A DNA stretch of 29,101 bases from a virus. Its lineage: Duplodnaviria > Caudoviricetes. Made by a program: the position numbers and the translations under genes. The stretch covers positions 1-29,101 of the IMG/VR virus record IMGVR_UViG_3300016643_000068; one strand, written 5' to 3'. Below the pieces are notes generated by a model that made no database searches, was not told the origin of the DNA, and saw only the letters and a list, made by a program, of their open reading frames with translations. Shown here one piece after another: positions 1 to 29,101 of this stretch; within the stretch, counting starts at the first letter, position 1; each line of letters starts with the position of its first letter.

Positions 1-68
1 TATCGCACTAGCAACGCCCAAAGTTTCTAACCCCCTACCCCTTGCGAAGTTTGCACGCGACTTGCGAC
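1..68 (-). other. Non-coding end downstream of HNH; probable left part of cos/packaging-initiation region
   Basis: The minus strand reads GGGGTAGGGGGTTAGAAACTTT (41->20), the kind of G-rich tract usually found between HNH and terS in HK97-like cos phages. It would join 29048-29101 if the genome is circularised. Confidence 0.5.
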
Positions 69-794
69 TCATCGCTGCGCCTCGCGTTCTCGCAGCCCGC
101 TCGCATCGATCGACGCGACCAGATTCCGCGCTGCGCCGAGGAGATCGGCGCGCTGCGCCGGCGTGAGCCACGACCTCGCGTCGATGCGCTGCGCAATCTC
201 GTCGAGGCTCGCGCGCACGATGACGAGCCCGATGGTCGGATTCGCCTCCATGATCTCGCGCGCCTCGTCTGGGCTCGTCGTGATCCACCATAGCCGGCCC
301 GGCATCCACCCCTCGCGCCACGACTCGAGCACGCTGCGCCGCAGCCGGCGCATGAGCCCGAGCGCCTGCACGTCGTAGGTCGTGCTGCCTCGATCGCTTC
401 CGGGCTTCAACGATGCGAGCACCGCGTCCTGGTCCCAGACGTAGTCCCGATCTGTCGCGCGTAGTCGCGCCATCGCGGTCTTGCCCGACCCCGGCGCGCC
501 GAGCAGGATCGTGCCCTCGCTCGGCCATCGCCCACGGTCGGCCATACGCACGCGCCCCTCGATTGCCGACTTGCGCAGGTGGCACGCCGCGCACAATGGC
601 TGCAAGTTCTCCGGGTCGTGCATCGAGCCGCCCTCGGAGAGCGGCACCTTGTGATCGACGCACACCGCCTCGGTCAGCCGGCCGAGCGCCTTGCACATCC
701 GGCAGAGCGGCTCGCGCTCGCGCACGACTTCGCTCTGGGCGCGCCACGCCGTAGCGCCGTGCTTCTTGCCGATGCTCGGCGGCTTACTTGGCAC
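69..794 (-). CDS. HNH endonuclease (HK97 gp74-like packaging nuclease) fused to a C-terminal P-loop NTPase domain
   Basis: CRMC...VDHKVPLSEGGSMHDPENLQPLCAACH is an HNH motif, and GAPGSGKT is a Walker A. The gene precedes terS on the circular map. Confidence 0.85.
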   Translation of the reverse strand: MPSKPPSIGKKHGATAWRAQSEVVREREPLCRMCKALGRLTEAVCVDHKVPLSEGGSMHDPENLQPLCAACHLRKSAIEGRVRMADRGRWPSEGTILLGAPGSGKTAMARLRATDRDYVWDQDAVLASLKPGSDRGSTTYDVQALGLMRRLRRSVLESWREGWMPGRLWWITTSPDEAREIMEANPTIGLVIVRASLDEIAQRIDARSWLTPAQRADLLGAARNLVASIDASGLREREAQR

Positions 795-981
795 GGGCTG
801 CTCCTTCGGCGACCTGGCGCTGCACGAAGAGCGGCACGCTGTACGGGTAGTGCTTCACCACACGATAGGCGCGCTGGCGCACGGCCTTCGGGACGCGCGG
901 CGTGGCCTTCGGGTTCAGGAGGTCGAATAGGAAACGGCGGGCCGCGTCAATCGCCGCCGCCTCTTCGCTCGGGATGCTCAT
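784..981 (-). CDS. 65-aa protein resembling the BPSL0761 family
   Basis: MSIPSEEAAAIDAARRFLFDLL...PKAVRQRAYRVVKHYP pattern. The ATG at 981 overlaps the upstream TGA (ATGA). Confidence 0.55.
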   Translation of the reverse strand: MSIPSEEAAAIDAARRFLFDLLNPKATPRVPKAVRQRAYRVVKHYPYSVPLFVQRQVAEGAARAK

Positions 982-1100
982 GGCTTGCGCCTCCACCACT
1001 TGCGCGCACGGTCGGCCTCGAGGTCGAACACGATGAACGCACACGACACGATCACCGTGATGATGCCGCCGACGAGCGCGCCTAGGACGATCTCCATCAT
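978..1100 (-). CDS. 40-aa single-pass membrane protein
   Basis: MMEIVLGALVGGIITVIVSCAFIVF followed by a basic tail. ATGA overlaps at both ends. Confidence 0.6.
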   Translation of the reverse strand: MMEIVLGALVGGIITVIVSCAFIVFDLEADRARKWWRRKP

Positions 1101-1201
1101 CGTCGGCCTCGATTCAGTTCGTCTAGCCGCCCCTTCCAGTACGCCGCTACGAGAAGGAGAACGAGGTTCGCGGCCAGCAGTAGCAGGACAATGCCGATCA
1201 T
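1097..1201 (-). CDS. 34-aa single-pass membrane protein (absent from ORF track)
   Basis: Manual translation gives MIGIVLLLLAANLVLLLVAAYWKGRLDELNRGRR*. ATGA overlaps at both ends. Confidence 0.6.
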   Translation of the reverse strand: MIGIVLLLLAANLVLLLVAAYWKGRLDELNRGRR

Positions 1202-1491
1202 GGCTGCACCTCACGGTAGCCGAGTTTCCAGAGCAGCGCGGCGAGCTCGCGCGCCGATCGTCGCACATCCTCCTCGGATCGGCTCCAAGTCTGCGCGTGC
1301 AGCGCCTCGTGGATCACGGTCTCGAGGCGAGCACGGCCCCGTAGCACCTGACGCACCCGGATCTCGCGCTTCGGGTCAGTCGGCGGCGAGCAGTCGGCCC
1401 AGCGATCGAACGGGATCTCGCTCGATCGCACGAACCGGAAGCGATAGCGCAGCCCGCCCAAGAACGCCCAGAACGACGCGAACGGCCTCAC
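1198..1491 (-). CDS. 97-aa HExxH (zincin-like) protein
   Basis: ETVIHEALHA motif with a downstream EE. The GTG start at 1491 overlaps the phosphoesterase TGA; the longer 1198-1998 ORF is an overlap artefact. Confidence 0.65.
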   Translation of the reverse strand: MRPFASFWAFLGGLRYRFRFVRSSEIPFDRWADCSPPTDPKREIRVRQVLRGRARLETVIHEALHAQTWSRSEEDVRRSARELAALLWKLGYREVQP

Positions 1492-2420
1492 ATCGCCTCC
1501 ATGAACTGCGCCGTGAGCCGCCACCGCTTCCGCTTGTCCACCTTCGTTGCCGTGATCTTCACGGGCGCATCGTCTTGCACGAGCGATAGCCGCATCCAAG
1601 TCGCGCCGACGGGCTTGGGTGGCTTGCCCGTCTCGACGTGCCAACCGCCGTAGCCATCGTTCCATTCCTGCTTGTAGGTCGGCGTGCGGATGTGCCATTG
1701 ATCTCGTAGACGGATCCACCATCGGCCCTTCACGGTGCAGAGTTCCTCGCGCTGGAGCCGCAGCGCCCAATGGTCGTGCGTGTGCCCGCACACGATCACG
1801 TCGGCATCCGTCCATGATGCCATGCGCCGCGTTGCGAGAGTCCCGTGACTCATCATGCCGCCGCCACCCGATCCGTGGAAGTATCGAACCGTGAGCGCCG
1901 AGCACTCGGTGCCGTGGAACTTGACGCTGTACCGCACGAAGCCGCCGTAGCCGCCGGCGTGCGCTCGGTGTCCGCTTGACTGGCTCATGTGCGCGCAAAG
2001 GCGCTCGATGCAGTCCGTCTCGTGGCGCTTGAGGATCGACTGTTCATGATTCCCTCGGCCCATCACGACTAGGTGCCGCGTGTACGGCGCGTAGAACTCG
2101 GCCGCCCCGCGCACGACGGCATCGAGGTAGTCCGGTGCCATCGCGTACTCCTCGCGCACCTCGCCCTTCGAGTGCCTCGGATCCCACTTGCCGCCCATGA
2201 GATCGAGCACGTCTCCTACGTCGATCCACGAGCCGCCGCGCTTGGCGACTTGCTCGAGGTGCTTGCGCTCGAGATCCCAGTCTGCTTTCGGGTTGTCGTG
2301 GTGCCGATCGCTCGCCAGCAGCACCCAATGCTCCCAGGTCGCTGGATCGCTTCCCGCGTCGATCTCGACCTGGTGAATGTTTCGCGAGTGCTCGATCACG
2401 TTGAACTTCGGCTCGCTCAT
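1488..2420 (-). CDS. Calcineurin-like metallophosphoesterase
   Basis: All five motifs are present: SDRH, GDVLD, GNHE, HG and GHTH. Confidence 0.85.
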   Translation of the reverse strand: MSEPKFNVIEHSRNIHQVEIDAGSDPATWEHWVLLASDRHHDNPKADWDLERKHLEQVAKRGGSWIDVGDVLDLMGGKWDPRHSKGEVREEYAMAPDYLDAVVRGAAEFYAPYTRHLVVMGRGNHEQSILKRHETDCIERLCAHMSQSSGHRAHAGGYGGFVRYSVKFHGTECSALTVRYFHGSGGGGMMSHGTLATRRMASWTDADVIVCGHTHDHWALRLQREELCTVKGRWWIRLRDQWHIRTPTYKQEWNDGYGGWHVETGKPPKPVGATWMRLSLVQDDAPVKITATKVDKRKRWRLTAQFMEAM

Positions 2421-2863
2421 GCCATCGACTCCGAGTAGACCGTCACCTTGGCTCCGGGCTTCTGTTCACCCTCGGCGTATCGCTTCGTCACGAACTGCCG
2501 CACGATCTGGGCATCGTCGAGCCACGCGATGCCCGTCATAGCATCCTCGACGGCTCGCAGCATCTTGGTCGCGTCGGGCTTTGTGATCGGGTACATCGGA
2601 GCGCCGGGAGCCGTCGAGCCGTCCTTCCGCCGATGCGAGAGCGGCCGAGGAAGCACGAACTCGACCTCGAGCACCAGAGGCCCGACGAGCGCGTGCTTGC
2701 ACGCCGTGCCGGCGTAGTACGCGACGGCCTTGCGCCACGCCTTCCCGCCCTTGCAGTCATCGACCACGACGATGCGACCCGTATGGCGATGCGCGAACGC
2801 GCGCTTGGAGCCCGCCGTCATCGGCTTCCCCGGCACGAAGAAGGTGTAGATGCCGTCGCTCAT
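2417..2863 (-). CDS. rusA: RusA-family Holliday junction resolvase
   Basis: VPGKP...KPDATKMLRAVEDAMTGIAWLDDAQIV matches the RusA catalytic motif. Start MSDG at 2863 lies in an ATGA overlap. Confidence 0.85.
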   Translation of the reverse strand: MSDGIYTFFVPGKPMTAGSKRAFAHRHTGRIVVVDDCKGGKAWRKAVAYYAGTACKHALVGPLVLEVEFVLPRPLSHRRKDGSTAPGAPMYPITKPDATKMLRAVEDAMTGIAWLDDAQIVRQFVTKRYAEGEQKPGAKVTVYSESMA

Positions 2864-3126
2864 GTCGGGAATGCCTCGTGGAGCTCGGAGAGCCGATCGA
2901 GCACCCGGCGATGCAGCGCGTTGCCCCGTCCAAGCTTGATCTCGCTCTCGACGTGCTCGATCATCGAGAGGATCGCATCGTCGCACTTGATCGCATGGTC
3001 CACCCATCGGTGCCCCCTCGTCTCGGCAAGGTCGCGCTGCCGTTGCGCCTGCTGTAGTTTCGCGTCGAGGTCGGCCAACTGCTCGCGGAGGCGATCCAGT
3101 TCCTTCTCGCACGCCGTCCGCTTCAC
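2860..3126 (-). CDS. 88-aa coiled-coil hypothetical protein
   Basis: GTG start in a GTGA overlap, with a heptad-like ELDRLREQLADLDAKLQQAQ segment. Confidence 0.6.
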   Translation of the reverse strand: MKRTACEKELDRLREQLADLDAKLQQAQRQRDLAETRGHRWVDHAIKCDDAILSMIEHVESEIKLGRGNALHRRVLDRLSELHEAFPT

Positions 3127-3422
3127 GTTTCGGCCCTTGTGACGCGCTTCATCTCGTCGAGCGTCACCATGTGGTCGCCGCGCACGGCGAGAAAGTCGCT
3201 CGAGCGAGTCACCATGCCCTGCCGATCGCACGTCTCGATGTAGTAGGTCGGCAACTCGACCTTGCACTCGTGCGGCTCTAGGTGCTCGTTGAGGTACTCG
3301 ACGCGATGCACATCCATGACGCGCGCTTGGATGCGCGCACGGATATACACGAGGTCACCGACTCTCGGGCTCCGCGTTGCCGGCTTGTCCACCGCCGTCT
3401 GGGGTGTCGGTTCTGGACTCAT
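3123..3422 (-). CDS. 99-aa hypothetical protein (beta-rich, possibly SH3/KOW-like)
   Basis: PRVGDLVYIR motif, a plausible SD (GAAGG) and colinearity with its neighbours. Confidence 0.55.
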   Translation of the reverse strand: MSPEPTPQTAVDKPATRSPRVGDLVYIRARIQARVMDVHRVEYLNEHLEPHECKVELPTYYIETCDRQGMVTRSSDFLAVRGDHMVTLDEMKRVTRAET

Positions 3423-3657
3423 CCGTGTCCCTTCTTCGGAGCATGAACGCTATCAGGCCACAATCGGCCAGGAGCGCAGTCAGTCGGGCCTCGGCGCTCC
3501 GTGTCTCGTCGGCGATCATATCGTCGATCGTGTCGCTCACCCTTGAGAGAATCTTGGCCCCTCTAGGCTGCGTCAGCAGGTAATCCCAGTAGTCCCGGAG
3601 TTCGGCTCGGCGCTGGTCAAGGTCGGCCACCAGTCGAAGCCTCGTCGCTCGGTCCAT
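3355..3657 (-). CDS. 100-aa hypothetical protein
   Basis: GGGAGG SD ahead of the ATG at 3657 (MDRATRLRL...). Confidence 0.55.
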   Translation of the reverse strand: MDRATRLRLVADLDQRRAELRDYWDYLLTQPRGAKILSRVSDTIDDMIADETRSAEARLTALLADCGLIAFMLRRRDTDESRTDTPDGGGQAGNAEPESR

Positions 3658-3892
3658 GATCGCCTCCCGTGCTTTCGGCCACCCAGAACTCCGAGACATA
3701 GCGCAGGCTCGCAAGGTACGCCCCGCGCAGGATCCCTCGCTTCAGCGGGTCGGGCTCGATCGCGATCGACGCTCGGAGGCCGGCGATCATCGAGCCGACG
3801 CGCTCGGTGCCGAGCCGCTCGAGGTCGGCGTGGAATCGGGCCTCCTCCTGCTCGGCGGCTGCGCGGATCTTGAGTCTGCCTCGGTCGCTCAT
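3617..3892 (-). CDS. 91-aa hypothetical protein
   Basis: Start MSDRGRLK at 3892 lies in an ATGA overlap; composition is helical. Confidence 0.55.
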   Translation of the reverse strand: MSDRGRLKIRAAAEQEEARFHADLERLGTERVGSMIAGLRASIAIEPDPLKRGILRGAYLASLRYVSEFWVAESTGGDHGPSDEASTGGRP

Positions 3893-4020
3893 GCCTGCCA
3901 CAGCCCGCCTCCGGTGCCGCCCGAGGTCGGCGGCGGGTACTGCCCCCGCCACCGCCCCGAGCACGACACCGGACCCGATGCTACGACGGGTGCCCCGCCA
4001 GTCGCACCCGAACGCATCAT
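3889..4020 (-). CDS. Possible 43-aa bridging/leader peptide running through a long hairpin
   Basis: ATGA overlaps at both ends (helicase stop 4017-4019; next start 3892). The Gly/Pro-rich sequence appears dictated by the hairpin. Confidence 0.35.
   Translation of the reverse strand: MMRSGATGGAPVVASGPVSCSGRWRGQYPPPTSGGTGGGLWQA
3910..3973 (-). promoter_or_regulatory. Long RNA hairpin (~27 bp with two small internal loops)
   Basis: Minus-strand pairings are TCCGGTGTCG/CGGCACCGGA, CTCGGGG/CCTCGGG and CGGTGGCGGG/CCCGCCGCCG. The non-Watson-Crick positions are G-U on the coding strand. Confidence 0.6.
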
Positions 4021-5657
4021 CGAAGCCCCGCCCGTCGCTTCGCCGTCGCCAGGTCGCGCATCGTCGCGTCGCCGGCGAGCACGATCCCGTCCTGCCCGAC
4101 GCGCCGCCGAAGCCAGTCGGGCACTCGCGTCTTGTCGATGATCGCGCACAGTTGCCGACGCGAGTAGCGGTCGGCGTGCTTGATGCCCAACTTGGCCGCG
4201 AAGCCGATTTGCTTCGGGCTAGGCGGGTCGGCCACCGTCACCGCGCTGCGCTGGGTCGCGATCGCTCCCGAGCCGTAGCCGTACGGGTCTTCCTCGGCGA
4301 GCGTGAACTTGGCGACCGCACGGAGCGCCTTGCGCTTCTGCTCCTCGCGCCGCTCGACGATCTCGCGCTCGGCCTTGTCGATCTCGGCCATCACATCGCG
4401 CTCCTCGATGTCGCCGGCGCGGGCGCGCTTCTCGCCCTGCTTCTGCCAGTCGGAGATCGCGTGCAGACGATCGATCGTCGATTCCTCGTCGCCGCCGAGC
4501 ACATCGCCCGCGTGGACGAGCTTGTGGCGGCCTGCGTTGCCGCAGAAGTCGAGCACGAGCATGGACGGCTTCGTGCTCCCGGCGATCGCCCGCCGGCGCT
4601 GCGCCGCATCGTCGAGCCCGTCGATCACGCCTGGAAGCGTTCTCGTACCACGGCCGACGATCTGCGTGTAGAGCGAGCGCGACTTCGTGGGCCGCATCAT
4701 CGAGATCACCTCGATGCCCGGATCGTCGAAGCCCTCCGTGAGCACCGCGCAGTTGCATAGGTAGCGGTAGCGGCCCTGCTTGAACGAGTCGAGGATCTCG
4801 CGCCGCTGGTCGGCCGGGGTCGCTCCCGAGACCATCGCCGCCGAGTCGGGCTCGTGGCGGTTCAGGATCTCGGCCGCATGGCGAGCCGTCTCCACGGTCG
4901 CGCAGAAGGCGAGCGTCCTCCTCCCCTTCGCGACTTGGACGGTCGCCGAGACCATGCCGTGCAGCACGGCCTCGCGCTCGAGCACGGCCGCGAGGTCGCC
5001 CTGGTTCAGGTCGCCCGCCGTCGTGCGGATCGTCGATAGGTCGAGTTCGTCCACATAGACGATCGACTGCTTGACGGGGCAGAGCCAACCGTCGAGCACG
5101 CCGTCGCGGATCCCGTAGTCGAAGACGCACGACTCGTAGAGCGCGCCCAGGGCGGCCCCGTCCGAGCGATCAGGGGTCGCCGTCACGCCGAGCCGCTTCG
5201 TGCGCTCGCTCTGGTCGAACCAGTCGGCGACCTTGCGCCACGATGCCGCGACGCTGTGGTGCGCCTCGTCGAAGATCACGAGCCCGAAGTCATCGGGCCG
5301 GAACTTGTGGCACCGCAGCCCGGAGCCGCGCTTGGCCGCGAGCGTCTGCACCGTGCCGACCACGACCATCGGCTTCCTCGAGAGCAGCGTGCCCTCGTCG
5401 CTCGCCTCCTCGGCCATCTCGATCGCTACCTCGCAGCCGATCACGCGCTCGAGGGCGCGAGCCGCCTGCTTCACGAGTTCCTGGGTGTGCGCCACGACGA
5501 GCACCCGGCGCTGCCGCTCCACGGCCACCTTCGCGATGTTCGCGAAGGTCACGGTCTTGCCGAGCCCGGTCGCCATCACCATCAACACCGAGCGGTGCTG
5601 CTTCCATGCGGCCATCGCCGACGCGATCGCCTCGCGCTGGTAGGGTCGGAGTTCCAT
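4017..5657 (-). CDS. SF2 DEAD/DEAH-box helicase (ResIII/Irc3-like phage helicase)
   Basis: LRPYQ Q-motif, MATGLGKT, DEAHH, TATP, LTEGFD and QIVGRGTR. Confidence 0.92.
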   Translation of the reverse strand: MELRPYQREAIASAMAAWKQHRSVLMVMATGLGKTVTFANIAKVAVERQRRVLVVAHTQELVKQAARALERVIGCEVAIEMAEEASDEGTLLSRKPMVVVGTVQTLAAKRGSGLRCHKFRPDDFGLVIFDEAHHSVAASWRKVADWFDQSERTKRLGVTATPDRSDGAALGALYESCVFDYGIRDGVLDGWLCPVKQSIVYVDELDLSTIRTTAGDLNQGDLAAVLEREAVLHGMVSATVQVAKGRRTLAFCATVETARHAAEILNRHEPDSAAMVSGATPADQRREILDSFKQGRYRYLCNCAVLTEGFDDPGIEVISMMRPTKSRSLYTQIVGRGTRTLPGVIDGLDDAAQRRRAIAGSTKPSMLVLDFCGNAGRHKLVHAGDVLGGDEESTIDRLHAISDWQKQGEKRARAGDIEERDVMAEIDKAEREIVERREEQKRKALRAVAKFTLAEEDPYGYGSGAIATQRSAVTVADPPSPKQIGFAAKLGIKHADRYSRRQLCAIIDKTRVPDWLRRRVGQDGIVLAGDATMRDLATAKRRAGLR

Positions 5658-5660
5658 GCG

Positions 5661-6512
5661 TCACTCCTTCGTGAGTTGCTTGAGAACCGTCGCCTTCATG
5701 CGCGAGATCCAGCCAAGATCCTTGCACTCACGGCATCCCCCACCCTTGCAGCGAGGACAGAGCCCCGCCGGCTTGGCGCGATCGACGGCGATCCGAAGAT
5801 CGCGGAAGTACGCCTCGATCGACTGCGCGTGAATCCACGCGCCGGCCTCCTCGGCCATCACGCGCTCGAGCTCGGCCTTCCATCGGTCGAGCCCCTTCAC
5901 GAGCACGCCGAGCCGATCCTTCGCGGCCTGCTGCCGATCGTCGATCGTCGGCTCGTCGATCGGCTCCTCGGGCTCATCACGGCGGGTCGGCGCAGGGTCG
6001 CCGAACGGGTCGAAGGTCGCATCGTCGCCGTCGGCATCGTCCGCGTCGATCTCCTCGGGCACGCCGTCGCGCTCGGGCACCTCGTCGGCGATCTCCCGGC
6101 GCACAGTCCCGACGAGCGGGTGACTCACGCCGACATGGGTCGCGATCTCGCGGTCGGAGAGGTGCGGCTTCAGGCCTAGCACGGCGAGCACGGCGAGGCG
6201 CTTGTCGGCGTTCGAGCGCCGCAGCCCGTGCTTCGCATTGCTCCTCGCGGCCTCGTACTGCGCGTCCTCGATCGTGCCCTGCCCGATCACCTCGACGGCG
6301 ATCGAGTCACGGCCGGCGCGCTTGTGCGCGTAGAAGCGATGGAAGCCATCGACGAGCACCAGGCGCGACTTGCCGACGCGCATCACGCGGATCGGCGGGA
6401 GCGCGTCGAGCGCCTCGATGTAGTCGGCGATCACGGCCTCGTTCACTTGCTCGCGCATCTGGGTGCCTGCGTCGAGCACGATTCGGTCTAGGGTCACGGT
6501 CTCGGTTGTCAT
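5661..6512 (-). CDS. ParB/Srx-like N-terminal domain + HTH + C-terminal Cys4 zinc finger protein
   Basis: LPPI...LVDGFHR (ParB-N), SNAKHG, SDREIATHVGVSHPLVGTVR (HTH), an acidic linker, and CPRCKGGGCRECKDLG. GGAGA SD. Confidence 0.8.
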   Translation of the reverse strand: MTTETVTLDRIVLDAGTQMREQVNEAVIADYIEALDALPPIRVMRVGKSRLVLVDGFHRFYAHKRAGRDSIAVEVIGQGTIEDAQYEAARSNAKHGLRRSNADKRLAVLAVLGLKPHLSDREIATHVGVSHPLVGTVRREIADEVPERDGVPEEIDADDADGDDATFDPFGDPAPTRRDEPEEPIDEPTIDDRQQAAKDRLGVLVKGLDRWKAELERVMAEEAGAWIHAQSIEAYFRDLRIAVDRAKPAGLCPRCKGGGCRECKDLGWISRMKATVLKQLTKE

Positions 6513-6535
6513 GGTGTCTCCATTCTCGAAGGTAC

Positions 6536-6993
6536 GCGGGGATCCGTCCCCGCTTCATCGGTCACTCTACCGTCTGCTCTCTACTACTGCTCACCCTTGC
6601 TATTCAGAGCCTGAGCGCCCCGAGCACGCGACCCAGCCGTAGAGCCGAGCCGCGCGTGCGTTGGGACTATTCGTCGCCGTCGCGCCGTCGCTTTCGCGTG
6701 CCCGTTCACCTTTTTGGCCGGGACAGTCGGCGCGGGTAGCGGGCATCTCCCCATGCGCTCGAGGCGCACGGCCCCTCGTCGGTCAGACGAGAGGGCCACA
6801 AGCTCGCTTCTCGACCCGGCCGTGCTGTGTCGGCCGGGCTGCCTCGCGTCCGTGCGACAGGCGAGCCCGTGGTGTGTCTCCTGGGGTCTACAGCGCCGCC
6901 CCTTACTGCGTTGCGGATGCCTCGGGTAGAGGCGGGCCCATCCGCGCGGGCTTGGTTTTGAAGACTGGGAGTGCGCTCTCGCGCACATCCCAG
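6536..6993 (-). ncRNA. Candidate structured RNA or structured origin: array of ~9 hairpins
   Basis: Stems at about 6536-6553, 6623-6659, 6699-6745, 6754-6768, 6770-6797, 6815-6838, 6836-6868, 6913-6945 and 6965-6993. No convincing protein in any frame. Confidence 0.4.
6965..6993 (-). terminator. Terminator-like hairpin after ERF gene
   Basis: CTGGGA(T)GTGCGC-GAGA-GCGCACTCCCAG with a GNRA loop, followed by only a weak TCTT tract. Confidence 0.4.
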
Positions 6994-7011
6994 CCGAGAA
7001 TGGGAACCGAA

Positions 7012-7635
7012 TCACGCGCTCGTCTTGAGCGCGTCAGCGATCCGTGAGGTCGCCGAGGTCGGCCATTGTGCCGGATCCTCTGGCAAAGTCAAGCCGACAC
7101 CGCGCAACTTCTCGCGGAGCGCCTCGATCGTCAGGCCGGCGGCCTTCGCGCTTGCGCGCAACTTGCCCGCCCTCGAGATGCCGAGGACCTCGGGGTCGTG
7201 CTCTCGCGTGTCGCGCTTGTCCATCTCCTCATCGTCGCGAGGCACGAGAAGGAGGTCGCGCAGCCAGTAGCCGAGAGAAGAGGTCAGAGCGCCGGCGAGC
7301 GCCTTGTCGAGCGGCCTACCCTTCTCCTCGGCGAAGGGCCACTTGGTCGCCATCGGGTACGACTCCACATCGCCGTCCTCGTGGGCCACCTCGTAGGAGG
7401 AGACGAGCCATCGGTGCGTCTCGTCGCCCTCAATCGACCAGCGCGTGCGACGGGCCGAGAGCCCCTGAGCGTGCAGCGCCGCTCGGCACGCGGCCATCAT
7501 GTCCTCGGCCGACGCATAGCGGTAGCCGTGGAACTTGTTCTCGCTGCCCTTGCCCACTTGCCGCAGGTCGCGCTGGGCGGCCACGAGCGCGGCTCGGACG
7601 GTCTTGGCGGGCGTGTCGGTCTTGAGCTTCGTCAC
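7012..7635 (-). CDS. erf: ERF-family single-strand annealing protein
   Basis: AAQRDLRQVGKGSENKFHGYRYASAEDM and GALTSSLGYWLRDLLLVPRDD match ERF. Directly follows YqaJ. Confidence 0.75.
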   Translation of the reverse strand: MTKLKTDTPAKTVRAALVAAQRDLRQVGKGSENKFHGYRYASAEDMMAACRAALHAQGLSARRTRWSIEGDETHRWLVSSYEVAHEDGDVESYPMATKWPFAEEKGRPLDKALAGALTSSLGYWLRDLLLVPRDDEEMDKRDTREHDPEVLGISRAGKLRASAKAAGLTIEALREKLRGVGLTLPEDPAQWPTSATSRIADALKTSA

Positions 7636-8549
7636 GCCTTGCCTCCTTCAGGTCGAGCGTCGAGCACCCGGAACTGGCTCACGGTCTGGTACTGCTCGCC
7701 GAGTTCAGGATGCGCCGCGAGGAGTCGCTTCGTGTCCACGCCGGCGCGCGTGCGCTGCTTGTAGCTCACGCGCCACCCGCCGCCCACGCCGACCTCGGCC
7801 TGCCCGAGCGCGGTCAGGAGCGCAGCTTTCGCCGCGTCGAGGTCACGATCGGCAGCCGTAGCCGCCTCTCGCGCGAGCGCGTAACGCTCGACAATCTCGC
7901 TCGGGATGTGCGTCATGGTGTCTGGAGCCCGGTGCACGCGCGCCGCTGTGTCGAGCGTGAACGAGCCCTCGGGCTGCACATCGGCGAGGATGTGCTTCTC
8001 CCACCATTCCGTCGCCCTGGCCTCGATCTCGAGGCAGTAGCCCTCGTCGCGCGGCACCTCGTAGAGCGCGAAGCCGAGCCGCTGCCCGTCGAGGACCGCC
8101 ACATACGCCTTCTGCGAGTCGGCGCAAAGCATCTGGTGCTGAACCTGGAGCATGACGGCCTCGGGCACGGCCGACGAGCCATCGGCCCCGTAGCCGACGG
8201 GCTGCCCGTGGCACTTGGCCTCCACGATGTCGGCCCCTCGCTCGAAGCGATCGAGCATCCCGTCCACATTCGCGCGCAGGAAGCCGCGCACGAAGGTGCT
8301 GCTCGGCGCGCACACCTTGCGCCCGAGCCGCTCACTCGCCATCGCGAGGAGCGCGGGCTCGACGGCCGAGCCGATCTTCGCCGCCTCGCTCGGGTAGTCC
8401 TGCTGCGTCGCCACTCGCCCGGTCTTCTCGGCCCACACATCGACCGGGGTCTTCCATCGGCTCACGCCGAAGATCGCTGCCATGTCACTTGATCCGAGGC
8501 CGCGCGTGCGGGCCTCTCGCTGTCTGTCCGTGATCATTACGGTCTCCAT
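7632..8549 (-). CDS. YqaJ / lambda-exonuclease-like recombination nuclease
   Basis: RGLGSSDMAAIFGVSRWKTP..VWAEKTG, ANVDG, VEAKC and QVQHQM. Confidence 0.9.
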   Translation of the reverse strand: METVMITDRQREARTRGLGSSDMAAIFGVSRWKTPVDVWAEKTGRVATQQDYPSEAAKIGSAVEPALLAMASERLGRKVCAPSSTFVRGFLRANVDGMLDRFERGADIVEAKCHGQPVGYGADGSSAVPEAVMLQVQHQMLCADSQKAYVAVLDGQRLGFALYEVPRDEGYCLEIEARATEWWEKHILADVQPEGSFTLDTAARVHRAPDTMTHIPSEIVERYALAREAATAADRDLDAAKAALLTALGQAEVGVGGGWRVSYKQRTRAGVDTKRLLAAHPELGEQYQTVSQFRVLDARPEGGKA

Positions 8550-8700
8550 TCTCGATTCGCTCGACTCTCATAGATCGAGGCCCGATGCAGTCGAGCACGC
8601 ACTTGGCCTCGGTGGTCTTGGCGACCACGATGTAGATCTCTTCGGTGCCACAGGTGATCCGCAGCCCCTCCCCGTCACGCCTAACGATCCGCAGGCTCAT
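8485..8700 (-). CDS. CsrA/RsmA-like RNA-binding protein (divergent)
   Basis: LRIVRRDGEGLRI...IYIVV...CVLDCIGPRSMRVERIE parallels the CsrA pattern LxLTRRxGExxxI...VRLGIxAPxxxxVxREE. The ATG at 8700 lies in an ATGA overlap with GAGGAG upstream. Confidence 0.55.
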   Translation of the reverse strand: MSLRIVRRDGEGLRITCGTEEIYIVVAKTTEAKCVLDCIGPRSMRVERIENGDRNDHGQTARGPHARPRIK

Positions 8701-8876
8701 GCGTGACTCCTCGGCCTGCCTGCCGGCCGGCGCTCGAATCGCGGTAGGTCGGCCGCGTGCCAGGCGTAGCCCTGCCCGATGCGCGCTGCCGGCTCGATGC
8801 CTCGAGCGCGTGCCATCTGGAGGATGCGCTGGGCGCTCACGCCGACGGCCTCGGCGACCTGCTTCGTGCTCATCAT
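8697..8876 (-). CDS. 59-aa Xis/MerR-like winged HTH DNA-binding protein
   Basis: MSTKQVAEAVGVSAQRILQMAR..G..PA.RIG..YAW, a C-terminal GRPR AT-hook-like motif, and an ATGA overlap. Confidence 0.7.
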   Translation of the reverse strand: MMSTKQVAEAVGVSAQRILQMARARGIEPAARIGQGYAWHAADLPRFERRPAGRPRSHA

Positions 8877-9046
8877 GGCTCGTCCGCCATCCGGTCGCGC
8901 AGACAATGCCAGCACTCGACATGGTCCTCGACCTCGCCGGGCTTGCCGAGCACGAGTTCGACATGGTCACAGGTCGGACAGGTCACGCGCACGCACTTGC
9001 TCTCGAGGTCTTTCCATGCGTCGATGCTCGCGGGGTCATCGCTCAT
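8873..9046 (-). CDS. 57-aa zinc-ribbon protein (absent from ORF track)
   Basis: Manual translation gives MSDDPAS...VTCPTCDH...VECWHCLRDRMADEP*. AAGGAGG SD; the stop overlaps the next ATG. Confidence 0.65.
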   Translation of the reverse strand: MSDDPASIDAWKDLESKCVRVTCPTCDHVELVLGKPGEVEDHVECWHCLRDRMADEP

Positions 9047-9119
9047 CGCTTGCCTCCTTGAAGCAATCCCATCCGCGATGTCCGTACTTCGTGTTCTTGT
9101 ACCTGCCGCCTACTGGCAT
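9036..9119 (-). CDS. Possible 27-aa micro-ORF
   Basis: GAGGAGG SD followed by MPVGGRYKNTKYGHRGWDCFKEASDER*. It fills the gap between its neighbours. Confidence 0.35.
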   Translation of the reverse strand: MPVGGRYKNTKYGHRGWDCFKEASDER

Positions 9120-9358
9120 GGCTTGTCCTCCTCAAACAGGTAGCCCCATCCGAGTTTGTTCGCGGTGACCCTGCCATCGCCGCCTCGGTACGCCTCCATC
9201 AGCGAGCAATACGACTGTCGCACCTCGTCGCGCTCGGCGCGGAGCCGTTCGATCTCGTCGGCGGCGTCGCTCAACAGCAGACCCAGCACCGATGACTTCG
9301 TTTCCCGCTGCTTCTGCGCGTACAGGCGCAGCCGCGCCACGATGTCATCGCCTGCCAT
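9110..9358 (-). CDS. 82-aa hypothetical protein with DIVARLR...AADEIERLR motif
   Basis: A common phage short-protein motif; GGAGG SD ahead of the ATG at 9358. Confidence 0.65.
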   Translation of the reverse strand: MAGDDIVARLRLYAQKQRETKSSVLGLLLSDAADEIERLRAERDEVRQSYCSLMEAYRGGDGRVTANKLGWGYLFEEDKPCQ

Positions 9359-9752
9359 CGCACACCTCCCCGCGCATCTGGCGCGCGATCGCTTCCATCG
9401 AGCCGAGCAGCGAGAAGGCGCGCTCCGTCCACTCCTCGCCGGCCTCGCCAGGTGTCGGCTCGCCGTCCATCCGGCACTCGTGCAGGCACGCCGCGTAGCC
9501 GGCCACATCGAGCGCGTTGTCGGGCTTGGACGAGTGCTGCTCGCGCGCGAGCTTGTCGAGGATCATCATGGTCGCCCAGTCGGCCGGGGTCAAAGGCACG
9601 GCCAACTTGTGCCCGAGCACGGCGTTGATCGCGCCGACCGTGCGCGCGAAGTGCCGCGCCGGCGGGCCGTAGGATCGGCCGCGCTCCTCGACGATGTCGG
9701 CCGCCTGCCGCAGCATGGCCGCTCGAGGCGGGGTCGGTTCAGCCTTCTCCAC
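9345..9752 (-). CDS. DUF6378-like protein
   Basis: ERGRSYG...HF...ADWATMMILDKLAR...DNALDVAGYAA. Confidence 0.7.
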   Translation of the reverse strand: MEKAEPTPPRAAMLRQAADIVEERGRSYGPPARHFARTVGAINAVLGHKLAVPLTPADWATMMILDKLAREQHSSKPDNALDVAGYAACLHECRMDGEPTPGEAGEEWTERAFSLLGSMEAIARQMRGEVCDGRR

Positions 9753-9987
9753 GGTAGACCTCCTGCGCGATCTCGCGCGACTCGAGGAAGACGATGCGAT
9801 CGGTGAGCCGCTTGCGCTCGATCGCCCAGTCCTGCCGCTCCTGGCTCATCGCGGCGATCAGCCCTTGTATCCGCATCGACTGCGCGAAGAGCCGATCGGC
9901 GGCCGCGTGCACGGTCGCGTCGTTGAGGTAGGTCACGCCGGCGCGCAGGAGCCGGACGAGAGATTCGGTGGTGGTCATGGTGCTCAT
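9739..9987 (-). CDS. 82-aa helical hypothetical protein
   Basis: Colinear ORF with an LVRLLR...AAADRL pattern similar to 9110-9358. Confidence 0.55.
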   Translation of the reverse strand: MSTMTTTESLVRLLRAGVTYLNDATVHAAADRLFAQSMRIQGLIAAMSQERQDWAIERKRLTDRIVFLESREIAQEVYRGEG

Positions 9988-9992
9988 GGTGG

Positions 9993-10238
9993 TCAGAATG
10001 GGAAGTCGGCCTCGGGTGCCGGCGCTGCGGGCTTGGCGGTCTGGTCACGCTCGCGCGGCTCGGAGAACTTGAGCGAGAGGAACTTCTTCCCGCTCGCGGC
10101 CTCCTTCACCCATGCCGCGATCTCGACTCGCTTCCCGTTCACCATCGCGTCACCGCGATAGTCGGGTGTGCGCTCGCCCTCCTGCTTCTTCTCGTTGCGG
10201 AATAGGCTGCCGCTGCCGTCTCGTAGTTCGTATGCCAT
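9993..10238 (-). CDS. Small ssDNA-binding-like protein (DUF736-like)
   Basis: GSLFRNEKK...PDYRG...IAAW...KFLSL, then a Pro/Ala linker and an SSB-type acidic tip EADFPF. AAGGAG SD. Confidence 0.7.
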   Translation of the reverse strand: MAYELRDGSGSLFRNEKKQEGERTPDYRGDAMVNGKRVEIAAWVKEAASGKKFLSLKFSEPRERDQTAKPAAPAPEADFPF

Positions 10239-10253
10239 GTCGTGCTCCTTTGA

Positions 10254-10478
10254 TTAGATGGTTTCTTCTTCTTCTTCTTGCTGCAATCGTTCCAGATCTT
10301 TGCATACATCGTCGGCCGCCAACAACGTGCCGATGAGTTCCTCGAATGTCAGGCCTCGAACGACTAGGTCATCACCACTTTTCGTCCTGTCTCTGAAAAG
10401 ACAGATGAGAGCATGATGGATGCAATGTTGAGCCGAATAGGGTGGCCGGCTTCCGTCATCTTCGGTGAGGTCTTTCAT
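10254..10478 (-). CDS. 74-aa acidic hypothetical protein with locally lower GC
   Basis: AGGAG SD; A/T-ending codons are conspicuous relative to the flanking genes. Confidence 0.55.
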   Translation of the reverse strand: MKDLTEDDGSRPPYSAQHCIHHALICLFRDRTKSGDDLVVRGLTFEELIGTLLAADDVCKDLERLQQEEEEETI

Positions 10479-10497
10479 TCGTGTCGTGCTCCTGGGG

Positions 10498-10917
10498 TTA
10501 GGGGTTGGGGTTGATCGCGTCGAACGCTCGACGCGCCTTGGCGGCGTAGCCGTCCGTGGCTTTCCGGCGCTTGGTCGCGCCGGCTGGGCCGCCGTTGTGG
10601 ATCCTCGCGATCGTGTCGATCGACCAGTCGCGAGCGTAGCGCGAGAGGTACGCGATCACGACGCGCTCGGCGTACTCGCGGTCGGTCACGGCCTCGTAGC
10701 CGCGCTCGCGAAGGGTCGGGTCGTACTCGCACGCATCGACCCAGTAGACGCGCCAGACTTGGTATGCGCCGAGCGCCTTGCCGCCGTCGCCGACGGCGCG
10801 ATCCGGGTCGCGCTCGCCGCCAGTCTCGACGGCCTGGAGCGTGTCGAGGATGCGGCGCACATCCGTGCCGGCGGGAGGCGGGACAGTCATGGAGGCAGCG
10901 AGGAGGGCGGCGATCAC
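10498..10917 (-). CDS. Lysozyme-fold muramidase of invertebrate (i-type/destabilase)-like type with hydrophobic N-terminus
   Basis: AVETGG (candidate catalytic Glu), GAYQV..VYWVDA and IARIHNGGP. The GTG start at 10917 lies in a GTGA overlap with GGAGG upstream. Confidence 0.75.
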   Translation of the reverse strand: MIAALLAASMTVPPPAGTDVRRILDTLQAVETGGERDPDRAVGDGGKALGAYQVWRVYWVDACEYDPTLRERGYEAVTDREYAERVVIAYLSRYARDWSIDTIARIHNGGPAGATKRRKATDGYAAKARRAFDAINPNP

Positions 10918-11174
10918 GCGCGGCCTCCCTTCGCCATAGCGCCGACTGCGACCATGTAGCCGAAGGTCTCGTCGAGTTCTTCGTCGTGCTCGATCGACTG
11001 GACCGCCGCGATGCCGCAGCGAGTCAGGAAGTCGGCCGCCACGCGCACATGAGAGGGCGACCCGGAGATCGTGAACTCGTCGCCCCAGCGCCAGCACATT
11101 TCCACATCGCAGTTAGTCTCGCGCTTGATGATCTGCGCGAACTTGATTGAGGCCTGCTTCAGAGTGTCGCTCAC
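10914..11174 (-). CDS. 86-aa hypothetical protein, first gene of the putative early operon
   Basis: AGAAGGA SD before the GTG; follows the largest AT-richer gap. Confidence 0.6.
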   Translation of the reverse strand: MSDTLKQASIKFAQIIKRETNCDVEMCWRWGDEFTISGSPSHVRVAADFLTRCGIAAVQSIEHDEELDETFGYMVAVGAMAKGGRA

Positions 11175-11220
11175 GGTTCAGTTCCTTCTAGGGGTCGGGC
11201 TCCATGCCCGCCACGCACAC

Positions 11221-11248
11221 ATCATCGCCCATTTGCGCCCTTGCGCAA
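11221..11248 (-). promoter_or_regulatory. Putative sigma70-like early promoter
   Basis: TTGCGC-N16-GATGAT on the minus strand, ~45 nt upstream of 11174. The -35 lies in the palindrome TTGCGCAA. Confidence 0.4.
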
Positions 11249-11350
11249 TAGGAAACCCTACAGATTCCCGCAGATTGTCATAACTGGCGGCGCGGTCTAG
11301 GGTTACGCCGTGTCACCCATTTGAGCCGTGGTAATATTTCCACTTCGGAG

Positions 11351-11719
11351 TTATTGGTCACCCTGCGCGTCGGCCTTCCGCCGGCCGCAGCACCCTCGCC
11401 GCGTCGCGCTAGGCGCGCTAGGAGCCGCTCTGGCGGCCTCGTCGCTCGACCCCACCGAGACGGCCACCCACGCGCCGCGAGGGCAGGACTCGCCCGCCAC
11501 GCGGATCTTCGCGCCCGTGAAGCAGCCGCACGCCGTGCAGCGCCCGCAGTCGTGATCCTCGCACGCGAGGCACGCGGCCCAGCGCGCGCGCACGACCTCG
11601 GTCGGCGCAGCCTGCACGCCGAGCGCGGCCTTCGCCACGCCGACCGCGCCACGCACTAGGTCGCCGACGGTAGGGCTCTGGTCGCCGTCTCCGCGCTTCC
11701 ACCGGGTCGTGTGGCTCAT
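11351..11719 (-). CDS. 122-aa Cys-rich metal-binding protein (DUF6171-like)
   Basis: R..AC..C...CGRC..CGC...AK......CP...W pattern; ATGA-coupled to the upstream Cys-rich gene. Confidence 0.65.
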   Translation of the reverse strand: MSHTTRWKRGDGDQSPTVGDLVRGAVGVAKAALGVQAAPTEVVRARWAACLACEDHDCGRCTACGCFTGAKIRVAGESCPRGAWVAVSVGSSDEAARAAPSAPSATRRGCCGRRKADAQGDQ

Positions 11720-13101
11720 GGCGTGATCCTATTCACGATGATCTCGTCCGGAACGCCTCGAGCGATCGCCGCCTCGCGCGTGATCGCGTTGCATCCGCCC
11801 GGGGTCGTGCAAGTGCACGCCGCCTCATCCTCGACCGTCGAGAGCGAGTAGACAGTCGCTGGGTCGGCCTCGGTGTAGAGGCTCCACGCGATGCAGTCCG
11901 TGCCGTCGAGCGGGGTCACGCCAGGTGTCTTCCGGTACTGAATCGCAGAGACGAGCGGAGGCGTTGCGAGCGTGATCGTGGCTCGGTCGAGCTTGAGCAC
12001 GCGAGACGCTCCCGCACTCGTCGAGGTCGAGTAGAGACGCGGGTCGTGGCAGCCACGGTAGTACGCCGTGATCGTGTTCGAGATGCTCGTCGGCCCGGTG
12101 AGATTCCCGTACGCCGTCTGGCTCGTCCATCCCATCGTGTAGTACCGCTGCCAGACCTTGAACTGGATCGCGACCTCCGTCTGGCAGCAGCAGTCGGCGA
12201 ACGTGCACGCGCCGCATCCCGCGCTCGTGCCCATCGTCGTGCTCGAGCATGATCCCGAAGTCGGGCCGTCGGCGGCCGCGCACGCCGTAGTCGAGCGCGT
12301 GCGATGCCGATACACGCATCCCGAGGTTGAGATCGTCGGGTTGCCGTCGGGCCCGTTCGTGCTCGAGGTCAGCGACGCGACCCAGCCGCTCGAGGCCGTC
12401 GATCCCGCCCAGGTGAATCGGATGGTGCCGGCCGACGAGTAGGGCGCTTCGACCGAGAGCCCGCCCTGAACGCGGGTCTGGTAGATCTGCCACGGATGGC
12501 AGCATGAGCCCGAGCCTCGGAACTGAATCTCGCCGATGTCATCGGTGAGCAGTCGGCACTTCGTGCTCGATGTAGTCGCGATGCACGGGTAGGCGTTGCC
12601 CGGAGGTGAGCAGCCATACGAGACGGGATACTCGCAGACGTTCACATAGGGAACGATGTCGGCCCAGATCACGAGCGCCGTCTGGTTGTTGAGATCGAAG
12701 CCGCAAGTCGTGGTCTCGCGCTCGACGCCGATGTCGAGGATGTAGGCGTTCGCTGCGTTAATCGGCGTGAGCGTGTTCGAGTTGCAATAGATGTAGGTGC
12801 TCGTCGGGCTGACACACGCCCCGCCCACATTGGTGCATCCCGGCGTGCTTGAGAAGTCACCATCGCATCGACCGCAGTAGAGGCCGTGCACGATGTCATC
12901 GTCATCGATGTACCCCGTGACATCATCGACCACGATCTGCACATCGTTGCATCGTTGATCGACTTGCACCTTCCCCGTGCTGCCCGGAAAGACGATCTCG
13001 TAGATGAACTGGCTGCCCGTCACGGGCGAGTAGCCCTCGGGCCCAGCGCCACACGCGCACGGGCTCACGACGCAGCAGCACGCCCGCGACGGGTTCAGCA
13101 C
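11716..13101 (-). CDS. 461-aa Cys/Thr/Ser/Gly-rich protein, putative virion or host-recognition protein
   Basis: About 31 Cys counted by hand, including CCC twice. Beta-strand-like composition, no signal peptide, located at the end of the late operon. Confidence 0.7.
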   Translation of the reverse strand: MLNPSRACCCVVSPCACGAGPEGYSPVTGSQFIYEIVFPGSTGKVQVDQRCNDVQIVVDDVTGYIDDDDIVHGLYCGRCDGDFSSTPGCTNVGGACVSPTSTYIYCNSNTLTPINAANAYILDIGVERETTTCGFDLNNQTALVIWADIVPYVNVCEYPVSYGCSPPGNAYPCIATTSSTKCRLLTDDIGEIQFRGSGSCCHPWQIYQTRVQGGLSVEAPYSSAGTIRFTWAGSTASSGWVASLTSSTNGPDGNPTISTSGCVYRHRTRSTTACAAADGPTSGSCSSTTMGTSAGCGACTFADCCCQTEVAIQFKVWQRYYTMGWTSQTAYGNLTGPTSISNTITAYYRGCHDPRLYSTSTSAGASRVLKLDRATITLATPPLVSAIQYRKTPGVTPLDGTDCIAWSLYTEADPATVYSLSTVEDEAACTCTTPGGCNAITREAAIARGVPDEIIVNRITP

Positions 13102-13105
13102 GGGA

Positions 13106-13222
13106 TCACTTCTTCAGCCACTTCGAGAGCAGGCCGAAGTGCCCGACGATGAAGCCGGCCGCAGCGCAGAGAGCCGCGAACCACACCGAACCGAGCCACG
13201 CAGAGAATGAAGCGAGAATCAT
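13106..13222 (-). CDS. 38-aa membrane protein, holin candidate (absent from ORF track)
   Basis: Manual translation gives MILASFSAWLGSVWFAALCAAAGFIVGHFGLLSKWLKK*. ATGA overlap with the lipoprotein gene. Confidence 0.6.
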   Translation of the reverse strand: MILASFSAWLGSVWFAALCAAAGFIVGHFGLLSKWLKK

Positions 13223-13782
13223 GGTTTCCTAGTCCTCTTCTTGGGTTTCGCGGATGCCTTCCGCGCAGGAGCGTACCGACGGAACGCTTGATCGAAGATC
13301 CTATCCTCCTCGCGCCACTTCCACACCGCATCACGAGCCTCTTCGCCGCCGATGTCGATGAGTTGCGCGGCGAGCTTGGCCTGCTGCTGCTCGCGAGGTG
13401 TCACTAGCCCGAGCCATCCTCGGATGAACTTCCCGAGGCCAAGGTGCCAGATGATGAACACGATGCACGCAACCGTGCCGAAGATCATGCCGTATGTGAG
13501 CAGCGAGGCCCACCACGGCGTGATGTTGGCCGTGTTCGTGAGATAGACCTGCACCGCGTCCACGAGTCCCATGATCTCCTCCTGCTCTTGGATTCCGCCC
13601 TCGGCCTGCGTTCGGATCGTCGGGATCGACGGGTCGGGCTTCCCGGTCTCGGTGTGGATCACCTCGAAGCGTCGGCCGCTCGAGCGAGCGAGTGTGCCGA
13701 TCTCGTTGCTGCTCGAGGCGATGCGCTCTGTCGCCGTCGAGCAGCCGGCGAGCAGCACGAGCAGAGCGGCTAGTTGCCTCAT
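13219..13782 (-). CDS. Lipoprotein with internal transmembrane helix; unimolecular spanin candidate
   Basis: Lipobox LLAG-C14, a ~75-aa polar segment, TM WWASLLTYGMIFGTVACIVFIIW, and a basic C-terminus. Confidence 0.6.
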   Translation of the reverse strand: MRQLAALLVLLAGCSTATERIASSSNEIGTLARSSGRRFEVIHTETGKPDPSIPTIRTQAEGGIQEQEEIMGLVDAVQVYLTNTANITPWWASLLTYGMIFGTVACIVFIIWHLGLGKFIRGWLGLVTPREQQQAKLAAQLIDIGGEEARDAVWKWREEDRIFDQAFRRYAPARKASAKPKKRTRKP

Positions 13783-14102
13783 GGTTCACTCCACACGATG
13801 GACTCGATCGCGTCGCAGCAGATAGTCCGACTCGACTCCGAGCCATCCCAGACAACTGATTCTATTTGAGCGCGCAGCGTGTGATATTGATCTCGACGAG
13901 CCGTGATCGCATCGATGACTGGCTGCGCGGGGATGATTCCGAGCGCGGCGTTTCGCTGCGTGTGCTCCGGGGCCACCTCGAGGATGCTGGCGGTGCAGGC
14001 GGATCGCAGGCGATCGAGATGTTCCGATCGAACGATCTCAAAGATCCGATCGTCCTCGATCGTAACTGTCCCGTCTGTATGGTGGAGATACGTCTTCGGC
14101 AT
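13779..14102 (-). CDS. 107-aa tail-fibre-associated/chaperone-like protein
   Basis: Follows the fibre gene. Helical, ending ESIVW, as in fibre-assembly/DUF4376-like proteins. Confidence 0.5.
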   Translation of the reverse strand: MPKTYLHHTDGTVTIEDDRIFEIVRSEHLDRLRSACTASILEVAPEHTQRNAALGIIPAQPVIDAITARRDQYHTLRAQIESVVWDGSESSRTICCDAIESIVWSEP

Positions 14103-14104
14103 AG

Positions 14105-14905
14105 TCAGTTAGCAGAGATAAGCGCCACGAGCTGGCTCGCGCTTCCATCGTTGTAGGTGAATGTGGTCGGCGCTGGGTCGGCGAGATCGTGAGAACCGAT
14201 CGCTGAATACAAGCCGAGGATGCAGTCGTTTGCCGCCGAATCGAACACGCCGAGCGGGTTGCTTGCTCGAGATGAGATTCGGCCCATCGATCCCGTAGCG
14301 GTCGAGTAGATGACGGCGACCCAGTAGAGGCCAGGTTGCAGCGTGACCAGTGGCGTGCCCGTGACCGCGTTGTAGCCATAGCCGCCGCCCGTGGCGATCG
14401 CCGCGCTGCCGTAAAGGCGCGTACTCGGCCTGCCGTCCGTGCCGTCCGGTTTGTAGATGGCGTATTTGACGTTCCCGCCGATCGTGCCGAACGTCTGACT
14501 AGCGATCGTCTTGATGCCGACCTCGTGCGGAATATAGAAGAGGTTGTAGTACGCACGATTCGCTACAGGAGTCGCGCCAGCGCCGCAAGCGAGAGCATTC
14601 AATGGCATCGAATAGATGCGCGCATTGCTCCCGCTGCTGGCATCTGTGCCGTCTGCCGGAAGTCGTGGACAGAAGAATGATTTGTCCACCCACTTGTTCG
14701 CCGTGCTGGTGTTCGATTGCAGCACATAGCCGGCGGTCGGACTGTCGGGGTTGCGGATCCAGCGGAAAACCGTCGAGGCGCTCGCATCCTCGGAGTAGAT
14801 CACGCCGTCGGTCGTGTTGATCGCCAACTCCCCCGAGACAAGTTCGCTCGTGGTCGGAACTTCGCCGGCATCTGCGCTGCGCTTATGTCGAATGATGTCA
14901 GCCAT
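14105..14905 (-). CDS. Tail fibre/receptor-binding protein
   Basis: N-terminal IRHKRS..AGEVPTTSELVSGELAINTTDG (Mtd_N-like anchor), a GYVLQSN..W fibre motif, and a beta-rich C-terminal domain. Confidence 0.65.
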   Translation of the reverse strand: MADIIRHKRSADAGEVPTTSELVSGELAINTTDGVIYSEDASASTVFRWIRNPDSPTAGYVLQSNTSTANKWVDKSFFCPRLPADGTDASSGSNARIYSMPLNALACGAGATPVANRAYYNLFYIPHEVGIKTIASQTFGTIGGNVKYAIYKPDGTDGRPSTRLYGSAAIATGGGYGYNAVTGTPLVTLQPGLYWVAVIYSTATGSMGRISSRASNPLGVFDSAANDCILGLYSAIGSHDLADPAPTTFTYNDGSASQLVALISAN

Positions 14906-15432
14906 CAGGTAGCCCCGTACTCGCCGCCGTCAAGTTCCTGCACGAGCCCGGACGGGCACGATCCGAAGATACGGTTGGGCGCGACGAACTCGTAGGAGAG
15001 CGTCCCATCGTTCGCTCTTCGCATGATCATCTCGACGTATGTCCCGGTCGGGACGGGCCCGATGTAGAAGCCGTCGGCATCGTCAAGCTCGAGCGAGGTC
15101 ACGGCGAAGCCGTACGCCGTCGTGCTCGTGTTCGCGAGTTCGAGAATGTTCACGGCCCACGCCGTGCCGGCGGCCGATCCGCTTCGGCCGTTCGTCACCG
15201 CCGAGACTCCCGTGCCAGTGTTGTCCGTGCGCCGCTTCTCCGTCCACGAATACTTCCACCGAGCCGTGCCGGCCGTGATGATCGTCGAGCCGTCGATCAC
15301 CGCCCAGAAGCGATAGGTGCGCGGCTCCTCGCCTCGAGCGTCGCCAGTCTTGGCAGCCTCGACGGTCTCGTAGAGTTCCCGCCATGTCTCCGGCGTGAGC
15401 GCACCTAGACCTCGTGTGATGCTCGGCTTCAT
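14905..15432 (-). CDS. 175-aa tail tip protein
   Basis: Position after the tape-measure module; beta-rich; ends in the LDGGEY motif. Confidence 0.55.
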   Translation of the reverse strand: MKPSITRGLGALTPETWRELYETVEAAKTGDARGEEPRTYRFWAVIDGSTIITAGTARWKYSWTEKRRTDNTGTGVSAVTNGRSGSAAGTAWAVNILELANTSTTAYGFAVTSLELDDADGFYIGPVPTGTYVEMIMRRANDGTLSYEFVAPNRIFGSCPSGLVQELDGGEYGAT

Positions 15433-15435
15433 GGA

Positions 15436-16239
15436 TCAGTATCCCGGCAGCGTCGAGAAGTTGCCCGTGCCCGGGAAGGGCTGCTTCCAGTAGACCGGGT
15501 ACGCCTTATTCGCGTAGCCGCCCGTACCACGCTTCGTCTCGCGGTCTGCGTCGCGATCGGGGACCTGGCGCAAGTGCGCCCACTCGTCCCAGGTGAAGAC
15601 ATAGGTGACATCGTAGAGATCGGGACCGACGCGACTCTGCCGGAAGCCGTGGAAGAGCACATAGCCCTCCGCCGCGCCGAGGAAGGTCGCGCTGTTGCGC
15701 TTGCCGATGAGACCGAGGATCGTGGTCTTGTTGATCGAGGCTGACGCTAGGCGCACCGTGAAGGTCATCTCCTGCTTGCGTCGCATCGTGCTCACGGGCT
15801 CGCCGTTCGCGTCGATGGCCGTTCCGGCGATGTCGGTCTCGGCCGGAGTGTTCAGGTTCGACGCGATCGTCGCACCAGAGCGCCACGCATCGACGAACTC
15901 GACCACGACGCTCGCCTCGTGCTTCGAGTAGGAGGCCGATGGATCGGAGCCGCCGCTGCTCGTGGTCGTGCTCGATGACTCGACGGCGTTTGAGTAGAAG
16001 GCCGTCGCCTCCCAGGTCGCGCCGCCCGATCCGTCGATCGGCGAATAGTTCAGCGAGCGCAGCGTCGCGTTCGGCACATTGGTCGATCCGCTGTACGCCG
16101 ATCCGAGCGTGTAGGAGCCCAACTGCGATACGCACCCGGACGCATCCTGCGGCGAGACGGCCGTGATGACGAGCCGCACGGTCGCCGTGCTCGAGTCGGT
16201 CTGTCGATTCTCTTCTACGCTCTGGGTGATTACGGCCAT
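15436..16239 (-). CDS. 267-aa tail tip (distal tail/hub-like) protein
   Basis: Immediately downstream of the tape measure; beta-rich; GKRNSATFLG..G.VLF pattern. Confidence 0.55.
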   Translation of the reverse strand: MAVITQSVEENRQTDSSTATVRLVITAVSPQDASGCVSQLGSYTLGSAYSGSTNVPNATLRSLNYSPIDGSGGATWEATAFYSNAVESSSTTTSSGGSDPSASYSKHEASVVVEFVDAWRSGATIASNLNTPAETDIAGTAIDANGEPVSTMRRKQEMTFTVRLASASINKTTILGLIGKRNSATFLGAAEGYVLFHGFRQSRVGPDLYDVTYVFTWDEWAHLRQVPDRDADRETKRGTGGYANKAYPVYWKQPFPGTGNFSTLPGY

Positions 16240-16249
16240 CGCGGGATCC

Positions 16250-18133
16250 TCAATACGGTGCTTGCTGCTGGGCTTGCGCCTTCGCGATCTGGTCGTTCAG
16301 CTTGCGGAGTTCGGCGGTCTGGTTCTTCGTCTCGTCGGCGATGCGCTTCTGAATATCGACGGCATCGGTGAGACCTGGGATCTTGAACTGGCCGATCGCA
16401 GTATCGAGCGTCTCGGTAGCCTGCATCCGCTTTTGCTCGTCCTCCATCGCTTTCGATCTCGCTGCGTCTGCGGCCTGCTGAATCGATTGCTCGAGTTGAG
16501 CACGATCCTCGGTGATCTTCTTCAGATCCTCTTGGGCCTTCCGACGGCCCTCGCTGGCATCGGTCAGACGATCGATCTCTCGCCTCTGCTCCATCAGGTA
16601 ATCGATCATCTCCTGCTCAATACCGGCGCTCGCTAGACGACGCTCGTAGAGACGATCCTGAAGAGCCGCCTCGCCCTCTCGGAGTCGGAAGAGTTCATCC
16701 TCGATCGTTTGCTCTTCGACCATGAAGGCATTCATCGCGGAGACGCGATCGAGCCTACGCTGCTCTATGGCTTCTTGCTCGGCCTTCTTCGCGGCGATCT
16801 TGTCCTCGAGCTCGAACGATTGCTCGAGGAGGCTCAACTGGTCAGCCGTCGCGTCTGCGTTCAGTCGCGCCTTGTTCGCCGCTTCCTCGAGCGACTGCAC
16901 TTCTTTCTGCTTCGCCTCGATGATCTGGCGCACCTTGTCGGCGCGATCTTCGTCGCCATCCGCGAGCGCGTCGTTGTACGCCTCCTGCGTCCGAACGAGA
17001 TCCGCCGACGCTGCGGCGTACTTCTTCTGCAACTGGTCGCGCTGCTGCTCGGCCGCGATGATGGCGTTCGATGCTTGGAGTTGCTGAAACAGCCGCTCGG
17101 CTTGCTTCGTTGCCGCCTCCTCTTGGCCTTCCGGTGCTGCGAGAAACGCCTGCTGCCCAGCGACCTTTTCGCCCATCGCGGCAACTCCGGCACGCGACTT
17201 CTCCAAAGCCTGCGCCATCTCTGCGATTGCTTTGGCTGCTGCGTCTGCCCGGTCCTTGACCATCGACAGCGTGCGCTCGAATGCGGCCTCGGCTGCTGCT
17301 GCATCGTCTGCCGCCGCCTTATAGAACGCGATGCCGATCGCTGCTATGGCTGCGACCGCGAGCCCGATCGGGCCGATGGTCGAGTAGATCGCCGTCCCGA
17401 TCGCTCGAGCCGCCGATACCGCCCGACTGGCCGCCCCGCTAATCGCCGATCCGAAGGTAGTCGCGCTAGATGCCGACTTCGTGAACGCCTGGGTGGTCGC
17501 CACGCCGGAGGATGCGACGGAAGTCTCGATCGTCTTCGTGCTCGAGGCAACGCCAGCAGCACCTAGTTCGATCGCATCGGCGACCGCAGCCGAGCCGCTA
17601 GCCGCAGACTCTCTGGCACGGCGCATCGCTCGCTCGATCTCGTCGCCGTAGGCGATCACGCCGCCCTGCGGGAAACGAGTCTTTCCGGCATCTACGAGCC
17701 GCTGCATCTCCGAGCGCGTGTCGATGATCGCTGCGCGTGCCGCCTCGAGCGGGGCCAACTCGATCTCCGGGGCTTTCGGTGCCGGCATGGGACCGATGAA
17801 CGGCATCGGCCCAATGAAGTCGCTCGCGTTCGGGAGGCTTGTCGCGACCTTGGCTGCGGAGAGCGTCGCCGCCTGACGAGCCAGAGCCGTGAGCCCCTCG
17901 ACCATCTTCGGGAGTTGCTTCGTTCCGAGTTGCACGAAGTCGCGGAACTGGATCACGAAGGACGGATCGAGGCCGAGTTTCGAGAGAGACTGCGAGAGCG
18001 CGTCCACGCCGCCGTTCATCGCGCCGATGTCGCGCTTGCTCTTACTGACGAACGACGAGAGAGCGCCCGACCCGGCGGTTAGGCCGTCGGTGTTCACCTT
18101 GAAGTTCACGAAGAGGTCGCCGACGTTAGCCAC
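16250..18133 (-). CDS. Tape measure protein (627 aa)
   Basis: MANVGDLFVNFKVNT N-terminus, Ala-rich helices, a hydrophobic PIGLAVAAIAAIG segment, and position after the G/GT chaperones. Confidence 0.85.
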   Translation of the reverse strand: MANVGDLFVNFKVNTDGLTAGSGALSSFVSKSKRDIGAMNGGVDALSQSLSKLGLDPSFVIQFRDFVQLGTKQLPKMVEGLTALARQAATLSAAKVATSLPNASDFIGPMPFIGPMPAPKAPEIELAPLEAARAAIIDTRSEMQRLVDAGKTRFPQGGVIAYGDEIERAMRRARESAASGSAAVADAIELGAAGVASSTKTIETSVASSGVATTQAFTKSASSATTFGSAISGAASRAVSAARAIGTAIYSTIGPIGLAVAAIAAIGIAFYKAAADDAAAAEAAFERTLSMVKDRADAAAKAIAEMAQALEKSRAGVAAMGEKVAGQQAFLAAPEGQEEAATKQAERLFQQLQASNAIIAAEQQRDQLQKKYAAASADLVRTQEAYNDALADGDEDRADKVRQIIEAKQKEVQSLEEAANKARLNADATADQLSLLEQSFELEDKIAAKKAEQEAIEQRRLDRVSAMNAFMVEEQTIEDELFRLREGEAALQDRLYERRLASAGIEQEMIDYLMEQRREIDRLTDASEGRRKAQEDLKKITEDRAQLEQSIQQAADAARSKAMEDEQKRMQATETLDTAIGQFKIPGLTDAVDIQKRIADETKNQTAELRKLNDQIAKAQAQQQAPY

Positions 18134-18461
18134 TAGGTTTGTCTCCTCCGAGCGCCTTGAGCATAGCGATCCACTTCTCGGAGTCGTTAGCCTTCGTCGC
18201 AGCCTTCGGCAGCCAAGGCATGAACTCGGACACCTTCGCGCTGGTGCTCCCCTTGCTGCGGTGCGCGTTGACGTATAGCGCGGCGATCATCGCGAATCCG
18301 TAGTCGGTGCGGAAGGCACCGATCGGCTCGAGCGAGTCGTAGGCCATCCACTCGGAGAGCTCGCGCGCGCTCATCCGCTGCTCCAGTTCAGCGACCGTCA
18401 TCCCCAGCGCGAGCGCCAGGCGGAAGATGAACCGACGGGTGGCGCGCTCTGTCAGTTTCCC
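18126..18461 (-). CDS. Tail assembly chaperone GT C-terminal part (-1 frame)
   Basis: The -1 frame reads GKLTERATRRFIFRLALALGMTVAELEQRMSARELSEWMAY..LEP.G and is in frame with ORF 18126-18401. Confidence 0.8.
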   Translation of the reverse strand, partial: GKLTERATRRFIFRLALALGMTVAELEQRMSARELSEWMAYDSLEPIGAFRTDYGFAMIAALYVNAHRSKGSTSAKVSEFMPWLPKAATKANDSEKWIAMLKALGGDKPSG

Positions 18462-18811
18462 GAGAGGGCTTCCACGTCCTTTGCGCCCATCCCCGAGAGC
18501 CGCTGCGCGACCTCGAAGAGCGGATCCACGACCTTCGCAGGCAGGCCGGCGACCTGCTCCACGTCGCCGTCGGCGAAGAGCCGCTTCCCGCTCGCGTCGC
18601 AGATGCAGCGCACGAGCAGACGCGCGCGGAGGTTGACGAAGTTCATCTCGCGGTTAGCGCCCTTGCCGACGAAGCACGCGGCCTCGAAGGCATCGCGCTC
18701 GCCGGCGGTCAGTCCGCGCACCGAGATAGGCTCGGCCACGCCTGGAATGGAAACAGCCTCCACCGGGATGGAGGCTGCGAGGGAAAGCACGAAGTCCTTG
18801 TTGGCGGTCAT
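18452..18811 (-). CDS. Tail assembly chaperone G
   Basis: VRGLTAGERD...RARLLVRCICD..GKRLF pattern; ends SGN at the slippery site. Confidence 0.8.
   Translation of the reverse strand: MTANKDFVLSLAASIPVEAVSIPGVAEPISVRGLTAGERDAFEAACFVGKGANREMNFVNLRARLLVRCICDASGKRLFADGDVEQVAGLPAKVVDPLFEVAQRLSGMGAKDVEALSGN
18455..18461 (-). promoter_or_regulatory. -1 programmed ribosomal frameshift slippery site G GGA AAC
   Basis: X XXY YYZ heptamer in the correct phase directly before the TGA of the chaperone gene (lambda G/GT paradigm). Confidence 0.85.
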
Positions 18812-18843
18812 GGTGTGGCGCTCCTAGATGTGCGAGGCGAAGA

Positions 18844-19299
18844 TCAGGTCGAGGACGTGAAGCCGCCCGTGACACGGATCGTAAGGTCGGCTTCGACTGC
18901 GCCATCGACTGCGGCAGAGACATTGAACGAAGTCACATAGCCGGCGAATGCCAACTCGAAGCCGCCCGTGCCCGTGTTCGGACCGAAGCGGATCTTGAAG
19001 TTGCGATAGTCGGCACCGTTGGCGTAGGTGTAAGGATTGAGCGCGCCGTTGTTGGAGGTCGTTCCGAGTTCGGCTGCCGCGTACGCGGGAGCGAAAAGCG
19101 AGATCGAGATCGTGCCGCTGTCCTTCGTGCCGCCGATGAAAGACTTCACCGTAGTCGAAAGAGCAGAAGTGTCGATCTCTGCGATCGAGATCCCATCGAC
19201 GGAGATCGACTTGATCTCGCCGACGGCGGTGAATGTAGCGCCACCGGATCCGGTGGTCGTTGCATACGAGAACGTCGAGCCGGGTGCGACGATTGCCAT
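18844..19299 (-). CDS. Tail tube protein paralog 2
   Basis: GEIKSISVDG...EIDTSAL...KSFIGGTKDSGTISI...FAGYVTSFNV.AAVDG...LTIRVTG is a lambda/HK97-like tube pattern. Confidence 0.8.
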   Translation of the reverse strand: MAIVAPGSTFSYATTTGSGGATFTAVGEIKSISVDGISIAEIDTSALSTTVKSFIGGTKDSGTISISLFAPAYAAAELGTTSNNGALNPYTYANGADYRNFKIRFGPNTGTGGFELAFAGYVTSFNVSAAVDGAVEADLTIRVTGGFTSST

Positions 19300-19302
19300 G
19301 TG

Positions 19303-19692
19303 TTAGCTCCAGGTGATCTGCGAGGTGAGCTTGATGGTCGCTGACGCAGTCACGGCCCCATCCTGCTCGGCAGAGATCGAGAGGTTTGTGGCGATGCCGT
19401 TGAATGAAGCGTCGAGCGATCCGCCAGCGAACGAGATCGAGAATGAGGTGGCGGTAGCGTCTCCGCTAGCCGGCATGATATTCGCATCGAATCCGCTCCA
19501 GTTAGCCGGGGCGAAAAAGTCGATGGTCATCGTTCCGGCATCGAGAGCGCCCATCAGGAAGGTCTTGTTTGAGTCGGTCAGGCTCGTGATGTCAATCTCG
19601 GCGAGCGAAGATCCGCCGACCGATATGTTCGTCACCTCACCGATCGAGACGGCGTTAGCGGTGAGCGTTGTGTTGTATGCGGAAAGTGCCAT
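19303..19692 (-). CDS. Tail tube protein paralog 1
   Basis: GEVTNISVGG...EIDITSL...KTFLMGALDAGTMTI...FNGIATNLSI.AEQDG...ATIKLTS aligns end to end with the next gene. Confidence 0.8.
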   Translation of the reverse strand: MALSAYNTTLTANAVSIGEVTNISVGGSSLAEIDITSLTDSNKTFLMGALDAGTMTIDFFAPANWSGFDANIMPASGDATATSFSISFAGGSLDASFNGIATNLSISAEQDGAVTASATIKLTSQITWS

Positions 19693-19707
19693 AGTGAGGA
19701 TCCCTCG

Positions 19708-20151
19708 TTAGGTGTGAAGACAGGTTAGCTCCACGGTCGCGATGTACAAACCGTAGGTCGCACCGTCTGCTGGTACTTGGTAGTCCGTGACGATGCCAGA
19801 GACGCGGGTATTCCAGACCCTCAACTTCAGGGTCGCACCGGACGTGAAGTCTTGCGACCAGTCATCGAAGGCGGCCTGCACCTTCTGGGCGAGGTCGATG
19901 CTGGTCCGCTTGTCATCCGACAGGCAATGCACGCCGACGCTCGAGCGGGCCAGCGTGTGCGCCCCGACGAGCGTCTGGAACGGGCTCGTCGTGTTCAACT
20001 CGTAGACGATTGCAGGGAGCGCCTGCCCGTCGAATCGGATCTCGGGGTAGACCCGTACCGGATTCGTGCCGATGATCGACGTGATCGCGGCGGTCGCCGA
20101 GATCCGCGACTTGACGGCCGTCTCGATGTTCCACACGGTTTGCGCGGGCAT
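19708..20151 (-). CDS. Tail terminator/completion protein (DUF3168-like)
   Basis: RVYP......LPAIVY...LAQKVQAAFD pattern and synteny. Confidence 0.75.
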   Translation of the reverse strand: MPAQTVWNIETAVKSRISATAAITSIIGTNPVRVYPEIRFDGQALPAIVYELNTTSPFQTLVGAHTLARSSVGVHCLSDDKRTSIDLAQKVQAAFDDWSQDFTSGATLKLRVWNTRVSGIVTDYQVPADGATYGLYIATVELTCLHT

Positions 20152-20729
20152 TACGAGAGGTCTCCCTTGTTCTGCTTACGGCTGCTGGCAGGGTTGGTCC
20201 AACTCTGGATGAAGTCGGTGAACTCGCGCACGACCTCGGCCTCGACCCCTGGCTTGAGCCGCTTGAAGATTCGATAGAAGGGCCACTTGCCGGGAATCTG
20301 GCGGTCCGATCGCACCCATCCGCCGGCGGCCTTGAGCTTGAATCCCTTCTCGATGAGCCGACCATAGAACGATCCGCTCCTCCCGGTCACGCCCACGCGC
20401 TTTCCGACGAAGAGTCGGCGCTGCTTCGAGCCGAGCGGGATCACGGCGATGCTCGATGCGACCTTCTGGCGAGCGGTGCCTGGAGTCACCTCCACGCCGC
20501 GCTTCAGGTACGGCCAGCGCCGGCCGCTGCCCTTGCGCGTGTATGCCTCGTCGGTGCGCGTGCGAAGAGATAGAACTTCGGAGCGCATCGCTTGCGCGAT
20601 CTGTCCTAGTTGACGATCGGCGAGCGTCTCGATGAGATCCTTCTGCACGTCGGCGGTGAACTTCTTGAACGCCTGCACGACGGCATCGCCGCCCTCGACC
20701 TTCACCTGATCCATGAACGCTTGGCTCAT
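20151..20729 (-). CDS. HK97 gp10-like neck/tail-component protein
   Basis: VKVEG N-terminus, FYGRLIEKG...PF motif, and synteny. Confidence 0.7.
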   Translation of the reverse strand: MSQAFMDQVKVEGGDAVVQAFKKFTADVQKDLIETLADRQLGQIAQAMRSEVLSLRTRTDEAYTRKGSGRRWPYLKRGVEVTPGTARQKVASSIAVIPLGSKQRRLFVGKRVGVTGRSGSFYGRLIEKGFKLKAAGGWVRSDRQIPGKWPFYRIFKRLKPGVEAEVVREFTDFIQSWTNPASSRKQNKGDLS

Positions 20730-21061
20730 CGCACCTCCCGCACGCGGAGCGTGATCGTCTGCTGCCGATCGTCGTACTCCATCTCGCCCTCGATCTCGAA
20801 CGTGCGGCCGAGGCTTTCGAGTCGGCTCGTGTTCGAGAAGAGCGTCCGCTCCTTCGCTCGGATCATCACCTCGTAGGTCCGTGCGTGCGTCACGCGCTCG
20901 CGCTCGACGGTCTCGGTCGCGTTGGTGCCCTTGAGGTAGCCCCAGATCGTGCTGCCCGTCGAGAGGAACGTCGGCACGTTCTGGCCGAACTCGTCGAGTT
21001 CCGTGGAGCGGTTCAGCACCACGAACGGCGTGCGCATGAGACCGGATCGGACGCGCCTCAT
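20726..21061 (-). CDS. Head closure protein (SPP1 gp16-like)
   Basis: GLMR...DEFG...IWG...GRTFEI pattern and synteny. Confidence 0.75.
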   Translation of the reverse strand: MRRVRSGLMRTPFVVLNRSTELDEFGQNVPTFLSTGSTIWGYLKGTNATETVERERVTHARTYEVMIRAKERTLFSNTSRLESLGRTFEIEGEMEYDDRQQTITLRVREVR

Positions 21062-21678
21062 GCCATCCTCGGGACAGAGAACATCCGAGCCAGCGCCTCG
21101 ACCCCGTGCGGCACCTCGGAGAGATTCACCTCGGAGCCAGTCTCGCGCGCGATGTCGTACCAGTAGCCGACGGCCATGAGCACGGCCTGTCGGAGCGCCT
21201 GGGGCACGCTAGCCGCCGTCGCGCCGTAGCCGGCCGTATAGCCGATCGTGACGCTCGAGAGCCCGGCGTAGAACCGGGTCGCGGGCCACGCCGAGATGAT
21301 CGCCGGGGCGATCACGATCGAGCCCGGTAGTCGCTGCGTCTCGACCGTGTACGCGCTCGCCGAGAGCGTCTGCGTCGTGCCGGCGGTGTCCACATATGTG
21401 ATCGAGGAGACCGCCGAGACCTTGCCGGCGGGCAGGATGATCTCGTAGTGAGCCGGGAAGCGATCAAGCTTGAGCGTGTAGGTGCGCTGCACGAGCGGCC
21501 GATTGGCGAGCCCCTCGACATAGTTGCGAGCCGCCACGATCAGGCTCGTTATGAGCGAGTCCTCATCCGAGTGCGTGACTCGCAGATGTGCCTTCGCCTC
21601 GGCGAGCGTGACGGGCTCGACGGCGGGGCTCGTCGCCTCGACATTCGAGAGATAGGTCGCTCCGTCAACTGCCAGCAT
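21058..21678 (-). CDS. Head-tail connector (HK97 gp6 / phiE125 gp8-like)
   Basis: EPVTLAEAKAHLRV...ED.LI..LI.AAR...YTAGYG...VPQALRQAVL...WY. Confidence 0.88.
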   Translation of the reverse strand: MLAVDGATYLSNVEATSPAVEPVTLAEAKAHLRVTHSDEDSLITSLIVAARNYVEGLANRPLVQRTYTLKLDRFPAHYEIILPAGKVSAVSSITYVDTAGTTQTLSASAYTVETQRLPGSIVIAPAIISAWPATRFYAGLSSVTIGYTAGYGATAASVPQALRQAVLMAVGYWYDIARETGSEVNLSEVPHGVEALARMFSVPRMA

Positions 21679-21868
21679 CGGGATCCTCCCTTGTCGCCTT
21701 GCGGAGCCGCACGCGGCCGCGCTCGGGTGTCTCGATCACGGGCTCGTCGCGCTCGACCAGCCCTGCACGAATGTACCGCTCCGCATCCGCGTCGGGAATC
21801 TCGCATCGCATTCCGGCCGACCAAGCCCCTCGAGCAGTCGCGAACGCCTTCAAAATGTGCACGCGCAT
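21665..21868 (-). CDS. 67-aa conserved small post-capsid protein
   Basis: GGAGG SD; G...EI.D..A...I.AG pattern typical of small genes that follow HK97 capsids. Confidence 0.65.
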   Translation of the reverse strand: MRVHILKAFATARGAWSAGMRCEIPDADAERYIRAGLVERDEPVIETPERGRVRLRKATREDPDAGS

Positions 21869-21883
21869 GGTGTCCTCCTAGTG

Positions 21884-21912
21884 AAAGAGGGCGAGCCTTG
21901 CGGCCCGCCCTC
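21884..21912 (-). terminator. Intrinsic terminator/attenuator after major capsid gene
   Basis: GAGGGCGGGCC-GCAA-GGCTCGCCCTC-TTT: an 11-bp stem with a GNRA loop and a short U tract. Confidence 0.7.
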
Positions 21913-21935
21913 CTTGCCCATCATCACCCATCCGA

Positions 21936-23219
21936 TCAGCTGTTGTCATCCTTCAGCGCGCGGAAGGCATCGATGCGGGTCACCTTGGCATCGAGACGAG
22001 TCTCGCCGAGGTAGCCGATCTGTCCGTTGCCGGCGTAGAGTTCGTTCAGCACCTGGATGCTGATACCAGTCCGCTGAGCGACCACCATGTGCTGGAAGTC
22101 GCCGATCACGGCGTGGATCTGGTCGTTGACGTTGCCGAAGTTCGGAGCCCACGGCGTGACGTACACCGGAATGCCGAGCAGGCGGTCCGGGGTGCCAGCC
22201 TGGAACGAAGGCGCCCACAGGTAGTCGAGAGCGAGGTGGCTGCCAGATCCGGTCTGCTTCTGCGTGAGTTGACGGCACGCGGTGTAGAACGACTGCGAAG
22301 CCACGATCGCGCAGGACGGGCTCTTCAGGTACTTCATCGGCAGGCTGTAGACCCAAGTGATCAGTTCATCCGGGGTCAGCGTGCCATCGGTGGCGAGCGT
22401 CGTGGCGCTGGCCGTGAGCGCAGTACCGTCCACGCTGGCATTCTTCAAGCCCTGCGGCTTGTTGGTGCCGTTGCCGTGCCACAACTGATACTCGATCGAC
22501 TGCGCGAAGAGACGGCCCATGCGCTGGGCGACCATCGACTCGACCGAGAAGTCAGCGCCGCGAGCAGGAGCGTCCTGCACGAGTTCGCGCGAGACCTTGA
22601 CCACTCGCCGCAGCGAGTTGCCCGTGAAGGTGATGTTCTTGAAGGTTGGCGTGTATTCATCGACCGACCCGGCTTCACCAGACCATCCCTCGGTGTCGAG
22701 TTCGCTAGAAGCGAAGTCGCCCTCGAGCGTGAAGTTCGTGGTGAAGTTGCCCACGTCGATCTTGCGGCAGAGGTTGTAGATCGAGGTCTCCTGCTCGATC
22801 GACTTCTGGAGCTGGGCATAGAAGCCAGCCGATGGAAGGTACTGACCATCGCCCGTGCCGGCGGCGATCGCGCGAGTATCGAAGTCACGGCGGAAGCCGT
22901 TCTTCAGGTAGTCAGCGAACCGAGTCTCGTAGGCTTCGCCAACGACCGGGGCGAGGCTGCGCGACTCGTGACGAGCGACGGGAGCCTCGCGCTCGACCAC
23001 GACCACATTGTGCGAGCCCTTGGCGGCGCGCGAGTTCAGGTCGGCCATCAGATCGCGGCGCTTGGCGAGAGCGTCATACTTCGCCTTCTTCTCCTCGATC
23101 TGCTTCTCCATCGCGGCGAGTTCTTCGCCCTCGGCCGAGGCCATCACCTCGACCATCTTGGTCATCTCTGCGTAGAGCTCGCCCATCTTCTCGACGAGTT
23201 CCTTGTATGCGTCCATCAT
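21936..23219 (-). CDS. Major capsid protein (HK97 fold) with N-terminal coiled-coil delta/scaffold domain
   Basis: Coiled-coil N-terminus, VSRELVQDA, GNGTNKPQGL, LLGIPV, GDF, and ELYAGNGQIGY...RLD. AGGAGG SD and a downstream terminator. Confidence 0.92.
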   Translation of the reverse strand: MMDAYKELVEKMGELYAEMTKMVEVMASAEGEELAAMEKQIEEKKAKYDALAKRRDLMADLNSRAAKGSHNVVVVEREAPVARHESRSLAPVVGEAYETRFADYLKNGFRRDFDTRAIAAGTGDGQYLPSAGFYAQLQKSIEQETSIYNLCRKIDVGNFTTNFTLEGDFASSELDTEGWSGEAGSVDEYTPTFKNITFTGNSLRRVVKVSRELVQDAPARGADFSVESMVAQRMGRLFAQSIEYQLWHGNGTNKPQGLKNASVDGTALTASATTLATDGTLTPDELITWVYSLPMKYLKSPSCAIVASQSFYTACRQLTQKQTGSGSHLALDYLWAPSFQAGTPDRLLGIPVYVTPWAPNFGNVNDQIHAVIGDFQHMVVAQRTGISIQVLNELYAGNGQIGYLGETRLDAKVTRIDAFRALKDDNS

Positions 23220-23235
23220 CTGTTTCCTCCTGGTA

Positions 23236-24306
23236 TCAGGATGCTGCCTTGATAGCGACGATCGCCTTGTTGTCGATCAGGTTCCCGCCCACGCGGACGG
23301 TCGCTCGAAGAACCACTTGCCCAGTCGCCGCGCGCACTTCGTTCAGGCGTTCCACTTGGAAGCCGCTCGAGTGCATCGCGAGCACATAACGAGAAAGATC
23401 CACGGCCACGGCACCGCGTTCGCTCGCGGCATCGTATTCGGCCTGGTAGTTGCTGTACGAGTTGATGAAGGCCGGCAGTCCGAACACGCTGCCGATGGAT
23501 CCCGGAGTTGTTGACGCTTGCAGGAACGCAGTAGTCGGAACGAAGCCGTCGTTGGCTCCCTTGCGATTGAAGATCCAGACGGCATTCATCATCGAGGCCG
23601 GCCGCAACTTGATCAGCGCGGCCGGATAGTTGTATCCGTTGATCGCGAAGTTTGACGCATCCTCAAAATGCACCTCGTTCACAGGAGAGAACGCATCCGA
23701 CGAGTTGTAGAAGAGCGGGTAGTTGAGGACACCCTGGCACTCCTTCTTGCTGTTCGTGTTCAGCGCAGGATCTCCGACGAGAATCTGGCGCTCGACTTCC
23801 GTCTGCAACTTGCGGATCAGGAAGTCGCGAAGGACAGTTTCGGCGCTCTCGCTTCCGATGGAGTCTTCGATCAGTTCCTTCGAGACCACCATGTTCACAC
23901 CGATCTCGTGCAGATCGATGGCACGGGTCTCGTAGTTCATGTCGTAGTTTGTCGGCGCTGCGCCAGTAATGCGCCATCGCGGCAACTCGAACGAGCCCGC
24001 CTCGTCCACGCGAGTACCCTCTTCATCCGAGGTCATCCGGTCCCCGGTCTCGAAGGCATCGTTGTAGTGATTGATCGTGAACTTGTTGCTAGTCACGGTG
24101 ACCTTGCGAACGCGAGAGAGAACCCACGACGTTTGCATCGAGTCCGTGAAGAACGAGGCCCAGTCCCGCGGAGCCAGGCTAGACGATGCACCCGTGACTC
24201 CGCGCGCCTCGTAGATCGTCTGCGCGTCAGCCGATGAGATCGCGCTCGCGCCACGCGCGAGGTATCGAAGGAAAGCCGCCCTGCTGCTCTGGTCCATGTC
24301 TTGCAT
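23236..24306 (-). CDS. Second HK97-fold capsid protein lacking the delta domain
   Basis: VSKELIEDS, ILVGD...CQGVL, NAVWIFN, VFGLP, and ERLNE...GQV..RA..RVGG. Confidence 0.8.
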   Translation of the reverse strand: MQDMDQSSRAAFLRYLARGASAISSADAQTIYEARGVTGASSSLAPRDWASFFTDSMQTSWVLSRVRKVTVTSNKFTINHYNDAFETGDRMTSDEEGTRVDEAGSFELPRWRITGAAPTNYDMNYETRAIDLHEIGVNMVVSKELIEDSIGSESAETVLRDFLIRKLQTEVERQILVGDPALNTNSKKECQGVLNYPLFYNSSDAFSPVNEVHFEDASNFAINGYNYPAALIKLRPASMMNAVWIFNRKGANDGFVPTTAFLQASTTPGSIGSVFGLPAFINSYSNYQAEYDAASERGAVAVDLSRYVLAMHSSGFQVERLNEVRAATGQVVLRATVRVGGNLIDNKAIVAIKAAS

Positions 24307-24330
24307 CCTCTCCGTTTTGGCCCCTACTGG

Positions 24331-25224
24331 TCAACGCTTGGGGCCAACCCAGAAGCGCCGACGGACGATCCGTGGCGACTGGTGCTCCCCGCTCCAGATG
24401 TCGAACGACCGCCGATCGACCACGAGATCCGTCGCCGGGTTAGCCGGGAAGGTCACCGCCGACACCTCGTGAAGTTCCACGTCCTCAATGATCCGGTGCA
24501 CCTTGCCGTCGCGCTCCTCGAAGCGATCGCCCTTCACGATGAAGCCGAACGACATCGCCGAGACCACGCCCGAGCGCACCGCGATACGCGCATCGCGCCC
24601 CGCCTGGGTGTCGATGGGTTCAAGCTCGACGAGCAGCCCGCGCTCGTCCTCGATGAGCCGCAGGCTGCCAGCCGTCGTGCGGCCGATCGGCAGGCTCGCG
24701 TCGTGGTTCCAGAGGGCCACCACATCGGGCTTCTCGCGCAGCGTCCGCTCGAATGCGCCGCGAGCGATGATCTCCTGCCCGTATCCGATGGGATACGCCG
24801 TCTCGGTCACGCTCGCGTAGCCGCGCAGCACCTCGCGCCCCGCCTCGACCTCGGCCCGTGCTTCCAGACGCTCGCCATATCGACGCTCCATCGTGACCTC
24901 CTGCGCCCTATCGAGGCGCTCGAGAATGCTCTCGGCGAACGAGCGACCGGGATCTCCACCCCAGAGCGCCCACGCGATCCGGCCGGCGGACGGGAATCCC
25001 GGCTCGCCCGGCCCCCACCCTTGGCCCTGCTTGTCCACCTCGTGCCGGGCGAAGTAGGAAGCCATGCGGCGCACCGTGTCCTCGGACAGAGCCCGCCCGT
25101 TGGCGATATCACGCGCTCGAGCGACCCCGACCTCGGTGCCGCCCCGGCCATGCTCACGCCGCCAGGCGAGCCCACGCTCGGCCTCCTCGCGCATCGCCTT
25201 CGTGGGCTCGAAGGAGTCAGCCAC
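24331..25224 (-). CDS. HK97-family prohead protease with ~110-aa extra N-terminal domain
   Basis: LRGYASV, GAF, LWNHD, GRT, MSFGF and LHEVSAVTFPA. Confidence 0.9.
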   Translation of the reverse strand: MADSFEPTKAMREEAERGLAWRREHGRGGTEVGVARARDIANGRALSEDTVRRMASYFARHEVDKQGQGWGPGEPGFPSAGRIAWALWGGDPGRSFAESILERLDRAQEVTMERRYGERLEARAEVEAGREVLRGYASVTETAYPIGYGQEIIARGAFERTLREKPDVVALWNHDASLPIGRTTAGSLRLIEDERGLLVELEPIDTQAGRDARIAVRSGVVSAMSFGFIVKGDRFEERDGKVHRIIEDVELHEVSAVTFPANPATDLVVDRRSFDIWSGEHQSPRIVRRRFWVGPKR

Positions 25225-26956
25225 CCGAGCCCTCCTTGCACATCGCGATCGCGATCGCCACGGCCTGCTCCTGCGGGTAGCCCTCGTCGAGCAGTTTCGG
25301 GATCTTCGTCTCGACGCACTTCTGGGTCGCCTCGTCTAGATCCGCGTACCGCTCGGCCTTGCGTGCGAAACGCCCCTTGGAATCTCGAGCGGCCGGAGCA
25401 GTCGCGGGAGCCAGCGCCGGCACGGCCGCAGGCGTGATCGGACCAAACATCTCCTCGATGGTCGAAGCCGCGATCGCCGGGAATGCAGCCTTCGCGATAG
25501 CGATAGCGGTATCCTTCGGCAGTTCCCCGGTCTGCACCTTGGCGGCCAGATCGACGAGCGAGGCCACCTGTGCCCCGTTGAGAGCAGTATCGGCTACTGG
25601 CTCGCCGGAAGCGACGGCCTCAATAGCATCAGTCGGTTCTTCGGAATCATCGACCAAAGCGAGCGGTGCGGCCTCGACTGATGCGCCTGTGATCGGCGAG
25701 ACATCGCCAGACTTCCCGACGTTCGGATCGACGATCGCCAGATTCACGGGCGCGCGTGCCACATCGCCGCCATCGATCGGCGCGTAGTTCTCGCGCTCGC
25801 GCACTTCGTTGATCGTGAGGAAGCCATTGTTGAGCGCCGTCGAGTACGCCGCGAAACGCGACGAGAGATCGCCACGCAGCAGCGCGTCGAAAGAGATATG
25901 CGTCTCGATCGGCTCGCCGGAGCGCACGAGCTTGCGCGCGCACTCCTCCTCGAAGCGGCTCGCCCAGTTCGAGAGGCAATGCTTCACGAACTCGGCATCG
26001 GCCTGCTCGGCGCTCGCGTATGAGGTCTTCGTCGCGTCGCCGACCATATGCACCGGGACATTGAACGCGGCCGCGATCTGCGATCGGCAGAAGGAGCGCA
26101 ACTCGACGAGTTTTGCCTCCTCGGGATTCACGCTCACGCTCTCCCACGAGTAGCCGCTCTCGAGGATCGCCACGCGGCCGGCGTTCTCCGCGCCGCCCGT
26201 GATCGCCTGCCACGACTGCCGCAGACGCTTCAGAGCCTCCTCGGTGATCGTGCCCGCGACCTTGATGATCCCGGCCGGCCGTGCGCCGTTGCGGAAGAAC
26301 GAAGCGACGAACTTCTCGGCCTCGAGTTCCACGCCGATGATGTTCCGCACGAGATAGATCGGGGTCTCGCCGAGGAGACCGTCGAGGCTAGGCGCGCGCA
26401 GGTGGAAGATGTCGTAGCCCTGGTAGACCTCGCCGCTCGTGCGGCGATCCCAGCGCGCCGAGTTGTAGGTGTAGACGGGCATCCCGTCGGCACCACGCGA
26501 GACCTCGACGCTGTCGGCGCGCAACTTGTGCAGGCCGACCACGCGGCCGGAAGCGTCGCGCTCGATCACGCTATAAGCGTTCCCGTAGAGGAGGCAGTCG
26601 AGCAGCATCGACTCGCGCCAGACGAGCGCGCCCATGTAGTCGTTCGGCTCGACATTCAGGAGCCGATACAGCGGATGCTCTCGCGCCGGCACCGGGATTC
26701 CGCCCTCGCGGCGCATGACGCGCCACTCCATGCGAGCCACCGACTGCGAGATCAGCCGCGTGCAGGCGTAGACCGTCGGAGCCTCCCTCGCGGCCTCCGG
26801 CGTGATCGAGCGCCCCGTATCGGCATAGGACGAGATGTACGCCTGCGCCCCGCCCGGCGGCTGGCCGATCGGCGTGCGATCAACGACAGCGCGCTCCTCC
26901 ATCACGGGAGCGTCTGCGGGCTGCGGCTGTCGGCGAAACCAGTCAGTCAGAGCCAT
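25217..26956 (-). CDS. HK97-family portal protein with ~170-aa C-terminal extension
   Basis: VYAC..LI, HPLYRLL..EPN, LLYGNAY, FFRNGARP.G, IAAAFNVP and TINEVRERE. Start reassigned to MALTDWF at 26956. Confidence 0.92.
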   Translation of the reverse strand: MALTDWFRRQPQPADAPVMEERAVVDRTPIGQPPGGAQAYISSYADTGRSITPEAAREAPTVYACTRLISQSVARMEWRVMRREGGIPVPAREHPLYRLLNVEPNDYMGALVWRESMLLDCLLYGNAYSVIERDASGRVVGLHKLRADSVEVSRGADGMPVYTYNSARWDRRTSGEVYQGYDIFHLRAPSLDGLLGETPIYLVRNIIGVELEAEKFVASFFRNGARPAGIIKVAGTITEEALKRLRQSWQAITGGAENAGRVAILESGYSWESVSVNPEEAKLVELRSFCRSQIAAAFNVPVHMVGDATKTSYASAEQADAEFVKHCLSNWASRFEEECARKLVRSGEPIETHISFDALLRGDLSSRFAAYSTALNNGFLTINEVRERENYAPIDGGDVARAPVNLAIVDPNVGKSGDVSPITGASVEAAPLALVDDSEEPTDAIEAVASGEPVADTALNGAQVASLVDLAAKVQTGELPKDTAIAIAKAAFPAIAASTIEEMFGPITPAAVPALAPATAPAARDSKGRFARKAERYADLDEATQKCVETKIPKLLDEGYPQEQAVAIAIAMCKEGSGG

Positions 26957-28614
26957 AGGATCCCTCGGTCGGCATAGGCGCTCGACTGTTGTACCGCCGG
27001 GGCCGCGTCGAGTGCCACCGCTAGGGCCACGATTCCGGCCACCACGGGGTCGATCTTCTCGGTGCTCCGGCGCTTGCTGGGCCTCGGGTTCGAGTTCGCG
27101 TCGAGTTCCACGACGCAGTTCGACATCGCCCAGGTGAGGATCGGGTTCCCGTCGTGCCGCAGCCGGCGGTTCGTTACCATCGCCTCCCACCGCTTCGTCG
27201 GCTCGGCCATGTAGTAGAACGACTGCGGCACGCGCTTGAGCGTGAGCCCGTCGTTCTCCAACTGCTGCGCGAGCCCGCTGGCGTTGTAGGGGTCATAGCC
27301 GATCGCTTGCACCTTGTTCTCGCCGACGAGCCGGAGCACCTCCTTGCGGACGAACTCGTAATCGGTCGCGTCGCCGGGAGTGAGCACGAGATGCCCCTGT
27401 CGGGACCAATCCAGATAAGGCACCTTGTCGCGCTTCTGCCGGCGCTGCGCCCCCTCCTCGGGCGCGTAGGCCCACGAGCGCACCCAGCACTCATCGCGAT
27501 CGACCCAGACCGCCGTGAGGGCCGTCAGGTCGCTCGTCTCGCCCAAGTCGATCCCGAGGTAACACGGCAGGCCGGCCAGACGGGAGAGATCGAACTCCTG
27601 CTTGCACGCATCCCAGTCGGCCATGCGCAGCCATCGGTTCGAGGCGCTGACGTGCTGACAGAGGTAGTAGGTGCGAAACGGGGTCTCCATCGAGGGCTGA
27701 TCCTGGGCCTCGCGGCATCGCTCCGCGTAGTAGCCCTCGTGCACCGTGTGCCCGAGGCTCGGCGCGCACTTGCGCCAGGTCTCCGGGCTCGTCCAGTCAT
27801 CGCCATCGTCGGCCGAGTAGATCACGGGCAGGAAGTACGGATTGTCGATCACCCGGTCGCAGACCTTCTTCGAGTAGTCGAACATCTCGTACTCGAGGCT
27901 CTCGCGCAGCGTGCCGGCCGTCGTGATCGTCACGAGCATCGGCTGTCGCCTCGCGCCGACGCTCGTCTCGATCGCCTCCCAGAGCTCGCGGCGGTTCTCC
28001 ATCGCGTGCACCTCGTCGAAGATCGCCGCGCTCGTGTTCAGGCCGTGCGCGCTCGGTGCTTCGCTCGACATCACCTTGTAGACCCCGGCCGTGGTCGGCA
28101 CGATGATCCGGTGCTGGTAGACCTCGGTGCGCCCCTCGAGCATGGGCTCGGCTCGCACCATGCGCTTCGCCGCCTCGAGGCATCGGCCCGCCTGAGCGCG
28201 ATCGTTCGCGATCGAGATCACCTCGGGCGTTGGCTCATCGTCGGCGAGCAGGTGGTACAGCGCGAGCGCCGCTCCCATCTCGGTCTTGCCGCACTTGCGC
28301 GGGATCAGGATGTGCACGCGCCGATAGCGCCGCGTCCCGTCCGGGCGCATCCACCCGTAGGCGTTCGCGATCACGGCCTTCTGCCACGGCAGCAGCACGA
28401 ACGGCTGCCCCGCCCAGGTGCTCGTCGTGAGCTTGCACGCGCTCTCGATGAAACGGATCACATGGAGCGCGGCCTTCTCGTCGAAGGTGCAGTTGCCGGC
28501 CGTCGCGATCGCGTCATAGCCGGGGATCGTGTTCCACTTGGCGGCCGGATGCTCGGTGGCCTTCTTGGCGCGAGGCTTACGCTCGGCGGGTGAAGATGTC
28601 TTCGACCTTGGCAT
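26947..28614 (-). CDS. terL: Terminase large subunit
   Basis: LLPWQ, IPRKCGKT (Walker A), IFDEVH (Walker B), ITTAG, LGIDL and KIDPVVA. Start placed at MPRSK (28614), which is uncertain. Confidence 0.95.
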   Translation of the reverse strand: MPRSKTSSPAERKPRAKKATEHPAAKWNTIPGYDAIATAGNCTFDEKAALHVIRFIESACKLTTSTWAGQPFVLLPWQKAVIANAYGWMRPDGTRRYRRVHILIPRKCGKTEMGAALALYHLLADDEPTPEVISIANDRAQAGRCLEAAKRMVRAEPMLEGRTEVYQHRIIVPTTAGVYKVMSSEAPSAHGLNTSAAIFDEVHAMENRRELWEAIETSVGARRQPMLVTITTAGTLRESLEYEMFDYSKKVCDRVIDNPYFLPVIYSADDGDDWTSPETWRKCAPSLGHTVHEGYYAERCREAQDQPSMETPFRTYYLCQHVSASNRWLRMADWDACKQEFDLSRLAGLPCYLGIDLGETSDLTALTAVWVDRDECWVRSWAYAPEEGAQRRQKRDKVPYLDWSRQGHLVLTPGDATDYEFVRKEVLRLVGENKVQAIGYDPYNASGLAQQLENDGLTLKRVPQSFYYMAEPTKRWEAMVTNRRLRHDGNPILTWAMSNCVVELDANSNPRPSKRRSTEKIDPVVAGIVALAVALDAAPAVQQSSAYADRGILWL

Positions 28615-29047
28615 CCTTCGCGGCCTCCTTCGCCGCACCGACTCTCGCACGACCGACCGGGGTCATGCCGAACTCGCTCATCATGCGCCGCAGTCGATCG
28701 CCATGCTCGGCGAGTACCGCGCTCCACGGGTTGCGCTTGACGGTCACACGATCGCCGCCCTCGACGCGAATCACCTCGCCCTCCTCGAGCAGTCGAGCGC
28801 GCGCCACGAGATAGCGCGACCAGGTGTCGCACATGATCGCCAGCGCGTCGCGGTCGGCCGCGCTCATCACCTTCATGGCAGCGATGCGCGGGAGCCAGTC
28901 GTGCCACGCCGCGCGTGCGACATCGTCGAGCCACGCGGGACACTCTGGTAACGCCTCCTCGCGAGGCGGCTCGCCCTTCGATCGGGACGATGCGCGCCAC
29001 GATCCCGACAGTTTCAGCGCCGCCGCCGGCTTCGGGTTACGGCCCAT
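28577..29047 (-). CDS. terS: Terminase small subunit (P27 family)
   Basis: MGRNPKP..LK.L.G, P.WL...A..AW, NP, and EFGMTPVGRAR. GGAGGA upstream of the ATG at 29047. Confidence 0.9.
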   Translation of the reverse strand: MGRNPKPAAALKLSGSWRASSRSKGEPPREEALPECPAWLDDVARAAWHDWLPRIAAMKVMSAADRDALAIMCDTWSRYLVARARLLEEGEVIRVEGGDRVTVKRNPWSAVLAEHGDRLRRMMSEFGMTPVGRARVGAAKEAAKDAKVEDIFTRRA

Positions 29048-29101
29048 CGGTCCTCCATGCCCCGTTTTTGGCGAAATATCGGGGGTCTGCGTTCTTGCCA
29101 A
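29048..29101 (-). other. Non-coding end upstream of terS; probable right part of cos region
   Basis: Synteny HNH-cos-terS across the window junction. Confidence 0.45.

Follow-up and report, generated by a model that had tools for sequence, protein, structure and literature searches.

The virus DNA analysed in this study (a linear record of 29,101 bases with an estimated completeness of 84%, in the following referred to as the window) encodes a genuine two-capsid system that is old and under selection. Two adjacent genes on the minus strand code for capsid proteins of the HK97 family: capB (23236..24306), whose product is an HK97-fold paralog without the scaffold coiled coil, and capA (21936..23219), whose product is the major capsid protein and has a complete scaffold (delta) domain. 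CapB is probably a dedicated penton protein, which would form capB-only pentamers at 11 five-fold vertices, and capA likely provides the hexamers. In tailed phages, a single protein nearly always makes up both hexons and pentons. The two-capsid strategy itself is already known from T4, Jabs, Nocturne116 and Ccm. What is new is a large, widespread and apparently independent family whose second protein has kept a scaffold stub and occurs in exchangeable alleles, which, by description, sets it apart from the Jabs proteins. No description of the capB/capA family was found in the literature, subscription journals being mostly beyond the search.

Both reading frames, which the initial annotation had assigned to the HK97 capsid family, were present on the minus strand. 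PF05065 was matched by capB with 61.7 bits and by capA with 131.2 bits (cut-off 24.2), TIGR01554 with 76 and 194.7 bits (cut-off 27.5), and these two proteins are the only PF05065 matches in the record. The HK97 motifs quoted for the assignment were found at positions 11, 141 and 319 of capB and at positions 100, 209 and 389 of capA. The two proteins are also as highly diverged as had been claimed; profile-profile alignment yielded 17% identical amino acids over 298 columns (probability 96.7%), and BLASTP aligned the last 86 residues only (24% identity). The 356-aa reading frame of capB exists, but translation probably begins at the second ATG (24297), which results in a protein of 353 amino acids, because the ribosome-binding motif lies directly against the first ATG and 9 nt before the second one, and because the capB homologs begin at the position of the latter.

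In line with the initial assignment, capB was modelled as an HK97 fold. In this model, whose confidence is middling (mean pLDDT 62), all fold elements tested (E-loop, spine helix, P- and A-domains) are present; the top Foldseek matches were HK97-type capsids, and the best VIA match was 9gyi_B (Z 14.0, rmsd 5.3, 241 aligned residues). A phmmer search of the PDB sequences with capB gave only amylase matches, which are attributable to chance. The model of capA (mean pLDDT 41.6) was confident only in the N-terminal helices 2-26 and 32-68 (pLDDT ~75-85) and too poor outside of them, so that the fold of capA rests on sequence matches; its nearest solved sequence relative is Rcc01687 of RcGTA. The A-domain of capB (approximately residues 196-305; 23392..23721, minus strand; boundaries set by the analyst from model and alignment) is the most variable part of the protein as well as the predicted self-association surface. 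It is similar in size to the A-domain of capA, and the E-loop of capB is longer than that of capA. Regarding two insertions that had been quoted for capB, residues 197-208 represent a true insertion of 8-9 residues, which some alleles have and others do not, but residues 110-121 are not one; they align with a conserved E-loop motif of capA, and the extra E-loop residues immediately precede this motif. Beside these, an E-loop insertion of ~80 amino acids was observed in 12 of the 22 loci of a distant subgroup (L169-L180, with a capB of 416 aa, e.g. L172:5001-6248). It matches modules that occur in structural proteins of the virion, in tail fibres and in baseplate proteins, and L181-L190, which are close to the insertion-bearing loci, are without it.

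CapB had been described as scaffold-less. This holds for the coiled coil: the coiled-coil scaffold of ~70-100 N-terminal residues, which is present in capA (residues 1 to ~95), is missing in capB. An in-frame scaffold further upstream was ruled out in the window, where a stop codon in the same frame precedes the first ATG by 8 codons. The last ~30 scaffold residues, however, are kept. This stub (residues 4-35; 24202..24297, minus strand) comprises two predicted helices (2-18 and 25-33 in the capB model), and the first ~32 residues of capB align with residues 99-120 of capA in the profile-profile comparison. It contains 12 invariant columns, including E33 and R35, which are invariant in 33 of 33 aligned capB homologs, and its dN/dS is 0.20. 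A candidate maturation site is located after Arg35, with ~32 residues before it in capB versus 116 before the putative site in capA; cleavage there would result in mature proteins of 321 (capB) and 311 residues (capA). The capA profile places the corresponding motif on residues ~66-90 of the RcGTA capsid, of whose chain 297 of 386 residues are modelled, which fits a cleavage near this motif. Since the searched text of the RcGTA paper (PMC7296036) does not mention cleavage, the sites in capB and capA are regarded as putative.

The scaffold of HK97 consists of two parts, the coiled coil (2-66) and a helix-turn-strand element (76-103) lining every capsomer, and the coiled-coil towers, contributed by the surrounding hexons, bind the portal, as far as described in the available text (PMC10275583). 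According to the accessible parts of the D3 report (PMC12749128), the D3 scaffold is split in the same way, and its distal part trimerizes at the local three-fold sites, including those between pentons and hexons. Judged by position, capB appears to keep the distal part of the scaffold and to have lost the coiled coil. It would thereby show which part of a delta domain is dispensable for a subunit (the coiled coil) and which part is kept.

The capB alleles are reassorted against the capA alleles. In L002, L041 and L059, capA is 93-96% identical, with an identity of 14-30% in the A-domains and 64-84% in the P-domains of capB; the converse was found for L046 and L059, which share 93% in capB and 66% in capA. 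Furthermore, portal and protease 92-99% identical to those of the window are accompanied by a capB of only 42-64% identity. Among 13 phages, the mean identity of P-domain and spine helix was 0.73 for capB and 0.81 for capA, and that of the A-domain was 0.37 for capB versus 0.70 for capA (all boundaries set by the analyst). Pairs of capB which are 77-98% identical in the N-terminal and P regions possess A-domains of only 31-44% identity, and therefore the domain itself appears to have been exchanged. The occurrence of very different capB A-domains beside a near-identical capA argues for capsomers that contain capB only.

Additionally, a complex model of three copies of capB (residues 36-356) obtained a score of 0.45 (runs 0.45, 0.22 and 0.64; best control 0.01). 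Among reference cases, 20 of 30 solved pairs and 1 of 23 single chains attained this mark, a calibration that is rough for three copies with their own alignment. The runs showed a contact agreement of at least 65% and a pLDDT of at least 66, and the predicted interface connects A-domain to A-domain, head to tail, with confidence within residues 206-285. The model supports a self-association of capB via the A-domain; its score may stem from a resemblance to capsids of known structure, and it does not distinguish ring size, pentamer versus hexamer. Self-association model and allele reassortment together point to capsomers of capB alone. It is improbable in this light that capB is a minor component dispersed over capsomers that it shares with capA, where it would show a variable surface. 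CapB does retain the P-domain, the stub and the candidate cleavage site needed for such a co-assembly, and there are relatives with the optional virion-type E-loop module. Mixed capsomers, however, require A-domain contacts between capA and capB, and capB A-domains of 14-30% identity pair with capA A-domains of 87-94% identity; moreover, capB is modelled as associating with itself through this very domain.

The GC3 content of capA exceeded that of capB in 28 of 28 close pairs and in 16 of 19 distant pairs, which fits capA being the abundant protein. The strength of ribosome binding was discarded as a proxy of stoichiometry because it was inconsistent between the groups: capA had the stronger signal in most of the close pairs (22 of 28) but in a minority of the distant ones (7 of 19), so that only the close group fits an abundant capA, and in the window the two genes were near equal (capA -10.3 vs capB -9.8 kcal/mol).

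The assignment of the capB capsomers to pentons rather than to other capsomers was inferred from precedent and from the loss of the coiled coil that binds the portal. Each of the four solved two-paralog shells compared (Jabs, Nocturne116, SaPIbov5 Ccm and T4) has its pentons made of the paralog whose N-terminal domain is shorter, as far as the accessible descriptions reach. The pentons of D3, according to the available text, bear a coiled-coil tower (PMC12749128), so that loss of the coil is by itself no penton signature. The novelty that the initial annotation had seen in a two-protein shell was overstated, since scaffold-less penton paralogs are described from cryo-EM of the small siphophages Jabs and Nocturne116 in the portions of these reports that are available; the precedent of T4, which it had named, stands. 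Neither the scaffold stub of capB nor the exchange of its alleles had been noticed there.

The mycobacteriophage Jabs, a siphophage, is similar in layout as described in the accessible text (10.64898/2026.07.24.740622): its adjacent HK97 capsid genes are ~18% identical, the long protein MCPh, with an N-terminal maturation domain, forms the hexons, and the short protein MCPp, without this domain, forms 11 pentons. MCPp differs in its length of 257 aa and its reduced A-domain, and it is modelled from residue 3, with no cleaved stub in this description, whereas capB, compared by description, is full-sized, carries a stub and exists in exchangeable alleles. In Nocturne116, a small c2-like siphophage of Lactococcus (PMC13595954, as far as accessible), the paralog VP is encoded adjacent to MCP, is ~24% identical to it, possesses no scaffold or protease domain and forms pentamers only. 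In contrast to capB, which is encoded ahead of capA and whose E-loop is longer, VP (220 aa) is encoded behind MCP; its E-loop is smaller, its N-arm is almost absent, and the phage has a prolate head with cross-links. The benefit of the second capsid protein is called unclear by the authors in this text.

T4 gp23 and gp24 share ~20% identity, and the cleaved N-terminal peptide comprises 10 residues in the vertex paralog versus 65 in the other protein; bypass mutations indicate that A-domain contacts decide between pentamer and hexamer (PMC9958956, accessible portion). T4 differs in being a large, prolate myophage whose scaffold core is separate and whose capsid proteins are of another family, whereas capB and capA belong to TIGR01554/PF05065. 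The protein Ccm of SaPIbov5, in the available description (PMC8569155), is an HK97 paralog of 24% identity with a shorter cleaved delta domain, which forms pentamers only, beside hexamers of the helper protein. Ccm is a satellite-encoded protein that redirects the capsid size of the helper, whereas capB is a fixed gene of a phage head operon and sits within a complete head-tail operon. The TIGR01554 capsids of the HK97/D3 type (PMC10275583, PMC12749128; accessible parts) have the layout of capA, i.e. coiled coil, distal scaffold, cleavage site at a basic residue and HK97 fold, but use one protein for hexons and pentons.

With its 17% identity to the adjacent capA over the 298 aligned columns and its shorter N-terminal maturation domain, capB shares features of dedicated penton proteins. 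A trimmed mature protein, with a smaller A-domain, E-loop or N-arm, is a feature absent in capB, and this mismatch in size with the pentons of Jabs and Nocturne116 counts against a close likeness. On the testable features capB seems to work like the known penton paralogs, and its membership in this class rests on the presumed vertex position. CapB-only capsomers could also occupy another special site, for example one hexon class, and set the size or shape of the head, and the evidence for homo-oligomers (model and reassortment) applies equally to this explanation. Two hexon classes exist in T=9 shells according to the accessible text of PMC12749128, and capB is full-sized and untrimmed for high curvature; nevertheless, the second paralog is a hexon class in none of the four solved precedents compared, as far as they are described, and such a role is considered unlikely.

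If capB is a dedicated penton protein, assembly may proceed as follows. CapA would nucleate on the portal via its coiled coil and build the hexons, as in HK97, and capB, without a coiled coil, would be excluded from nucleation near the portal. The capB rings would close by A-domain contacts between capB subunits, and the A-domain would need to fit only itself and could be exchanged as a whole. The conserved P-domain and the stub would connect the capB pentons with the capA hexons at the local three-fold sites, and the adjacent protease would cut the stub after Arg35 and the scaffold of capA after Arg116.

It may further be speculated, tentatively, that capB turns the vertex into an exchangeable module of the surface: eleven exposed pentamers would diversify and recombine, with the shell left untouched, and would offer a variable head-borne site for adhesion or docking. 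Whole A-domains and optional E-loop modules would in this case be swapped by recombination. In the accessible parts of the respective reports, gp24 of T4 contributes stability (PMC10580926), and the head spikes of RcGTA dock onto the A-domains of the pentons (PMC7296036). By analogy, stability and spike docking are two plausible uses for a variable vertex.

The order protease-capB-capA, whose conservation the initial annotation had proposed to check, was conserved in all informative loci. From the search with the capA profile, the best 80 of 100 loci were used, 10 of which lack upstream sequence. Among these best 80 loci, a capsid paralog was located directly upstream in 54 of 54 informative contigs with a capA identity of at least 37% (42 of 42 at 59% or above, one of them identical to the window protein, and 12 of 12 at 37-39%, some members of which were contained in the search profiles) and in 0 of 16 at 35% or below. 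Pfam independently confirmed the paralog in all four loci tested from the 37-39% group. A search of 1.84 billion representatives with the capB profile revealed further short capsid proteins. Three distant ones used as queries led to 33 loci, of which two end too early; in the 31 with downstream sequence, a capA-like gene of the full-length type (28-34% identity) always follows. The distant short proteins all start a few residues ahead of the same retained stub motif. The rule that capA relatives of 33% identity or less are single-capsid was rejected; it is true for the 16 in the capA search, but dual loci at 28-34% occur in the capB-led searches. One old origin of the short capsid proteins is likely. 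In quick trees they formed one side of a branch with SH-aLRT values of 99 (14 rows) and 100 (23 rows); the capB-type branches are longer than those of capA, which is a warning that the paralogs could group by long-branch attraction.

CapB is under purifying selection, as was to be checked according to the initial annotation. For pairs with at least 75% identity, which are not independent of each other, the medians of pairwise dN/dS were 0.11-0.30 for capB and 0.17-0.24 for capA, and the values of the single capB domains, A-domain included, were 0.19-0.28. Pairwise counts within alleles, at 0.22, gave no indication of positive selection for the A-domain of capB, and no capB domain gave any sign of dN/dS above 1 in a simple pairwise count. 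The absence or decay in relatives that had been named as an argument against a function was not observed: capB is conserved, and 39 of 40 full-length close copies on distinct contigs (window included) are intact, one being frameshifted. The frameshifts detected in capB of L066 (1236-2281) and in capA of L036 (7274-8534) are possibly assembly errors.

These data also bear on a role outside of the virion, for instance inside the cell as a factor in assembly or as a decoy, directed against host defences that sense capsids or satellites that hijack them. A conflict of this kind would fit the allele exchange and the faster evolution of capB in comparison to capA, but the constant placement of capB between protease and capA wherever a locus was informative, the complete HK97 fold with its kept candidate cleavage site and the lack of any domain with dN/dS above 1 in the simple pairwise count make it very unlikely. 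Even less credible is a decaying duplicate, which is largely refuted because the one frameshifted copy among 40 (L066) stands against 39 intact ones, a frameshifted capA, purifying selection equal to that on capA and the old age of the family, or a protein of separate small encapsulin-like shells, for which encapsulins rank high among the structural matches, as for any HK97 fold, but for which DNA packaging would presumably be impossible without coiled coil or portal contact.

With a dedicated penton protein as the favoured role of capB, the lineage represents a collection of many natural capA/capB pairs (capA identity 28-100%), including near-identical shells with very different second proteins. 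Such pairs make it testable what steers an HK97 subunit to the pentamer or the hexamer, and whether a vertex gene is retained for geometry or for surface variation.

Upstream of capB, the minus strand carries, in this order, the genes of the small terminase subunit (28577..29101; PF05119, E 1.6e-21), the large terminase subunit (26947..28650; PF20441 and PF03354), an HK97-type portal (25217..27190; PF04860 at residues 138-468, TIGR01537) and a prohead protease of the S78 type (24331..25224; PF04586, TIGR01543). The listed start of the portal gene is GTG, and the true start may be located further downstream. The portal has a C-terminal extension of ~160 aa (25217-25700, minus strand), which is rich in Ala and Pro, differs among the relatives and ends in a conserved short motif (phrog_2423). 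The protease possesses a His-bearing motif at 173-175 and a Ser-bearing motif at 224-228, which we take to be catalytic. Its N-terminal domain (24889-25224, minus strand) matches phrog_2859 at residues 6-112 and is without an assigned function; in L028, L063, L064 and L069, a domain of this type is encoded separately from the protease, ~1.6 kb upstream.

Right behind capA, a strong terminator-like hairpin of 14 bp was detected (21870..21935, minus strand; -31.6 kcal/mol; z -4.3 versus 200 shuffles), which is absent from the consensus terminator scan. It would end or attenuate the head transcript ahead of the connector genes. An RNA search gave two runs with small shares, both as contigs only; in X1, short pieces fell on capB, capA and the protease, which indicates neither transcription nor its level. 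No prophage copy was found in GTDB genomes, where 146 candidates led to one weak, unrelated match, and no close cultured relative was found in the phage collection, the best tblastn matches being less than 30% identical. L162, L172 and L188 contain ~1.3-1.8 kb of extra sequence between capA and the adaptor gene, in comparison to ~0.26 kb in the window, which may encode head decoration proteins.

Downstream of capA follow, on the same strand, a 67-aa reading frame, the head-tail adaptor as the first connector gene (21058..21678; PF05135, phrog_442), head closure, a 192-aa reading frame, the tail terminator, two tail tube genes, chaperones and a presumed tape measure protein of 627 aa without family match. 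Behind the tail genes, two cysteine-rich reading frames of 461 and 122 aa (11351-13101, minus strand) gave no Pfam match above the cut-off, and the 461-aa one gave no PHROG match either. The tail tube genes are tandem lambda-like paralogs of 129 and 151 aa (18844..19692, minus strand; PF16460 in both) with a mutual identity of 38%, and they indicate a siphovirus-type tail. In 32 distinct related loci covering the region from terminator to chaperone, two detectable copies were present in 16, three in 12, one in 3 and none in 1, and the tail tube alleles vary independently of their neighbour genes. This duplication represents a second instance of duplicated, variable virion surface proteins in the lineage.
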